DNA of 64,000 nt from Escherichia coli (lineage in GTDB: Bacteria > Pseudomonadota > Gammaproteobacteria > Enterobacterales > Enterobacteriaceae), in NCBI RefSeq assembly GCF_013315695.1, contig NZ_CP054353.1; one strand, 5' to 3'. The notes under the pieces are model-generated. The model was not told where the DNA came from. It did not search any database and worked only from the letters and a program-made list of their open reading frames with translations. Numbering within the stretch: position 1 is the first letter of the stretch; the number at the start of each line of letters is the position of its first letter. A program made the position numbers and the translations under genes. Positions 1-64,000 of this stretch are shown piece by piece.

Positions 1-289
1 ACGTCGTTGACCACGCTGATGGTGATTACGCCGATGAACCGATGATCTACCAGGCGTTTCAACCTCTGCCGCGGTTTGGCGATAGCTACACACTCATCGG
101 TAGCTGGATTGTCGATGATGAAGCGTGCGGAATGGGGATCCGTGAAGATAACACACTGATCACCAAAGACACCTCACGTTTCGTTCCGCATTACATTGCT
201 GGATAAGAATGTTTTAGCAATCTCTTTCTGTCATGAATCCATGGCAGTGACCATACTAATGGTGACTGCCATTGATGGAGGGAGACACA

Positions 290-1915
290 GTGCACTGGCA
301 AACTCACACCGTTTTTAATCAACCTATACCATTAAATAACAGCAACTTATACCTGTCTGATGGCGCGCTCTGCGAAGCGGTAACGCGTGAAGGTGCTGGC
401 TGGGATAGCGATTTTCTAGCCAGTATTGGTCAGCAGTTAGGAACGGCTGAATCCCTTGAACTGGGGCGGCTGGCGAATGTGAATCCGCCTGAATTATTGC
501 GCTACGATGCGCAAGGACGCCGTCTGGACGATGTGCGTTTTCACCCCGCCTGGCACCTGCTGATGCAGGCGCTATGTACCAATCGGGTGCACAATCTTGC
601 CTGGGAAGAAGACGCTCGCTCCGGCGCATTTGTGGCGCGCGCGGCGCGTTTTATGTTACATGCGCAGGTTGAGGCAGGGTCGTTATGTCCGATAACCATG
701 ACCTTTGCCGCCACGCCATTGTTGTTACAGATGTTACCCGCGCCGTTTCAGGACTGGACCACGCCGCTATTGAGCGATCGCTACGATTCTCACTTATTGC
801 CAGGTGGGCAAAAACGCGGTTTGTTGATTGGCATGGGAATGACGGAAAAGCAGGGCGGTTCCGATGTTATGAGCAACACCACCCGTGCAGAGCGTCTGGA
901 AGATGGCTCTTATCGGCTGGTGGGGCATAAATGGTTTTTCTCGGTTCCGCAAAGCGATGCGCATCTGGTGCTGGCGCAGACCGCGGGTGGTCTGTCCTGC
1001 TTTTTTGTGCCGCGCTTTTTGCCTGACGGGCAACGCAACGCGATTCGCCTCGAGCGGCTGAAAGATAAGCTGGGTAATCGCTCTAACGCCAGTTGCGAAG
1101 TGGAGTTTCAGGATGCCATTGGTTGGTTGTTGGGGCAGGAAGGGGAAGGAATTCGTCTGATCCTGAAAATGGGTGGGATGACGCGTTTTGATTGCGCCCT
1201 GGGTAGCCATGCCATGATGCGCCGTGCATTTTCGCTGGCGATTTATCATGCACATCAACGCCATGTTTTTGGTAATCCATTGATCCAACAGCCCCTTATG
1301 CGTCATGTCTTAAGTCGCATGGCACTTCAGCTTGAAGGGCAAACGGCGTTGCTGTTTCGTCTTGCGCGAGCGTGGGACCGGCGTGCCGATGCCAAAGAAG
1401 CCCTGTGGGCGCGTTTATTTACGCCTGCGGCAAAATTTGTGATCTGCAAAAGAGGTATGCCGTTTGTGGCCGAAGCGATGGAGGTGCTGGGCGGCATTGG
1501 TTATTGCGAGGAGAGCGAGCTGCCGCGGCTTTACCGGGAGATGCCGGTAAACAGTATTTGGGAAGGTTCCGGCAATATTATGTGCCTGGATGTGTTGCGC
1601 GTTCTCAATAAGCAAGCGGGCGTATACGACTTATTGTCGGAAGCATTTGTGGAAGTGAAAGGGCAGGATCGCTATTTTGATCGCGCGGTTCGTCGTTTAC
1701 AGCAGCAGCTGCGTAAGCCAGCTGAAGAACTGGGGCGAGAGATTACTCATCAGCTATTCCTGCTGGGCTGCGGTGCGCAAATGTTGAAATATGCTTCTCC
1801 GCCAATGGCGCAGGCGTGGTGTCAGGTGATGTTAGATACGCGCGGCGGCGTACGGTTGTCAGAGCAGATCCAGAATGATTTATTGCTGCGGGCGACGGGG
1901 GGAGTGTGTGTGTAA
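290..1915 (+). CDS. aidB: AidB, isovaleryl-CoA dehydrogenase-like adaptive-response protein
   Basis: 541-codon frame from GTG at 290 (VHWQTHTVFNQ...); translation matches recalled E. coli AidB along its length; ORF track shows a 6-codon upstream extension from TTG. Confidence 0.9.
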   Translation: MHWQTHTVFNQPIPLNNSNLYLSDGALCEAVTREGAGWDSDFLASIGQQLGTAESLELGRLANVNPPELLRYDAQGRRLDDVRFHPAWHLLMQALCTNRVHNLAWEEDARSGAFVARAARFMLHAQVEAGSLCPITMTFAATPLLLQMLPAPFQDWTTPLLSDRYDSHLLPGGQKRGLLIGMGMTEKQGGSDVMSNTTRAERLEDGSYRLVGHKWFFSVPQSDAHLVLAQTAGGLSCFFVPRFLPDGQRNAIRLERLKDKLGNRSNASCEVEFQDAIGWLLGQEGEGIRLILKMGGMTRFDCALGSHAMMRRAFSLAIYHAHQRHVFGNPLIQQPLMRHVLSRMALQLEGQTALLFRLARAWDRRADAKEALWARLFTPAAKFVICKRGMPFVAEAMEVLGGIGYCEESELPRLYREMPVNSIWEGSGNIMCLDVLRVLNKQAGVYDLLSEAFVEVKGQDRYFDRAVRRLQQQLRKPAEELGREITHQLFLLGCGAQMLKYASPPMAQAWCQVMLDTRGGVRLSEQIQNDLLLRATGGVCV

Positions 1916-1924
1916 GCGTATACG

Positions 1925-2008
1925 ACTGATGCGACGCTGGTTTCGATTAACTAAATGAAATATGTGAAAATTGTAGGCCGGACAAGGCGCTCGCGCCGCA
2001 TCCGGCAT
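1925..2008. repeat. REP-type extragenic palindromic repeat
   Basis: gtaggccgga...gcgccgcatccggca motif directly visible after aidB. Confidence 0.6.
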
Positions 2009-2031
2009 TGTTCATTTGCTGTAGATGACAC

Positions 2032-2307
2032 TCATGCATACAGTATCGCCTGTACGCGCCAGTTATCAGGCTGCTGGTCTTCGTACATGGTAATAATGCG
2101 GTACCATGACGCACCTTGTTCATCGGCCTTTAACGCCACGATACGTTCCACGTCCTGCGGATCCCCTGAAATATTGCTAACTGAGATCTGACCTATTTCA
2201 TTCAGGCCCGTCACGCAGTCAGCACTGGCGAATTCTGCAGACTGTGCCGTGGCGCTCGCAGGATAAGTCACTAATTGCAGCGAGGGTGAGGCAAGTAATT
2301 GTTTCAT
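2032..2307 (-). CDS. yjfN: YjfN, DUF1471 small periplasmic protein
   Basis: translation MKQLLASPSLQLVTYPASATAQ...; about 91 aa with signal peptide; start placed at the internal Met of the track ORF. Confidence 0.8.
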   Translation of the reverse strand: MKQLLASPSLQLVTYPASATAQSAEFASADCVTGLNEIGQISVSNISGDPQDVERIVALKADEQGASWYRIITMYEDQQPDNWRVQAILYA

Positions 2308-2455
2308 CGTCAGCTCCATTTTTCGTTTCCCCACATGTTGCAGGGCATTCCATCGCGGTAATAAACGCCCAGGCTTCCAGCCGGTAATTTATTGTGCACA
2401 GGTAAACGCATAGGGACGCAAAGCAATGTAAAGCTGACTATGTAAGTTGTCTGAT

Positions 2456-2785
2456 TTATTTACGGTACAAAATGGCTTGTGAATACCACTGTCCTGTCAC
2501 GATGGTTTCGTCCACCATGACGACAACGTAATAATCAGCTTTTGCAGCGACAGCTTTCGCTCTGATTTCTGCTAATGCGTCATCCGGAGAACCCCGAACC
2601 ATCGTGCTTACGCTACCTATTCGCTGTAACCCTTGCGTCTGGTCGCGGCGAATCTCTTGCGGATGGTCCGTTACTGGCGGTGCTGGCTGTGGCGTACCTT
2701 GCAGTGCGCTACAGGCACTTAACATCAACACCAATAATAAACTGGCAAACCGGTAAATAACGCTATTACGTTTCCTGCTAACCAT
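2456..2785 (-). CDS. bsmA: BsmA (YjfO) biofilm stress and motility lipoprotein
   Basis: translation MVSRKRNSVIYRFASLLLVLMLSACS... with lipobox; ATG at 2785. Confidence 0.8.
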   Translation of the reverse strand: MVSRKRNSVIYRFASLLLVLMLSACSALQGTPQPAPPVTDHPQEIRRDQTQGLQRIGSVSTMVRGSPDDALAEIRAKAVAAKADYYVVVMVDETIVTGQWYSQAILYRK

Positions 2786-2966
2786 AGTGTAGTGCCTTAT
2801 TAATTTAACTTTGGGGGAATGTTCCCGAATTGTTACCTGGTACGCGATTTTCGAATGAAAACGTGACGAAAGCGTAACCCACATCTCAACATTATGAACT
2901 AATACCGCCAGCAGAAACTTGTGCTAAGGATTTCTTCATGTCATACCAGACAAAAAGGAGAGACAG

Positions 2967-3716
2967 ATGATTGAAATAGAATCACGCGAGCTGGCAGATA
3001 TTCCCGTTCTTCATGCTTATCCTGTCGGACAAAAAGATACCCCATTACCGTGCGTGATTTTTTATCACGGCTTTACTTCATCCAGTCTGGTGTATAGCTA
3101 TTTTGCCGTTGCGCTGGCGCAGGCTGGTTTGCGGGTGATCATGCCGGATGCGCCCGATCACGGTAGCCGTTTTAGTGGTGACGCAGCGCGGCGGTTAAAT
3201 CAATTCTGGCAAATCTTGCTACAAAGTATGCAGGAATTCACTACTTTACGTGCGGCAATAGCCGAAGAAAACTGGCTGCTTGATGACCGTCTGGCAGTCG
3301 GTGGCGCGTCGATGGGCGCGATGACGGCACTGGGAATTACCGCTCGCCACCCCACGGTGAAATGTACCGCCAGCATGATGGGATCGGGCTATTTTACATC
3401 GCTCGCCCGTTCACTGTTTCCACCGCTGATACCTGAAACGGCAGCACAGCAGAATGAATTCAATAACATTGTCGCGCCGCTGGCAGAGTGGGAAGCGACA
3501 AACCACCTGGAACAACTTGGGGACAGACCTCTACTGCTGTGGCATGGCCTCGACGATGACGTTGTGCCTGCCGATGAATCACTACGTTTGCAGCAGGCCT
3601 TAAGCGAGACGGGACGGGATAAACTGCTAACCTGTTCATGGCAGCCAGGCGTGCGTCACCGCATTACGCCTGAGGCGTTAGATGCTGCCGTGACATTTTT
3701 CCGCCAGCATCTTTAA
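2967..3716 (+). CDS. yjfP: YjfP esterase, alpha/beta hydrolase
   Basis: 249 aa; GGASMG nucleophile-elbow motif; position between bsmA and ulaR as in K-12. Confidence 0.85.
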
Positions 3717-4468
3717 ACACGCAGAATGCTGACCCCTTGCGCTTCCAGTTGTTGCAGGATTTCCGGGTTAGCATTTTTGCCGGTGATAAGCATATCGATT
3801 TGATCGGCACGGCTAAAAAGCATTCCCGCGCGTTCGCCAATCTTACTGCTATCAACCAGTACCACCAGTTTCCCTACCACGCTCAGCATCTTCTGCTCTG
3901 CCATTGCTGTCAGCATATCGGTTTTATACAACCCTTCTGCGGTCAGCCCTTTTCCGCTGGTAAACATCCAGTGCCCGGCATAGAGACTGTTTTCGCTGCC
4001 CTGCGGGCTTAAAGTGATGGACTGACTTTTGTTGTACTGTCCACCCATAATGATCACGCTGTCATGTTCTTGATCGATCAGGTAATTTGCCAGCGGTAGA
4101 TAATTAGTGATGATTTGCACTGGCTTGCCACACATTTCCCGCCCAAGCAGAAACGCGGTGGAGCCGCAGTTGATGACTACGCTTTCGCCCGGATTAACCA
4201 GCTGCGAGGCCGCTTTAGCAATACGTACTTTTTCATCGTGATTCTGCGCCTGATGCAGATTCATCGGCGTCCAGCGCGGGCGCTGCTGGGTAATAGCTTC
4301 TGCGCCATTGCGCACTTTTTTCAGTTTTCCGCTTTCGTCAAGTTTATTGATATCGCGTCGCGCAGTAGCAGGCGAAATTCCCAGACGCTCAACGACTTTC
4401 TCAACGGTCACAAAGCCCAATTGTGCGAGCATTTCCAGGAGGATTTGATGTCTTTGTGCTTCAGTCAT
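3713..4468 (-). CDS. ulaR: UlaR, DeoR-family repressor of the ula regulon
   Basis: 251 aa, [43 protein letters not shown] (HTH) plus sugar-phosphate-binding C-terminal domain. Confidence 0.9.
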
Positions 4469-4575
4469 GAGCTATTCCGATAAAATTTGATTTTTTTAGA
4501 TGATATTTGAAATAGCCAGGAAATACTACGCCGGATAGCGCGAACTTCTCCACGCTATCCGGTATAAACGATAGA

Positions 4576-5640
4576 TTACAGGAATGACTTGAATGGCAGA
4601 TCCGGTTCAATAGTGAAGCAATCATCGAAACCGCGCGGATAGTGGTACTCGAAGTTGTCTTTATCCAGCGGCCAGGTAAATTTGCCGCCCACCTGCCAGA
4701 TAAACGGCTTGAAGCCATACTTCAGACGATCTTTTTTCATCTCCCACAGCACGCGGATCTCTTGCGGATCGGCCTGGAAGTTTGACCAGATATCGTGGTG
4801 GAACGGGATAACCACTTTCGCATTCAGCGCTTCACCCATACGCAGCATATCGGCGCTGGTCATTTTGTCGGTAATACCGCGCGGGTTTTCGCCGTATGAA
4901 CCTAAAGCCACGTCGATCTGATGTTCGTTACCGTGCTTCGCATAATAGTTAGAGTAGTGGGAGTCGCCGCTGTGATACAGGGAGCCGCCAGGCGTTTTGA
5001 ACAGGTAGTTCACCGCGCGATCGTCCATGCCATCTGGCAGTACGCCAGCCGCTTTTTGATCGGCAGGCAGGGTGATCAGTGCAGTACGGTCGAAAGCATC
5101 AAACGCATGAATTTCAATGTCTTTCACTTTTACTACATCGCCCGGTTTGACCACGATGCAACGCTCTTTCGGTACGCCCCAGCCAATCCACAAATCCACA
5201 CAGGTTTTCGGTCCAATGAACGGTACGTCATCAGCACCGTTCTGCATCACAGCAGCAGCGACGTTGACGTCGATATGATCGTTGTGATCGTGAGTCGCCA
5301 GTACCGCGTCGACCTGGCGAATCGCAAACGGATCAAGAACAAACGGGGTGGTGCGCAGGTTTGGCTGCAGTTTTTTCACGCCAGCCATGCGCTGCATCTG
5401 GTGACCCTGTTTCATTAACGGGTTACCGTGACTTTGTTTGCCAGTGCCGCACCAGAAATCAACGCAAACGTTGGTGCCACCTTCCGATTTTAACCAGATC
5501 CCGGTGCAGCCAAGCCACCACATCGCAAATGTGCCAGGTGCGACCTGTTCTTGTTCAATTTCTTCATTCAACCAGCTACCCCACTCCGGGAAAGTGCTCA
5601 GGATCTAGGATTCACGGGTGATACTTTTCACTTTACTCAT
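4576..5640 (-). pseudogene. ulaG: ulaG (L-ascorbate-6-phosphate lactonase) with an in-frame TAG at codon 12
   Basis: Minus strand from ATG at 5638-5640 reads [34 protein letters not shown]...; the rest of the frame down to 4576 is intact and matches UlaG. The track ORF 4576..5571 is the TTG-initiated remainder. Confidence 0.75.
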
Positions 5641-7392
<1,752 letters not shown>

Positions 7393-7407
7393 TAAGGAGT
7401 TTTGATT

Positions 7408-7713
7408 ATGACCGTACGTATTCTGGCTGTCTGTGGCAACGGACAAGGCAGTTCCATGATCATGAAGATGAAAGTGGACCAGTTTTTAACCCAATCAAAC
7501 ATTGACCACACGGTAAACAGCTGCGCGGTTGGCGAATACAAAAGCGAGTTGAGCGGCGCGGATATCATCATCGCTTCTACGCACATTGCGGGCGAAATCA
7601 CCGTGACCGGCAACAAATACGTGGTTGGTGTGCGCAACATGCTCTCTCCTGCCGACTTTGGCCCGAAACTGCTGGAAGTGATCAAAGAGCATTTCCTGCA
7701 GGATGTGAAGTAA
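7408..7713 (+). CDS. ulaB: UlaB, ascorbate PTS EIIB
   Basis: 101 aa, [16 protein letters not shown] with active-site Cys. Confidence 0.9.
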
Positions 7714-7722
7714 GGACGCGCC

Positions 7723-8160
7723 ATGAAATTACGTGATTCGCTGGCGGAAGCTGAGACATGGCAGGACGCAGTGAAAATCGGCGTGGACCTGCTGGTAGCG
7801 GCAGATGTGGTAGAGCCGCGTTACTACCAGGCGATTCTGGATGGCGTTGAACAGTTTGGTCCTTATTTCGTTATCGCTCCGGGGCTGGCAATGCCGCACG
7901 GGCGTCCGGAAGAGGGCGTTAAGAAAACCGGTTTCTCTCTGGTAACGCTGAAAAAGCAGCTGGAATTTAACCACGACGACAACGATCCGGTGGATATCCT
8001 CATCACCATGGCGGCGGTTGATGCCAACACTCACCAGGAAGTAGGCATCATGCAGATCGTCAACCTGTTTGAAGATGAAGAGAATTTCGACCGTTTACGC
8101 GCCTGCCGTACCGAGCAGGAAGTACTGGATCTCATTGACCGCACCAACGCGGCAGCTTAA
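7723..8160 (+). CDS. ulaC: UlaC, ascorbate PTS EIIA; about 9 codons shorter than the K-12 protein as recalled
   Basis: 145 aa, [24 protein letters not shown]...; recalled K-12 UlaC is 154 aa with [23 protein letters not shown]. Confidence 0.8.
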
Positions 8161-8173
8161 GAAGGAATTGAAC

Positions 8174-8824
8174 ATGTCATTACCGATGTTGCAAGTCGCG
8201 CTGGACAACCAGACTATGGATAGCGCCTACGAAACCACTCGCCTGATTGCCGAAGAAGTCGACATTATCGAAGTGGGTACCATTCTGTGCGTGGGCGAAG
8301 GCGTGCGTGCGGTTCGCGATCTGAAAGCGCTCTACCCGCACAAAATCGTGCTGGCAGACGCCAAAATTGCCGATGCGGGCAAAACTCTTTCTCGTATGTG
8401 CTTCGAAGCCAACGCTGACTGGGTGACCGTAATTTGTTGTGCGGATATCAACACCGCCAAAGGTGCGCTGGACGTGGCAAAAGAGTTTAACGGCGACGTG
8501 CAGATCGAACTGACCGGTTACTGGACCTGGGAACAGGCGCAACAGTGGCGCGACGCAGGTATTCAGCAGGTGGTTTATCACCGCAGCCGTGACGCGCAGG
8601 CCGCTGGCGTGGCGTGGGGTGAAGCCGATATCACTGCGATCAAACGTCTTTCCGATATGGGCTTCAAAGTCACCGTCACCGGTGGCCTGGCGCTGGAAGA
8701 TCTGCCGCTGTTCAAAGGCATTCCAATTCATGTGTTTATCGCCGGTCGCAGCATCCGTGATGCCGCTTCTCCGGTTGAAGCCGCGCGTCAGTTCAAACGT
8801 TCCATCGCCGAACTGTGGGGCTAA
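8174..8824 (+). CDS. ulaD: UlaD, 3-keto-L-gulonate-6-phosphate decarboxylase
   Basis: 216 aa from ATG 8174, [36 protein letters not shown]... Confidence 0.9.
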
Positions 8825-8833
8825 GGAGCGGAT

Positions 8834-9688
8834 ATGTTGTCCAAACAAATCCCGCTTGGCATCTATGAAAAAGCGCTCCCCGCCGGGGAGTGCTGGCTGG
8901 AACGCCTGCGACTGGCAAAAACGTTGGGCTTCGATTTTGTCGAGATGTCGGTAGATGAAACGGACGAGCGCCTGTCGCGCCTCGACTGGAGCCGCGAGCA
9001 GCGTCTGGCGCTGGTGAATGCGATTGTTGAAACCGGCGTGCGTGTGCCGTCCATGTGCCTTTCTGCCCATCGTCGTTTCCCGTTGGGCAGCGAAGATGAC
9101 GCGGTGCGGGCGCAGGGGCTGGAGATTATGCGTAAAGCCATCCAGTTCGCCCAGGACGTTGGCATTCGCGTGATCCAGCTGGCGGGCTATGACGTTTACT
9201 ATCAGGAAGCCAATAACGAAACGCGTCGTCGTTTCCGTGACGGCCTGAAAGAGAGCGTTGAGATGGCGAGCCGCGCGCAGGTGACGCTGGCGATGGAGAT
9301 CATGGATTACCCATTGATGAACTCCATCAGCAAGGCGCTGGGCTACGCGCACTATCTCAACAACCCGTGGTTCCAGCTCTACCCGGATATCGGCAACCTG
9401 TCGGCGTGGGACAACGATGTGCAGATGGAATTGCAGGCCGGAATAGGGCATATCGTCGCGGTGCATGTGAAAGACACCAAACCTGGCGTCTTCAAAAACG
9501 TGCCATTTGGCGAAGGCGTGGTGGATTTCGAACGTTGCTTTGAAACGCTCAAACAGAGTGGCTATTGCGGGCCGTACCTGATTGAGATGTGGAGCGAAAC
9601 GGCGGAAGACCCGGCGGCAGAAGTGGCGAAAGCGCGTGATTGGGTGAAAGCGCGCATGGCCAAAGCAGGCATGGTGGAGGCTGCATAA
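8834..9688 (+). CDS. ulaE: UlaE, L-ribulose-5-phosphate 3-epimerase
   Basis: 284 aa, [25 protein letters not shown]..., TIM-barrel sugar-phosphate epimerase. Confidence 0.9.
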
Positions 9689-10323
9689 TGCAAAAGCTAA
9701 AACAGCAGGTGTTTGAAGCCAACATGGATCTGCCGCGCTATGGGCTGGTGGTGATCAAGCCCAGCGGCGTCGCCTACGAAACCATGAAAGCAGACGATAT
9801 GGTGGTGGTTGATATGAGCGGCAGGGTGGTGGAAGGGGAGTATCGCCCATCTTCCGACACCGCGACGCATCTCGAACTCTACCGTCGTTACCCGTCGCTT
9901 GGCGGCATTGTCCATACCCACTCCACTCATGCCACCGCATGGGCGCAGGCGGGGCTGGCGATCCTGGCGTTAGGCACCACGCACGCTAACTACTTCTTTG
10001 GTGATATCCCGTGTACGCGTGGATTAAGCGAAGAAGAGGTGCAGGGTGAGTATGAACTGAACACTGGCAAAGTGATTATCGAAACGCTGGGTGACGCCGA
10101 GCCGCTGCATACGCCGGGAATTGTGGTGTATCAGCACGGGCCGTTCGCCTGGGGGAAAAATGCCCACGATGCGGTGCATAACGCGGTGGTGATGGAGGAA
10201 GTGGCAAAAATGGCGTGGATTGCGCGCAGTATTAACCCACAACTGAATCACATCGACAGCTTCCTCATGAATAAACACTTCATGCGTAAGCACGGTCCTA
10301 ACGCCTATTACGGGCAGAAGTAA
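9688..10323 (+). CDS. ulaF: UlaF, L-ribulose-5-phosphate 4-epimerase (class II aldolase family); carries an in-frame 17-codon deletion
   Basis: ATG at 9688 overlaps the ulaE stop; 211 aa, [30 protein letters not shown]...; the AraD/SgbE/UlaF family has ...[25 protein letters not shown] here. Confidence 0.8.
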
Positions 10324-10330
10324 GCAGTGC

Positions 10331-10380
10331 GCCCCGGAATTATTACCTCCTGCGGGATGTAATTGGTCTGATTCCGGGGC
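10331..10380. other. Perfect 10-bp inverted repeat with 30-nt spacer, downstream of ulaF
   Basis: gccccggaat (10331-10340) and attccggggc (10371-10380); no flanking T-run. Confidence 0.5.
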
Positions 10381-10419
10381 CGCTTCAGTTAAAAAATCAT
10401 ATAAACAACAGGTGTTTTT

Positions 10420-10971
10420 ATGGCTATCAATGGATTGTTTGTCAGAACGGATCCGCAGCGTCGCCGCTATGGCGTTGCGTTACTTGTGGGTGTGCTTTCA
10501 GGAATTATTTCAGCATTTGTTAAATGGGGAGCGGAAGTCCCCTTGCCACCGCGCACATTTTCCGGTGGTCGCGATGAATTTAACCCGCCGTATATCTTTC
10601 TACGAGATTATTTAGGTATCGACCCAACCCAAACTGTGTATACCTTCTCGGAACATATTATCAACCCGGTGATGGTGACGCATATCATCTTCTCCCTGGT
10701 TTTTGCGATAGGGTATTGTGTTGTCGCGGAAATTTTCCCGAAAGTGAAATTATGGCAGGGGATATTAGCAGGGCTTATTGTGACAGTGGCAGTCCACGGT
10801 ATATTTTGCCCGGCGCTGAATTTAACGCCGCCGCTCACTCAATTGCCTTTTGACGAATATGCGTCTGAAATCTTGGGGCATATTTTCTGGTTCTGGATAA
10901 TAGAGATTATGCGCCGCGACTTACGTAATCGCATTACTCATGAGCCGGATCCGGAAGTCGCAATTCGGTGA
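10420..10971 (+). CDS. Small inner-membrane protein, DUF1440/YagU-like
   Basis: 183 aa, ATG with AGGTG RBS 5 nt upstream; four hydrophobic segments; motifs [69 protein letters not shown] resemble YagU-type proteins (from memory). Confidence 0.65.
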
Positions 10972-10980
10972 ATAACCGTA

Positions 10981-11006
10981 TAAAAAAGCCCCCTGCGAAG
11001 GGGGCA
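10981..11006 (-). terminator. Rho-independent terminator for yjfY
   Basis: gccccctgcgaagggggc hairpin; the T-run follows on the minus strand. Confidence 0.6.
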
Positions 11007-11045
11007 AAGCAAACTATGGCAATGTTTCGTTGGTTATACCTGGTG

Positions 11046-11321
11046 CTAGCGATAAATATCCGCGCTGGCGTGCATATTGCCGTTACTCCCCGGTTCCCGC
11101 ATTAGAATTACGTGGTAGTACGTTGCGCCCTGCGCATCTGTCTCTTCATTTAATGCCTGACGTGCTTCGCTTTCAGTGGCGAAATTATGATTGATATAAA
11201 TCACGCCTAAGCTCTGTACGTCGTCCATATTTCTGGACTGGTGGTTATTAATTTCAATGGCTGCCCATGTATTTGCACTTAGCAAAAGCACAGCCAGAAG
11301 GGCTAAAACACGACTGAACAT
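11046..11321 (-). CDS. yjfY: YjfY, DUF1471 small secreted protein
   Basis: 91 aa, MFSRVLALLAVLLLSANTWAAIEINN..., signal peptide. Confidence 0.8.
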   Translation of the reverse strand: MFSRVLALLAVLLLSANTWAAIEINNHQSRNMDDVQSLGVIYINHNFATESEARQALNEETDAQGATYYHVILMREPGSNGNMHASADIYR

Positions 11322-11629
11322 AGATACCTCCTCGACGGCTGACTTTGTGTGCTCTCCTCTGTGATGATCTTCTGATTTAATTTTAATCAATGATAAAGAA
11401 GTTGATGGTGACCATTTCTGATGCAGTTGTTCGAAAAAACACTGTGACGGAATGTGATGAACTTCAAATCAGGGAGTTAGTTCTTTTGAGCGAAAGATGA
11501 GATTTATTTGTCGGCTGGCCTTGAGTTTAGCGGGGCATACAAGTACTATAACGCGTCATTTTTCAGCCGACCTTTAACACGTTCCTTGCCTCCCCGGGAT
11601 TCGGCTGACCCAGACAGGAGGCTGAATAA

Positions 11630-12043
<414 letters not shown>

Positions 12044-12049
12044 TTTCTG

Positions 12050-12596
<547 letters not shown>

Positions 12597-12625
12597 TCGG
12601 TCACGGTCCATTAATACGACTTTGA

Positions 12626-13087
<462 letters not shown>

Positions 13088-13107
13088 TTCGTTATTCAAC
13101 GAGACGT

Positions 13108-13140
13108 AAAAACGCCGACCATTGGTCGGCGTTTTGCTTT
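13108..13140 (+). terminator. Rho-independent terminator of the rpsF-priB-rpsR-rplI operon
   Basis: aaaacgccgaccattggtcggcgtttt hairpin followed by T-run. Confidence 0.8.
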
Positions 13141-13157
13141 CTATTTTTCGTCAGGTA

Positions 13158-13952
13158 TTAGTTTCGCAAGTAGATCCATTCACCATTCTCTTGTGTCCAT
13201 AAGTCAGGATGGTTTGCTGGCGTTAGATGCATACGATCACTCCTTATGTCTCGGTCCTGCGGCACTCGCTCGAAACCTAAACCCGAGTAGATTGCTGCTG
13301 AATTTGATAAGGAACGTAGACCAATTTTCAAATCATGGGGTAAATCAGAATACGCGTTTAGCAATGCAGCAATGATGAATCCGAGGGCATTAGAAACGCC
13401 TGTAACAGTGCGAAGTTGGTCGATATAAAGATCGATTGTTGGTAGTTCAGATGACCAGCAATTAGGCATTTGGGCAGGAAGGGTTACAACGTATCCTATC
13501 GTTTGGCCGGTATAGTCTGGAGTACCATAACCAGGTCCCAAAACCACTTCGTGTATTGTGTATTTACTGTTGGGTTCGAAGGATTCGACATCTTGCAATA
13601 AATATTTCAGTTCTGCGGTTAACCTCGCACCCGCGTAAGCTTTATTGTATTTCTGGGCGTGAATATTATCTAATGTAGCTTCATGGTTCCATCCAAAAGA
13701 ATTATCACCATTCATTGTTACTCCATCGTAAGCATTACACTTCGTTGCTAACTTATTGAATGCTTGCCAGTCAGAGAGATCTAGTTTGTGGATCTCAACA
13801 GTACGTCTGCCATCGCAATTATGATCTCTTCCACGATTTGGCAGTAATGTAGCACGTGCATATTGATGAAATTTTAATTTTACTGGTTTGTCGGTGGACG
13901 AAAAATAGGGTGAATATGCAGGAAATGAATAAATAGTCGTTGGTAATGTCAT
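13158..13952 (-). CDS. yjfZ: YjfZ, uncharacterized protein
   Basis: 264-aa ORF, AT-rich relative to neighbours; no motif I can assign. Confidence 0.7.
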   Translation of the reverse strand: MTLPTTIYSFPAYSPYFSSTDKPVKLKFHQYARATLLPNRGRDHNCDGRRTVEIHKLDLSDWQAFNKLATKCNAYDGVTMNGDNSFGWNHEATLDNIHAQKYNKAYAGARLTAELKYLLQDVESFEPNSKYTIHEVVLGPGYGTPDYTGQTIGYVVTLPAQMPNCWSSELPTIDLYIDQLRTVTGVSNALGFIIAALLNAYSDLPHDLKIGLRSLSNSAAIYSGLGFERVPQDRDIRSDRMHLTPANHPDLWTQENGEWIYLRN

Positions 13953-14172
13953 TGTAATGTTACCTGTTTAATGTTTTTATAAATATCGCAGCTGATGTTC
14001 ACAGAAAAAGAATCGATATTAATAAAAATAAGTTTGTTTTCTGAAGTAGTGAAAATAGCGGATGGTGAAAGATATTAATATCAAAAATCGCTCATTATGG
14101 ATATAACGATGCCCCCGGGGAGAAAATGACTTCCACGCCTTCTACCATACATTCTTGTTGTGCGGTATGTAA

Positions 14173-14520
14173 TTATTCTACGCTGTTGGTATCGGTGCGT
14201 TTGTTAATCATCTGGTTAACCAGCCACAAAAAGCCATTGAGAAAGTTATTGATTCTACATGGAATTATTATATTTCTAATCCCTGGTTTTTAAAAGTTGT
14301 GCATAGTGAAAATCAAAGTAAAGGTGTGCATTATGCAAAATCACAGCGTCTCTTAGAAATTAACCATACGCACTTGCAGTTAATGGAATCCTTATTGGAT
14401 GAAGGGAAGAAACACAATATTTTTAAGCCAGATAGCGACCCATTGCAGGTGAATATTAATATTGCTGCGCTTGGGGGATATTATTTGATCAACCAGCATA
14501 CGCTTGGCCTGGTTTATCTG
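14173..14520 (+). pseudogene. ytfA: ytfA remnant: C-terminal fragment of a TetR-family regulator, no HTH domain, 3' end abutted by the IS
   Basis: Frame opens after TAA at 14170-14172 and reads ...[22 protein letters not shown]...[24 protein letters not shown] (ligand-domain-like), then runs into the IS left end. Track ORF 14299..14790 is a chimera of this frame and IS sequence. Confidence 0.5.
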
Positions 14521-14574
14521 GTGCGCCGTAAAACCCCGTCCTTCAGGGCGGGGATATACGGCGCGGTTTTCCAC

Positions 14575-15006
14575 CTAACCAGGTGTTTGCTGTTGTTCAA
14601 TGTATTGACGGATGGCGGATATTGGCGCACCTCCGCAGCTACTGGCAAAATAGCCAGGACTCCACAAAACGCCTTTGTAGTAATACCTGACTGCAATATC
14701 TGGTCGATCTCGTCGCAGTCACCTACCCGATACGCCTTTGAGGCTGTTTACCAGACTGGATATCGCCAGTTTGGGAGGATAGTTAATTAACAAATGGACG
14801 TGATCTGGTTCGCCATCCATTTCAACCAGTTCAGCTTCAAAATCAGCACATACATTTGAAAAGTAAGTGCGTAGTTTTTCTGTCGCGTCATAGTCAAAAA
14901 TCTGACGTCGGTATCTGGTGACAAAGACCAGGTGAACATGCATCAGGAAAACACAATGCCTTCCCCGTCGGATATCGGTTTCTTTATTCACAGACCAAAG
15001 TATCAT
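14575..15006 (-). pseudogene. tnpA: IS200-type TnpA (HUH/Y1 transposase) inactivated by an in-frame TGA
   Basis: ATG 15006: MILWSVNKETDIRRGRHCVFLMHVHLVFVTRYRRQ...[31 protein letters not shown](14719-14721)[50 protein letters not shown]. HxH motif is upstream of the stop; the conserved SPGYFA...GGAP C-terminus lies after it. Confidence 0.8.
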
Positions 15007-15013
15007 TTGGCCT

Positions 15014-16222
15014 GTGAAACGACTACAGGCATTTAAATTCCAGTTAAGACCCGGTGGTCAACAGGAGCGTGAAATGAGGCGCTTCGCAGGCGCATGCCGT
15101 TTCGTTTTCAATCGTGCTCTGGCGCTTCAGAATGAGAATCATGAGGCCGGTAATAAATACATCCCTTACGGGAAAATGGCTTCCTGGCTGGTTGAGTGGA
15201 AAAACGCCACTGAAATGCAATGGCTTAAAGATTCGCCCTCACAGCCATTGCAACAGTCACTGAAAGACCTTGAGCGGGCTTACAAAAACTTCTTCCAGAA
15301 GCGGGCTGCTTTTCCCCGATTCAAAAAGCGGGGACAGAATGATGCATTCCGCTACCCGCAGGGCGTTAAGCTCGATCAGGAAAACAGCCGTATTTTTCTG
15401 CCGAAACTTGGCTGGATGCGCTACCGGAACAGCCGTCAGGTCACGGGTGTTGTGAAAAATGTCACTGTCAGCCAGTCCTGCGGTAAGTGGTACATCAGTA
15501 TTCAGACAGAAAGTGAAGTATCCACTCCGGTTCACCCTTCAGCATCAATGGTCGGGCTGGATGCTGGCGTGGCTAAACTCGCCACGCTGTCAGATGGCAC
15601 AGTCTTTGAGCCTGTAAACAGTTTTCAGAAAAACCAGAAGACGCTGGCGAGACTTCAGCGACAGTTAAGCCGCAAGGTCGAATTCAGCAATAACTGGCAG
15701 AAGCAGAAACGCAAAATACAGCGACTGCATTCCCGTATCGCAAATATCCGCAGGGACTACCTTCACAAAGTCACAACGACCGTCAGCAAAAACCACGCAA
15801 TGATAGTCATTGAGGATTTGAAGGTCAGCAACATGTCAAAGTCAGCAGCGGGTACGGTCAGCCAGCCGGGGCGCAATGTCCGGGCAAAATCAGGTTTAAA
15901 CCGTTCGATACTGGATCAGGGCTGGTATGAAATGCGCCGCCAGCTTGAGTACAAGCAGCTCTGGCGTGGCGGTCAGGTGCTTGCTGTTCCGCCAGCGTAC
16001 ACAAGCCAGCGTTGCGCGTGCTGTGGTCATACAGCGAAAGAAAATCGCCTGTCACAAAGTAAATTCAGATGCCAGGCATGTGGATATACAGCGAACGCTG
16101 ATGTAAATGGCGCTCGTAACATTTTAGCGGCGGGGCACGCCGTTCTTGCCTGTGGAGAGATGGTGCAGTCAGGCCGCTCGTTGAAGCAGGAACCCACCGA
16201 AATGATTCAGGCGACAGCCTGA
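15014..16222 (+). CDS. tnpB: TnpB (IS605 OrfB family; RuvC-like RNA-guided nuclease family), apparently intact
   Basis: 402 aa from GTG 15014; N-terminal [12 protein letters not shown]...RFVFNRAL; RuvC-I GLDAGV, RuvC-II VIEDL, zinc finger CACCGH...CQACGY, Ruv[13 protein letters not shown]. Confidence 0.85.
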
Positions 16223-16290
16223 ACGAAGCAGGGATCCACGTCCTTCAGGGCGTGGAGGATGTCAACATATCAGTATGGTTTCCCCCCAGG
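16080..16290 (+). ncRNA. Candidate TnpB right-end guide RNA (omega/reRNA) spanning the tnpB 3' end and right-end hairpin
   Basis: Inferred from family architecture only; right-end hairpin at 16238-16257 is visible; no promoter or processing site identified. Confidence 0.3.
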
Positions 16291-16356
16291 CACTGGAAGC
16301 CAGACGTAAGGTCATCAAAGAGACGCTCCTTAGCTGGCTTTTGGTTGATCCTTCAT

Positions 16357-16995
16357 CTACCGCGCACGAATAAAACTGCCATCCGGCTGGCGGGTAAACA
16401 GGACCTGTTGATTATTCCCCGTATCAATGGTTAAGCCCGTCACCACGCCGCTGGCGTTCTGGCGGATTTTCACCATCTGCCCATTTTGCAAATTACTCAG
16501 CGGCTTACCCGCGCCTTCTACCTGCGCCATTGCATAGACATCGGTAGCGGGCAGTCCGTGGTCGCGGAACAGCTGCGCCATCGTTTTACCGGGTTCGACA
16601 CGGTAAGAGCGCCATTGATTATCAATTCCGCTATCTGGCTGGAATGGTTGCGTTTGGGTAGTTTGCGGCTGTTCTTCTGGCTGGCCTTCCTGTATAGGTT
16701 CTGGAGCGACCGGAGCCACCTGATCAGGATCATTTTGTGGTGTGACTAATTGCGCCCGCAGCTGTTCTTCTGTCGGCGGTTGTGATTGCGACTGAATATC
16801 TAACTGCGCTTCACGCGTCACCACCGGCGCGTTGGGCGTATCATCAGATGGAAGCAGAAATCCGACCACCAATACAATGGCGGCAATAATGATCCCCCGA
16901 CGATGCATCGGCGGCAGCGGGTCCATGAAGCGAAAATTGTCCGGCGCGTGCCAGACTTTCTCCAGGGTTGGTTTTAGTTCAAAGCGCCCGGGCAT
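16357..16995 (-). CDS. ytfB: YtfB, OapA/LysM-domain cell-division protein
   Basis: 212 aa from internal Met ([46 protein letters not shown]...), single TM, Pro/Gln-rich linker. Confidence 0.85.
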
Positions 16996-17213
16996 GGTTT
17001 CCTCCTGCTCCGCGTCTTGTTCCTCAATCATAGCCTATGAATAAGCTAACGCTATGATGTCCGTGGTAAACCCGCCTTTATTATATTCATACGGGATATT
17101 GCTATTGTTTCTTTTTCCCCGGGATTTGTCATCATTCCTGCGACAAAGTTTTACCCAAAGAAGTGTGGCTGATATGCTGCCCGCTACTTTTATATCCTAA
17201 GAAAGGAAATACG

Positions 17214-17834
17214 ATGACCACCCCAACTTTTGACACCATCGAAGCGCAAGCAAGCTACGGCATTGGTTTGCAGGTAGGGCAACAACTGAGTGAATCTGGC
17301 CTGGAAGGGCTGCTGCCAGAAGCACTGGTTGCAGGTATTGCCGATGCGCTGGAAGGCAAACATCCGGCTGTTCCGGTTGATGTGGTGCATCGCGCGCTGC
17401 GTGAAATCCACGAACGCGCCGATGCCGTTCGTCGTCAGCGTTTCCAGGCGATGGCTGCTGAAGGTGTGAAATACCTGGAAGAAAACGCCAAAAAAGAAGG
17501 TGTGAATAGCACCGAATCTGGCCTGCAATTCCGCGTGATCAACCAGGGTGAAGGCGCAATTCCGGCACGTACCGACCGCGTTCGTGTTCATTACACCGGT
17601 AAACTGATCGACGGCACCGTGTTTGACAGCTCCGTTGCTCGTGGTGAACCCGCTGAATTCCCGGTTAATGGCGTGATCCCTGGCTGGATTGAAGCACTGA
17701 CTCTGATGCCGGTAGGTTCTAAATGGGAACTGACTATCCCGCAGGAACTGGCATATGGCGAGCGCGGCGCAGGCGCATCCATCCCTCCGTTCAGTACCCT
17801 GGTGTTTGAAGTCGAACTGCTGGAAATTCTCTAA
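17214..17834 (+). CDS. fklB: FklB, FKBP-type peptidyl-prolyl cis-trans isomerase
   Basis: 206 aa, [25 protein letters not shown]..., FKBP C-terminal domain. Confidence 0.9.
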
Positions 17835-17842
17835 GCAGCGCA

Positions 17843-17866
17843 TTCTGTTCCCCTCGAACCAGAGGG
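17843..17866 (+). terminator. Hairpin terminator after fklB
   Basis: cccctcgaaccagagggg stem-loop just after the stop; weak T-run. Confidence 0.45.
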
Positions 17867-18141
17867 GAGCAGGCATTCAGCAATAAACCCTTCAGTTTGC
17901 CAAAAGGCGCTATTTTGTGTTGCAAAGACCCCGTAAGCGTGTATTTTTGTGAGCTGTTTCGCGTTATCACCGTGATATGACACTCATTTTAAACATAAAA
18001 TTAACATTAGATCTAAATCTTAGTATTCATCCCGCGTATTGTTACCTAATATCGATGAGTCCCGATACAGATTCGTCGTATCATAGACTGACTAAAGGCC
18101 GTAGAGCCTGAACAACACAGACAGGTACAGGAAGAAAAAAC

Positions 18142-19554
18142 ATGGTAGATCAGGTAAAAGTCGTTGCCGATGATCAGGCTCCGGCTGAACAGTCGCTACG
18201 GCGCAATCTCACAAACCGACATATTCAGCTTATTGCCATTGGCGGTGCCATTGGTACAGGGCTGTTTATGGGGTCCGGCAAAACGATTAGCCTTGCCGGG
18301 CCGTCGATCATTTTTGTTTATATGATCATTGGTTTTATGCTCTTTTTCGTGATGCGGGCAATGGGGGAATTGCTGCTTTCGAATCTGGAATACAAATCTT
18401 TTAGTGACTTCGCTTCCGATTTACTCGGGCCGTGGGCGGGATATTTCACCGGCTGGACTTACTGGTTCTGCTGGGTTGTAACCGGTATGGCAGACGTGGT
18501 GGCGATCACGGCTTATGCTCAGTTCTGGTTCCCCGATCTCTCCGACTGGGTCGCCTCGCTGGCGGTGATAGTGCTGCTGCTGACGCTCAACCTCGCCACC
18601 GTGAAAATGTTCGGTGAGATGGAGTTCTGGTTTGCGATGATCAAAATCGTCGCCATTGTGTCGCTGATTGTCGTCGGCCTGGTCATGGTGGCGATGCACT
18701 TTCAGTCACCGACCGGTGTGGAAGCGTCATTCGCGCATTTGTGGAATGATGGCGGCTGGTTCCCGAAAGGTTTAAGTGGCTTCTTTGCCGGATTCCAGAT
18801 AGCGGTTTTCGCTTTCGTAGGGATTGAGCTGGTAGGTACCACCGCTGCGGAAACCAAAGATCCAGAGAAATCACTGCCACGCGCGATTAACTCCATTCCG
18901 ATCCGTATCATTATGTTCTACGTCTTCGCGCTGATTGTGATTATGTCCGTGACGCCGTGGAGTTCGGTAGTCCCGGAGAAAAGCCCGTTTGTTGAACTGT
19001 TCGTGTTGGTGGGGCTGCCTGCTGCCGCCAGCGTGATTAACTTTGTGGTGCTGACCTCTGCCGCTTCTTCCGCTAACAGCGGCGTCTTCTCTACCAGTCG
19101 TATGCTGTTTGGTCTGGCGCAGGAAGGTGTGGCACCGAAAGCGTTCGCTAAACTCTCTAAGCGCGCCGTACCCGCGAAAGGGCTGACCTTCTCCTGCATC
19201 TGCCTGCTCGGCGGCGTGGTGATGCTGTATGTGAATCCCAGCGTGATTGGTGCGTTCACGATGATCACGACCGTTTCCGCGATTCTGTTTATGTTCGTCT
19301 GGACGATTATCCTTTGCTCGTACCTGGTGTATCGCAAACAGCGTCCGCACTTGCATGAGAAATCAATCTACAAGATGCCGCTCGGCAAGCTGATGTGCTG
19401 GGTATGTATGGCATTCTTTGTGTTCGTGGTCGTGCTGCTGACACTGGAAGATGATACCCGCCAGGCGCTGCTGGTTACCCCGCTGTGGTTTATCGCTCTG
19501 GGGCTGGGCTGGTTGTTTATTGGTAAGAAGCGGGCTGCTGAACTGCGGAAATAA
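18142..19554 (+). CDS. cycA: CycA, D-serine/D-alanine/glycine transporter (APC family)
   Basis: 470 aa, 12-TM amino-acid permease, MVDQVKVVADDQAPAEQSLRRNLTNRHIQLIAIGGAIGTGLFMG. Confidence 0.9.
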   Translation: MVDQVKVVADDQAPAEQSLRRNLTNRHIQLIAIGGAIGTGLFMGSGKTISLAGPSIIFVYMIIGFMLFFVMRAMGELLLSNLEYKSFSDFASDLLGPWAGYFTGWTYWFCWVVTGMADVVAITAYAQFWFPDLSDWVASLAVIVLLLTLNLATVKMFGEMEFWFAMIKIVAIVSLIVVGLVMVAMHFQSPTGVEASFAHLWNDGGWFPKGLSGFFAGFQIAVFAFVGIELVGTTAAETKDPEKSLPRAINSIPIRIIMFYVFALIVIMSVTPWSSVVPEKSPFVELFVLVGLPAAASVINFVVLTSAASSANSGVFSTSRMLFGLAQEGVAPKAFAKLSKRAVPAKGLTFSCICLLGGVVMLYVNPSVIGAFTMITTVSAILFMFVWTIILCSYLVYRKQRPHLHEKSIYKMPLGKLMCWVCMAFFVFVVVLLTLEDDTRQALLVTPLWFIALGLGWLFIGKKRAAELRK

Positions 19555-19566
19555 CCGCATTATCAT

Positions 19567-19595
19567 GCTGGATGGCGCAATGCCATCCAGCTTTT
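19567..19595. terminator. Bidirectional terminator between convergent cycA and ytfE
   Basis: gctggatggcgcaatgccatccagc hairpin followed by tttt. Confidence 0.7.
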
Positions 19596-19598
19596 AGA

Positions 19599-20261
19599 TC
19601 ACTCACCCGCCAGTGCGCGCGGGAACAGCACATTATTTTCCAGGCTGATGTGCTCCATCAGGTCATCAATCAGTTCATTAATGCCGTTATACATCGCTTT
19701 CCAGGTGGTGCAGGCTTCCGGCGGCGGTGTGACGTTATTGGTAGTGTGTTTGATTACTTCCAGCAGTTCACCCGCTTCATCGTGCTCGCTTTCCATTACG
19801 CTGATTGGCCCCATTGCCTGGCTGCCCATGCCTTGTTTGATCATCGGGAAGAGGATCTGCTCTTCTTTCATCATGTGGCTGGAAAGCTCTTCATGCAGCA
19901 TAGTCAGGTATTTTGTCAGCCCTTTTGGAACGCTCGGTTTGTCGGCGTGAACGCGTTCGACTTTAGTCGCTTGCAGGATCAGCTCCGGCAGTTGCTCGCG
20001 GTGACGATCGTGGTAGCGCACGATGATATGGTCGATGATTTCTGCCAGCGGGGCGCTACGCCAGTCTTTCTCAATCGGTTGTTCAGCGAGCTTTGCCAGC
20101 TCAGCTTCAATGACCTCAACATCCAGCTCTTTACGTGCCGCCGCACGCGCCAGCGTTTGCTTACCGCCGCAGCAGTAATCCATATCATATTTACGAAACA
20201 GAGCCGAAGCGCGAGGAATAGAGAGCGCCAGTTCACCTAAAGGTTGGTCGCGATAAGCCAT
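19599..20261 (-). CDS. ytfE: YtfE (RIC), di-iron iron-sulfur cluster repair protein
   Basis: 220 aa, [33 protein letters not shown]..., hemerythrin-like domain. Confidence 0.9.
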
Positions 20262-20287
20262 AGCTGATACCTCATTCTTAATAATAT

Positions 20288-20310
20288 AAGATGTATTTTA
20301 AATGCATCTT
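20288..20310. promoter_or_regulatory. NsrR operator in the ytfE promoter
   Basis: Perfect inverted repeat aagatgtatttt-aaatgcatctt, 30-50 bp upstream of the ytfE start. Confidence 0.8.
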
Positions 20311-20368
20311 TAAGGTGAATGCTATAACCCTTACGTAGCAGAGGCTTATTTAACTCACCGCTAGCATG

Positions 20369-21343
20369 TCAACTTTTTGAGACAGATTCAGTTAAAGGTT
20401 TTTCCGGTTTTGCTCTGACTGCAATGACCACGCCAACCACTAACAGCGCGATACCGCTCAGCGTCATCAGCGGCGGCATTTGCTGGCGGAGTAAAAAGGT
20501 GTACAGCAAACCTGCCAGCGTTTCGAAAACAATCAGCGGCCCGAGAATCACGGTCGGTAATCGCTGGCTGGCGACGTTCCAGCAGAGTGCACCGACCCAT
20601 GAGCAAAGCACGGCTATCGCAATCATCAGACTAATAAATACCAGCGGACGGGGGCCAAAGGGTAGGGAGAAGTCCGGCGTTTGCGTATTCAGCCAGTAAC
20701 AGGCGACGAGATAGCCAATGAGAGAAACCGGCAGCGTGACCAGCGCCTGCGCCGTTGCCCACATCATCGGATGTTTGTCGGGATTTTCCCGCAGCCAGCG
20801 GGCGTTGCGCAGGGCATACCACGCCCAGCAGACCACGGAAACTAACGCCAGCACGATGCCTGAGGTATAACGTGCCCAGTCAAAATCGGGGAGTCCGTGG
20901 TTTAACTCAGCAATATTCACGCACGCCAGGCCGATGCCAATACAAATCAGTGCCGGGGCGAGTTTTCCCCACGCGAGTTTACCGTCACGCTGGCTATAAA
21001 GCAGATTGGCGAGGACAGGAATCACCACCGGCAGGGTACCGATAATCATCGTGGAAACAGGCGCGCCAGTACGTTGAATGGCACTGGCAAGGCAGAAGTA
21101 ATAGATGAGGTTGCCCATCATAGTGAGCATCAAGGCGGTAAGCCAGTCGCGACGCGCCAACTGACGCAGACGCACGCGTCCCAGCCAGGCAATGGGCAGC
21201 GCAATTAACCCTAACGCCAGATAACGCCCCATCGACTGCAACATCGCCGGGTATTCCGGCACGATCAACGGCCCGACAAAAATAAGCCCCCACATCAACC
21301 CTGCTAACAGGGCGTACAGCACGCCGCTAATCATTACTGGCAT
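20369..21343 (-). CDS. ytfF: YtfF, EamA/DMT-family inner membrane transporter
   Basis: 10-TM DMT-type protein; true start probably the Met at 21334 (MISGVLYALLAGLMWG...), track starts three codons earlier. Confidence 0.8.
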   Translation of the reverse strand: MPVMISGVLYALLAGLMWGLIFVGPLIVPEYPAMLQSMGRYLALGLIALPIAWLGRVRLRQLARRDWLTALMLTMMGNLIYYFCLASAIQRTGAPVSTMIIGTLPVVIPVLANLLYSQRDGKLAWGKLAPALICIGIGLACVNIAELNHGLPDFDWARYTSGIVLALVSVVCWAWYALRNARWLRENPDKHPMMWATAQALVTLPVSLIGYLVACYWLNTQTPDFSLPFGPRPLVFISLMIAIAVLCSWVGALCWNVASQRLPTVILGPLIVFETLAGLLYTFLLRQQMPPLMTLSGIALLVVGVVIAVRAKPEKPLTESVSKS

Positions 21344-21441
21344 CCATTGATCTGTCAGAAGAAAGTTCAGGAAGCAGACATGATTGCTCCCCGCATCCCG
21401 TCATTATCAGAGAGGATACGGGAGGATGCCACTTTAATTAA

Positions 21442-22303
21442 CTACTTATTAACATTAAAAAGATTGCTTACGCTTTCGGCTAACGTTGTCGTTGGGCGGC
21501 CAATCAATTTGCTCAGCGTTTTGCTGTCATCAAACAGACCGCCTTTCGATGCGCCAACGTCAGAATCCGCCAGCATATCCGCCAGTCCGTCAGGCAGTCC
21601 GACGCTTTTCAGTGCCGCGGCGAAATCAGCCTCACTCAGATTTTGATAGGTAACCTGTTTGCCGCTCTGTTTGGTCAGCTCTGCCGCTAACTGTGTCAAC
21701 GTCCAGGCACTATCGCCCGCCAGTTCGTAAACCTTGCCTTCGTGACCGGCTTCGCTAATCACGCGTGCCGCAGCTGCCGCATAATCTGCCCGCGTTGCTG
21801 AGGCGATTTTGCCATCGCCCGCCGCACCGATAAATACGCCGTGTTCCAGTGCTGCCGGGGCGCTGGCGAGGTAGTTTTCGCTGTACCAGCCGTTGCGCAG
21901 CAGGGTGTAAACGATGCCAGAATCAGCCAGCATTTTCTCCGTCTCGATGTGCTCATCGGCGAGGCCGAGCGGAGATTTATCCGCGTGAAGCAGACTGGTA
22001 TAAGCGATAAATTTCACACCAGCCGCCTTTGCGGCATTAATAACATTACGATGCTGCGGGGCACGTTGACCCACTTCGCTGGAAGAGATCAGCAGTAGTT
22101 TTTCCACTCCCTGAAGTGCAGATGTCAGTGCGGCTTCATCGCCGTAGTCAGCCTGACGCACGGTAATGCCTTGTGCTGTCAGTGCCTGGGCTTTTGCCGG
22201 ATTACGAACGATAGCCACTATTTGGCTGGCAGGAACCGTTTTCATCAAAGGATTCAATAACATAGTGTCCAAGTTGGCCAGTGGCACCAGTAATTGCGAT
22301 CAT
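21442..22303 (-). pseudogene. qorB: qorB (ytfG) NAD(P)H:quinone oxidoreductase with a +1 frameshift near the 5' end
   Basis: ATG 22303 reads MIAITGATGQLGHYVIESFDENGSCQPNSGYRS-stop; the rest (MKTVPASQIVAIVRNPAKAQ...VNK) is in another frame. ATG-to-stop span is 862 nt, one more than a multiple of three; shift lies in the T-run at + strand 22246-22251. Confidence 0.7.
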
Positions 22304-22391
22304 AGGAAGTCTCCATCGTTTTGTCTTGTGTTTAAATACGCTAACACCTAAACTTACTTTTAGTAAGTACGTACAAAAAGGTAAGTATGAG

Positions 22392-22772
22392 ATGAGTCAG
22401 GTTAGCCTGTCGCAACAACTGAAAGAGGGAAATCTCTTCGCTGAACAGTGTCCGTCGCGCGAGGTGTTGAAACACGTCACCAGCCGTTGGGGGGTGTTGA
22501 TTCTGGTGGCGCTACGCGAAGGTACTCATCGCTTTAGCGACCTGCGGCGCAAAATCGGTGGGGTGAGTGAAAAGATGCTTGCGCAGTCGTTACAGGCGTT
22601 AGAACAGGATGGTTTTCTTAACCGTATCGCGTATCCGGTGGTGCCGCCGCATGTGGAATATAGCCTCACGCCGCTGGGCGAGCAGGTGAGCGAAAAGGTT
22701 GCTGCACTGGCGGACTGGATTGAGTTGAATTTGCCCGAGGTGTTAGCGGTGCGGGATGAACGTGCGGCATAA
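22392..22772 (+). CDS. ytfH: YtfH, HxlR-family transcriptional regulator
   Basis: 126 aa from ATG 22392, MSQVSLSQQLKEGNLFAEQCPSREVLKHVTSRWGVLILVAL..., divergent from qorB. Confidence 0.85.
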   Translation: MSQVSLSQQLKEGNLFAEQCPSREVLKHVTSRWGVLILVALREGTHRFSDLRRKIGGVSEKMLAQSLQALEQDGFLNRIAYPVVPPHVEYSLTPLGEQVSEKVAALADWIELNLPEVLAVRDERAA

Positions 22773-22773
22773 C

Positions 22774-22888
22774 TGCCGGATGCGCTGAGCTTATCTGGTC
22801 TACGGTGCATGGCTTGTAGGGCGGATAAGATGCGCCAGCATCGCATCCGCCAATAAATGCCGGATGCGGTTGATGATTTGCAGGCCGA
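22774..22888. repeat. REP/BIME-type palindromic repeats
   Basis: gccggatgcg...cgcatccg units between ytfH and cpdB. Confidence 0.6.
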
Positions 22889-22900
22889 AAAAGAAGTGTA

Positions 22901-24844
22901 TTACTTACTCAAATCCACCTGATAAATCGCAAACCCGATATCATCGGTCGCGACTTTATTCATCGGATATTGCCCTTTCTCTTTAATAAACGCCGCGGCT
23001 TTATCTGATGGAGAGGTTTCGAAACGGATATCCAGTTTCTTATCGCCAGCAATCGGTGCTAAACGCCAGTTGTTATCTGCCGCCGGGTGAATTTCCCCCG
23101 CACGTTTCGACTCATCAGCAATCCACGCTGCCAGCACCGAGCGGTTCTCATCCGGTGAAGCAAAAGCGATATGGCTGTCGCCCGTACCGGCAAATTTGCC
23201 GCCGTAAGCGCGATAGTTATTGGTGGCAACGAGGAACATGGCGTTCGGATCAATCGGTTTGCCATTAAAGGTCAGGTTCTTAATCCTTTCCGCATTGGCA
23301 TTAATCATCTGGCACTCGCCGTCATAACGGGCGGGCTGGGTAACATCAATCTGATAATTCACACCATCAATCACATCAAAGTTATAGGTGCGGAAACCAT
23401 CCCAGTTGATGAGTGACTGTGGTTTCGTGCTGTTAGGATCAATCTGGTTAAACTGTCCGGCGGAGCACTCCAGCCACTCTTTCACCTCTTTACCGCTGGC
23501 TTTCACCACAATCAGCGTATTGGGATAGAGATAAAGATCGGCGGCATTACGGAAAGTCAGCTGACCTTTTTCCACCTCCACATAGCTTGCCGGGTCATTT
23601 TTGCGACCACCAACTTTAAACGGTGCGGCAGCTGAAAGCACCGGCAGTTTTGCCAGATCCGGATCGCCCTGAATGTAATGCTCGACATACGCTTTTTGCG
23701 CGTTGTTCACCACCTGCACGGTCGGATCGTCCTGCACCAGCGCCAGATAGCTATACATATTGTCGGCAGATTTACCGATTGGCTTGCTGACGAACTGGCG
23801 TGTGGCATCGTGATCGGCTTTGAGTGTTTCTACCAGCTTGCTGTCTTCCGCCGCGAGGGATTTTTTATTAGCGATGTCGTAAATCGGTCTTGCTTCCGCT
23901 TTCGCCTGCGTCACCTGCCATTTACCGCTGTCATTACTGAGTTGTAAGTCGACCACACCAAGATGATCGCCCCACATGCCCGGCATTACCGCCGGAACAC
24001 CATTCAGCGTGCCTTTGGCGATATCAGCCCCTTCGATATTAGCAAAATCTTTACCCGGGAAAACGGCGTGAGCATGACCAAACATAATGGCGTTAACACC
24101 CGGAATTTCACTGAGGTAATAAACTGAGTTTTCCGCCATCACTTTATACGGATCGGCAGACAGACCAGAATGCGCCAGAACGACAACGACATCGGCACCT
24201 TTCTCGCGCATTTCAGGCACGTATTTGCGCACGGTTTCGGTAATATCATTCACCGTCACTTTCCCGGATAAATTAGCTTTATCCCAGCCCATGATTTGTG
24301 GCGGGACGACGCCAATATAGCCAATCTTCAGCGTCTGTTTTTTTCCGTCTTTATCGACCACTTCGGTGTCTTTAATTAAATACGGTGTAAACATTGGCTG
24401 TTTGGTTCTGGCGTCAATGACGTTGGCATTTACATAAGGGAATTTCGCTCCCGCCAGCGCATTTTTCAGATAATCCAGACCGTAGTTAAACTCGTGGTTG
24501 CCAAGCGTGCCGACGGTATAGTCCAGCGTATTTAATGCCTTATAGACCGGGTGAATATCACCTGCTTTTAATCCTTTCGCCGACATGTAATCTGCCAGCG
24601 GACTCCCCTGAATCAAATCGCCGCTATCGACCAGTACGCTGTTTTTCACTTCATTGCGGGCATCGTTAATCAGGCTTGCCGTACGTACCAGTCCGAATTT
24701 TTCCGTGGCGGTGTCTTTGTAATAATCGAAATCCATCATGTTGCTATGCAGATCAGTGGTTTCCATGATACGCAGATCGACCGTCGCTGCATTCACACTG
24801 GCGGCAATCAGCGTGGCCAGGAGCGTTGCGCTAAACTTAATCAT
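22901..24844 (-). CDS. cpdB: CpdB, periplasmic 2',3'-cyclic-nucleotide 2'-phosphodiesterase/3'-nucleotidase
   Basis: 647 aa from [19 protein letters not shown] (signal peptide), calcineurin-like phosphoesterase and 5'-nucleotidase C-terminal domains. Confidence 0.9.
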
Positions 24845-25033
24845 CAGGGACATCCTTTTATCATCGGGAATACGAAAGAAAAGGGAGAATAAACGTCTTA
24901 CTTATAGAACAGTGAAGAATGCCACAATTTTACGCTTTGAAAATGATGACACTATCACAGTTGGCGCATTCATTAACGATAGGGTATAAGTAAAACAATA
25001 AGTTAACACCGCTCACAGAGACGAGGTGGAGAA

Positions 25034-25774
25034 ATGTTAGATCAAGTATGCCAGCTTGCACGGAATGCAGGCGATGCCATTATGCAGGTCTACGACGGGA
25101 CGAAACCGATGGACGTCGTCAGCAAAGCGGACAATTCTCCGGTAACGGCAGCGGATATTGCCGCTCACACCGTTATCATGGACGGTTTACGTACGCTGAC
25201 ACCGGATATTCCGGTCCTTTCTGAAGAAGATCCTCCCGGTTGGGAAGTCCGTCAGCACTGGCAGCGTTACTGGCTGGTAGACCCGCTGGATGGTACTAAA
25301 GAGTTTATTAAACGTAATGGCGAATTCACCGTTAACATTGCGCTCATCGACCACGGCAAACCGAGTTTAGGTGTGGTGTATGCGCCGGTAATGAACGTAA
25401 TGTACAGCGCGGCAGAAGGCAAAGCCTGGAAAGAAGAGTGCGGTGTGCGCAAGCAGATTCAGGTCCGCGATGCGCGCCCGCCGCTGGTGGTGATCAGCCG
25501 TTCCCATGCAGATGCGGAGCTGAAAGAGTATCTGCAACAGCTTGGCGAACATCAGACCACGTCCATCGGCTCTTCGCTGAAATTCTGCCTGGTGGCGGAA
25601 GGGCAGGCGCAGCTGTACCCGCGCTTCGGACCAACGAATATTTGGGATACCGCCGCTGGTCATGCTGTGGCTGCAGCTGCCGGAGCGCACGTTCACGACT
25701 GGCAGGGTAAACCGCTGGATTACACTCCGCGCGAGTCGTTCCTGAATCCGGGATTCAGAGTGTCTATTTACTAA
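25034..25774 (+). CDS. cysQ: CysQ, 3'(2'),5'-bisphosphate nucleotidase
   Basis: 246 aa, [22 protein letters not shown]..., inositol-monophosphatase-family motifs WLVDPLDGT and WDTAAG. Confidence 0.9.
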
Positions 25775-25985
25775 ATTCAGATGGCAGAAACAGTGTATTT
25801 CCTGATTCTGCCATCCTGATTTCTCCCAACCTAAAAAGTTATAAATAAAAAGAGATTGTATTTAAAGTGCAAAAATTCAATTGCTAATAAGTTACATTTT
25901 AATAATGAGCGTTTTTTGATAGTTTACTTCTATAGTGAGGTATTTAATGGCGACATAAAGTAACCAAATAAAATAAGGTTGTCAT

Positions 25986-26897
25986 ATGTTACCCAGGATC
26001 AGACACAATAATTTTATTGGTGCAGTGGAGTTATTTGTAAAGTCTTCGTATACAAAAACACATTCAAACAATTTTTTTAACAATATCCAGCATGCATTTA
26101 AGAAAAAAGATTGGATTTCGAATTATGATAGCCTGTTAACTTTGCGGGAGTTCTTTCGTTGCGCAACTCAGATTGGTAAAAGTAGTTATCAGGTGCTTTC
26201 ATCAAAAAATGAAACTGTTCACGCCATGGATAATTTTCTTATCAGTTTCAGCCTTAAAGATAACGGTGCCGAATATACAATGACATTGCGAGGTAGTGGA
26301 TTTGAATACGAAGAAATTCCCATAACAATAAATGAGTATAACTCATTCATGGATTTCAAAAACCGCGAGTTTCCGTTAGAACAAAACAGAAGATTGTATG
26401 CCTGTGATATTTTGCAGAAAAAACAGTCTGACATACCAAAAAGGATTAAAGGTTATATTCGCCAGGCGATTGGTGACGTGTCTTTAGGTTATGCCTTATT
26501 GGAGGATATAGTAAGCAAATTAAAACGGGGTAAATTTGAACTCCAAATACCAGGCGGTGGAATTAAAGAATGCGATGGATGGTATATTTACGAAAAAATA
26601 ATTGATGATAATTTTGCCATAGTCATAGAATCTTTGGGCTTTGCGCTTAAAATCTATGGAGGGGATGAACGTTTTCGTAATGGTTCCTCTGTTGTTTTGG
26701 AGGATGAAGATTACTCTCTTATTTATAATTTTCTGGTTAATGCAGGTTGCCAACAAGTCGAATTAGCCGAACAAGTGGATGCGATAGTAAGTGCGAATCT
26801 GGCCGTAGATAGTGATATTACCGAAGAGGAGATTTGCGAGAAATATAAATCAACCATTGAGGCGTTTAAAAAAGAGCAACTAGCGTTACCAGTATGA
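25986..26897 (+). CDS. ytfI: YtfI, uncharacterized AT-rich ORFan
   Basis: 303-aa ORF, markedly AT-rich, no recognisable domain. Confidence 0.6.
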   Translation: MLPRIRHNNFIGAVELFVKSSYTKTHSNNFFNNIQHAFKKKDWISNYDSLLTLREFFRCATQIGKSSYQVLSSKNETVHAMDNFLISFSLKDNGAEYTMTLRGSGFEYEEIPITINEYNSFMDFKNREFPLEQNRRLYACDILQKKQSDIPKRIKGYIRQAIGDVSLGYALLEDIVSKLKRGKFELQIPGGGIKECDGWYIYEKIIDDNFAIVIESLGFALKIYGGDERFRNGSSVVLEDEDYSLIYNFLVNAGCQQVELAEQVDAIVSANLAVDSDITEEEICEKYKSTIEAFKKEQLALPV

Positions 26898-26986
26898 GTT
26901 AGGTGTAAGAGCTCAGAGACTTAATTCCCCTATCCCATAGATAACGATAGGGGAAAATTATTTTTGCAGAATTTATGTTATTGCCA

Positions 26987-27541
26987 TTATTTGAGCAACT
27001 TTTGCAGCAGGTCCATCACTTGCTGCACCTCTTCCTGTGTGAGCGCCCCGTCTTTGGCCCATTGCACGCGACCATCCTTATCCAGCACCACTACAGCGGA
27101 ACTTTCTTCATCCAGCTGCCAGGCACCGCGCGCGACGCCATTGCTATCGACAATAAACTGCGACCAGGGATAAAGCTTTTTATTACTCTCCAGACTGCTG
27201 CGCACAAACATCCCTGAACCCGGAATCGCGTCGTCGGTGTTAACAATAGTGGTGGTCTGGTAACGATCGTGCGGTAACTTCGCTGATTTAATCGCTTCAA
27301 TCAGCGTTGCGTTTTTCTCTTTTGCAGAGGTGCGACCAGCAATATGTTGCAGTACTCGCACTTTTCCCACTAACTGCGCGCTGTTCCAGGTTTTGTAGCT
27401 AAACTGATCTTTATCAAGCACCAACTCGCCCCGATCGGTAATGCCAATCGGCGGCACTCGCTGACCGGTTTCGAACTGATGTGCGGAAGCCATCATCGGC
27501 AACAGCAGGCAGGTGAGTGCCAGAATCTTGCGTAGGGTCAT
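26987..27541 (-). CDS. ytfJ: YtfJ, periplasmic protein (thioredoxin-like)
   Basis: 184 aa, MTLRKILALTCLLLPMMASAHQFETGQRV..., signal peptide. Confidence 0.8.
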   Translation of the reverse strand: MTLRKILALTCLLLPMMASAHQFETGQRVPPIGITDRGELVLDKDQFSYKTWNSAQLVGKVRVLQHIAGRTSAKEKNATLIEAIKSAKLPHDRYQTTTIVNTDDAIPGSGMFVRSSLESNKKLYPWSQFIVDSNGVARGAWQLDEESSAVVVLDKDGRVQWAKDGALTQEEVQQVMDLLQKLLK

Positions 27542-27865
27542 GGTGTTTCCTTCTTATGATATGCAGGTGATCCGACCACTTGGGTCTGAGTTTTAATCAT
27601 ATGTGCTATTTATCGAATTTCCCGCAAGTGTGATGCTAGTTTGCGGTCAAGCGCACAAATCATATGAAAAATGAATGCTTATACTGAAGACCGCGCTTCG
27701 GTAAAAAGATAATTCTGAATAATTGTAACCTTTAGGTAAAAAAAGTTATACGCGGTGGAAACATTGCCCGGATAGTCTATAGTCACTAAGCATTAAAATT
27801 TGCGCCTCATAATAGTTGGGCCGATTGTGGCACCGCACAGGCGTAATACTCAGCAGGAGATAACA

Positions 27866-28072
27866 ATGAAAATTTTCCAACGGTACAACCCGCTTCAGGT
27901 GGCGAAGTACGTAAAGATCCTGTTCCGTGGACGGTTATACATCAAGGACGTTGGCGCTTTTGAATTTGATAAGGGTAAGATTCTTATCCCAAAAGTGAAG
28001 GATAAGCTGCATTTGTCAGTGATGTCCGAAGTTAACCGTCAGGTTATGCGTCTGCAAACAGAGATGGCTTAA
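27866..28072 (+). CDS. ytfK: YtfK, small DUF1107 protein
   Basis: 68 aa from internal Met, [38 protein letters not shown]... Confidence 0.8.
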
Positions 28073-28133
28073 CCAAAGTGCTATGCAGTATTAAGACGGC
28101 TCCTGATTCAGGAGCCGTTGATGTTTCAGGGGG

Positions 28134-29477
28134 TTACGCGACGCTTTCTTCTTTATCTTTAGCGTCAGGCAGTTTTGGCGAAAGGGCTGTGGCCTTGCTG
28201 TCGATCCGGGTCACCAGCAGCTGGTCGATGCGGTAGTTATCGATATCCACCACTTCAAATTTGTAGCCGGCGAATTTCACCGAATCGGTGCGTTTCGGGA
28301 TCTTACGCAGCATAAACATCATAAAGCCGCCGATGGTTTCGTAGTTGCCCGACTGCGGGAACTCGTCAATATCCAGCACGCGCATGACGTCGTCAATCGG
28401 AGTGCCGCCGTCAATCAGCCATGAGTTCTCATCACGGGCGACAATCTGCTCTTCCAGCCCCTGGCCGACCAGATCGCCCATCAGCGTGGTCATCACGTCG
28501 TTGAGGGTGATGATCCCCACTACCAGCGCGTACTCGTTCATGATCACCGCGAAGTCTTCACCTGCGGTTTTAAAACTTTCCAACGCCTCTGAAAGGGTTA
28601 ACGTATCCGGCACAATCAGCGTGTTGCGAATTTGTACGCCGCTGTTCAGTGCCAGGCTTTGGTTAGCCAGCACGCGGTTCAGCAGGTCTTTAGAATCGAC
28701 ATAGCCGATGATGTGGTCAATATCTTCATTACAGACGAGGAACTTAGAGTGCGGATGTTCCGCCACCTTATTCTTCAGACTTTGCTCATCTTCGTGGAGA
28801 TCAAACCAAATCACGTTTTCACGCGGTGTCATTGAAGACGGAACGGTACGGGATTCTAGTTCAAAGACGTTTTCAATCAGCTCGTGTTCCTGTTTACGTA
28901 ACACGCCCGCCAGCGCACCGGCTTCCACTACCGCGTAGATGTCATCAGAAGTGATGTCATCTTTACGTACCATTGGCAGTTTGAAAATACGGAAGATCAT
29001 GTTCGCCAGGCCGTTGAAGAACCACACCAGCGGGGTGCAAACGTACAGGCAGAAGCGCATCGGGTTGATGATACGCAAAGCCACAGCTTCTGGCGCAATC
29101 ATACCGATGCGTTTCGGGGTTAAATCCGCAAACAGGATAAACATGCCAGTCACTAACGAGAAAGAGAGAATAAAGCTCAGTTGCTCAGAGAGTTCTGCCG
29201 ACATATAGCGGGAGAACAGGCTGTGAAAAGCTGGAGAAAATGCCGCATCACCGACGATACCGCCGAGAATCGCCACTGCGTTCAGACCGATTTGGACCAC
29301 GGTAAAGAACATGCCGGGATTTTCCTGCATATTCAGAACGCGTTGGGCATTTATATTGCCTTCATCAGCCAGCAGTTTAAGTTTGATTTTGCGTGAGGCG
29401 GCAAGCGAGATCTCGGACATCGAGAAGAACGCACTTACAGCGATCAAACAGAGTATGACTAAAATACTGTTTAACAT
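28134..29477 (-). CDS. ytfL: YtfL (PaeA), UPF0053/CorC-HlyC-family membrane protein with CBS domains
   Basis: 447 aa, MLNSILVILCLIAVSAFFSMSEISLAASRKIKLKLLADEG..., DUF21 + CBS pair + CorC-HlyC C-terminal architecture. Confidence 0.85.
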   Translation of the reverse strand: MLNSILVILCLIAVSAFFSMSEISLAASRKIKLKLLADEGNINAQRVLNMQENPGMFFTVVQIGLNAVAILGGIVGDAAFSPAFHSLFSRYMSAELSEQLSFILSFSLVTGMFILFADLTPKRIGMIAPEAVALRIINPMRFCLYVCTPLVWFFNGLANMIFRIFKLPMVRKDDITSDDIYAVVEAGALAGVLRKQEHELIENVFELESRTVPSSMTPRENVIWFDLHEDEQSLKNKVAEHPHSKFLVCNEDIDHIIGYVDSKDLLNRVLANQSLALNSGVQIRNTLIVPDTLTLSEALESFKTAGEDFAVIMNEYALVVGIITLNDVMTTLMGDLVGQGLEEQIVARDENSWLIDGGTPIDDVMRVLDIDEFPQSGNYETIGGFMMFMLRKIPKRTDSVKFAGYKFEVVDIDNYRIDQLLVTRIDSKATALSPKLPDAKDKEESVA

Positions 29478-29654
29478 ATCTTATCCGACCTTTCAGGCCA
29501 GATCCTCGGAAGGGGAAGTTGATTAATTTGTGTGAAATACACATTGAAAGCCGATTCGAAGAAAGTGAACCGGCATTTTCAGTGGCTAGTATAGCGTAAG
29601 GTACTGTAAAGCCGCCAGAGGGTTAAAATTCAGACTGCTGATAAATGCAAAACT

Positions 29655-29755
29655 GCCTGATGCGCTATGCCGATCAGGCCTACGCACTCGTTGCAATATA
29701 TTGAATTTGGACGATTTTGTAGGCCTGGTAAGGCGTTTACGTCGCATCCGGCATA
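29655..29755. repeat. REP/BIME repeats
   Basis: gcctgatgcgc...gatcaggcctac and aggcgtttacgtcgcatccggca units between ytfL and msrA. Confidence 0.6.
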
Positions 29756-29799
29756 AACAAAACGCACTTTATCAACAATCTACATTTGTACCCTTAACG

Positions 29800-30438
29800 C
29801 TATGCTTCCGGCGGCAGACAGACGCCAATTCCGCCAATTCCACAGTAACCATACGGGTTTTTATGCAGATATTGCTGGTGGTCATCTTCGGCATAATAAA
29901 ACGGTGTGGCGTTCGCGATTTCCGTGGTGATGCGACGATCGTCATCGGCGGCAAGCATCGCCGCCTGAAAACGTTCCAGACTGGCGCGAGCTGCGGCATC
30001 CTGTTCTGGGGTCAGCGGATAAATCGCTGAACGATACTGCGTGCCGTGGTCATTGCCCTGACGCATTCCCTGGGCGGGATCGTGATTCTCCCAAAATACC
30101 TGTAGCAACTGCTCATAGCTGATGACGGAAGGATCGTAAACAATGCGTACCGCTTCGGCATGACCAGTATCACCGGAACACACTTCCCGATAAGTCGGAT
30201 TTGGCGTATAGCCGCCGGTATAGCCTGCGGCGGTGCTGTAAACGCCGGGTAACTGCCAGAACAGTCGCTCCACACCCCAGAAACAACCCATCGCAAAAAT
30301 GGCAATCTCCATTCCGTCAGGTACATTGGTCATTGAGTGACCGTTGACCGCATGCAGCGTGGCTACGGGCATCGGGGTGTTACGTCCAGGCAGGGCATCG
30401 GCGGGGGAAACCAGATGCTTTTTATCAAATAAACTCAT
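29800..30438 (-). CDS. msrA: MsrA, peptide methionine-S-sulfoxide reductase
   Basis: 212 aa from [19 protein letters not shown]...; GCFWG active-site motif. Confidence 0.9.
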
Positions 30439-30601
30439 GGTGTCGCTCTCCCGAAAATCGGTCATTGGGGTTAAGGTTGTAACAAGAGGCGTATTTGCAC
30501 ACAATAACCGCTGTGAATAGGTCTAAAGTAAAACATAAGAAATATTTGGGGTTTAGTCTGCTTTTTAATCCATATTACTGGATTTTTGTTAAGCCGTTTA
30601 A

Positions 30602-36153
<5,552 letters not shown>

Positions 36154-36155
36154 CA

Positions 36156-36497
36156 ATGCGAATATTTGTCTACGGCAGTTTACGCCACAAACAAGGCAAC
36201 AGTCACTGGATGACCAATGCCCAGTTACTGGGCGATTTCAGTATCGATAACTACCAGTTGTATAGCCTGGGCCACTATCCAGGCGCAGTTCCGGGGAACG
36301 GAACGGTACACGGTGAAGTTTATCGTATTGACAACGCCACGCTGGCCGAACTTGATGCCTTGCGCACCAGGGGCGGTGAATACGCGCGCCAGTTGATTCA
36401 GACGCCGTACGGGAGTGCATGGATGTACGTTTATCAACGACCCGTCGATGGATTAAAGCTAATTGAAAGCGGCGACTGGTTAGACAGGGATAAGTAA
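36156..36497 (+). CDS. ytfP: YtfP, gamma-glutamylcyclotransferase-family protein
   Basis: 113 aa, MRIFVYGSLRHKQGNSHWM..., AIG2-like fold motif YGSL. Confidence 0.85.
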   Translation: MRIFVYGSLRHKQGNSHWMTNAQLLGDFSIDNYQLYSLGHYPGAVPGNGTVHGEVYRIDNATLAELDALRTRGGEYARQLIQTPYGSAWMYVYQRPVDGLKLIESGDWLDRDK

Positions 36498-36504
36498 TAA
36501 TAAA

Positions 36505-36534
36505 AGCACGCCACCTTCGGGTGGCGTTGTTTTA
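36505..36534 (+). terminator. Rho-independent terminator of tamAB-ytfP
   Basis: acgccaccttcgggtggcgt hairpin followed by tgtttta. Confidence 0.75.
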
Positions 36535-36876
36535 TGCGATGTATCTCGCGATTTTTTTTTGTAACTTTTCCATCTTTTGCTTTTCTCTCCGAGCCGCTTT
36601 CCATATCTGCAATCGCATAAAAAACTCTGCTGGCGTTCACAAATGTGCAGGGGTAAAACGGGGGCACGCTTTGAACGGTGAGTATGAGTGAGGTCGGCTA
36701 ACTTCCAGCAAGTGGCTATGAACAGCAAAATGGTGGTCGGGTTTGCTTGTTCTTACCGTTCAAGCCTTGCAACCGCTGAGAATAATGATGGTGGAATAGA
36801 GAGTTTATTTATCGCGGGCATAAAAAAACCCTTACTAACCGAAGCCCGGCGTTCAGGGTTATTGCGCTAGAAGAAC

Positions 36877-37407
36877 TTATTTATTCTTTGCGCGCTCGAA
36901 GGAAGCAACGATTTCAGCTTTAGCGGCTTCTGCGTTTTCCCAACCTTCAACTTTCACCCACTTGCCTTTTTCGAGGTCTTTGTAGTGCTCGAAGAAGTGA
37001 GCGATTTGCGCTTTCAGCAGTTCAGGCAGATCGTTTACGTCTTTAATGTGATCGTATTCTTTGCTCAGCTTGCTGTGCGGAACCGCAACCAGTTTCGCAT
37101 CTTCACCGGCTTCGTCGGTCATTTTCAGAACGCCAACCGGACGGCAACGGATCACAGAACCAGGCTGCAGCGGGTACGGAGTCGGGACCAGTACGTCAAC
37201 CGGGTCACCGTCCAGAGACAGGGTGTGGTTGATGTAACCGTAGTTGCACGGATAGAACATCGCGGTGGACATGAAGCGGTCAACGAACAGTGCGCCGCTC
37301 TCTTTGTCGATTTCGTATTTGATCGGATCTGCGTTAGCCGGGATCTCAATAACAACGTAGATGTCTTCCGGCAGATCTTTACCCGCAGGGACGTTGAGTA
37401 AGCTCAT
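36877..37407 (-). CDS. ppa: Inorganic pyrophosphatase
   Basis: 176 aa, [45 protein letters not shown]... Confidence 0.95.
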
Positions 37408-37716
37408 GTCTGTTTCCTTTAAAAATATGTGGCAAACAAGTGCCGAGTATTATAGCCAACTCGCGCCGAATGTCTTTGCTTGTTTTCGTCTTCATTTTCC
37501 TTTTTCGCCAGTTTTAAGACGGTATACAGAGCAGGAAAATCCATAACCGTAGCCGCATTTTTCATAGTGAGATGAAAGCGATTACAAACTTGTGATTAAC
37601 GTTTTATTTACTTTTTTGAAGTGTGATGTAACGCAATCCGTTACATAACGAATTGTCTATAGTTTTTTCGCGAACATCTTTTCACCAATAATAATTACCC
37701 CGACGAGGACAACCCT

Positions 37717-38673
37717 ATGTGGAAACGCTTACTTGTAGTCTCTGCAGTCTCGGCAGCCATGTCGTCTATGGCGTTGGCCGCTCCATTAACCGTAGGATTT
37801 TCGCAGGTCGGATCGGAATCCGGCTGGCGCGCCGCAGAAACCAATGTGGCGAAAAGTGAGGCCGAAAAACGCGGAATTACGTTGAAAATTGCCGATGGTC
37901 AGCAAAAGCAGGAAAACCAGATTAAAGCGGTACGTTCCTTCGTTGCACAAGGGGTGGATGCGATCTTTATCGCTCCAGTGGTTGCGACGGGTTGGGAACC
38001 GGTATTAAAAGAGGCGAAAGATGCCGAAATCCCGGTCTTCTTGCTCGACCGTTCCATCGATGTGAAAGACAAATCTCTCTATATGACCACCGTTACTGCC
38101 GACAACATCCTCGAAGGTAAGTTGATCGGTGACTGGCTGGTAAAAGAAGTGAATGGCAAACCATGCAACGTGGTGGAGCTGCAGGGCACCGTTGGGGCCA
38201 GCGTCGCCATTGACCGTAAGAAAGGCTTTGCCGAAGCCATTAAGAATGCGCCAAATATCAAAATTATCCGCTCGCAGTCAGGTGACTTCACCCGCAGTAA
38301 AGGCAAAGAAGTCATGGAGAGCTTTATCAAAGCGGAAAACAACGGCAAAAACATCTGCATGGTTTACGCCCATAACGACGACATGGTGATTGGTGCAATT
38401 CAGGCAATTAAAGAAGCGGGCCTGAAACCGGGCAAAGATATCCTCACGGGTTCCATTGACGGTGTACCGGACATCTACAAAGCGATGATGGATGGCGAAG
38501 CGAACGCCAGTGTTGAACTGACGCCGAACATGGCGGGACCCGCTTTCGATGCGCTGGAGAAATACAAAAAAGACGGCACCATGCCTGAAAAGCTGACGTT
38601 AACCAAATCCACCCTTTACCTGCCTGATACCGCAAAAGAAGAGTTAGAGAAGAAGAAAAATATGGGGTATTGA
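37717..38673 (+). CDS. ytfQ: YtfQ, periplasmic galactofuranose-binding protein of an ABC transporter
   Basis: 318 aa, signal peptide, periplasmic sugar-binding fold. Confidence 0.9.
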   Translation: MWKRLLVVSAVSAAMSSMALAAPLTVGFSQVGSESGWRAAETNVAKSEAEKRGITLKIADGQQKQENQIKAVRSFVAQGVDAIFIAPVVATGWEPVLKEAKDAEIPVFLLDRSIDVKDKSLYMTTVTADNILEGKLIGDWLVKEVNGKPCNVVELQGTVGASVAIDRKKGFAEAIKNAPNIKIIRSQSGDFTRSKGKEVMESFIKAENNGKNICMVYAHNDDMVIGAIQAIKEAGLKPGKDILTGSIDGVPDIYKAMMDGEANASVELTPNMAGPAFDALEKYKKDGTMPEKLTLTKSTLYLPDTAKEELEKKKNMGY

Positions 38674-38682
38674 GGGTTGCTA

Positions 38683-38785
38683 TGCCTGATGCCGATTCGT
38701 AGGCCGGATAAGGCGCTCGCGCCGCATCCGGCGATGGTGCACTGAAGCCTGATTCGACGCTTACCGCGTCTTATCATGCCTACTG
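38683..38785. repeat. REP/BIME repeats
   Basis: gcctgatgccgattcgtaggccggataaggcgctcgcgccgcatccggc between ytfQ and ytfR. Confidence 0.6.
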
Positions 38786-38812
38786 GGAGCACGCTTTACA
38801 CCGGGGGAAACC

Positions 38813-40315
38813 ATGACGACCGACCAACACCAGGAGATCCTCCGCACCGAAGGATTAAGTAAATTTTTCCCCGGCGTCAAAGCGTTAGACAACGTTGATT
38901 TCAGCCTGCGCCGTGGCGAAATCATGGCGCTGCTTGGTGAAAACGGGGCGGGAAAATCAACGCTAATCAAAGCATTAACTGGTGTATACCACGCCGATCG
39001 CGGCACCATCTGGCTGGAAGGCCAGGCTATCTCACCGAAAAATACCGCCCATGCACAACAACTCGGTATCGGCACCGTCTATCAGGAAGTCAACCTGCTA
39101 CCCAATATGTCGGTTGCTGATAATCTATTCATAGGTCGCGAACCCAAACGTTTCGGCCTTCTACGCCGTAAAGAGATGGAAAAGCGCGCCACCGAACTGA
39201 TGGCATCTTACGGTTTCTCCCTCGACGTGCGCGAACCGCTTAACCGTTTTTCGGTGGCGATGCAGCAAATCGTCGCCATTTGCCGGGCTATCGATCTCTC
39301 CGCCAAAGTGCTGATCCTCGATGAACCCACCGCCAGCCTCGACACCCAGGAAGTGGAGCTATTATTTGGCCTGATGCGTCAGTTGCGCGATCGCGGCGTC
39401 AGCCTGATCTTTGTCACTCACTTTCTCGATCAGGTCTATCAGGTCAGCGATCGGATCACCGTCTTACGCAACGGCAGTTTCGTAGGCTGTCGGGAAACGC
39501 GCGAGCTACCGCAGATCGAACTGGTAAAAATGATGCTGGGGCGCGAGCTGGATACCCACGCGCTACAGCGTGCCGGGCGAACATTGTTGAGCGACAAACC
39601 CGTTGCCGCGTTCAAAAATTACGGCAAAAAAGGAACGATAGCACCGTTTGATCTCGAAGTGCGCCCCGGCGAGATCGTCGGTCTGGCTGGCTTGCTGGGA
39701 TCCGGACGTACCGAAACCGCCGAAGTGATCTTCGGTATCAAACCTGCTGACAGCGGCACGGCGTTGATCAAAGGCAAACCGCAAACCCTGCGATCGCCAC
39801 ATCAGGCTTCAGTACTGGGCATCGGATTCTGCCCGGAAGACAGGAAAACCGATGGCATCATCGCCGCTGCCTCGGTGCGGGAAAATATCATCCTCGCTCT
39901 CCAGGCCCAGCGCGGCTGGCTACGACCCATTTCCCGCAAAGAGCAGCAAGAGATTGCCGAACGCTTTATCCGCCAGCTTGGCATTCGCACACCTTCAACT
40001 GAACAACCGATTGAATTTCTCTCCGGTGGCAATCAGCAAAAAGTGCTGCTTTCACGTTGGCTACTGACCCGACCGCAATTTCTGATCCTTGATGAGCCAA
40101 CCCGTGGCATTGATGTTGGTGCCCACGCCGAGATCATCCGCCTGATTGAAACGCTGTGTGCTGACGGTCTGGCGCTGCTGGTGATCTCCTCCGAACTGGA
40201 AGAGCTGGTGGGCTATGCCGACCGGGTGATCATCATGCGCGATCGCAAACAGGTGGCGGAGATCCCGCTGGCACAGCTTTCCGTTCCGGCGATCATGAAC
40301 GCCATTGCGGCGTAA
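38813..40315 (+). CDS. ytfR: YtfR, ABC transporter ATPase (duplicated ATP-binding cassette)
   Basis: 500 aa, two Walker A motifs (GENGAGKST and GLLGSGRTE) and LSGGNQQK signature. Confidence 0.9.
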   Translation: MTTDQHQEILRTEGLSKFFPGVKALDNVDFSLRRGEIMALLGENGAGKSTLIKALTGVYHADRGTIWLEGQAISPKNTAHAQQLGIGTVYQEVNLLPNMSVADNLFIGREPKRFGLLRRKEMEKRATELMASYGFSLDVREPLNRFSVAMQQIVAICRAIDLSAKVLILDEPTASLDTQEVELLFGLMRQLRDRGVSLIFVTHFLDQVYQVSDRITVLRNGSFVGCRETRELPQIELVKMMLGRELDTHALQRAGRTLLSDKPVAAFKNYGKKGTIAPFDLEVRPGEIVGLAGLLGSGRTETAEVIFGIKPADSGTALIKGKPQTLRSPHQASVLGIGFCPEDRKTDGIIAAASVRENIILALQAQRGWLRPISRKEQQEIAERFIRQLGIRTPSTEQPIEFLSGGNQQKVLLSRWLLTRPQFLILDEPTRGIDVGAHAEIIRLIETLCADGLALLVISSELEELVGYADRVIIMRDRKQVAEIPLAQLSVPAIMNAIAA

Positions 40316-40328
40316 GGAGAACAGTGTG

Positions 40329-41351
40329 ATGCCTCAATCTCTCCCTGACACTACGCCGCCAAAAAGGCGTTTTCACTGGCCGACGGGGATGCCGCAGCTG
40401 GCGGCACTGTTGCTGGTGCTGCTGGTCGATAGCCTGGTAGCCCCGCATTTCTGGCAGGTGGTGCTTCAGGATGGGCGTTTGTTCGGTAGCCCTATCGACA
40501 TTCTTAACCGTGCAGCTCCCGTTGCGTTACTGGCGATTGGTATGACGCTGGTGATCGCCACCGGTGGTATCGATCTCTCTGTGGGGGCGGTGATGGCTAT
40601 CGCCGGAGCCACAACGGCTGCGATGACGGTCGCGGGATTCAGCCTGCCGATTGTTTTGTTAAGCGCCCTGGGCACCGGCATCCTGGCGGGATTGTGGAAC
40701 GGCATACTGGTAGCGATCCTCAAAATTCAGCCGTTTGTCGCCACCCTGATCCTGATGGTCGCCGGGCGCGGCGTGGCGCAACTGATCACCGCCGGGCAGA
40801 TCGTCACGTTTAACTCGCCGGATCTCTCATGGTTTGGCAGCGGATCGCTGTTGTTCCTGCCAACGCCGGTCATTATCGCGGTGCTGACGCTTCTCCTGTT
40901 CTGGCTGTTGACCCGCAAAACGGCGCTGGGGATGTTTATCGAAGCCGTTGGTATCAACATTCGGGCGGCAAAAAATGCCGGGGTAAACACGCGAATCATC
41001 GTCATGCTCACCTACGTGTTGAGCGGGCTATGTGCGGCGATTGCGGGCATTATCGTGGCGGCGGATATTCGCGGTGCCGATGCCAACAACGCCGGATTAT
41101 GGCTGGAGCTGGACGCCATTCTCGCGGTGGTGATTGGCGGCGGATCGCTGATGGGCGGGCGCTTTAACCTGCTGCTCTCGGTAGTGGGGGCGCTGATTAT
41201 TCAGGGGATGAACACCGGAATTTTGCTTTCGGGCTTTCCGCCGGAGATGAACCAGGTGGTGAAAGCGGTGGTGGTGCTTTGTGTGCTGATTGTTCAGTCG
41301 CAACGCTTTATCAGTCTGATTAAAGGAGTACGTAGCCATGATAAAACGTAA
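40329..41351 (+). CDS. ytfT: YtfT, ABC transporter permease
   Basis: 341 aa from ATG 40329 (MPQSLPDTTPPKRRFHWPTG...), RBS aaggaga 8 nt upstream; track start is a TTG inside the ytfR 3' end. Confidence 0.85.
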   Translation: MPQSLPDTTPPKRRFHWPTGMPQLAALLLVLLVDSLVAPHFWQVVLQDGRLFGSPIDILNRAAPVALLAIGMTLVIATGGIDLSVGAVMAIAGATTAAMTVAGFSLPIVLLSALGTGILAGLWNGILVAILKIQPFVATLILMVAGRGVAQLITAGQIVTFNSPDLSWFGSGSLLFLPTPVIIAVLTLLLFWLLTRKTALGMFIEAVGINIRAAKNAGVNTRIIVMLTYVLSGLCAAIAGIIVAADIRGADANNAGLWLELDAILAVVIGGGSLMGGRFNLLLSVVGALIIQGMNTGILLSGFPPEMNQVVKAVVVLCVLIVQSQRFISLIKGVRSHDKT

Positions 41352-42333
41352 CTTGCCGCTGATGATCACCATCGGCGTCTTTGTGCTGGGCTATCTCTAC
41401 TGCCTGACCCAGTTTCCCGGTTTTGCTTCCACAAGGGTGATCTGCAATATCCTGACCGATAACGCCTTTCTTGGGATAATCGCCGTTGGCATGACCTTTG
41501 TGATCCTATCTGGCGGTATCGATCTCTCCGTCGGTTCGGTGATCGCCTTTACTGGCGTGTTTCTGGCAAAAGTGGTTGGCGATTTCGGCCTCTCGCCGCT
41601 GCTGGCGTTTCCGCTAGTGCTGGTGATGGGCTGTGCCTTCGGCGCATTTATGGGGCTTCTGATCGACGCCCTGAAGATCCCGGCATTTATCATTACGCTT
41701 GCGGGGATGTTCTTTTTGCGCGGCGTCAGCTATCTCGTTTCGGAAGAGTCGATTCCGATAAACCATCCCATTTATGACACGCTCTCAAGCCTTGCGTGGA
41801 AAATCCCTGGCGGCGGTCGCTTAAGTGCGATGGGACTGCTGATGTTGGCGGTGGTGGTTATCGGCATATTCCTCGCGCATCGTACCCGTTTTGGTAATCA
41901 GGTATACGCCATTGGCGGCAACGCAACGTCGGCGAATCTGATGGGGATTTCCACTCGCAGCACCACTATTCGCATTTATATGCTCTCCACCGGACTGGCA
42001 ACGCTGGCGGGGATTGTCTTCTCGATTTATACCCAGGCCGGATATGCGCTGGCGGGCGTAGGTGTGGAACTGGATGCTATCGCCTCAGTGGTAATTGGCG
42101 GTACGCTTTTGAGCGGTGGCGTTGGAACGGTATTAGGGACGCTTTTTGGCGTGGCGATTCAGGGACTGATTCAGACTTACATAAACTTTGATGGCACGCT
42201 GAGTTCCTGGTGGACGAAAATCGCCATCGGTATTTTGTTGTTTATTTTTATAGCATTACAGCGTGGATTAACGGTGCTGTGGGAGAATCGTCAGAGTTCG
42301 CCAGTGACAAGAGTCAACATTGCGCAGCAATAA
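41338..42333 (+). CDS. yjfF: YjfF, ABC transporter permease
   Basis: 331 aa, MIKRNLPLMITIGVFVLGYLYC..., paralogous to ytfT, overlaps ytfT 3' end. Confidence 0.85.
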   Translation: MIKRNLPLMITIGVFVLGYLYCLTQFPGFASTRVICNILTDNAFLGIIAVGMTFVILSGGIDLSVGSVIAFTGVFLAKVVGDFGLSPLLAFPLVLVMGCAFGAFMGLLIDALKIPAFIITLAGMFFLRGVSYLVSEESIPINHPIYDTLSSLAWKIPGGGRLSAMGLLMLAVVVIGIFLAHRTRFGNQVYAIGGNATSANLMGISTRSTTIRIYMLSTGLATLAGIVFSIYTQAGYALAGVGVELDAIASVVIGGTLLSGGVGTVLGTLFGVAIQGLIQTYINFDGTLSSWWTKIAIGILLFIFIALQRGLTVLWENRQSSPVTRVNIAQQ

Positions 42334-42365
42334 AAACGCCTCTCCGTGTGGAGAGGCGCAGGAGA

Positions 42366-43364
42366 TTACGCGTCCGGGAACTCACGGATAAAGCGTTCGA
42401 CATCTTCAACCATATGGTCGTTGCCGACAAAGAACGAACGGCGCTGGTGCAGGGTTTCCGGGATAATATCCAGAATACGCTCTTTGCCATCGCTCGCTTT
42501 ACCGCCCGCTTGTTCCGCCAGGAATGCCATCGGGTTGCACTCATACAGTAAACGCAGTTTACCGTCCGGGTGGCTGGCGGTGCTTGGGTAGAGATAAATA
42601 CCGCCTTTCAGCAGGTTACGGTGGAAATCCGCAACCAGTGAACCGATATAACGTGAGGTATACGGGCGGTTGGTGGATTTATCTTCTTCCTGGCAGAATT
42701 TAATGTACTTCTTCACCCCGTTCGGAAACTTAATGTAGTTTCCTTCGTTGATGGAGTAGGTTTTGCCTTTCTCCGGGAAGCGCATCCGTTCCTGGCACAG
42801 GCAGAAAACGCCCAGCGAAGGATCGTAAGTAAAGGCGTGAACACCGCATCCGGTGGTGTAAACCAGCATGGTAGAGGAGCCGTATACCACGTAACCTGCC
42901 GCAACCTGTTTGTTACCAGGCTGGAGGAAATCTTCTTCCGTTACCGGCGTGCCAACAGGCGTAACGCGGCGGTAGATGGAGAAAATGGTACCGACAGAGA
43001 CGTTAACATCGATGTTGGACGAGCCATCCAGGGGGTCCATCAGCACCACGTATTTTGCGTGTTCACAGCCTTCAAAGACGACAATCTCATCTTCTTCTTC
43101 AGAGGCAATCCCCGCAACGATATCGCGTGCTTTCAGTGCGGCTTTCAGTTTTTCATTAGCGAACAAGTCGAGTTTCTGCTGAACCTCGCCCTGCACGTTC
43201 TCAGCACCGCTGGCACCCAGGATATCAACCAGTCCTGCTTTGTTGATATCGCGATGGATAATCTTGGCGCCCAGTTTTATTGCCGACAGCAAAGCAGTGA
43301 GCTCACCGGTAGCATGAGAAAACTCGTGCTGCTTTTCGACAATAAATTCACCTAACGTTTTCAT
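42366..43364 (-). CDS. fbp: Fructose-1,6-bisphosphatase class I
   Basis: 332 aa from [45 protein letters not shown]... Confidence 0.95.
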
Positions 43365-43539
43365 AAAACTTTCCCTGCAATGTTTATGGAGTAAAGCGAC
43401 CGCAACAATCTTAACAAATAATCTCAATGTTGCGCTCAGGTGAATCGCGCCAGCAAATTGCGGATTATCCTGAAATGCGTTTCTCACTTGCCCGACATAT
43501 GCGTAAAATGAGCGGCAGATTAAAAAAGGATAGTGACGT

Positions 43540-44913
43540 ATGCGCATTCATATTTTAGGAATTTGTGGCACGTTTATGGGCGGTCTGGCGATGCTGGCGC
43601 GCCAGTTAGGCCATGAAGTAACGGGTTCGGACGCCAATGTGTATCCGCCGATGAGCACCTTACTTGAGAAGCAAGGCATTGAACTGATTCAGGGTTACGA
43701 TGCCAGCCAGCTCGAGCCGCAGCCGGATCTGGTGATTATTGGCAACGCCATGACCCGTGGAAATCCGTGTGTGGAAGCGGTACTGGAAAAAAACATCCCT
43801 TATATGTCAGGTCCACAGTGGCTGCACGATTTTGTGCTGCGCGACCGCTGGGTGCTGGCCGTTGCCGGTACACACGGCAAAACCACCACCGCGGGAATGG
43901 CGACCTGGATTCTGGAACAGTGTGGTTACAAACCGGGATTTGTGATCGGCGGTGTGCCGGGGAACTTTGAGGTTTCGGCGCGTCTGGGCGAAAGCGACTT
44001 CTTTGTTATCGAAGCGGATGAGTACGACTGCGCCTTCTTCGACAAACGCTCTAAATTTGTCCATTACTGCCCGCGTACGCTGATCCTCAACAACCTTGAG
44101 TTCGATCACGCCGATATCTTTGACGACCTGAAAGCGATCCAGAAACAGTTCCACCATCTGGTGCGTATCGTTCCGGGGCAGGGCCGTATTATCTGGCCGG
44201 AAAATGACATCAACCTGAAACAGACCATGGCGATGGGCTGCTGGAGCGAGCAGGAGCTGGTGGGTGAGCAGGGTCACTGGCAGGCGAAAAAGCTGACCAC
44301 CGATGCTTCCGAATGGGAAGTTTTGCTGGATGGCGAAAAAGTGGGCGAAGTGAAATGGTCGCTGGTAGGCGAACATAATATGCACAATGGCCTGATGGCG
44401 ATTGCAGCGGCTCGCCATGTTGGTGTAGCGCCGGCAGATGCCGCTAACGCGCTGGGTTCGTTTATTAATGCTCGTCGCCGTCTGGAGTTGCGTGGTGAAG
44501 CGAATGGCGTCACGGTATATGACGATTTTGCCCATCACCCGACGGCGATTCTGGCAACGCTGGCGGCGCTGCGTGGCAAAGTTGGTGGTACGGCGCGCAT
44601 TATTGCTGTGCTGGAACCGCGCTCGAATACCATGAAAATGGGGATCTGCAAAGACGATTTGGCACCTTCATTAGGTCGTGCCGATGAAGTCTTCCTGCTG
44701 CAACCGGCGCATATTCCGTGGCAGGTGGCAGAAGTGGCAGAAGCCTGCGTTCAGCCTGCACACTGGAGTGGCGATGTGGATACGCTGGCAGATATGGTGG
44801 TGAAAACCGCTCAGCCTGGCGACCATATTCTGGTGATGAGCAACGGCGGTTTTGGTGGGATCCATCAGAAACTGCTGGATGGTCTGGCGAAGAAGGCGGA
44901 AGCTGCGCAGTAA
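43540..44913 (+). CDS. mpl: Mpl, UDP-N-acetylmuramate:L-alanyl-gamma-D-glutamyl-meso-DAP ligase
   Basis: 457 aa, [31 protein letters not shown]..., Mur ligase motifs GTHGKTTT. Confidence 0.9.
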
Positions 44914-44915
44914 TT

Positions 44916-45045
44916 CGGCTTCAGCCTGATATAGCATTGCCGGATAAGGCGTTTACGCCGCATCCGGCATTTGAGCATAGTGCCTGATGCGACGCTTGAT
45001 GCGTCTTATCAGGCCTACAGGTGCACCGCATCCGGCAAACCATAC
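44916..45045. repeat. REP/BIME repeats
   Basis: several gccggataaggcgtttacgccgcatccggca / gcctgatgcgacgct units between mpl and yjgA. Confidence 0.65.
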
Positions 45046-45063
45046 TCACATCAACAACGAAAA

Positions 45064-45615
45064 TTACCCTTCGTTTTCCGCTAATTCGCGCAAATACTGG
45101 AAAATCTGGCGTGCGGATTTCGGCGGCTTATTCCCTTCTTTCTCTTTCTTCGCATTGCGGATCAGAGTACGCAGCTGCTGACGATCGGCATCGGGCCACA
45201 GATTCAATACTTCAGCGATAGCGTCATCTCCCTGGTCGATCAGACGATCGCGCAGGTTTTCCAGTTTATGGAACAGCACCACCTGCTGGTTATGACGGTT
45301 TTTCAGCTTATCCAGCGCCTGACGGATCGGTTCTACATCGCGCTGGCGCAGCATCTTACCGATGAGCTGCAACTGGCGGCGGCGACCTTCCATCTTAATA
45401 CGCTGGGCGAGCTCAATAGCCGCGCGCAGATCCGCATCTAACGGGATCTTATCCAGCGCGTTTTTCCCCAGATCAACAATTTCCGCGCCAAGGCGTTTTA
45501 GCTCCTCGGCATCACGTTTAATTTCACTTTTACTGACCCAGATAATTTCATCGTCTTCGTCTTCGATGTCATCACCGGGAACGTCGTCGAGCCAGTCTTC
45601 GGGCTGCTTAGTCAT
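45064..45615 (-). CDS. yjgA: YjgA (DarP), ribosome-associated DUF615 protein
   Basis: 183 aa, [43 protein letters not shown]... Confidence 0.85.
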
Positions 45616-45708
45616 CTCAGGCTCCTTAAAAAAAGAGGCTAATGTTACCAGTTAAGATGCGCACTGAAAAACGGTTCTCTGTTAGACTTCAGAGAAACTC
45701 TCTACATT

Positions 45709-47061
45709 ATGGCACTTGCAATGAAAGTAATCTCTCAAGTTGAAGCGCAGCGCAAGATTCTGGAAGAAGCAGTTTCCACTGCGCTGGAGTTGGCCTCAGG
45801 CAAATCGGACGGTGCGGAAGTTGCCGTCAGCAAGACCACCGGCATTAGCGTAAGCACGCGTTATGGTGAAGTGGAGAATGTTGAATTCAATAGCGATGGC
45901 GCGCTGGGGATCACTGTTTATCACCAGAACCGCAAAGGTAGCGCATCATCCACCGATTTAAGCCCGCAGGCCATTGCCCGTACTGTACAGGCGGCGCTGG
46001 ATATTGCCCGTTATACCTCGCCAGATCCCTGTGCCGGCGTGGCAGACAAAGAGCTGCTGGCCTTTGACGCACCAGATCTCGACTTGTTCCACCCTGCGGA
46101 AGTTTCCCCGGATGAAGCCATTGAACTGGCGGCCCGCGCAGAACAGGCGGCATTGCAGGCGGACAAACGCATCACCAATACCGAAGGTGGCAGCTTTAAC
46201 AGCCACTACGGTGTCAAAGTTTTTGGCAACAGCCACGGCATGTTGCAGGGTTACTGCTCAACGCGTCATTCGCTCTCCAGCTGTGTAATTGCCGAAGAAA
46301 ATGGCGATATGGAGCGTGATTACGCCTACACCATTGGCCGCGCGATGAGCGATCTGCAAACGCCAGAGTGGGTCGGGGCCGACTGTGCTCGCCGTACTTT
46401 ATCGCGCCTGTCACCGCGTAAACTCTCCACCATGAAAGCGCCGGTCATTTTTGCCAATGAAGTGGCAACCGGGCTTTTTGGCCATCTGGTGGGGGCGATA
46501 GCGGGTGGCTCGGTTTACCGTAAATCTACCTTTCTGCTGGATTCGCTGGGTAAACAAATTCTGCCGGACTGGCTGACCATTGAAGAGCATCCGCATCTGC
46601 TGAAAGGGCTGGCGTCGACGCCATTCGACAGCGAAGGTGTGCGCACCGAGCGTCGCGATATTATTAAAGATGGCATCCTGACTCAGTGGCTGCTGACCAG
46701 CTACTCGGCGCGGAAACTGGGGCTGAAAAGCACCGGACATGCGGGCGGTATTCACAACTGGCGGATTGCCGGACAAGGGCTAAGCTTCGAACAAATGCTC
46801 AAAGAGATGGGCACCGGGCTGGTGGTGACGGAGCTGATGGGCCAGGGCGTGAGTGCCATTACCGGTGATTATTCCCGTGGTGCAGCGGGCTTCTGGGTAG
46901 AGAATGGCGAAATTCAGTATCCCGTTAGTGAAATCACCATCGCAGGTAATTTAAAAGATATGTGGCGCAATATTGTCACCGTCGGTAACGATATTGAAAC
47001 ACGCAGTAATATACAGTGTGGTTCTGTGCTGTTGCCGGAGATGAAAATCGCCGGGCAGTAA
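45709..47061 (+). CDS. pmbA: PmbA (TldE), metalloprotease subunit
   Basis: 450 aa, PmbA/TldD family. Confidence 0.9.
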
Positions 47062-47240
47062 AAAACTGGCGCGACCTGCCGCGCTATAAACTAAAAAATT
47101 ACACAAAATCATTCGCACTGCATCGAGACGGAAAGTGAATGAGGGCCGGGGAGCGTACTCGCAGTACGTGACCCGGGCGAATGAGCGTAGCCGTCGATGA
47201 GGCAGTGTGAAGGATGAAGTGTAAATAAAAAAGGAAGTGA

Positions 47241-47630
<390 letters not shown>

Positions 47631-47640
47631 TTCCTCATTT

Positions 47641-47668
47641 CCCTGTTGCCTGCACTCAGGTAACAGGG
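47641..47668. terminator. Hairpin terminator between convergent cybC and nrdG
   Basis: ccctgttgcctgcactcaggtaacaggg inverted repeat. Confidence 0.55.
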
Positions 47669-47674
47669 AACTTA

Positions 47675-48139
47675 TCATCGCAAATGATGCACCACCTGAT
47701 TGCTGCTGCCGCGCCAGATCAGGGAAGGGTCTTTTAAATCCTGCACAAATTTGCCGTCGACCAGCACGTTAATCAAATCAACAACCTGCATTTGCGCAGC
47801 GTTGAGTTCGTCGAGTTTATAGCCTGTCCACACCCAGATGTCTTTACCCGGACACTCGGCGCGGATGCGTTTTACCAGTTTCAGAATATCCGGCACGTTT
47901 TGCGGATGCAGCGGATCGCCGCCGGAGAGGGAAATCCCCTGGCGTTTGATACGAGTGTCATTCAGATCTTTAATGATCTTGTCTTCCATTGCTTTGGTAA
48001 ATGGCTGACCAGAATTTACCCGCCATGTGCTTTTGTTATAGCAACCGGGGCATTCATGAACACACCCGGAGACAAACAGGGTGCAGCGAGTGCCGGGGCC
48101 GTTGACGATGTCGACAGGATAGTACTGATGATAATTCAT
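47675..48139 (-). CDS. nrdG: NrdG, anaerobic ribonucleotide reductase activating protein (radical SAM)
   Basis: 154 aa, MNYHQYYPVDIVNGPGTRCTLFVSGCVHECPGCYNKSTW... Confidence 0.9.
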   Translation of the reverse strand: MNYHQYYPVDIVNGPGTRCTLFVSGCVHECPGCYNKSTWRVNSGQPFTKAMEDKIIKDLNDTRIKRQGISLSGGDPLHPQNVPDILKLVKRIRAECPGKDIWVWTGYKLDELNAAQMQVVDLINVLVDGKFVQDLKDPSLIWRGSSNQVVHHLR

Positions 48140-48164
48140 TATTTCGCCTGGCTTATCAGTCCGC

Positions 48165-48290
<126 letters not shown>

Positions 48291-48296
48291 TGAAGA

Positions 48297-50435
48297 TTAA
48301 CCTATCTGCCCATTCCCCAAATGTTTAACGCGGCGCTTAACTTCTTCCTGCTTACCAGCGTTAAACGGACGTGCATCCGGGCTACCTAAATATCCGCACA
48401 CGCGGCGAGTTACCGACACACGGGAGGCGTCATGGTTACCACATTTCGGGCAAGTGAAGCCTTTGCTGGTGCACTCGAACTCACCGGTAAAGCCACACTC
48501 GTAGCACTCATCAATCGGTGTATTGGTGCCGTAATACGGTACATGCTGATAGCTGTAATCCCAGACATCTTCCAGCGCTTTCAGGTTGTGCTGAATGTTT
48601 GGATACTCGCCGTAGCAAATGAAACCACCGTTCGCCAGCGGCGGGTAAGGCGCTTCAAAGTCGATCTTGTCGTACGGGTTCACCTTCTTCTCCACATCAA
48701 GGTGGAAACTGTTGGTGTAGTAACCTTTATCGGTCACGCCCGGCACCACGCCAAACTCAGCAGTATCGAGACGGCAGAAGCGGTCGCACAGGTTTTCACT
48801 CGGCGTGCTGTAGAGACTGAAACCATAACCCGTTTCTTCTTTCCACTGATCCACTGCCTGACGCAGACGTTCAACAATGGCGATACCTTTCGCGCGAAGC
48901 TGCTCGTTGTCGTAAACATGCTCGCCGCCGAACAGCGCGTTAATGGTTTCGTGGATGCCGATGTAACCCAGCGAAATAGACGCACGACCGTTTTTGAAGA
49001 TTTCAGAAACATCATCGTCAGCATTCAGACGTACGCCACAAGCACCTTCCATATAGAGGATCGGGGCGACGCGCGCTTTCACGCCTTCGAGACGAGCGAT
49101 ACGGGTCATCAGTGCCTTACGTGCCAGCACCAGACGTTCATCCAGCAGCTTCCAGAAGGTGGCTTCATCGCCTTTTGCTTCCAGAGCAATACGCGGCAGG
49201 TTCAGGCTGATCACGCCGAGGTTGTTACGACCATCGTGGATCTGCTCGCCGTTTTCATTTTCCCACACGCCGAGGAAGCTGCGGCAGCCCATCGGGGTTT
49301 TAAACGAACCGGTGACTTTCACTACCTGATCGTAGTTCAGGATATCCGGATACATGCGCTTGCTTGCGCACTCCAGCGCCAGCTGTTTGATGTCGTAGTT
49401 CGGATCGCCTTTTTTATGGTTCAGGCCATCGCGAATCGCAAACACCAGTTTCGGGAACACCGCAGTTTTACGGTTTTTACCGAGGCCTGCGATACGGTTA
49501 CGCAGGATCGATTCCTGAATCAGGCGCGATTCCCAGCTGGTGCCCAGACCAAAACCAAAGGTTACAAACGGCGTCTGACCGTTGGCGGTGTGCAGGGTGT
49601 TTACTTCGTACTCCAGCGACTGGAAGGCATCGTAGCACTCTTTGATGGTACGAGAGTTAGCGTAGCCTTCGGCGTCCGGGATGTTCCACTCTTCTGCGGT
49701 CTTGCGATGTTTGTTGTAGCTGGCGGTAACAAACGGCGCCAGCACTTCATCGATACGGTTAATGGTGGTGCCGCCATAAATATGGCTGGCGACCTGAGCA
49801 ATAATCTGCGCAGTTACCGCGGTTGCCGTAGAGATCGACTTCGGCGGTTCAATCTCGGCGTTCCCCATTTTAAAGCCCTGGGTCAGCATGCCTTTCAGGT
49901 CGATCAACATGCAGTTGAACATCGGGAAGAACGGCGAGTAATCGAGATCGTGATAGTGAATATCGCCACGCTCATGTGCCTGCACCACGTCACGCGGCAG
50001 CAGGTGCTGGCGTGCATAGTGTTTAGCCACGATCCCGGCCAGCAGGTCGCGCTGGGTTGGAATCACCTTGCTGTCTTTGTTGGCGTTTTCGTTGAGTAAC
50101 GAGGCGTTGGTCTGCTCGACCAGACCACGGATCTCCTGGTTCAGGCGACCGCGTTTTTCACGTTCAATGTCGCGATCGTGACGGTACTCGATGTAAGCAC
50201 GAGCCAGTTGTTTGTATGGACCCGACATCAGCTGGTTTTCAACTGCGGTCTGGATCTCGTTGATATCCACCTGGTTGCGGCCCTGCATCTGCTCGCTGAC
50301 AACCGCGGCAACAGTGGCGCAATAATCGGCATCATCGACTTCCGCTGCTTTAGCTGCACGCAGAATCGCTTCTTTGATGCGCTCTGATTTAAACGGCACT
50401 TTGCAGCCGTCTCGTTTCATCACATGCGGTGTCAT
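48297..50435 (-). CDS. nrdD: NrdD, anaerobic ribonucleoside-triphosphate reductase (class III)
   Basis: 712 aa, N-terminal ATP-cone, C-terminal glycyl-radical region and zinc-ribbon cysteines. Confidence 0.95.
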   Translation of the reverse strand: MTPHVMKRDGCKVPFKSERIKEAILRAAKAAEVDDADYCATVAAVVSEQMQGRNQVDINEIQTAVENQLMSGPYKQLARAYIEYRHDRDIEREKRGRLNQEIRGLVEQTNASLLNENANKDSKVIPTQRDLLAGIVAKHYARQHLLPRDVVQAHERGDIHYHDLDYSPFFPMFNCMLIDLKGMLTQGFKMGNAEIEPPKSISTATAVTAQIIAQVASHIYGGTTINRIDEVLAPFVTASYNKHRKTAEEWNIPDAEGYANSRTIKECYDAFQSLEYEVNTLHTANGQTPFVTFGFGLGTSWESRLIQESILRNRIAGLGKNRKTAVFPKLVFAIRDGLNHKKGDPNYDIKQLALECASKRMYPDILNYDQVVKVTGSFKTPMGCRSFLGVWENENGEQIHDGRNNLGVISLNLPRIALEAKGDEATFWKLLDERLVLARKALMTRIARLEGVKARVAPILYMEGACGVRLNADDDVSEIFKNGRASISLGYIGIHETINALFGGEHVYDNEQLRAKGIAIVERLRQAVDQWKEETGYGFSLYSTPSENLCDRFCRLDTAEFGVVPGVTDKGYYTNSFHLDVEKKVNPYDKIDFEAPYPPLANGGFICYGEYPNIQHNLKALEDVWDYSYQHVPYYGTNTPIDECYECGFTGEFECTSKGFTCPKCGNHDASRVSVTRRVCGYLGSPDARPFNAGKQEEVKRRVKHLGNGQIG

Positions 50436-50596
50436 GATCGCTCCATATTTTTAAGAACAGGTTATCCACAGAAATTGGGAAAGGCGTTTTCCGGTTTTTT
50501 CGTTTCGTTTTCCGGTGCTTTCCGCAATCGCCATCCGCTTATCCACAACGCCGCACCTTTTTCGTGGGGAGCTGTAGTAGCAATTATAGTCGATTA

Positions 50597-50643
50597 ATAC
50601 AACATATTGGGTTGGGACGCATTTTAAAGTCTATATATAGTGC
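50597..50643. promoter_or_regulatory. Two candidate NrdR boxes in the nrdDG promoter
   Basis: gtctatatatagtgc (50629-50643) fits the NrdR-box palindrome well; a weaker atacaacatattgg at 50597-50610, about 32 bp away. Confidence 0.45.
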
Positions 50644-50670
50644 TTTGCATCAAGGATGTTTTAACTTTTT

Positions 50671-50684
50671 TTGATGTAGCTCAA
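50671..50684. promoter_or_regulatory. FNR binding site upstream of nrdDG
   Basis: TTGATgtagCTCAA matches TTGAT-N4-ATCAA at 9 of 10 positions. Confidence 0.55.
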
Positions 50685-50787
50685 AGTAAAAAGCAGAGCG
50701 TACGGATGACGGGCGCTACAGCGTTATGTAAATTTTTTAATGAATTTGCTGGTTGAAAAATCAACAAAAACAACATGCTGACAGACA

Positions 50788-50816
50788 AAACCCCGGAATG
50801 ACCGGCATTACCGGGG
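50788..50816 (-). terminator. Rho-independent terminator of treBC
   Basis: ccccggtaatgccggtcattccgggg hairpin followed by tttt on the minus strand. Confidence 0.7.
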
Positions 50817-50828
50817 CTTAGGGAAGAT

Positions 50829-52484
50829 TTACTTCTGTAACCACCAGACAGCCTCAAAAGGCCGTAAATTCATGGCACAGGGTTGTGGTGAGGCTTCTTC
50901 GTAGTTATGCATCACAAGCTGCCAGTTGCCGCGCATTTGCCCTGGCTGCCAGGGTTGGATCTCACGGCTAAGGTTGGCAATGACCAGCAAGGTTTGCCCC
51001 TTCCATTCACGGCGATAGCACCACAATACAGGGCTGTTTGGCAGCAGATCCTGGTAATTGCCCCATGTCAGGATGGCTTCTTGCTTACGCAGTGCGATTA
51101 ACTTTTGGTAGGTGTAAAACACCGAGGAGTCATCGGCCAGCGCGGCTTCTACGTTGATTTGTTGATAGTTATCGCCCAGGCCAATCCACGGTTCGCCAGC
51201 CGTAAACCCGGCATTATCGCCGTTGCTCCATTGCATGGGCGTGCGACTGTTGTCACGGGATTTACTGGCGAGGATTGCCAATAACTCGTCGGCATCACGC
51301 CCATCGTTGCGCAGCTCGGCAAACATATTGAGGCTCTCCACGTCGCGATAGTCAGTAATGCGCGTGAAATGCGGGTTGGTCATGCCAATCTCTTCGCCCT
51401 GGTAGATATACGGCGTTCCCTGCATGCCATGCAGCACCATCGCCAGCATTTTTGCCGCAGGCACGCGGTATTCACCTTCATCACCAAAGCGAGAAACAAT
51501 GCGCGGCTGATCGTGGTTACACCAGAACAAGGCATTCCATGCTACGTTGTGCATTCCTTGTTGCCAGTGGCGGAACAATGTTTTCAACGCCACAAAGTCA
51601 GGTTTAGCCAGCGTCCATTTTTCACCACCGGGATAATCGACCTTCAGGTGATGAAAATTAAAGGTCATCGATAATTCACTGCCTGTCAGTGCCGCGTATC
51701 GCTGGCAATGCTCAAGGCTGGTGGAGGACATTTCACCTACGGTCATTAACCCGCGTGGCGTAAACACATCGCGGTTCATCTCGTGCAAAAACTCGTGTGC
51801 TCGTGGCCCGTCGGTGTAGAAGCGACGCCCGTCGCCGTCCAGGTCTTCAGGGAAACGCGGGTCTTTGGAGATCAGATTCACCACATCCAGGCGCAACCCG
51901 TCGACCCCACGATCGGCCCAGAACTCACAGACTTTTTTCAGCTCTGCGCGTACCGCTGGATTCTCCCAGTTGAGATCCGCCTGTTCTGGTGCAAAGAGAT
52001 GCAAATAGTACTGTTCGCTTTCCGCATGCCAGCGCCACGCACTACCGCCAAATTTTGAACGCCAGTTGTTCGGTGGCGTTTCTGGTTCGCCATCGCGCCA
52101 GATATAAAACTGGCGGTAAGGGCTTTCTTTGTTCAGCGCCTCGCGAAACCAGGCATGTTGGGTAGAGGTATGGTTAAACACCATATCGAGAATGATACGA
52201 ATCCCGCGCGATTTTGCCTGCGTCACCAGTTCGTCAAAATCGTCCAGCGTGCCGTAGGTGGGATCAATCGCCGTATAGTTCGCTACATCGTAACCGTTAT
52301 CGACCTGCGGAGAGACATAAAAGGGGGTTAGCCAGATGGCATCAACGCCCAGTTTATGCAGATAGTCCAGGCGTTGGATAACGCCACGTAAATCGCCGGT
52401 GCCGCTACCCGTGGTGTCCTGAAAACTCTTTGGATAAATCTGGTAGATAACGCCGTTTTGCCACCAGTGGGGAAGATTAGTCAT
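50829..52484 (-). CDS. treC: TreC, trehalose-6-phosphate hydrolase
   Basis: 551 aa from MTNLPHWWQNGVIYQIYPKSFQDTTGSGTGDLRGV... (GH13); track extends 49 codons upstream. Confidence 0.9.
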   Translation of the reverse strand: MTNLPHWWQNGVIYQIYPKSFQDTTGSGTGDLRGVIQRLDYLHKLGVDAIWLTPFYVSPQVDNGYDVANYTAIDPTYGTLDDFDELVTQAKSRGIRIILDMVFNHTSTQHAWFREALNKESPYRQFYIWRDGEPETPPNNWRSKFGGSAWRWHAESEQYYLHLFAPEQADLNWENPAVRAELKKVCEFWADRGVDGLRLDVVNLISKDPRFPEDLDGDGRRFYTDGPRAHEFLHEMNRDVFTPRGLMTVGEMSSTSLEHCQRYAALTGSELSMTFNFHHLKVDYPGGEKWTLAKPDFVALKTLFRHWQQGMHNVAWNALFWCNHDQPRIVSRFGDEGEYRVPAAKMLAMVLHGMQGTPYIYQGEEIGMTNPHFTRITDYRDVESLNMFAELRNDGRDADELLAILASKSRDNSRTPMQWSNGDNAGFTAGEPWIGLGDNYQQINVEAALADDSSVFYTYQKLIALRKQEAILTWGNYQDLLPNSPVLWCYRREWKGQTLLVIANLSREIQPWQPGQMRGNWQLVMHNYEEASPQPCAMNLRPFEAVWWLQK

Positions 52485-52533
52485 TACGTTATTCCTGCAA
52501 ATGCGAGGGGGCGCAATTGCGCCCCGAAGAAAA

Positions 52534-53955
52534 TTAAACAATGTCCAGCGTGCCCAGGCGGTATTTCCGCTGATAGATAAACGAGGTGAGTACAATCGGG
52601 ATGATGATGGCGATAGCCATTGCCAGCGCAAACACCTGCCAGTAGCTCGGTTGAATCGAGAGAATTCCCGGCAGGCCGCCTACGCCGATGCCATTCGCCA
52701 TAACGCCGTTCAGGCCACATAGCAATCCTGCCAGACCAGAACCAATCATCGCGCACAGCATCGGGAAGCGATATTTCAGGTTGATGCCGTACATTGCAGG
52801 CTCAGTGACCCCAAGCCAGGCGGAGATAGCGGCAGGAACGGAGATCTCGCGTTCATTGTGCTTGCGGCTGGAAATGATAATGCCTATCACGGCGGAGCCC
52901 TGAGCGATATTCGACAGCGCAATCAGCGGCCACACTGGCGTACCACCCATGCTTTGAATCATCTGCAAATCAATAGCAAGCGTGGTCTGGTGTACCCCGG
53001 TGATCACCAGCGGGGCGTACAGGAAGCCAAACAATGCCGCGCCAATCGGAGCAAAGCTGCCGGTCATCAGGTGACGTACCGCAAAGGCAACGCCATCGCC
53101 AATCATGCGACCAAACGGACCAATCAGCGCATGGGCGAGGAACACCGCGAGGATCAGCGAACAGACGGGCACCACCACCAGATAGAGGTAATCTGGCACG
53201 ATGCGTTTAAGGCGAGTTTCAATAACGCCCAGCGCCAGCCCGGCTAACAGTGCCGGGATCACCTGCGCCTGATAGCCCACTTTGGCGATGCTGAACATGC
53301 CAAAGTCCCACACTTCCGGCAGCTGCTGCCCGAGCAGATAAGCGTTCATCAGCTGGGGGGAAACCAGTGTCACGCCAAGTACGATACCAAGGATCGGCGT
53401 GCCGCCCATTTTTTTCACCGCCGACCAGCAAATCCCGACCGGCAGGTAGAAGAAGATCGCTTCACCGATCAACCACAGAAAATCGTAGATCGTTTGCAGG
53501 GAAGGGTACATTTGCGCCAGCGTTTGACCGTTGCTCATGGGCAAATCGCCGATCACATTGCGAAAACCGAGGATCAAACCGCCGCTAATCAACGCGGGCA
53601 GCAACGGGAAGAAGATCTCCGCGAAATGAGAGATCAACTGCTCATGCCATTTCATATTCTGCCGGGCGGCTTTTTTTACCTGCTCTTTATCAACCTGCGC
53701 CTGTCCGGTTGACGCTATCAGTGCTTGATAGTAATCACCCACGTTGGTGCCAATCACCACCTGAAATTGCCCGGCATTGGTGAAACAGCCTTTCACCATG
53801 GGGAGTTGCTCAATTTCTTTCGGTCTGGCATTGGCCGGTTGGTTGAGGACAAAGCGCAGGCGAGTAATACAGTAGCTCACCGTCGCAATATTGCCGCGCC
53901 CGCCGACCAGTTCAATCAACCGATCGATATCCGTTTGGTTTATTTTGCTCATCAT
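52534..53955 (-). CDS. treB: TreB, trehalose PTS EIIBC
   Basis: 473 aa, N-terminal EIIB (ITRLRFVL cysteine region) and EIIC membrane domain. Confidence 0.9.
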   Translation of the reverse strand: MMSKINQTDIDRLIELVGGRGNIATVSYCITRLRFVLNQPANARPKEIEQLPMVKGCFTNAGQFQVVIGTNVGDYYQALIASTGQAQVDKEQVKKAARQNMKWHEQLISHFAEIFFPLLPALISGGLILGFRNVIGDLPMSNGQTLAQMYPSLQTIYDFLWLIGEAIFFYLPVGICWSAVKKMGGTPILGIVLGVTLVSPQLMNAYLLGQQLPEVWDFGMFSIAKVGYQAQVIPALLAGLALGVIETRLKRIVPDYLYLVVVPVCSLILAVFLAHALIGPFGRMIGDGVAFAVRHLMTGSFAPIGAALFGFLYAPLVITGVHQTTLAIDLQMIQSMGGTPVWPLIALSNIAQGSAVIGIIISSRKHNEREISVPAAISAWLGVTEPAMYGINLKYRFPMLCAMIGSGLAGLLCGLNGVMANGIGVGGLPGILSIQPSYWQVFALAMAIAIIIPIVLTSFIYQRKYRLGTLDIV

Positions 53956-54073
53956 AAAGCCCCATGGCAGATGACATTTTTGGTTGGCTGCAGAATATAT
54001 TGCGCGGAAAAATTTAAAAACGGGAACGTTCCCGAAACGCAGCGAAGATCACAATTTATCGTTCAGGAAACGA

Positions 54074-55021
54074 TCAGGACAGGGTGGCGGGGATGATGAT
54101 TTGTTGCGGTTCGCTGCGTCCGGTTACCTGCGCGATCAACTGGTAGGCCGCCTGGCGTCCAGCTTCGGCGTAACCAGGATCTACGGTGACGATCTCCGGA
54201 TGAAGGAATTTCATTAATGGCGTATTACCGACGCTCGCCAGTTGCAAGGTGTCGATGCGTTGCTCTTGCAGGTATTTACTTGCGCCAAGTGCCAGCGTGT
54301 CGGTTGCGCACAGTAAGGCGGTAGTTTCAGGCGTAATCACTTTTACTACGTTCTCATAGCCTTGCTTCATAGCAAGGCCTGGCAGGGCGGCAACGGGATG
54401 CAGTTTATGCGCTTTGCAGAACGCCAGGTAGGCTTCGTGACGTCGCTTCCCGGTCGTCACGTCACTATGCGGCACGCCGAGATAACTGATATTGCGATGC
54501 CCCTGGTCATACAGCCGTTGCATCAGGATCTTGATTGCCCCTTCGTCGTCATAACAGACCGAAGCAAAGCCTTTTGCGTCACGCGCCAGCAGAACCAGCG
54601 ATGACTGCCAGTGGGCTAACATTTCTTCTGTTATGCCGGTAAAACCGAACAGCACTACGCCGTCGATATTACGCCGTTTCAGCACCCCCAAATGTTCGGC
54701 AACTAATTGCGGGGAAAACTGACTTTCCATCATGATTGGATCGTAACCTTGTTCATAGAACGCTGGCAGCATGGTTTGAACGGCGAGATTTTCTGACAAC
54801 GAATCCAGACGGGTGACAATGATGGCGACCACTTTATCGCTTTGCCCACGCATAGCGCGTGCAGAACGGGAAGGGGAAAATCCATGCTGATTCATCACTG
54901 CTTCAACACGCTCGCGCGTGCGCTGGCTCACGCCGCTTTCGTTATTCAGCACCCGGGAAACCGTAGATTTCCCCACGCCGCTTAAGCGCGCGATGTCTTT
55001 GATGGTCAGCCGATTTTGCAT
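54074..55021 (-). CDS. treR: TreR, LacI-family trehalose repressor
   Basis: 315 aa, MQNRLTIKDIARLSGVGKSTVSRVLNNES... HTH. Confidence 0.9.
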   Translation of the reverse strand: MQNRLTIKDIARLSGVGKSTVSRVLNNESGVSQRTRERVEAVMNQHGFSPSRSARAMRGQSDKVVAIIVTRLDSLSENLAVQTMLPAFYEQGYDPIMMESQFSPQLVAEHLGVLKRRNIDGVVLFGFTGITEEMLAHWQSSLVLLARDAKGFASVCYDDEGAIKILMQRLYDQGHRNISYLGVPHSDVTTGKRRHEAYLAFCKAHKLHPVAALPGLAMKQGYENVVKVITPETTALLCATDTLALGASKYLQEQRIDTLQLASVGNTPLMKFLHPEIVTVDPGYAEAGRQAAYQLIAQVTGRSEPQQIIIPATLS

Positions 55022-55095
55022 CCTGTTGTCCCGTAACGTGTTGTTTAATTATTTGAGGCTAACTTTACCCGTGCATTCAGCAATGGGTAAAGTCT

Positions 55096-55112
55096 GGTTT
55101 ATCGTTGGTTTA
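55096..55112 (+). promoter_or_regulatory. PhoP box of the mgtA promoter
   Basis: Direct repeat GGTTTA-tcgtt-GGTTTA upstream of the mgtL leader. Confidence 0.75.
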
Positions 55113-55205
55113 GTTGCCAGCAGGTATTATATCGCCATAAATGCTACGAATATTATTGGATTCTCCTTATTATTTGCGGCGCTTTTTTCACTTACCGGAG
55201 GTTAT

Positions 55206-55259
55206 ATGGAACCTGATCCCACGCCTCTCCCTCGACGGAGATTAAAACTTTTCCGGTAA
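55206..55259 (+). CDS. mgtL: MgtL, proline-rich leader peptide of the mgtA leader
   Basis: 17 aa [17 protein letters not shown] inside the long mgtA 5' leader (55113-55399). Confidence 0.8.
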
Positions 55260-55399
55260 GCCCGTCTTTTCACGGCGTTACCGGATGCGTAAGGCCGTGA
55301 CGTTTTAACGTCCCTGCTCAGCTTTATTACCTTCAGGTAAGGCTTCGCCACGCCTGAAGACATTTCTGTACTGTTTCAGACAGTGCGGAGGGACTCCTT

Positions 55400-58096
55400 A
55401 TGTTTAAAGAAATTTTTACCCGGCTCACTCGCCATTTACCTTCCCGTCTGGTTCATCGTGATCCATTGCCTGGCGTGCAGCAGACAGTGAATACGGTGGT
55501 CCCGCCGTCCTTAAGTGCGCAATGCCTGAAAATGGCGGTGATGCCCGAAGAAGAATTGTGGAAAACGTTCGACACCCATCCGGAAGGGTTACATCAGGCG
55601 GAAGTGGAATCTGCCCGCGAACAACATGGTGAAAATAAATTACCCGCACAACAACCGTCGCCGTGGTGGGTACATTTATGGGTCTGCTATCGCAACCCCT
55701 TTAATATTTTACTCACCATTCTCGGCGCTATTTCTTACGCCACGGAAGATTTATTTGCCGCGGGCGTTATCGCGCTAATGGTCGCTATTTCAACGTTGCT
55801 GAACTTTATTCAGGAAGCACGTTCCACTAAAGCGGCAGATGCCCTGAAAGCGATGGTCAGCAATACCGCGACGGTGCTGCGCGTAATTAACGACAAAGGC
55901 GAAAATGGCTGGCTGGAGATCCCGATCGACCAGCTGGTGCCCGGCGATATTATAAAACTGGCGGCGGGAGATATGATCCCGGCAGATTTACGTATCTTGC
56001 AGGCGCGGGATCTGTTCGTCGCTCAGGCGTCGTTAACCGGTGAGTCTCTGCCCGTGGAAAAAGCCGCTACCACTCGCCAGCCGGAGCACAGCAATCCGCT
56101 GGAGTGCGACACGCTGTGTTTTATGGGCACCACCGTGGTGAGCGGCACGGCACAAGCAATGGTGATTGCTACAGGTGCCAATACCTGGTTTGGTCAACTG
56201 GCGGGGCGTGTTAGTGAGCAGGAAAGCGAGCCGAATGCCTTTCAGCAAGGGATCAGCCGCGTCAGTATGCTGCTGATTCGCTTTATGCTGGTGATGGCAC
56301 CGGTGGTGCTGTTAATCAATGGCTACACCAAAGGCGACTGGTGGGAAGCGGCGCTGTTTGCGCTTTCGGTCGCGGTAGGCCTAACGCCGGAAATGTTGCC
56401 GATGATTGTTACCTCGACGCTGGCGCGCGGCGCAGTAAAGCTGTCGAAACAGAAAGTGATCGTCAAACATCTGGATGCTATTCAGAACTTTGGCGCAATG
56501 GATATTCTGTGCACTGATAAAACCGGCACCCTGACACAGGATAAAATTGTGCTGGAGAATCATACCGATATCTCCGGTAAAACCAGCGAACGCGTGCTGC
56601 ATAGCGCGTGGTTGAACAGTCATTACCAGACCGGGCTTAAAAACCTGCTCGATACAGCGGTGCTCGAAGGTACGGATGAAGAGTCAGCGCGCTCGCTGGC
56701 CAGTCGTTGGCAAAAAATCGATGAGATTCCGTTTGATTTCGAGCGTCGCCGGATGTCGGTGGTAGTGGCAGAAAATACCGAGCACCATCAGCTGGTTTGC
56801 AAAGGTGCATTGCAGGAAATCCTCAATGTGTGTTCGCAGGTGCGTCACAATGGCGAGATTGTGCCGCTCGATGACATCATGCTGCGTAAGATTAAGCGGG
56901 TTACTGATACGCTGAATCGTCAGGGGCTGCGCGTGGTTGCGGTGGCGACGAAATACCTGCCAGCGCGTGAAGGAGATTACCAGCGGGCGGATGAATCCGA
57001 CCTGATCCTCGAAGGATATATTGCTTTCCTTGATCCGCCAAAAGAGACAACCGCTCCGGCACTGAAGGCATTAAAAGCGAGTGGAATTACCGTAAAAATC
57101 CTTACTGGCGACAGTGAGTTAGTTGCAGCGAAAGTGTGCCATGAAGTGGGGCTGGACGCGGGAGAGGTGGTCATTGGTAGTGATATTGAAACGCTATCTG
57201 ACGACGAACTGGCAAATCTTGCACAGCGCACCACGCTGTTTGCCCGCCTGACGCCGATGCATAAAGAACGCATTGTGACCTTACTGAAGCGCGAAGGGCA
57301 TGTGGTTGGCTTTATGGGCGATGGTATTAATGATGCGCCCGCCTTACGCGCTGCGGATATCGGCATTTCTGTGGACGGCGCGGTAGATATTGCCCGTGAA
57401 GCGGCTGATATCATCCTGCTGGAAAAAAGCCTGATGGTGCTGGAAGAGGGGGTTATTGAGGGACGTCGCACTTTCGCCAACATGCTGAAATACATCAAAA
57501 TGACGGCGAGTTCTAACTTCGGTAATGTGTTCAGCGTGCTGGTGGCGAGTGCTTTCTTGCCCTTCCTGCCGATGTTGCCGTTACATTTGCTTATTCAGAA
57601 CCTGCTGTACGATGTGTCACAGGTGGCGATCCCGTTTGATAACGTCGACGACGAGCAAATTCAAAAGCCGCAGCGTTGGAATCCGGCGGATCTGGGGCGC
57701 TTTATGATCTTCTTCGGACCGATCAGCTCGATCTTCGATATTCTGACGTTTTGCCTGATGTGGTGGGTATTCCATGCCAACACGCCGGAAACACAAACGC
57801 TGTTCCAGTCGGGATGGTTTGTGGTGGGCTTACTGTCGCAAACGCTGATTGTGCATATGATCCGCACCCGCCGTGTGCCGTTTATTCAGAGCTGTGCATC
57901 GTGGCCGTTAATGATCATGACCGTGATCGTGATGATTGTCGGGATCGCATTGCCGTTTTCACCGCTGGCCAGTTATCTGCAATTACAGGCGCTGCCGTTA
58001 AGCTATTTCCCGTGGCTGGTTGCGATTCTGGCAGGGTATATGACATTAACCCAGTTGGTGAAAGGGTTCTATAGCCGTCGTTACGGCTGGCAGTAA
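55400..58096 (+). CDS. mgtA: MgtA, Mg2+-importing P-type ATPase
   Basis: 898 aa, DKTGTLT phosphorylation motif, GDGINDAPAL hinge. Confidence 0.95.
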   Translation: MFKEIFTRLTRHLPSRLVHRDPLPGVQQTVNTVVPPSLSAQCLKMAVMPEEELWKTFDTHPEGLHQAEVESAREQHGENKLPAQQPSPWWVHLWVCYRNPFNILLTILGAISYATEDLFAAGVIALMVAISTLLNFIQEARSTKAADALKAMVSNTATVLRVINDKGENGWLEIPIDQLVPGDIIKLAAGDMIPADLRILQARDLFVAQASLTGESLPVEKAATTRQPEHSNPLECDTLCFMGTTVVSGTAQAMVIATGANTWFGQLAGRVSEQESEPNAFQQGISRVSMLLIRFMLVMAPVVLLINGYTKGDWWEAALFALSVAVGLTPEMLPMIVTSTLARGAVKLSKQKVIVKHLDAIQNFGAMDILCTDKTGTLTQDKIVLENHTDISGKTSERVLHSAWLNSHYQTGLKNLLDTAVLEGTDEESARSLASRWQKIDEIPFDFERRRMSVVVAENTEHHQLVCKGALQEILNVCSQVRHNGEIVPLDDIMLRKIKRVTDTLNRQGLRVVAVATKYLPAREGDYQRADESDLILEGYIAFLDPPKETTAPALKALKASGITVKILTGDSELVAAKVCHEVGLDAGEVVIGSDIETLSDDELANLAQRTTLFARLTPMHKERIVTLLKREGHVVGFMGDGINDAPALRAADIGISVDGAVDIAREAADIILLEKSLMVLEEGVIEGRRTFANMLKYIKMTASSNFGNVFSVLVASAFLPFLPMLPLHLLIQNLLYDVSQVAIPFDNVDDEQIQKPQRWNPADLGRFMIFFGPISSIFDILTFCLMWWVFHANTPETQTLFQSGWFVVGLLSQTLIVHMIRTRRVPFIQSCASWPLMIMTVIVMIVGIALPFSPLASYLQLQALPLSYFPWLVAILAGYMTLTQLVKGFYSRRYGWQ

Positions 58097-58154
58097 AGAA
58101 TAAACTGGGCATGGTGGCCCGGATTCAGATTGCAGACAAAGTGAGTTTTGTTCA

Positions 58155-58250
58155 TGCCGGATGCGGCGTAAACGCCTAATCCGGTCTACAAATTCAATAA
58201 ATTGCAGGAATCACGTAGGCCTGATAAGCGTAGCGCATCAGGCGATTTTG
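58155..58250. repeat. REP-type repeats
   Basis: gccggatgcggcgtaaacgcctaatccgg and aggcctgataagcgtagcgcatcaggc after mgtA. Confidence 0.6.
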
Positions 58251-58301
58251 CGTTTGTCATCAGACTTAATCCGGGCATGATAGCCCGGATTTCCATCAAG
58301 A

Positions 58302-58688
58302 TTAGCGACGAACAGCGATCGCTTCGATCTCAATCTTCACGTCTTTCGGCAGACGGGCAACTTCAACGCAAGAACGTGCCGGGAAGGTGGCGTTGTGTTC
58401 GGTGAAGAAGGCTTCGTAGGTAGCATTAACGGTTGCGAAGTCGTTCAGATCTTTTACAAACACGGTAGTTTTAACGATGTCGCCCACTTTCAGACCAGCG
58501 GCTTCGACGATCGCTTTTACGTTATCCAGCGACTGACGTGCCTGTGCAGCGACGTCTGCCGGTACTTCGCCCGTTTTCGGATTTACCGGGATCTGACCGG
58601 AGGTGATGATCATATTGCCCAGATCAACGCCCTGTACGTAAGGGCCGATAGCTGCCGGTGCATTTTCCGTCGCGATAGTTTTGCTCAT
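58302..58688 (-). CDS. ridA: RidA (YjgF), enamine/imine deaminase
   Basis: 128 aa from ATG 58688, MSKTIATENAPAAIGPYVQGVDLGNMIITSGQIP... Confidence 0.95.
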   Translation of the reverse strand: MSKTIATENAPAAIGPYVQGVDLGNMIITSGQIPVNPKTGEVPADVAAQARQSLDNVKAIVEAAGLKVGDIVKTTVFVKDLNDFATVNATYEAFFTEHNATFPARSCVEVARLPKDVKIEIEAIAVRR

Positions 58689-58760
58689 GATTTCTCCTTT
58701 ATTACAGCGGTAAAAAGTCTGGCTCATTATAGGGAGCCAGACTTTTATTACCAACCGCAA

Positions 58761-59222
58761 TTAATTGGCCAGCACCACATTATGAGAAAACTCTTTTTCA
58801 CAGTATTTGCATTTGAGCGCGATGTCATTGGCGCGTTTTCGCACGGCAAAGCTGGAAGAAACCGGTTCGGCATGGCTGATACAGTTGCTGTTCGGGCAGA
58901 CCAGCACATTGTCGATGCGCTCCGGCAGACTTGGGCGCGATTTACCCACCACTTCATAGTTGTCGATACGGTTAACCGTGGCTTGCGGCGCATACAATGC
59001 CAGTTGATCTACTTGATCTTCACTCAAAAAGGTATTTTCGATTTTGATCAGATCTTTGCGGCCCATCTCGCCAGAAGGCAGGTTCAGACCGATGGTGATG
59101 CGCTGATCCGTTTCGGTCAGCTTGAACAGACTCAACAGCTTAAAACCGATCTGGGCGGGGATATGGTCAATTACCGTGCCGCGTTTAATAGCTTCAACCT
59201 GCAATTTATTATCGTGTGTCAT
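58761..59222 (-). CDS. pyrI: Aspartate carbamoyltransferase regulatory chain
   Basis: 153 aa, [24 protein letters not shown]..., C-terminal zinc cysteines CPNSNC...CKYC. Confidence 0.95.
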
Positions 59223-59234
59223 CTCTATTTCCCC

Positions 59235-60170
59235 TTACAGTACCAGATCGCGATTCAGAACCAGTGCCAGTAACGCCTGGCGAGCGAAAATCCCGTTGCC
59301 TGCCTGCTGGAAGTACCAGGCGTGTGGCGTTTTATCAACATCCGTCGCAATCTCATCAACACGCGGCAGCGGATGCAGCACTTTCATATTGGCTTTGGCG
59401 TTGTGGAGATCGCTGGCGCGAAGAACAAACTGCGCTTTCACGTTGGCGTACTCGGACGGGTCCAGACGCTCTTTTTGCACGCGGGTCATGTACAGGATGT
59501 CAACTTCCGCCATCACTTCTTCAATAGAGCTGTGCAGACTCCATGCGATCCCTTTTTCATCGAGCATATCCAGAATGTATTGCGGCATTGCCAGCGCGTC
59601 CGGCGCGATGAAGTAAAAACGGTTGCCGTCGAACTTCGCTAACGCCTGAGTCAGGGAGTGAACGGTGCGGCCATATTTCAGGTCACCAACCATTGCGACG
59701 TGGAGATTGTCCAGACGCCCCTGGGTTTCCTGAATAGTGAATAAGTCCAGCAAGGTTTGCGTCGGATGTTGGTTGGAGCCATCACCGGCATTCAGTACCG
59801 GTACATTGCCGGAAAACTCGGTGGCCAGGCGCGCCGCACCTTCCTGCGGATGACGCATCACTATCGCATCGACGTAAGTGCTGATAACCGAAATGGTATC
59901 GGCCAGCGTTTCGCCCTTTTTACCCAGTGATGTATTGGCGCTGTCGGAAAAGCCCACCACGCTGGCACCCAGGCGGTGCATGGAAGTTTCGAAAGAGAGG
60001 CGGGTACGGGTAGAGGCTTCGAAGAAACAGCTGGCAATGACTTTGTGCTTCAACAGCTCTGGTTGCGGGTTTGCTTTCAGTTTCGCCGCTGTCGCCAGCA
60101 CCAGATTAAGGTCATCGCGACTAAGGTCGTTTATGGAAATGATATGTTTCTGATATAGCGGATTAGCCAT
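59235..60170 (-). CDS. pyrB: Aspartate carbamoyltransferase catalytic chain
   Basis: 311 aa, [21 protein letters not shown]..., STRTR and HPTQ motifs. Confidence 0.95.
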
Positions 60171-60173
60171 CTT

Positions 60174-60308
60174 TTATCTCCTGACGCCTGGGCAAAAAAA
60201 AGCCCCTCGATTGAGGGGCTGGGAATGGGTGATCAACGGGAAGAAAAACGGCAGGCCAGCGTCTTTTTTCAGACGCGGTAAGACAAAATGTCGAACACAC
60301 TGAACCAT
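60174..60308 (-). CDS. pyrL: pyrBI leader peptide
   Basis: 44 aa MVQCVRHFVLPRLKKDAGLPFFFPLITHSQPLNRGAFFCPGVRR just upstream of pyrB. Confidence 0.85.
   Translation of the reverse strand: MVQCVRHFVLPRLKKDAGLPFFFPLITHSQPLNRGAFFCPGVRR
60193..60222 (-). terminator. pyrBI attenuator
   Basis: On the minus strand agcccctcaatcgaggggct hairpin followed by tttttttt, inside the pyrL 3' end. Confidence 0.85.
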
Positions 60309-60588
60309 ACTTCCTCCCGGCAAATTGTCCGGCATTATACTCATCGTCAGAAGCGGTGCAAGCATTTGATGCGATATTTTGTCAGCGCAAACGGTTTATT
60401 TGAATTTAAAGTCAAAATATATGCATTTTTATTTACTGTGATTCTGGAGGGGAACTGTCGTTCGGTATCAATAATTGCAGACATTTCCTGCTTTTTTCTT
60501 TTTCACTTTCACGCAATCAGATATGCATTTTATTCCATTCATCCGACTTATAGGGCGGAGTGTGAAAACGAACGGCTAACACTATTGC

Positions 60589-60984
60589 TTACAGCTCAGG
60601 GATGCGCGCTATCACTTTAATTTCAAAATCAAAGCCTGCCAGCCATATAACGCCCACCGCCGTCCAGGTTGGATAAGGTGGCGCGCTAAATATTTCATTT
60701 TTCACCGTCATGATGTCTTCAAATTGTTTTTCTGGATCGGTATGAAAGCTCGTAACATCAATGATATCGTCAAAAGTGCATCCCGCAGCTGCCAGGGTCG
60801 CATGCAAATTATCAAATGCCAGTCTGACTTGTTGCTGAAAATCGGGTTCTGGTGTTCCGTCCTCTCGACTTCCTACTTGCCCGGAAACAAACAGCAAAGC
60901 GCCGGAACGAATAGCCGCAGAATAACGATGTTCAGCATACAGTGAATGTCGGCCAGCAGGGAAAACAGCGGTTCTTTCTACCAT
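60589..60984 (-). CDS. yjgH: YjgH, RidA/YjgF-family protein
   Basis: 131 aa, MVERTAVFPAGRHSLYAEHRYSAAIRSGALLFVSGQVG... Confidence 0.85.
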   Translation of the reverse strand: MVERTAVFPAGRHSLYAEHRYSAAIRSGALLFVSGQVGSREDGTPEPDFQQQVRLAFDNLHATLAAAGCTFDDIIDVTSFHTDPEKQFEDIMTVKNEIFSAPPYPTWTAVGVIWLAGFDFEIKVIARIPEL

Positions 60985-61114
60985 TTGGTTATCCTCAAGA
61001 TTTACGACATGAACAGAAGATTTATATTTACCAGGAGCCGCTTTTAGCGGACGACGTGAGTAAACAAAACCCAGACATCATGGGAAATGGCTGGGCTTAA
61101 TTGAGCGTAGTCGG

Positions 61115-61828
61115 TTATGCGCCAAACGCGCCATCAATGGTATGCATCGCGCCGGTAACAAAACTGGCTTCTGGCCCTGCTAACCATGCGACCATACCAG
61201 CGACCTCTTCCGGTTGCCCATGTCTTTTGATAGCCATAAAACTATGCAACATATCGCGCATTGGCCCTTTGGCGGGATTAGCGTCGGTATCAATTGGCCC
61301 TGGCTGGACGACGTTGATGGTGATCCCACGCGGTCCAAAATCACGGGCCAGCCCGCGCGCCATGCCTTGCAGGGCAGATTTACTGGCGGCATAAGCAGCC
61401 ATGCCTGCAACAGGCATACGATCGCCATTCACGGAGCCGATGATTAAGATGCGCCCGCCTTCGGGCATCTGCCGGGCGGCTTCAACAGAGGCATGATAAG
61501 GAGCATGAATATTGATTTTGAAAAGGCGATCAATATCGTCGGCATTCAATTCCAGGGCATCGCCAAAGACGCCAATACCTGCATTTACCACCAGGATATC
61601 CAATGCGCCGCTCTTACGAACGACATCAATGACAGCGTCTCTGTCAGCACTATCTGTGAATACTGCTGTCGCTCCAGTCTCTTGTGCCAGGCGTTCAGCG
61701 GCATCTTTCGACCCCGCATAGGTGAATCGTACATTGGCCCCATCGGTGACGAAACGACGTACGATAGCGGCACCGATTCCACGGCTACCACCGAGGATGA
61801 GAACTGTCTTACCTGTAAAAGCGCCCAT
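61115..61828 (-). CDS. bdcA: BdcA (YjgI), short-chain dehydrogenase/reductase
   Basis: 237 aa from ATG 61828, MGAFTGKTVLILGGSRGIGAAIVRRF (TGxxxGxG), divergent from bdcR. Confidence 0.85.
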   Translation of the reverse strand: MGAFTGKTVLILGGSRGIGAAIVRRFVTDGANVRFTYAGSKDAAERLAQETGATAVFTDSADRDAVIDVVRKSGALDILVVNAGIGVFGDALELNADDIDRLFKINIHAPYHASVEAARQMPEGGRILIIGSVNGDRMPVAGMAAYAASKSALQGMARGLARDFGPRGITINVVQPGPIDTDANPAKGPMRDMLHSFMAIKRHGQPEEVAGMVAWLAGPEASFVTGAMHTIDGAFGA

Positions 61829-61898
61829 AAGGACTCCTTGATTTATTATGTAACATGCATTACAAAACTGTTTTAACTTTCTGTCAACAAGTTTTGTA

Positions 61899-64000: not shown

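Follow-up and report, generated by a model that had tools for sequence, protein, structure and literature searches.

The Escherichia coli K-12 protein QorB (YtfG, also called QOR2) is an NADPH-dependent quinone oxidoreductase with NmrA and NAD_binding_10 domains. In proteins with a Rossmann fold, strand β1 and the glycine-rich loop form the core of the sheet, and the loop is the dinucleotide-binding element. Natural inactivation of the gene has been described in Salmonella Pullorum, where qorB carries an AA-deletion frameshift (PMC10745331), and a paper citing Kim et al. contains the statement that QorB overexpression slows growth (PMC12879462). The locus studied here resembles the other natural qorB null alleles in being truncated early, with a short N-terminal peptide and an orphaned downstream open reading frame (ORF) left over, but differs from them in the position and type of the lesion.

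The locus lies in a 64-kb stretch of E. coli DNA (hereafter the window), in the gene order cpdB - ytfH <> qorB - ytfF - ytfE with ytfH divergent, an arrangement collinear with that annotated in the complete genomes of CFSAN051542 and EcPF7. The original prediction had named the gene qorB (ytfG) and described a +1 frameshift in it; the identification is upheld by the match to PDB 2ZCU ('oxidoreductase ytfG') and by synteny. After repair of the frameshift, the protein aligns over residues 1-285 with 2ZCU_A, the solved YtfG/QOR2 (PDB 2ZCU/2ZCV), with E = 1.8e-176, differing from the K-12 protein within those residues by four substitutions (A42T, T109K, H269R and H279N), and it has the NmrA and NAD_binding_10 domains in common with it (PF05368, 86.8 bits with a cut-off of 27; PF13460, 77.3 bits with a cut-off of 27.2). 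The best E. coli matches to the nucleotide sequence are all annotated as qorB, each being one base shorter. Unlike K-12 qorB, the window gene has no uninterrupted frame of 286 codons that includes the GxxGxxG motif: the frame breaks after codon 18, and the motif can no longer be made in one chain with the remaining domain (Table 1). The locus is thus filed as a pseudogene of the QorB/YtfG family (NmrA-like atypical SDR), not as a functional member.

Table 1. The qorB locus of the window and the reading frames left by the insertion (positions are those of the window)
Feature	Position	Strand	Remarks
qorB (ytfG) pseudogene, native ATG to native stop	21442..22303	minus	862 nt = 3 x 287 + 1
Lesion, TTT on the gene strand (AAA on the plus strand), wild type TT	22247..22249	minus	+1 insertion after codon 18
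Residual N-terminal ORF, 33 codons + TAA	22202..22303	minus	18 native residues, then 15 out-of-frame (FDENGSCQPNSGYRS)
GATGQLG, the GxxGxxG dinucleotide-binding motif, codons 6-12	22268..22288	minus	left behind in the 33-aa peptide
Downstream ORF in the native frame, 273 aa from alternative-frame ATG 22263	21442..22263	minus	MLLNPL followed by native M20 onwards
GGAG ribosome-binding site, intact	22311..22314	minus	7 nt upstream of the native ATG

At the lesion, the wild-type codons TCC TTG ATG have become TCC TTT GAT G, with the change falling in codon 19. Alignment to the two closest complete genomes, CFSAN051542 and EcPF7, places the extra base in the very run where it had been suspected, since both carry AA/TT there, and it is the sole difference in the gene stretch; the same TTT was seen in 12 public loci. 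The span from ATG to stop given in the original prediction is correct, and so is the expectation that one base fewer would repair the gene: deleting one T in silico gives a single 286-codon frame, with a product identical to that of qorB in CFSAN051542 (locus L001). The N-terminal ORF had been put at 37 codons, which has to be corrected to 33. From the ATG at 22303-22301 it reads MIAITGATGQLGHYVIESFDENGSCQPNSGYRS, of which MIAITGATGQLGHYVIES is native, and it stops at the TAA at 22204-22202. The remainder of QorB does lie in the adjacent frame, running as 267 aa from native M20 (ATG 22245-22243, beginning MKTVPASQ) to the stop at 21444-21442, and the glycine motif is indeed split from residues 20-286. 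This downstream ORF, which carries the rest of the NmrA-like domain, reaches upstream as far as a GTG at 22287 (281 aa, 21442..22287). Wild-type relatives have an identical promoter region, ribosome-binding site and start codon; inspection of the sequence found no evident Shine-Dalgarno sequence at either ATG 22263 or the M20 ATG.

The explanation that we consider very probable is that a recent and genuine insertion of a single T (TT to TTT in codon 19) made qorB a pseudogene in the window lineage. Because the ribosome-binding site and the start codon are intact, ribosomes would be expected to make the 33-aa peptide, in which 15 nonsense residues come after strand β1 and the GATGQLG loop, and then to stop. 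As both internal ATGs lack a Shine-Dalgarno sequence, little or no translation of residues 20-286 would be expected, and any product begun at these ATGs would have a Rossmann fold without strand β1 or the GxxGxxG loop and would not bind NADPH. In profile terms, positions 1-20 of NAD_binding_10 are missing from the downstream product and NmrA is matched only from position 28, the fragment scoring 63 and 64 bits with matches that start at profile positions 28 (NmrA) and 21 (NAD_binding_10). The NADPH:quinone reductase activity of the soluble QOR2 is predicted to be lost because the downstream product lacks both β1 and the loop. The loss would be tolerated because the gene appears dispensable, other inactivating alleles being frequent in public data.

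The insertion can be called recent in the window lineage because the downstream frame is free of secondary damage, the repaired protein being identical to that of wild-type relatives; for this lineage, the case for non-function would accordingly come from structural reasoning and not from observed decay. Decay is seen in other carriers of the same insertion: in one (L007), W199* is accompanied by five unusual missense changes, another (L015) has G12S in the glycine motif, and a third (L013) combines G12S with A7V and S18F. This argues against rescue by recoding or by a functional restart.

The original prediction had allowed for a homopolymer sequencing error, in which case the strain would have TT and the extra base would be a miscall in the window assembly. 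We regard this as very unlikely. Although the insertion does fall in a homopolymer, the run is very short, and one that goes from 2 to 3 nt is a poor site for a miscall, the adjacent A4 and A3 runs being unaffected. Nor does the assembly bear an error-prone signature: across the 64-kb window, the qorB insertion is the one indel relative to the nearest complete genome, EcPF7, the other differences being about 19 SNPs and a shifted register of the 18-bp repeat in yjgL. With this catalogue of indels against two close genomes, a noisy assembly was ruled out. Comparison with CFSAN051542 adds two more homopolymer differences, both intergenic, with the window allele also found in EcPF7. At 5714, between ulaG and ulaA, the window has T7 and CFSAN051542 T6; at 29762, next to msrA, it has A4 where CFSAN051542 has A5, A4 being present in two other genomes besides EcPF7. 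Because these alleles are common to EcPF7 and others, the two differences are true polymorphisms and not errors.

Independent sequencing of the window lineage reproduces the lesion. Logan assemblies of three runs are 100% identical to the window, TTT included, over 6.1 kb (ERR8574652; L004, a contig present in 3 samples), 3.5 kb (SRR15832845; L009) and 3.2 kb (ERR13983368; L010), and the genes neighbouring qorB, where wholly inside these contigs, are full length. These three runs and the decay of two further carrier lineages both speak against an error, and no general excess of homopolymer indels is found in the assembly. Some public carriers do look unreliable: the 33-aa peptide STF95977.1 is on a 5.3-Mb single contig that may be a long-read assembly, and L014 (GCA_009741525.1, VOFH01003454.1) has several split neighbour genes. 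L014 and L022-L024, qorB-frameshift carriers in which the neighbours cpdB, ytfH and ytfF are also split, are probably error-prone data, and assemblies of this type were discounted when independent origins were counted.

For a survey of complete genomes we used a 78-nt probe limited to invariant sequence, which matches 5,406 of the 5,426 complete RefSeq E. coli genomes; it replaced an earlier 83-nt probe that crossed the polymorphic site 22268, as a result of which carriers on other backgrounds were inseparable from wild type. None of the 5,406 matching complete genomes matched the frameshifted probe exactly, and among the matches listed all span 77 nt. The TTT allele is thus rare but real, and inherited within a lineage.

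As improbable as a sequencing error, in our estimation, is that the allele is not null and that QorB, begun at ATG 22263 (273 aa) or at M20 (267 aa) and so shortened at its N-terminus, keeps some activity or an NmrA-like role other than an enzymatic one. Such a product is formally possible, in that the insertion rids the alternative frame of its TGA TGA stops and opens a long ORF from an upstream ATG, and it is annotated both by gene callers (273 aa) and by NCBI (267 aa). The downstream frame is intact in the window lineage, and some NmrA-family proteins are known to be regulators, not enzymes. However, the product would be without β1 and the glycine-rich loop, both ATGs lack a Shine-Dalgarno sequence, and in L007 the nonsense codon at W199 and several unusual missense changes indicate that selection does not act on the downstream frame in that lineage. 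Preservation of a restart also fails to explain why this allele is the commoner one: an AA50 to AAA insertion gives an equivalent 273-aa restart ORF, yet is found on a single contig. Selection for the restart ORF as the force behind the allele frequency was rejected on the same ground.

To programmed recoding, in which a +1 shift near UCC UUU GAU would restore full QorB, or in which the run would be a reversible phase-variation switch, we give next to no credence: C CUU UGA U resembles the prfB site CUU UGA C superficially and in the wrong frame, which is nothing positive, whereas programmed frameshifts are conserved and the frameshifted arrangement occurs in 0 of 5,406 matching complete genomes, the site has no in-frame stop, rare codon, slippery heptamer or upstream SD-like stimulator, the other TTT carriers are decaying, and a run that grows from 2 nt in wild type to 3 nt in the window falls far short of the tract lengths of transcriptional slippage or of phase-variable contingency loci, which are long homopolymers or short tandem repeats of typically 7 units or more. 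Both variants were ruled out on motif and conservation grounds.

With a genuine frameshift as the preferred reading, its distribution in public data was considered. At least six qorB haplotypes, with 15-46 differences between them in 861 nt (2-5% diverged), carry the identical insertion, which has arisen on, or been transferred onto, this minimum of six backgrounds. For three of the carrier loci (L005, L008 and L006), there are complete wild-type genomes that are identical over 6.1, 3.6 and 4.2 kb, respectively, except for that one base, and two of the insertion-bearing backgrounds (L007; L013/L015) have decayed further. The products expected from 20 alternative +1 insertions within the same ~60 nt, the A4 and A3 runs among the sites, were looked up as a baseline: 17 were absent and 3 occurred on a single contig. 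At this background rate, the rough Poisson probability that a single site would see five or more events is ~1e-6 to 5e-6, a post hoc figure that assumes independent backgrounds. On this basis, we tentatively suggest, at slightly less than even chance, that codon 19 of qorB (TCC-TT-G) is a site-specific hotspot for +1 insertion that run length does not explain. The cause of such a hotspot would be hairpin-assisted or otherwise templated insertion. The alternatives are that short-patch recombination, leaving no visible trace, has moved one older allele inside a 78-nt stretch that is invariant in all backgrounds, or that the pattern reflects chance together with clonal sampling.

No convincing mutational mechanism emerged from searches for templates, inverted repeats and hairpins. 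Within 1.5 kb on either side, no copy of the mutated sequence of at least 7 nt was present on either strand except an 8-mer 1,131 nt away in cpdB, and elsewhere in the window there was no match with 3 or fewer mismatches. The repeat search reported no inverted repeat at the lesion site. An imperfect one, GAA-T-CC-TT(T)...AAA-C-GG-TTC, is lengthened by one T-A pair by the extra T, as quasi-palindrome correction predicts, and the minimum free energy of the hairpin changes from -3.4 to -4.2 kcal/mol; it is weak and bulged, with z = -0.10 against shuffled sequences. A templated origin of the extra T was therefore not favoured, there being no nearby template and the sole hairpin being no more stable than shuffled sequence. 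Compared with described systems, qorB shares with quasi-palindrome-templated hotspots the recurrence of the same 1-nt insertion and the gain of one pair in an inverted repeat, but its hairpin is weak. It differs from Streisinger slippage in runs in that the wild-type run is only 2 nt and the adjacent A4 run shows no insertions. Should the hotspot be confirmed, codon 19 would serve as a natural test sequence for non-canonical insertion mechanisms, meaning those that do not depend on run length. The recurrence of one insertion at a dinucleotide is otherwise a minor curiosity that opens no major question.

The insertion is not the only way in which the gene has been lost, as qorB is inactivated repeatedly in E. 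coli and by several routes. One is Q39*, which results from CCAGG to CTAGG at a Dcm site and is found on 60 contigs, which represent two or more haplotype backgrounds (loci L016-L021), with a 38-aa product (P0024). An amber codon at a Dcm site is a classical hotspot of 5-methylcytosine deamination; this allele has a textbook mechanism, whereas the TT to TTT insertion is without an obvious one. In the window, the CCAGG Dcm site at codon 39 is intact (~22191-22183; codons 38-40, GCC CAG GCA). Public data also contain truncations of qorB at IS junctions and a CCC to CC -1 frameshift allele (P0031). The latter was discarded as a comparator hotspot, its contigs being short and its neighbour genes broken, which probably marks noisy data. 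Literature searches on qorB/ytfG mutations returned nothing on the TT to TTT allele.

The TTT allele has nevertheless already been deposited, mis-annotated as two proteins. The exact 33-aa peptide is on record as STF95977.1 (UniRef A0A376MDD9; 13 contigs), the 273-aa downstream product occurs on 9 contigs, and the 267-aa form that begins at native M20 is in NCBI as WP_088538092.1 and HAH6023896.1, 'NAD(P)H:quinone oxidoreductase'. These three accessions, STF95977.1 being called an 'uncharacterised protein', carry no flag as pseudogene fragments. The locus is an ordinary frameshift pseudogene of a well-characterised gene, and its annotation should read as a frameshifted qorB pseudogene, in place of a 267- or 273-aa "quinone oxidoreductase" and a 33-aa hypothetical protein. 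It adds one more case to the repeated losses of this dispensable redox enzyme in E. coli.

Some other features of the region were noted in passing. Beside ytfP, CFSAN051542 has a P2-like prophage (tail sheath, tube, tape measure and ogr; L001 1-5800) and a hok/gef gene, which are absent from the window and from EcPF7, and the collinear alignment of the window with CFSAN051542 ends at about window position 36525. Inside yjgL, at 63767-63998, lies an 18-bp tandem repeat of 12.9 copies with the consensus TTAAATAATTCACAGGAG. A 100% alignment with EcPF7 requires a register shift of 18 nt here, so that the window and EcPF7 probably differ in the copy number or in the unit order of this repeat. At ~14200-16400, a pseudogene of the TetR/AcrR family is interrupted by an IS200/IS605-type element that contains tnpA and a gene for the RNA-guided endonuclease TnpB/InsQ. 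Of the approximately 19 SNPs that separate the window from EcPF7, 11 fall inside tnpB (cluster at 15430-15905), a pattern that points to conversion between IS copies or to a different variant of the IS.

Follow-up and report, generated by a model that had tools for sequence, protein, structure and literature searches.

A decayed chpB remnant in the short ytfP-ppa spacer of Escherichia coli, the probable scar of an old chpS-chpB deletion

In Escherichia coli K-12, chpS and chpB, the type II toxin-antitoxin module also called chpBI-chpBK (MazEF/PemIK family), lie between ytfP and ppa. In the stretch of E. coli DNA considered here (64 kb in full, hereafter the window), ytfP on the plus strand and ppa on the minus strand converge on a gap of 379 bp (36498-36876). 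An initial annotation, comparing it with the arrangement in K-12, described this gap as free of the chpS-chpB pair and as encoding nothing that resembles either protein. The locus raises the question of whether the pair was lost here or was never present. The gene order is tamB (+), ytfP (+), the 379-bp spacer, ppa (-), and ytfQ (+, from 37717), and the surroundings of the spacer are made up as follows.

32374-36153, plus strand: tamB (ytfN), a conserved upstream gene; ORF of 1259 aa, annotated as tamB in matching E. coli records.
36156-36497, plus strand: ytfP, gamma-glutamylcyclotransferase family, the left border of the spacer; ORF of 113 aa, identical to WP_001219160.1, which is annotated as ytfP.
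36508-36535, plus strand: intrinsic terminator of ytfP, ACGCCACC-TTCG-GGTGGCGT followed by a T-run; terminator scan and fold.
About 36822-36860, minus strand: intrinsic terminator of ppa, an AACCCU...AGGGUU stem followed by U7; centroid fold.
36877-37407, minus strand: ppa, inorganic pyrophosphatase, the right border of the spacer; ORF of 176 aa, annotated as ppa.

The length given for the interval is confirmed by the ends of ytfP (36497) and ppa (36877, minus strand), and both terminators lie inside it, as had been proposed. The ytfP hairpin (36508-36527, ahead of its T-run) folds with -24.5 kcal/mol (z=-4.7) and recurs in all genera read, while the ppa terminator is identical in sequence in K-12 and has a similar counterpart in Citrobacter amalonaticus. 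A promoter scan of the 379-bp spacer returned no sigma-70-like promoter, and an Rfam 15 scan of 35500-38000 returned nothing at gathering score; its lone match, a sub-threshold S15-leader, lies within ppa and not in the spacer (16.8 bits, where the gathering score is 39.5). The 20 kb around the spacer are 100% identical to E. coli strains EcPF7 and KL53. In KL53, the locus tags skip from RS22715 (ytfP) to RS22725 (ppa), and annotation may have dropped a spacer feature, RS22720.

A DH1 derivative of K-12 has a ytfP-ppa spacer of 886 bp with both chpS and chpB, so that the stated position of the pair is correct and the K-12 interval differs in length from the 379 bp found here. K-12 ChpS matches PF04014 (MazE/AbrB-type) and K-12 ChpB matches PF02452 (PemK/MazF). 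Intact chpS and chpB ORFs are absent from the 64-kb window, in agreement with the initial annotation, but its further claim that nothing in the interval resembles either protein fails, since positions 36670-36794 are homologous to chpB nt 19-145 with 92 of 127 positions identical (72%; E=6e-17, blastn within the window). Searched against 5,426 complete E. coli genomes (28 Gb), the same segment matches the annotated chpB in every chpSB-bearing strain (72.4%, E=2e-7). A tblastn search with ChpB recovers aa 15-42 (E=0.005), interrupted by an in-frame stop and a frameshift. Neither the frame-corrected translation of the relic nor a 60-aa ORF at 36688-36870 matches a Pfam family; evidence at the protein level is therefore weak, and the case stands on DNA homology. 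With this homology at the orthologous position, a broken frame, and substitutions that show no codon-position bias, the segment has the marks of a chpB pseudogene. PGAP places no annotation over it, and a literature search for a chpB remnant or pseudogene at ytfP-ppa found nothing specific. The reading of the interval in the initial annotation is thus partly supported. Between the two terminators, the spacer can be divided as follows.

36536-36660, plus strand: remnant of the pre-chpS spacer, ending in GGGGTAAAACG just before the 5' junction; aligns with the K-12 ytfP-chpS spacer.
36661-36669, plus strand: 5' deletion junction with 9 nt of uncertain origin, GGGGCACGC; K-12 alignment, same in 11 relic alleles.
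36670-36794, plus strand: chpB relic (codons 7-48), interrupted by in-frame stops and lacking 1 bp; blastn and tblastn.
36789-36799, plus strand: 3' deletion junction, TGGTGG microhomology joined to AATAG; alignments.

Compared with the K-12 module, the window retains the same site, the pre-chpS spacer, and a piece of chpB with its stop codon, but it lacks chpS, the operator and promoter, the chpB start codon, and the C-terminal two thirds of ChpB. Searches of the 64-kb window by blastn and tblastn gave no credible trace of chpS or ChpS. The operator palindrome GAGTTATACTTTGTATAACT upstream of chpS is conserved in all chpSB-bearing genera, and it has no match with three or fewer mismatches in the 64-kb window; in the K-12 alignment, the operator/promoter region falls in the part deleted from the window. 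There is no intact antitoxin ORF with a PF04014-type domain upstream of a toxin in the window, and no intact toxin ORF with PF02452, of which codons 7-48 alone remain, with stops and a frameshift. The relic cannot work as a chpSB toxin-antitoxin module. Judged from its sequence, it would have no coding function, and the strain should be devoid of ChpB and ChpS activity. A small protein from the spacer was also considered and rejected, as ORF lengths are not conserved among relic alleles.

The junctions are informative about how the pair was lost. In the K-12 alignment, the left flank agrees as far as GGGGTAAAACG (36650-36660) and agreement resumes at about 36816; the roughly 155 bp between them stand in for the chpS promoter, chpS, and chpB of K-12. 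The 5' junction marks the loss of the operator/promoter, of chpS in its entirety, and of the chpB start codon. Its breakpoint lacks base-level resolution, since 9-12 nt there are of uncertain origin; GGTAAA, as a microhomology that the upstream spacer would share with the chpB start ATGGTAAAG, is possibly behind this deletion. At the 3' junction, ATGGTGG runs straight into AATAG, with which chpB ends, stop codon included (K-12: GTGGTGGAATAA). The K-12 sequence has TGGTGG repeats at chpB nt 140-145 and 341-346, and the 201 bp between them (nt 146-346) are gone from the window. A decayed chpB piece of about 130 bp beside 125 bp of the chpSB upstream spacer points to a deletion scar, not a never-occupied site, and the presence of a broken chpB fragment in the gap argues that the pair was lost here. 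Both junctions are identical in all 11 relic alleles compared, which comprise the type strain of E. albertii, a strain with esiB, the two main E. coli haplotypes, and two genomes labelled "E. coli" that either belong to a cryptic clade or are mislabelled. This indicates that the scar arose once and is old. Later damage is allele-specific, the window type having a 1-bp deletion and the FDA1301 type an in-frame TAG.

The window carries the common chpSB-less allele, and this allele is very probably an old double-deletion scar of chpS-chpB that arose once and decayed neutrally. From the homology and the junctions we infer the following order of events. One deletion would have taken the autoregulated promoter/operator, the whole of chpS, and the start of chpB; since the promoter was lost along with the antitoxin, the toxin would have been silenced in the same step, and such joint removal of promoter and antitoxin is a plausible route to viable loss. 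A second deletion, of 201 bp between the TGGTGG repeats, would then have taken chpB nt 146-346, and the remaining 130 bp or so of chpB would have decayed neutrally, gaining stops, a frameshift, and GC-to-AT drift. The scar probably has a single origin that precedes the separation of the E. coli copies from that of E. albertii. Relic (about 43%) and intact chpSB (about 57%) now segregate in E. coli, with recombination in the conserved flanks presumably moving the scar between lineages.

Whether the remnant is truly neutral is the point on which the old-scar reading meets its best-surviving rival, in which selection keeps the relic and in particular the following predicted element.

36670-36766, plus strand: long imperfect hairpin derived from the Escherichia chpB mRNA (chpB nt 19-117); predicted fold.

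Intact Escherichia chpB mRNAs, that of K-12 among them (nt 19-117, locus 2373-2471), have a predicted long hairpin over codons 7-39 (-46 to -51 kcal/mol), which is absent in Lelliottia, Enterobacter, Kluyvera, and Pseudocitrobacter. The relic hairpin has the same topology as this ancestral structure, with about 30 bp (17 Watson-Crick and 11 G.U pairs) and -38.9 kcal/mol, compared with -47.9 kcal/mol for the intact Escherichia chpB mRNA. When the 24 substitutions and 2 deletions of the relic were placed at random on the ancestral sequence, the simulated decays folded with -26.8 +/- 3.7 kcal/mol, and only 0.45% were as stable as the observed allele; a second allele gives 0.2% and the E. albertii copy 11.8%. 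Apart from E. albertii, the hairpin is more stable than 99.5-99.8% of decays simulated with an equal set of substitutions, in a test that was devised after the fold was seen. Relative to the intact chpB ancestor, pair 28-106 changed from G.U to U-A through two transversions, and a cluster at nt 36-41, with its register shifted, contributes six pairs that the ancestor lacks. On the plus strand, each of the 11 non-Watson-Crick pairs is a G.U pair; the minus strand folds poorly. According to this model, the hairpin appears better retained than random decay predicts (p ~0.002-0.005), which pure neutrality does not explain.

A co-opted remnant of this kind could serve as an RNA 3' stabiliser or as a transcription insulator between the convergent ytfP and ppa; alternatively, the hairpin could date from a long orphan-chpS stage, when the antitoxin gene, still expressed, would have had a defunct chpB as its tail. 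However, the 11 relic alleles contain no compensatory pair and no covariation above that of shuffles, and the stability is lost in the E. albertii copy (p=0.12). The z-scores against shuffles reach no further than -2.1 to -2.6, with -0.8 in E. albertii, and the hairpin is as diverse as the flanks (about 3%). The spacer also lacks a promoter, the ytfP terminator lies upstream of the relic, and no meaningful Rfam match covers it. Co-option is consequently judged decidedly unlikely as an account of the locus, and the probability that the hairpin has a function is judged low.

The ytfP-ppa site in other genera bears on the possibility that the ancestral, empty spacer was kept here and that chpSB was inserted in K-12-like lineages alone. 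Most Enterobacteriaceae genera lack chpSB at ytfP-ppa, and no intact ORF of either gene exists here, with nothing resembling the pair among the ORFs seen in the initial annotation, all of which would suit a virgin site. However, the ytfP-chpS spacer has a constant length of 212-217 bp and a partly conserved sequence in every chpSB-bearing genus, while genera without chpSB have a ytfP-ppa interval of 100-170 bp that consists essentially of the two terminators and lacks the pre-chpS spacer. The 379-bp interval of the window exceeds such true empty sites and contains both the chpSB-associated upstream spacer and the chpB fragment at 36670-36794, and outgroups polarise the changes onto the relic branch, so that a never-occupied site is refuted by the chpB homology and retains next to no probability.

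The spacer behaves more widely as a cargo hotspot across Enterobacteriaceae, with an empty site of 100-170 bp in most genera and chpSB at the same offset in at least six. In Citrobacter youngae and Salmonella arizonae, the site holds a Hcp-domain (PF05638) fusion protein, followed in S. arizonae by a further small ORF; a methyl-accepting chemotaxis protein takes this place in Silvania, Enterobacter soli, and Pluralibacter, and E. cloacae and E. mori carry unknown small membrane ORFs. Independent fragments of the module also occur: in Citrobacter sedlakii, a spacer of 347 bp contains a C-terminal piece of ChpB (aa 63-107; locus 3430-3562), and in Enterobacter cloacae a ChpS fragment (aa 9-31; locus 5100-5168) adjoins ppa.

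The substitutions in the relic indicate when its decay began. At 21 sites within nt 19-145, all relics differ from an otherwise invariant Escherichia chpB; these changes are spread over codon positions 1, 2, and 3 as 8, 8, and 5, and at 20 of the 21 sites six outgroup genera support the intact state. GC-to-AT changes outnumber AT-to-GC changes by 10 to 3. Together, the codon-position, outgroup, and GC-to-AT patterns argue for decay after inactivation instead of the divergence of two working genes. The relic differs from Escherichia chpB at 34 of 125 positions and from the chpB of other genera at 51-64 of 125; being nearest to Escherichia chpB, it is best read as a local fossil. A foreign, non-Escherichia chpB as its source was rejected, because the relic shares Escherichia-specific states and other genera are further away.

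The two main E. coli relic haplotypes are about 8-10% apart. The E. albertii copy is 88% identical to the window in the relic, compared with 90.8% for the tamB 3' end, 95.6% for ytfP, and 95.5% for ppa, and this species-level divergence of the flanks makes a recent import of the relic from E. coli unlikely. The stem of the relic lineage amounts to 21 of 125 positions against 16 of 125 between the E. coli and E. albertii relics, or about 2.6 times the later divergence per lineage, in an incomplete sampling of Escherichia species that did not include E. fergusonii, E. marmotae, or the E. coli representative genome. These sequence comparisons suggest that the loss long predates the split of the E. 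coli and E. albertii copies. The divergence of 28% from chpB is large and would mean that the loss is very old and the two alleles coexisted for long, or else that clustered complex mutations took place (nt 36-41, 50-53), and the dating is rough, since each of these clusters may be a single complex event. Similarity in the left flank tracks lineage, not allele class; this points to a recombination mosaic, which also makes the dating rough. A trans-species haplotype, in which the left flank would track allele class, was rejected for the same pattern.

A recent loss of chpSB from a K-12-like allele, in this strain or its close relatives, would fit flanking genes that are 99-100% identical to K-12 and a 3'-junction microhomology typical of spontaneous deletions, but it is scarcely credible and is refuted by a relic just 72% identical to every extant Escherichia chpB and by the same double-deleted form in E. 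albertii and in 2,323 E. coli genomes, where it has two or more haplotypes that differ by about 8-10%.

Intact chpSB is found in 3,100 of the 5,426 complete E. coli genomes (57%) and the relic allele in 2,323 (43%), a class to which the esiB strains (188 of 5,426, 3.5%) are assigned from the totals and one esiB locus that was read; the relic without esiB accounts for about 39%. The two groups are essentially non-overlapping and sum to 5,423 of 5,426 genomes. As almost no genome has two such places, relic strains do not carry the pair at another site, which answers a further question attached to the initial annotation. The relic is present in C41(DE3) (BL21-type), ATCC 8739, E. coli C, and the type strain ATCC 11775. 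The esiB allele, which encodes a SEL1-repeat sIgA-binding protein (1.47 kb), has a 2,035-bp spacer, and in the locus read (L086), esiB lies just after the ytfP terminator with the relic downstream. The 379-bp spacer of the window contains no such ORF.

An earlier survey of 47 genomes gives the states of this locus as esiB in 15%, chpBS in 53%, and neither in 32% (Pastorello et al., 2013 mBio; PMC3735183). Within this three-state description, the window corresponds to the "neither" state. The presence/absence difference of chpSB is common and already published (PMC3735183). The third state is there termed "both absent", with no chpB remnant mentioned in the available text (PMC3735183), whereas the window holds the relic.

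The long persistence of both states invites an extension of the old-scar reading, in which the polymorphism is far older than E. coli. One double-deleted relic, common to E. albertii and persisting beside intact chpSB at intermediate frequency, would then suggest long-term balancing selection, such as a defence benefit against a carriage cost, with the hairpin possibly a selected RNA element, either left over from the orphan-chpS stage or acting now between ytfP and ppa. This combination is considered unlikely.

The decay of a chromosomal toxin-antitoxin module is a well-known kind of event, and an ordinary strain difference. Mine et al., in a 2009 paper in Genetics, reportedly described chromosomal ccdO157 of E. 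coli as an intergenic type II module that is intact or degraded and lost depending on the strain, and its decay is said to have been read as a lack of strong selection. The likeness to the ytfP-ppa locus lies in this intergenic chromosomal setting and in a survival that varies from strain to strain. The ccdO157 module belongs to the CcdAB family, however, occupies another site, and has reportedly undergone many independent inactivations, whereas the ytfP-ppa relic is MazEF-like and appears to stem from a single old double deletion that spans species.

What is new here is a small detail, an unannotated and apparently ancient chpB fossil at the short allele together with an unexpectedly well kept predicted hairpin inherited from the chpB mRNA. 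It bears on polarity, as chpSB was probably lost and not simply never gained, and surveys that score the pair as absent overlook the relic. About 43% of sequenced E. coli, BL21-type strains included, lack the ChpB endoribonuclease and its antitoxin, which calls for caution when toxin-antitoxin results are transferred from K-12, although the practical importance of the missing chpSB is little. The locus is a good case of a chromosomal toxin-antitoxin module in decay, with both states apparently long-lived.

Several variants add to the diversity of the spacer. At 36767-36820 (the relic 3' end and the spacer ahead of the ppa terminator), the two main relic haplotypes of E. coli disagree at about 11 of 54 positions, while the hairpin, left flank, and ppa terminator differ by about 3%; the excess could stem from local hypervariability or a recombination patch. 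In the chpSB-bearing E. coli N32, an IS4 is inserted between ytfP and chpS (locus 4491-5837). Finally, E. coli HH45 carries a mosaic allele (locus 1198-1709) with relic-type junctions but with chpB nt ~25-120 100% K-12-like, preceded by about 130 bp of odd, nearly T-free, C/G-rich sequence, and annotated by PGAP as a partial PemK/MazF pseudogene. Gene conversion of the relic with an intact allele could have produced this mosaic, or it could be an artefact of assembly.

Follow-up and report, generated by a model that had tools for sequence, protein, structure and literature searches.

The pmbA-cybC spacer of the 64,000-nt stretch of Escherichia coli DNA analysed here (contig NZ_CP054353.1; hereafter, the window) contains a strongly palindromic sequence, which raises the question of whether it is a regulatory element of one of the two flanking genes. 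The first-pass annotation, made from the sequence alone, had described it as a two-tier hairpin about 65-100 nt upstream of the cybC start and had offered two readings: a 5′ UTR structure or a protein-binding palindrome. Our analysis makes it very likely that an ERIC copy inserted between pmbA and cybC in an ancestor of the genus Escherichia and that the flagged palindrome forms its apical stem-loop. ERIC, the enterobacterial repetitive intergenic consensus, is a 127-bp MITE-like imperfect palindrome. The family, also referred to as IRU or RU-1 of Enterobacteriaceae, was reportedly described by Sharples and Lloyd in 1990 and by Hulton, Higgins and Sharp in 1991, and revisited by Wilson and Sharp in 2006. 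It has therefore been known since 1990-91, and the window copy is a commonplace feature, not a regulator dedicated to cybC.

The hairpin itself is present as described. It reads CCGGG (47146-47150), GAG, CGTACT (47154-47159), a CGC loop, AGTACG (47163-47168), TGA and CCCGG (47172-47176), i.e. an outer CCGGG/CCCGG tier and an inner CGTACT/AGTACG tier separated by a GAG/TGA internal loop. Measured from the cybC ATG it lies 68-98 nt upstream, and the 40-nt stretch that had been marked folds at -24.2 kcal/mol, compared with -13.4 ± 2.5 kcal/mol for dinucleotide shuffles (z = -4.3; 0 of 200 shuffles were as stable). Its extent, in contrast, had been drawn too narrowly, since the hairpin is merely the tip of a palindrome that spans 47099-47225. 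Folding of a 199-nt context (-78.3 kcal/mol, z = -6.95) yields a continuous imperfect palindrome from ~47099 to 47225, and a repeat finder, independently of the fold, places the outer arms at these same ends (Table 1). The start of the element lies 37 nt beyond the pmbA stop codon; its end is 6 nt short of the cybC Shine-Dalgarno sequence and 18 nt short of the ATG, Shine-Dalgarno included. The block directly upstream of cybC, AATAA(T)AAAAAGGAAGTGAGCAatg (47226-47246), is near-invariant from Escherichia to Kluyvera and Kosakonia (loci L007-L062); it is kept across genera with or without ERIC and is intact in both ERIC insertions described below. RefSeq records carry no annotation at the ERIC site.

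Table 1. Features of the pmbA-cybC locus in the window and ERIC copies or remnants in the same spacer of related genera (locus handle:position)
Feature	Position	Strand	Basis or remark
pmbA/tldE	45709-47061	+	stop codon 47059-47061
cybC	47244-47630	+	full-length 128-aa precursor; ATG 47244-47246
nrdG	47675-48139	-	
nrdD	48297-50435	-	
Complete ERIC/IRU element, 127 nt	47099-47225	+	consensus alignment, nhmmer, 128-bp block missing in many E. coli
Apical two-tier stem-loop (conserved central core of ERIC)	47146-47176	+	fold, inverted-repeat finder, covariation
Left terminal arm of the ERIC palindrome	47099-47124	+	26-nt inverted repeat, 77% complementary to 47199-47224
Right terminal arm of the ERIC palindrome	47199-47224	+	inverted repeat, covariation
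cybC Shine-Dalgarno AAGGAAG	47231-47237	+	context, outside the ERIC repeat
Opposite-orientation ERIC copies	L019:1334-1457, L022:1339-1463, L024:1342-1466		
~10-nt remnants of the opposite-orientation ERIC	L020, L030, L055		

As the ERIC reference we used the 127-nt E. coli consensus of Wilson and Sharp (2006), which is printed reverse-complemented in Table 1a of Delihas (2007; PMC2759123). A global, end-to-end alignment of 47099-47225 to this consensus has 85 of 126 positions identical and one 1-nt gap; its score of 125 is ~15 SD above that of shuffled sequences (44.8 ± 5.3). The gap corresponds to an extra base in the apical loop, and the + strand corresponds to the 'forward' orientation of the consensus. 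An nhmmer model built from 11 other ERIC copies, with the window copy and its orthologues left out, recovers the window copy over model positions 2-125 (E = 3.3e-23), and this non-circular HMM makes it very unlikely that the consensus match is an alignment artefact. Across the 64-kb window the same model returned no other credible ERIC match: we attribute the weak matches at 21127-21144, 29394-29413 and 19016-19046 (E = 1-10), the first two of which fall within long ORFs, to chance. The unit length agrees as well, the element being 127 nt long and collinear with the 127-nt consensus save for the 1-nt gap, while ERIC-free E. coli alleles are short by 128 bp net.

Searching complete E. coli genomes by blastn with a 136-nt query yielded 13,359 places in 5,108 of 5,426 genomes, with a median of 3 places per genome detectable from the divergent window copy. 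The orthologous pmbA-cybC place is at least 95% identical in ~3,880 E. coli records. The E. coli paralogues are ~70-73% identical and collinear and lie between genes elsewhere, for instance in the puuR-puuC and rhlB-gppA spacers, which establishes 47099-47225 as a dispersed repeat; further ERIC copies are found at Citrobacter, Salmonella, Morganella and Yersinia loci. Like other members of the family, the window copy is a single long imperfect palindrome that is intergenic, multi-copy and polymorphic for presence or absence, and it has the conserved core ...GGAGC-TAC...GTA-GTGAC.... It differs from them in its divergence (67% identity to the E. coli consensus, compared with 71-86% for the 11 other independent sampled copies; two Escherichia orthologues of the window copy are at 65-66%), in its longer apical loop and in its degenerate terminal TA. 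ERICs typically have a TA duplication at their ends, and it is not intact in the window copy: the termini read AAT|TACAC...GTGTA|AAT, so that the inner TA is present at each end and the outer consensus TA is replaced by AT at the left end and by AA at the right. At the insertion site ERIC-free relatives carry ...CAATAATAAAAA..., a sequence that would suit a TA target but is no proof of one.

The palindrome is maintained as a pairing structure throughout the family. We aligned 14 copies: that of the window, two Escherichia orthologues, two E. coli paralogues, copies from Citrobacter, Salmonella, Morganella, Yersinia and E. whittamii, and the published Salmonella SeRU-1. The RNAalifold consensus is one long stem-loop of 31 pairs, 16 of which have changed on both sides. 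Standard pairing is found in 97.0% of cells, a share that falls to 35-41% if the 3′ partners are displaced by 1-3 columns; such slid controls have only 2-5 double-change pairs, and 0 of 500 shuffles score as high in covariation as the real alignment. Helices 4 and 5 (columns 50-52/76-78 and 56-61/67-72) make up the flagged hairpin; in them 97-98% of cells are paired and 3 pairs show double changes. Compensatory changes affect 13 of the 20 pairs of terminal-arm helices 1-2. In the window copy the outer tier has been re-paired from consensus CCCAG/CTGGG to CCGGG/CCCGG, and one inner pair from T-A to G-C. The ERIC hairpin is thus kept family-wide through compensatory changes. A shared stem-loop has also been predicted for E. 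coli ERICs by RNAz (PMC2267715).

Pairs of the G.U type are conserved as well, e.g. at alignment columns 56-72 and 18-111, and the forward strand folds better in 12 of 13 ERIC copies. In the window the + strand folds at -78 kcal/mol and the - strand at -55 kcal/mol. We considered whether this asymmetry reflects local selection for the transcribed sense and rejected the idea: since the forward strand folds better in 12 of 13 copies whatever their context, the asymmetry is a property of the family. A separate observation concerns Escherichia sp. MOD1-EC7003 (L010:1355-1483), which has GTGCAT...ATGCAC where E. coli has GTGAAT...ATGAGC (47136-47141 and 47181-47186): a single substitution in one arm together with three neighbouring ones in the other yields a perfect 6-bp stem, which suggests arm-templated conversion or selection for pairing.

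How old is the insertion, and how widely is it shared? Scanning species-representative genomes for cybC gave 57 loci. All six Escherichia representatives (two records labelled E. coli that are ~27% diverged at four-fold sites, two Escherichia sp., E. whittamii and E. albertii) carry ERIC at the same site and in the same orientation, with spacers of 181-183 nt. Most Citrobacter, Enterobacter, Atlantibacter, Kosakonia and Kluyvera, as well as S. enterica arizonae, have spacers of 30-86 nt without a full ERIC. Conservation across Enterobacteriaceae, which had been named as a check on the hairpin, therefore holds throughout the genus Escherichia but fails upstream of cybC in most other genera and in the ~28% of E. 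coli that lack the element with cybC intact.

The same spacer has received ERIC a second time. A full copy in the opposite orientation is present in Citrobacter sp. Res13, Citrobacter sp. MGH106 and S. enterica diarizonae. It directly adjoins the stop codon of pmbA, has 80-85% identity to the consensus but only 58-61% to the window copy, and is an independent insertion. Related Citrobacter retain remnants of it, either ~43 nt with an internal deletion (L015, L016, L021) or ~10 nt long (Table 1). This second insertion and its progressively deleted remnants mark the pmbA-cybC spacer as a recurrent target. Citrobacter amalonaticus S646 (L013:1316-1500) has a 185-nt spacer without a full ERIC, in which a short ERIC-like remnant precedes a long palindrome of another kind, AGAGCCCGGCCATCAGGC...GCCTGATGGCCTGGCTCT, which may be a further small mobile element.

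Within E. coli, the 721-nt query that covers the locus matches over only 593 nt in the ERIC-free genomes. The ERIC-free allele reads GCCGCGC-CAAATCTTCAT-AATAAAAAAGG and resembles that of the ERIC-free Citrobacter sp. Awk 4 (CATAAACTTCAATAATAAAAAGG). It contains CTTCAT, a motif that an ERIC-free Citrobacter also has and that is found in no filled allele, and because this motif is retained we rejected a simple deletion as its origin; the allele looks ancestral and not like a deletion product. Its flanks are recombinant. In strain TOE3 (ERIC-free, L004) the pmbA side has 0 differences from the window in 502 positions and the distal cybC is UTI89-like, and the ERIC-free strain 980-2 (L005) has a 200-nt pmbA 3′ segment that is 5-6% divergent.

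E. coli K-12 MG1655 presents a different situation, in that ERIC is kept and a separate 26-bp deletion (GTGAGCAATGCGTAAAAGCCTGTTAG; L003:7480-7500, equivalent to window positions 47237-47263) takes the end of the RBS together with the cybC ATG, the gene being annotated as a pseudogene. The deletion junction, AAGGAACTATTCTTGCA, is exactly 'IS52', reported as an intragenic sigma-54 binding site in cybC by Bonocora et al. 2015 (PMC4591121). To judge by the alignment, this sigma-54 site appears to be K-12-specific and to have been made by the 26-bp deletion.

We then compared the divergence of the element with that of its surroundings. Between the window and other Escherichia species, ERIC differs at 3-9% of sites (pooled, 4.5%), compared with 14-33% of the four-fold degenerate sites of pmbA and cybC in the same species and 20-28% of third-codon positions over most of the two genes. 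Close to ERIC, third positions differ less, at 12.7% in the last 150 nt of pmbA and 10% in the first 150 nt of cybC, and the divergence dip thus extends past ERIC into the flanking codons. Per species, the difference between ERIC and adjacent third positions gives Fisher p values of 4e-5 to 1e-2, in comparisons that are not independent of each other. The low divergence of ERIC reflects either purifying selection on the element and neighbouring expression signals or recent recombinational spread, and the two are not mutually exclusive. Recent spread by recombination would also explain why an ancestral-type ERIC-free allele segregates in E. coli.

The strongest competing account of the locus is that ERIC is a neutral relic without effect on the expression of pmbA or cybC, its low divergence being due to recent spread of the ERIC allele by homologous recombination; we consider this a serious possibility, to which we would give somewhat less than an even chance. 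It accommodates the fact that ~28% of E. coli genomes dispense with the element, the inclusion of third positions at the pmbA 3′ and cybC 5′ ends in the divergence dip, the recombination breakpoints at the locus, as in TOE3 with its window-identical left flank and UTI89-like right flank, and the decay of the independent Citrobacter/Salmonella-lineage ERIC to ~43-nt and ~10-nt remnants. It fits less well with the pooled ERIC divergence, which is still 2-3 times below that of the immediately adjacent third positions, and with the pairing kept in the Escherichia copies, including the multi-base change in MOD1-EC7003 that creates the perfect GTGCAT/ATGCAC stem. A further reading is exaptation, i.e. 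purifying selection across Escherichia on an RNA element that tunes the fate of the pmbA/cybC mRNA, combined with an old, recombination-shuffled ERIC+/ERIC- polymorphism. We regard exaptation as unlikely; if true, it would turn the pmbA-cybC spacer, with its opposite-orientation insertion, into a natural experiment on ERIC function and orientation.

Any such effect presupposes that the element is transcribed. A sigma-70 promoter scan of 46900-47800 returned no site, and literature searches yielded nothing usable on the cybC transcription start or on a pmbA-cybC operon. The geometry of the locus nevertheless indicates that ERIC is very probably transcribed, given that it ends 18 nt from the cybC ATG and that ERIC-free relatives have spacers of 30-86 nt. 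With no promoter predicted in or after ERIC and spacers as short as 30 nt in relatives, the cybC transcript would start upstream of the insertion site or be pmbA read-through, and ERIC would accordingly form part of a pmbA-cybC read-through RNA or of a cybC transcript begun upstream of it. To this extent the earlier suggestion of a 5′ UTR structure stands: the hairpin very probably lies in a transcribed region upstream of cybC. It does not stand as a structure specific to cybC, as the hairpin is the central core of a 127-nt ERIC/IRU repeat.

In RNA the element is predicted to fold on itself into one long hairpin (~-64 kcal/mol) and to leave the cybC RBS unpaired. Because of this self-folding and the free RBS, any effect of ERIC would probably be exerted on mRNA stability or processing, i.e. 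through mRNA decay or maturation. It could act passively, as a barrier to 3′ exonucleases for the upstream pmbA segment or as a 5′-proximal stem of a processed cybC mRNA. Since many E. coli do without ERIC, the effect is probably modest, and it may be null. An important local function is further argued against by the intact cybC of the ERIC-free genomes and by K-12, which keeps ERIC though the start of cybC has been lost.

A role has been reported for ERICs in Yersinia, which, in the account of De Gregorio et al. 2005 (J Bacteriol 187:7945) relayed by PMC2229807 and PMC10969869, are co-transcribed with their neighbours and alter the stability of the flanking mRNA according to their orientation; in the model given there, a ribosome terminating next to ERIC exposes an RNase E site. 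The Yersinia elements belong to the same family as the window copy and form an RNA hairpin that changes the stability of mRNA segments. They differ in lying next to the terminating ribosome. The window copy is set back by 37 nt from the pmbA stop codon, behind the hairpin at 47069-47084, which makes the Yersinia trigger unlikely here, and we find a passive role more plausible than a ribosome-exposed RNase E trigger. The Yersinia geometry is a better fit to the opposite-orientation ERIC of Citrobacter and S. enterica diarizonae, which abuts the stop codon.

The hairpin at 47069-47084, GCGCGACCTGCCGCGC, follows directly after the pmbA stop codon and has its T-run on the minus strand (CAGTTTTTTA). 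It is the only terminator-like site that a terminator scan reports nearby and, from its sequence, would seem to end antisense transcription and not that of pmbA. Without any change it recurs in 7 aligned Escherichia sequences and in some Citrobacter, and it has one loop substitution in UTI89; Atlantibacter and Kluyvera have analogous post-pmbA hairpins that are followed by a T-run on the + strand.

Could the flagged hairpin instead be a transcription terminator or a REP-like 3′ stabiliser of pmbA? Being a stable, GC-rich hairpin downstream of pmbA, it has the right general character, but we judge this very unlikely. As had been stated from the outset, it lacks a T-run: it is followed by GCGAATGAGCG, the terminator scan reports nothing at this position, and the transcript would have no U-run after the hairpin, while a separate hairpin lies right after the pmbA stop codon. 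The earlier statement that it is not a REP sequence is borne out too, since the REP-derived Rfam model naRNA4 matches only at 48159-48310. REP/BIME elements of E. coli resemble ERIC in being extragenic, transcribed palindromic repeats, and REPs can protect upstream mRNA from 3′ exonucleases, but they are ~35-40 nt long, clustered and of another consensus. The naRNA4 matches are themselves a side observation: three of them, overlapping and below threshold (37-42 bits, compared with a gathering score of 59.5), fall in the nrdG-nrdD spacer and suggest, at the sequence level, a REP/BIME cluster.

Still less probable is a structured 5′ UTR proper to cybC, such as a riboswitch, an RNA thermometer or an attenuator, that controls its translation or transcription. 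The position just upstream of the RBS, the great stability of the fold and its conservation within Escherichia would suit such an element. Membership in the ERIC family, however, largely refutes it: the sequence belongs to a repeat dispersed beside unrelated genes, it is missing from most cybC-bearing genera and from many E. coli, and its fold leaves the Shine-Dalgarno sequence free. Nor does it belong to a catalogued RNA family, as a search of 46000-48500 with the 4,227 models of Rfam 15 at E ≤ 10 gave nothing in 47099-47225 and only the REP-like naRNA4 matches elsewhere. The least probable reading is the protein-binding one, a duplex-DNA operator regulating cybC or pmbA: apart from the dyad symmetry and the position between two genes we found nothing in its support, and the element is an ERIC/IRU repeat whose conserved G.U pairs and better forward fold in 12 of 13 copies speak for a single-stranded hairpin, whose arms vary by compensatory changes with no fixed recognition sequence, and for which no DNA motif besides the terminal repeats is given in a review of ERICs (PMC2229807).

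Having identified the element as ERIC, we note its likeness to the Correia/NEMIS MITEs of Neisseria, which are also MITE-like palindromes of ~100-150 bp with TA ends and which are co-transcribed and undergo processing by RNase III at the RNA level (PMC10969869). The Neisseria elements are unrelated in sequence, reside in another host and can carry promoters and IHF sites, none of which is evident in the window copy.

The value of recognising ERIC at this locus lies chiefly in annotation, as it guards against mistaking the element for a riboswitch or an operator of cybC. Rfam has no ERIC model, and it is this, together with the missing RefSeq annotation, that lets ERIC cores be rediscovered again and again as 'novel regulatory hairpins'. 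The genus-wide conservation, the ancestral-looking ERIC-free allele and the second insertion in sister genera are details of modest follow-up value. By offering natural ERIC+ and ERIC- alleles on near-identical backgrounds, along with an opposite-orientation insertion in related genera, the locus could also serve as a modest test bed for ERIC function.

On the other side of cybC, other Escherichia (L007, L008, L009, L011 and L012:1890-2340) carry an extra ~450-600 nt between cybC and nrdG, at a position equivalent to ~47640-47671 of the window. In E. albertii this extra sequence includes a 64-aa ORF ending in YRLVYQVNDKELLVLVIAIGKREYSAVYEDATKRLDE, which we take to resemble a RelE/ParE-type toxin.

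What the first reader, a model, noticed from the sequence alone, without database searches (positions are those of the whole stretch)
50597..50684. nrdDG promoter: NrdR-box-like palindromes next to an FNR site
One strong FNR site (TTGATgtagCTCAA) and two NrdR-box-like palindromes about 32 bp apart fit the known dual control of the anaerobic reductase operon. This is expected biology rather than novelty; it is recorded because the second FNR site and second NrdR box are degenerate.
Basis: partly seen in the sequence, partly recalled or inferred. Interest (0 to 1): 0.15.

Follow-up and report, generated by a model that had tools for sequence, protein, structure and literature searches.

The report
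Known E. coli nrdDG promoter control region
This 88-base stretch is the well-studied control region of the E. coli anaerobic ribonucleotide reductase operon, with two binding sites for the oxygen sensor FNR and two for the nucleotide-sensing repressor NrdR; it is ordinary, already published biology.

Summary
The window is E. coli chromosome. Positions 50597-50684, read on the minus strand, are the core of the nrdDG promoter, between treC and nrdD.

It holds four sites:
- FNR site 2, TTGAGctacATCAA, 50684-50671
- FNR site 1, TTGATgcaaAGCAC, 50653-50640
- NrdR box 1, GCACTATATATAGACT, 50643-50628
- NrdR box 2, ACCCAATATGTTGTAT, 50612-50597

Each pair is 31 bp apart centre to centre, not about 32. 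All four sites are identical to K-12.

Published experiments used these sequences. The 57-bp NrdR probe (KD 160 nM) is identical to the window. The 54-bp FNR probe has identical sites and differs at two spacer bases. There is also an FNR ChIP-seq peak at nrdD.

Matrices trained without nrdD rank the two NrdR boxes first and second in the 64-kb window and FNR site 2 first. FNR site 1 is truly weak (rank 10, below every training site). NrdR box 2 is not degenerate.

The NrdR pair is conserved in 79 of 80 Enterobacterales nrdD promoters. One modest extra: in most other genera the proximal FNR site is the stronger one, the reverse of Escherichia.

Verdict: already known, low interest.

The parts
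50671..50684 (-). FNR site 2 (distal, published centre -64.5): TTGAGctacATCAA, one mismatch to TTGAT-N4-ATCAA
   Evidence: Best FNR matrix score in the window: 17.9 bits, rank 1 of 63,987, with nrdD left out of training. Listed with a ChIP-seq peak, PatSer 15.68, ln p -14.45, in PMC3688515 Table S6. Identical to K-12. Reported as necessary and sufficient for activation (Roca 2008, via PMC10425943).
50640..50653 (-). FNR site 1 (proximal, published centre -33.5): TTGATgcaaAGCAC, degenerate right half-site
   Evidence: 10.7 bits, rank 10 in the window, below the weakest training site. Exactly 31 bp from site 2; 0 of 300 shuffles give such a pair. The literature reports weaker binding and a boost to expression only when site 2 is occupied. 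At the same position 53 of 80 other Enterobacterales have TTGATGCAAATCAC at 15.6 bits.
50628..50643 (-). NrdR box 1: GCACTATATATAGACT (core CTATATATAG is a perfect palindrome). It overlaps FNR site 1 by 4 bp (50640-50643).
   Evidence: 14.3 bits, rank 2 in the window, with a matrix trained only on the nrdAB and nrdHIEF boxes. Lies inside the 57-bp probe bound by NrdR with KD 160 nM. Invariant in the sampled Escherichia variants. Conserved in the 80 loci.
50621..50626 (-). Probable -10 hexamer TAAAAT, in the 15-bp linker between the NrdR boxes
   Evidence: Inferred. The published FNR centres (-33.5 and -64.5) put +1 at about 50613, which places this hexamer at -13 to -8. TTA[A/G]AATGC is conserved across 30 genera. 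No consensus -35 is present, as expected for an activator-dependent promoter.
50613..50613 (-). Transcription start site, back-calculated from the published site positions
   Evidence: Inferred arithmetically from the FNR centres at 50646.5 and 50677.5 and the published -33.5 and -64.5. Not measured here.
50597..50612 (-). NrdR box 2: ACCCAATATGTTGTAT, about +2 to +17
   Evidence: 14.3 bits, rank 1 in the window. 31 bp from box 1 with a 15-bp linker, as stated for nrdDG in PMC12176259. Right half TTGTAT is nearly invariant across genera.
48297..50435 (-). nrdD coding sequence (anaerobic ribonucleoside-triphosphate reductase), the regulated gene
   Evidence: NCBIfam NF006732, 1220 bits against a cut-off of 657. 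RefSeq annotation of an identical region.
47675..48139 (-). nrdG coding sequence (activating radical-SAM enzyme), second gene of the operon
   Evidence: NCBIfam NF008335, 313 bits against a cut-off of 199. RefSeq annotation.
50451..50470 (+). DnaA double box in the nrdD leader: weak TTAAGAACA (50451-50459), then gg, then perfect TTATCCACA (50462-50470)
   Evidence: Same sequence as the double box listed under the DnaA ChIP-seq peak upstream of nrdD (62-fold coverage) in PMC11317965. The perfect box is conserved in nearly all of the 80 loci.
50539..50547 (+). Second perfect DnaA box TTATCCACA in the nrdD leader (about +67 to +75)
   Evidence: The only two perfect boxes in the 64-kb window are these two. 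Invariant in a 30-genus alignment whose flanks are fully diverged.

Best explanation
Window 50597-50684 (minus strand) is the core of the E. coli nrdDG promoter. It combines anaerobic activation by FNR with nucleotide-dependent repression by NrdR.

Activation. Without oxygen, [4Fe-4S]-FNR dimers bind the near-consensus distal site 2 (centre -64.5) and, more weakly, the degenerate proximal site 1 (centre -33.5). The two sites are three helical turns apart, so they sit on the same DNA face. The promoter has a -10 (TAAAAT) but no usable -35, so it needs FNR.

Repression. When dATP is high relative to ATP, an NrdR tetramer loaded with ATP plus dATP binds the two 16-bp boxes. These are also three turns apart and bracket the -10 hexamer, at roughly -30 to -15 and +2 to +17. 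Binding there should exclude RNA polymerase.

Interplay. NrdR box 1 overlaps FNR site 1 by 4 bp, so the two proteins probably compete there.

What is shown in the literature on these sites: FNR binding to both sites, their relative importance, FNR occupancy in vivo, and NrdR binding with its nucleotide requirement. The NrdR probe is identical to the window; the FNR probe carries two spacer differences.

What is inferred here: the exact start site, the assignment of the -10, polymerase occlusion, and FNR/NrdR competition.
For: Identity of the locus:
- nrdD, nrdG and treC are identified by NCBIfam and by RefSeq annotation.
- The region occurs once in 5425 of 5426 complete E. coli genomes.
- All four sites are identical to K-12.

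Matrices:
- The NrdR matrix, trained without nrdD, ranks the two boxes 1 and 2 of about 64,000 positions. The pair scores 28.6 bits against 5.8 for the next best, and 0 of 300 shuffles reach it.
- The FNR matrix from 62 ChIP-positive sites, nrdD excluded, ranks site 2 first at 17.9 bits. The pair at 31 bp is reached by 0 of 300 shuffles.

Published experiments:
- FNR sites at -64.5 and -33.5. [quoted passage not shown] SAXS shows both sites occupied (PMC10425943).
- FNR ChIP-seq peak at nrdD, and lower nrdD and nrdG expression without FNR (PMC3688515).
- NrdR binds the identical 57-bp fragment with KD 160 nM with ATP-dATP and 152 nM with ADP-dATP, and shows no binding with ATP alone (PMC12176259).
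- E. coli NrdR binds best with 15-18 bp spacers, giving about three turns between box centres (PMC12051234).

Conservation:
- 79 of 80 Enterobacterales loci carry an NrdR pair (both boxes at least 10 bits, 30-32 bp apart) just upstream of nrdD, with none elsewhere in 464 kb.
- 77 of 80 have the distal FNR site and 62 of 80 have both.
- The whole block is a continuous phylogenetic footprint.
Against: - FNR centred at -33.5 is not a standard activating position; class II sites sit at -41.5. The SAXS paper itself calls the activation mechanism 'a remaining mystery'.
- The start site was not measured here, and I could not read the primary mapping papers (Boston and Atlung 2003, Roca 2008, Torrents 2007 are not held).
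- FNR site 1 on its own is no better than 10 other positions in the window.
- In divergent Escherichia lineages site 1 is weaker still: TTAATGCAAAGCAC, 6.4 bits.
- Polymerase occlusion by NrdR and FNR/NrdR competition are inferences from geometry. Only an indirect argument exists, in Salmonella (PMC2892513).
Confidence: 0.95

Rival explanations
1. The palindromes are chance AT-rich matches near a promoter and bind nothing specific.
For: Single-site statistics are weak. The NrdR core pattern occurs 4 times in the window against 3.9 expected. FNR-like sites with up to 2 mismatches are common: 55 in the window. 45 of 300 shuffles hold a single NrdR-matrix hit of at least 14.26 bits.
Against: Neither pair at exact 31-bp spacing is matched in 300 shuffles. 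The NrdR pair is found in 79 of 80 orthologous promoters and nowhere else in 464 kb. Direct binding data exist for these sequences.
Confidence: 0.01
2. Only the distal FNR site works in E. coli. The proximal 'site 1' is a decayed relic whose sequence is kept for other reasons, such as the flank of NrdR box 1 or the -35 region.
For: Site 1 scores 10.7 bits, below all 62 training sites, and is absent from the published thresholded scan. It is further degraded to 6.4 bits in divergent Escherichia lineages. Its last base is the invariant C4 of NrdR box 1. Site 2 alone is reported as necessary and sufficient.
Against: [quoted passage not shown] SAXS and UV stoichiometry fit two FNR dimers on the 54-mer, though at very high protein concentration. 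The site is strong and conserved in 53 of 80 other genera.
Confidence: 0.12
3. A second promoter, or the true one, uses the perfect TATAAT at 50588-50583 with a start near 50575-50578. The FNR sites would then lie near -70.5 and -101.5, which are class-I-like positions, and NrdR box 2 would cover the -35 region.
For: TATAAT is a perfect -10 hexamer. The element ATCGnCTAYnAT is conserved across 30 genera. The published -33.5 position is mechanistically awkward.
Against: The published start site gives -33.5 and -64.5. There is no -35-like hexamer at the right spacing. In divergent Escherichia lineages the hexamer becomes TATACT or TAAACT. The TTA[A/G]AATGC element between the boxes is at least as well conserved.
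Confidence: 0.08

Closest known systems
E. coli K-12 nrdDG promoter (FNR sites at -64.5 and -33.5; NrdR boxes 1 and 2)
   Same: It is the same locus. All four sites, the linker with the -10 and the whole leader are identical. The 57-bp NrdR probe of PMC12176259 matches window 50648-50592 exactly.
   Different: Four single-base differences in the 393-bp intergenic region (window 50777, 50724, 50664, 50662). Two lie in the spacer between the FNR sites: K-12 GCTCAAAC against window GTTAAAAC. None lies inside a site.
NrdR operators of E. coli nrdHIEF and nrdAB (boxes 1 and 2)
   Same: Two 16-bp boxes with core C-W-A-N-A-T-N-T-W-G and a 15-bp linker, overlapping the polymerase-binding region. The reported affinities are similar: 138, 160 and 113 nM.
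   Different: [quoted passage not shown]
nrdDG promoters of Salmonella, Citrobacter, Enterobacter and other Enterobacteriaceae
   Same: Same order and spacing of FNR2, FNR1, NrdR1, -10 and NrdR2, and the same two DnaA boxes in the leader.
   Different: Site strengths are reversed. In 55 of 80 loci the proximal FNR site (TTGATGCAAATCAC, 15.6 bits) outscores the distal one (TTGTYCTnnATCAA, about 13-16 bits). Escherichia has a near-consensus distal site (17.9 bits) and a decayed proximal one (10.7 bits).
Class I / class II FNR- and CRP-dependent promoters
   Same: An FNR dimer bound to TTGAT-N4-ATCAA upstream of a promoter without a -35, and tandem sites on the same helical face.
   Different: The published centres of -33.5 and -64.5 are not the canonical -41.5 and -61.5. 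How activation occurs from these positions is unresolved in the literature.

Membership tests
NrdR operator (pair of NrdR boxes) | Two 16-bp palindromic boxes that match the NrdR box motif | tested here: met
   A matrix from the four independent E. coli boxes (nrdAB 1 and 2, nrdHIEF 1 and 2) scores box 2 at 14.3 bits and box 1 at 14.3 bits. These are ranks 1 and 2 in the 64-kb window.
NrdR operator (pair of NrdR boxes) | Spacer of 15-16 bp, giving an integer number of helical turns between box centres | tested here: met
   The linker 50613-50627 is 15 bp, so the centres are 31 bp apart. This matches the requirement described in PMC12051234 and PMC12176259.
NrdR operator (pair of NrdR boxes) | [quoted passage not shown] | tested here: met
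   nrdD and nrdG are identified downstream. The boxes bracket the conserved TAAAAT hexamer. The overlap with polymerase rests on the published start site.
NrdR operator (pair of NrdR boxes) | Conserved in orthologous promoters | tested here: met
   79 of 80 Enterobacterales loci have a pair with both boxes at least 10 bits and 30-32 bp apart upstream of nrdD. None occurs elsewhere in 463,828 bp.
NrdR operator (pair of NrdR boxes) | Bound by NrdR loaded with ATP plus dATP | not testable with these tools
   Published for a 57-bp probe identical to window 50648-50592: KD 160 +/- 37 nM, with no binding with ATP alone (PMC12176259).
NrdR operator (pair of NrdR boxes) | nrdR gene present in the same genome | not tested
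   nrdR lies outside the 64-kb window. That E. coli encodes NrdR is stated in the literature.
FNR-activated promoter with tandem FNR sites | Match to TTGAT-N4-ATCAA, distal site | tested here: met
   One mismatch. 17.9 bits, rank 1 in the window, with nrdD left out of the matrix. The published PatSer score of 15.68 is well past the published threshold.
FNR-activated promoter with tandem FNR sites | Match to TTGAT-N4-ATCAA, proximal site | tested here: inconclusive
   Two mismatches, 10.7 bits, rank 10, below the weakest training site at 11.8. It is supported only by its exact 31-bp phasing (0 of 300 shuffles), by a strong orthologous site in 53 of 80 loci, and by published gel shifts.
FNR-activated promoter with tandem FNR sites | FNR occupancy in vivo and FNR-dependent expression | not testable with these tools
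   Published: a ChIP-seq peak at nrdD, and nrdD and nrdG expression ratios of 0.36 and 0.27 in the FNR expression table (PMC3688515).
FNR-activated promoter with tandem FNR sites | Site centred at a canonical activating position (about -41.5 or -61.5) | tested here: inconclusive
   The start site cannot be read from sequence. The published centres are -33.5 and -64.5, which are non-canonical. A conserved TATAAT-like element 25 bp downstream would give about -70.5 and -101.5 if it were used.
DnaA-box cluster of the DnaA regulon (adjacent feature, outside the finding) | Closely spaced pair of 9-mers matching TTATCCACA under a DnaA ChIP-seq peak | tested here: met
   Perfect boxes at 50462-50470 and 50539-50547, the only two in the window. 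The published double box tTTAAGAACAggTTATCCACAg is present at 50450-50471 (boxes 50451-50459 and 50462-50470). Binding itself comes from the literature.

The most novel reading that the evidence does not exclude
The distribution of FNR site strength in this promoter has been swapped in Escherichia. Most Enterobacteriaceae have a good proximal site (TTGATGCAAATCAC) and a weaker distal site (TTGTYCT..ATCAA). E. coli and E. albertii instead have a near-consensus distal site and a proximal site decayed by a T-to-G change at position 1 of NrdR box 1.

If this matters functionally, Escherichia would have shifted activation to the distal site. That would reduce direct FNR/NrdR competition at the overlap and change how oxygen and dNTP signals are combined.

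Separately, one of the proximal site's two mismatches is the invariant C4 of the NrdR box, so that part of its 'degeneracy' is imposed by the overlap of the two sites.
Probability: 0.3. Interest if true: 0.25.

Novelty: already known. Interest (0 to 1): 0.08.

Why it matters
It adds little to biology. The dual FNR/NrdR control of nrdDG has been characterised since 2003-2008 and refined structurally in 2022-2025. The value of this check is as calibration: a reader without tools placed all four sites to the base and judged correctly that the region is ordinary.

The comparative results are small additions that could guide a focused promoter-swap experiment. They are the reversed FNR site strengths in Escherichia, the overlap constraint on the proximal site, and the deep conservation of the leader DnaA boxes. 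None opens a new question.

Tried and rejected
- Primary papers: I tried to read Torrents 2007 (PMC1951866) and Boston and Atlung 2003 (PMC180968). Neither is held, and Roca 2008 is not in PMC. The site positions are therefore quoted second-hand from PMC10425943.
- Single-site consensus counts do not by themselves exceed chance. They were replaced by matrix scoring and pair tests.
- The sigma-70 consensus scan found no promoter on the nrdD strand and only a weak one on the opposite strand. This is uninformative for an activator-dependent promoter.
- The Rfam scan of 50300-50900 found nothing near any gathering score, so a riboswitch or sRNA reading of the long leader is rejected.
- The direct repeat ACCGGAAAACG x2 in the leader was considered as a regulatory element. 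It was rejected as lineage-specific: it is not conserved outside E. coli and E. albertii.
- A CRP reading of the FNR-like sites was rejected by inspection. There are no TGTGA/TCACA half-sites with a 6-bp spacer, and FNR ChIP-seq and binding data exist.
- A literature search for a mapped nrdD start site gave no sequence-level data.

Full report
WHAT IS THERE

The window is E. coli chromosome. ORFs at 48297-50435 (-), 47675-48139 (-) and 50829-52484 (-) are NrdD, NrdG and TreC. Their NCBIfam equivalog or subfamily scores are 1220, 313 and 1222 bits, all far above the cut-offs. A RefSeq record with an identical intergenic region is annotated the same way.

The finding lies in the 393-bp treC-nrdD intergenic region, 50436-50828. 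This region occurs once in 5425 of 5426 complete E. coli genomes. It differs from K-12 MG1655 at only four positions (50777, 50724, 50664, 50662), and none lies inside a binding site.

ANATOMY ON THE nrdD SENSE (MINUS) STRAND

- FNR site 2, TTGAGctacATCAA, 50684-50671, centre 50677.5.
- FNR site 1, TTGATgcaaAGCAC, 50653-50640, centre 50646.5.
- NrdR box 1, GCACTATATATAGACT, 50643-50628, centre 50635.5.
- A 15-bp linker containing TAAAAT, 50626-50621.
- NrdR box 2, ACCCAATATGTTGTAT, 50612-50597, centre 50604.5.

The successive centre-to-centre distances are 31, 11 and 31 bp, so all four sites lie on roughly the same helical face. FNR site 1 and NrdR box 1 share 4 bp (GCAC).

The published FNR centres of -64.5 and -33.5 (Roca 2008, as summarised in PMC10425943) fit the 31-bp spacing exactly. 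They put +1 at about 50613. On that numbering TAAAAT lies at -13 to -8, box 1 at about -30 to -15, and box 2 at about +2 to +17.

The finding's coordinates, 50597-50684, are exactly the outer edges of box 2 and FNR site 2. The only numerical slip is 'about 32 bp', which should be 31.

IS IT MORE THAN CHANCE?

Single sites are not convincing on their own.
- TTGAT-N4-ATCAA with up to 2 mismatches occurs 55 times in the window, against 33.6 expected.
- The NrdR core CWANATNTWG occurs 4 times, against 3.9 expected.

I therefore built matrices that exclude nrdD.

The NrdR matrix comes from the four other E. coli boxes (nrdAB boxes 1 and 2, nrdHIEF boxes 1 and 2), read from the probe sequences printed in PMC12176259.
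- It ranks nrdD box 2 (14.3 bits) and box 1 (14.3 bits) first and second of about 64,000 positions.
- The 31-bp pair sums to 28.6 bits. The next best pair in the window sums to 5.8.
- 0 of 300 dinucleotide shuffles reach it.

The FNR matrix comes from the 62 ChIP-positive sites of Myers et al. 2013, Table S6, with nrdD removed.
- It ranks site 2 first at 17.9 bits.
- It ranks site 1 tenth at 10.7 bits, below the weakest training site at 11.8.
- The pair at 31 bp scores 28.6 bits, and 0 of 300 shuffles reach it.

As a cross-check, five of this matrix's top seven hits elsewhere in the window (11191, 11377, 27404, 39764, 44096) are sites that Myers et al. list as predicted but without a ChIP peak. 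Within this window only the nrdD site is bound in vivo.

The 'degenerate second NrdR box' is not supported. Box 2 is a less perfect palindrome, but it scores as well as box 1.

EXPERIMENTAL STATUS (LITERATURE)

- FNR ChIP-seq gives a peak at nrdD, with TTGATGTAGCTCAA scored at PatSer 15.68 and ln p -14.45. nrdD and nrdG expression ratios of 0.36 and 0.27 are listed in the FNR expression table (PMC3688515).
- FNR binds site 2 more tightly than site 1. [quoted passage not shown] Site 1 adds only when site 2 is occupied. Anoxic SAXS fits two FNR dimers on a 54-mer (PMC10425943). That 54-mer differs from the window only at the two spacer SNPs.
- NrdR loaded with ATP-dATP or ADP-dATP binds a 57-bp probe with KD 160 or 152 nM, and ATP alone gives no binding (PMC12176259). 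This probe is identical to window 50648-50592.
- E. coli NrdR binds best to boxes with 15-18 bp spacers, about three turns between centres (PMC12051234).
- In Salmonella, mutating the boxes changes nrdDG reporter expression, and the authors already noted the overlap of box 1 with an FNR site (PMC2892513).

CONSERVATION

One scan of GTDB species genomes with the first 300 residues of NrdD returned 80 Enterobacterales loci.

- An NrdR pair (both boxes at least 10 bits, 30-32 bp apart) lies just upstream of nrdD in 79 of 80 loci. No such pair occurs anywhere else in 463,828 bp.
- The distal FNR site is present at 10 bits or more in 77 of 80 loci. Both FNR sites are present in 62 of 80.
- A 30-genus alignment shows one continuous footprint covering FNR2, FNR1, NrdR1, TTA[A/G]AATGC, NrdR2 and ATCGnCTAYnAT. 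After it the leader is fully diverged, except for two invariant TGTGGATAA 9-mers and the Shine-Dalgarno region.
- Within Escherichia, the sampled variants change only the N4 of site 2, the inter-site spacer, the linker and the region downstream of box 2. Both NrdR boxes are invariant.
- The 88-bp core is identical in about 1,786 genomes. Nearly all the others are 95-99% identical, that is 1-4 differences; five fall in the 90-95% band and the listed example is 93.2%, about 6 differences.

A SMALL ADDITION

In 55 of 80 loci the proximal FNR site (usually TTGATGCAAATCAC, 15.6 bits) outscores the distal one (TTGTYCTnnATCAA, about 13-16 bits). E. coli and E. albertii show the opposite: distal 17.9 bits and proximal 10.7 bits.

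The proximal site has two mismatches with different origins.
- The final C is the invariant C at position 4 of NrdR box 1. It is a constraint from the overlap of the two sites and is shared by all genera.
- The T-to-G change (ATCAC to AGCAC) falls on position 1 of the NrdR box, where the other E. coli boxes also differ. It is largely specific to Escherichia.

This reads as turnover of site strength within a fixed architecture. I have no functional evidence for it.

MECHANISM

Activation is by FNR from two in-phase sites at a promoter that lacks a -35. Repression is by an NrdR tetramer that clamps the DNA on both sides of the -10. Competition at the 4-bp overlap is likely.

Binding and its genetic consequences are published. 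The occlusion and competition steps are inferred from geometry.

One unresolved point is already flagged in the literature: -33.5 is not a canonical activating position. A perfect TATAAT at 50588-50583, conserved as CTAYNAT, would put the FNR sites near -70.5 and -101.5 if it were used. However, it has no -35 partner, and it decays to TATACT or TAAACT in divergent Escherichia lineages. I give this low weight.

VERDICT

The feature is already known. Interest is low.

Noticed in passing
window 50451-50470 and 50539-50547 (+ strand), in the nrdD 5' leader: The only two perfect DnaA boxes (TTATCCACA) in the 64-kb window both sit in the nrdD leader, one next to a weak box (TTAAGAACA). They are invariant across about 70 Enterobacterales loci whose surrounding leader is fully diverged. 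DnaA ChIP-seq binding here was published in 2024 (PMC11317965), but its regulatory effect is untested.
   Followed up: yes
L072-L082, about 100-170 bp upstream of the nrdD ATG (e.g. L078 2406-2414): In Yersinia, Hafnia, Edwardsiella, Dickeya and Serratia a TTATCCACA box in the opposite orientation directly abuts NrdR box 2. It is followed by an ATCCACA repeat and a downstream TGTGGATAA. These loci have a single FNR-like site 40 bp upstream of the box 1 centre, which is a different promoter layout from E. coli.
   Followed up: partly
window 50583-50594 (- strand: ATCGACTATAAT): A perfect TATAAT lies 25 bp downstream of the inferred start site. It is conserved as ATCGnCTAYnAT across 30 genera but changes to TATACT or TAAACT in divergent Escherichia lineages. 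It could be a second -10 element or another binding site.
   Followed up: partly
window 50662 and 50664: The spacer between the two FNR sites is a polymorphic spot. The window has GTTAAAAC, K-12 GCTCAAAC, BL21 and W2-5 GTTCAAAC, and E. albertii CCTCAAAC. In K-12 the GCTCAA forms an inverted repeat with the TTGAGC of site 2; the window allele breaks it.
   Followed up: partly
window 50485-50516 (- strand): Direct repeat ACCGGAAAACG x2, 21 bp apart, between the two DnaA boxes in the leader. It is present only in E. coli and E. albertii and is not conserved in other genera.
   Followed up: partly
window 50788-50819 (- strand): A G+C-rich hairpin followed by UUUU lies 10 nt after the treC stop codon. 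Its free energy is -17.1 kcal/mol, z-score -2.96. It is probably the treBC intrinsic terminator, insulating the nrdDG promoter from upstream transcription in the same direction.
   Followed up: partly
window 11191-11204, 11377-11390, 27404-27417, 39764-39777, 44096-44109: These are high-scoring FNR-matrix hits. They coincide with sites that Myers et al. 2013 list as predicted but without an FNR ChIP-seq peak (within yjfY, yjfY/rpsF, within ytfJ, within ytfR, within mpl), most of them under Fis or H-NS signal.
   Followed up: partly
window 47244-47630 (+): A 128-aa ORF lies where K-12 annotates cybC (cytochrome b562) as a pseudogene and strain E2865 has a truncated cybC next to IS66 genes. By ORF length alone, the window strain appears to carry an intact cybC. 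In addition, the interval between window 11 kb and 50 kb is about 1.2 kb longer than in K-12, judging from coordinate offsets.
   Followed up: no
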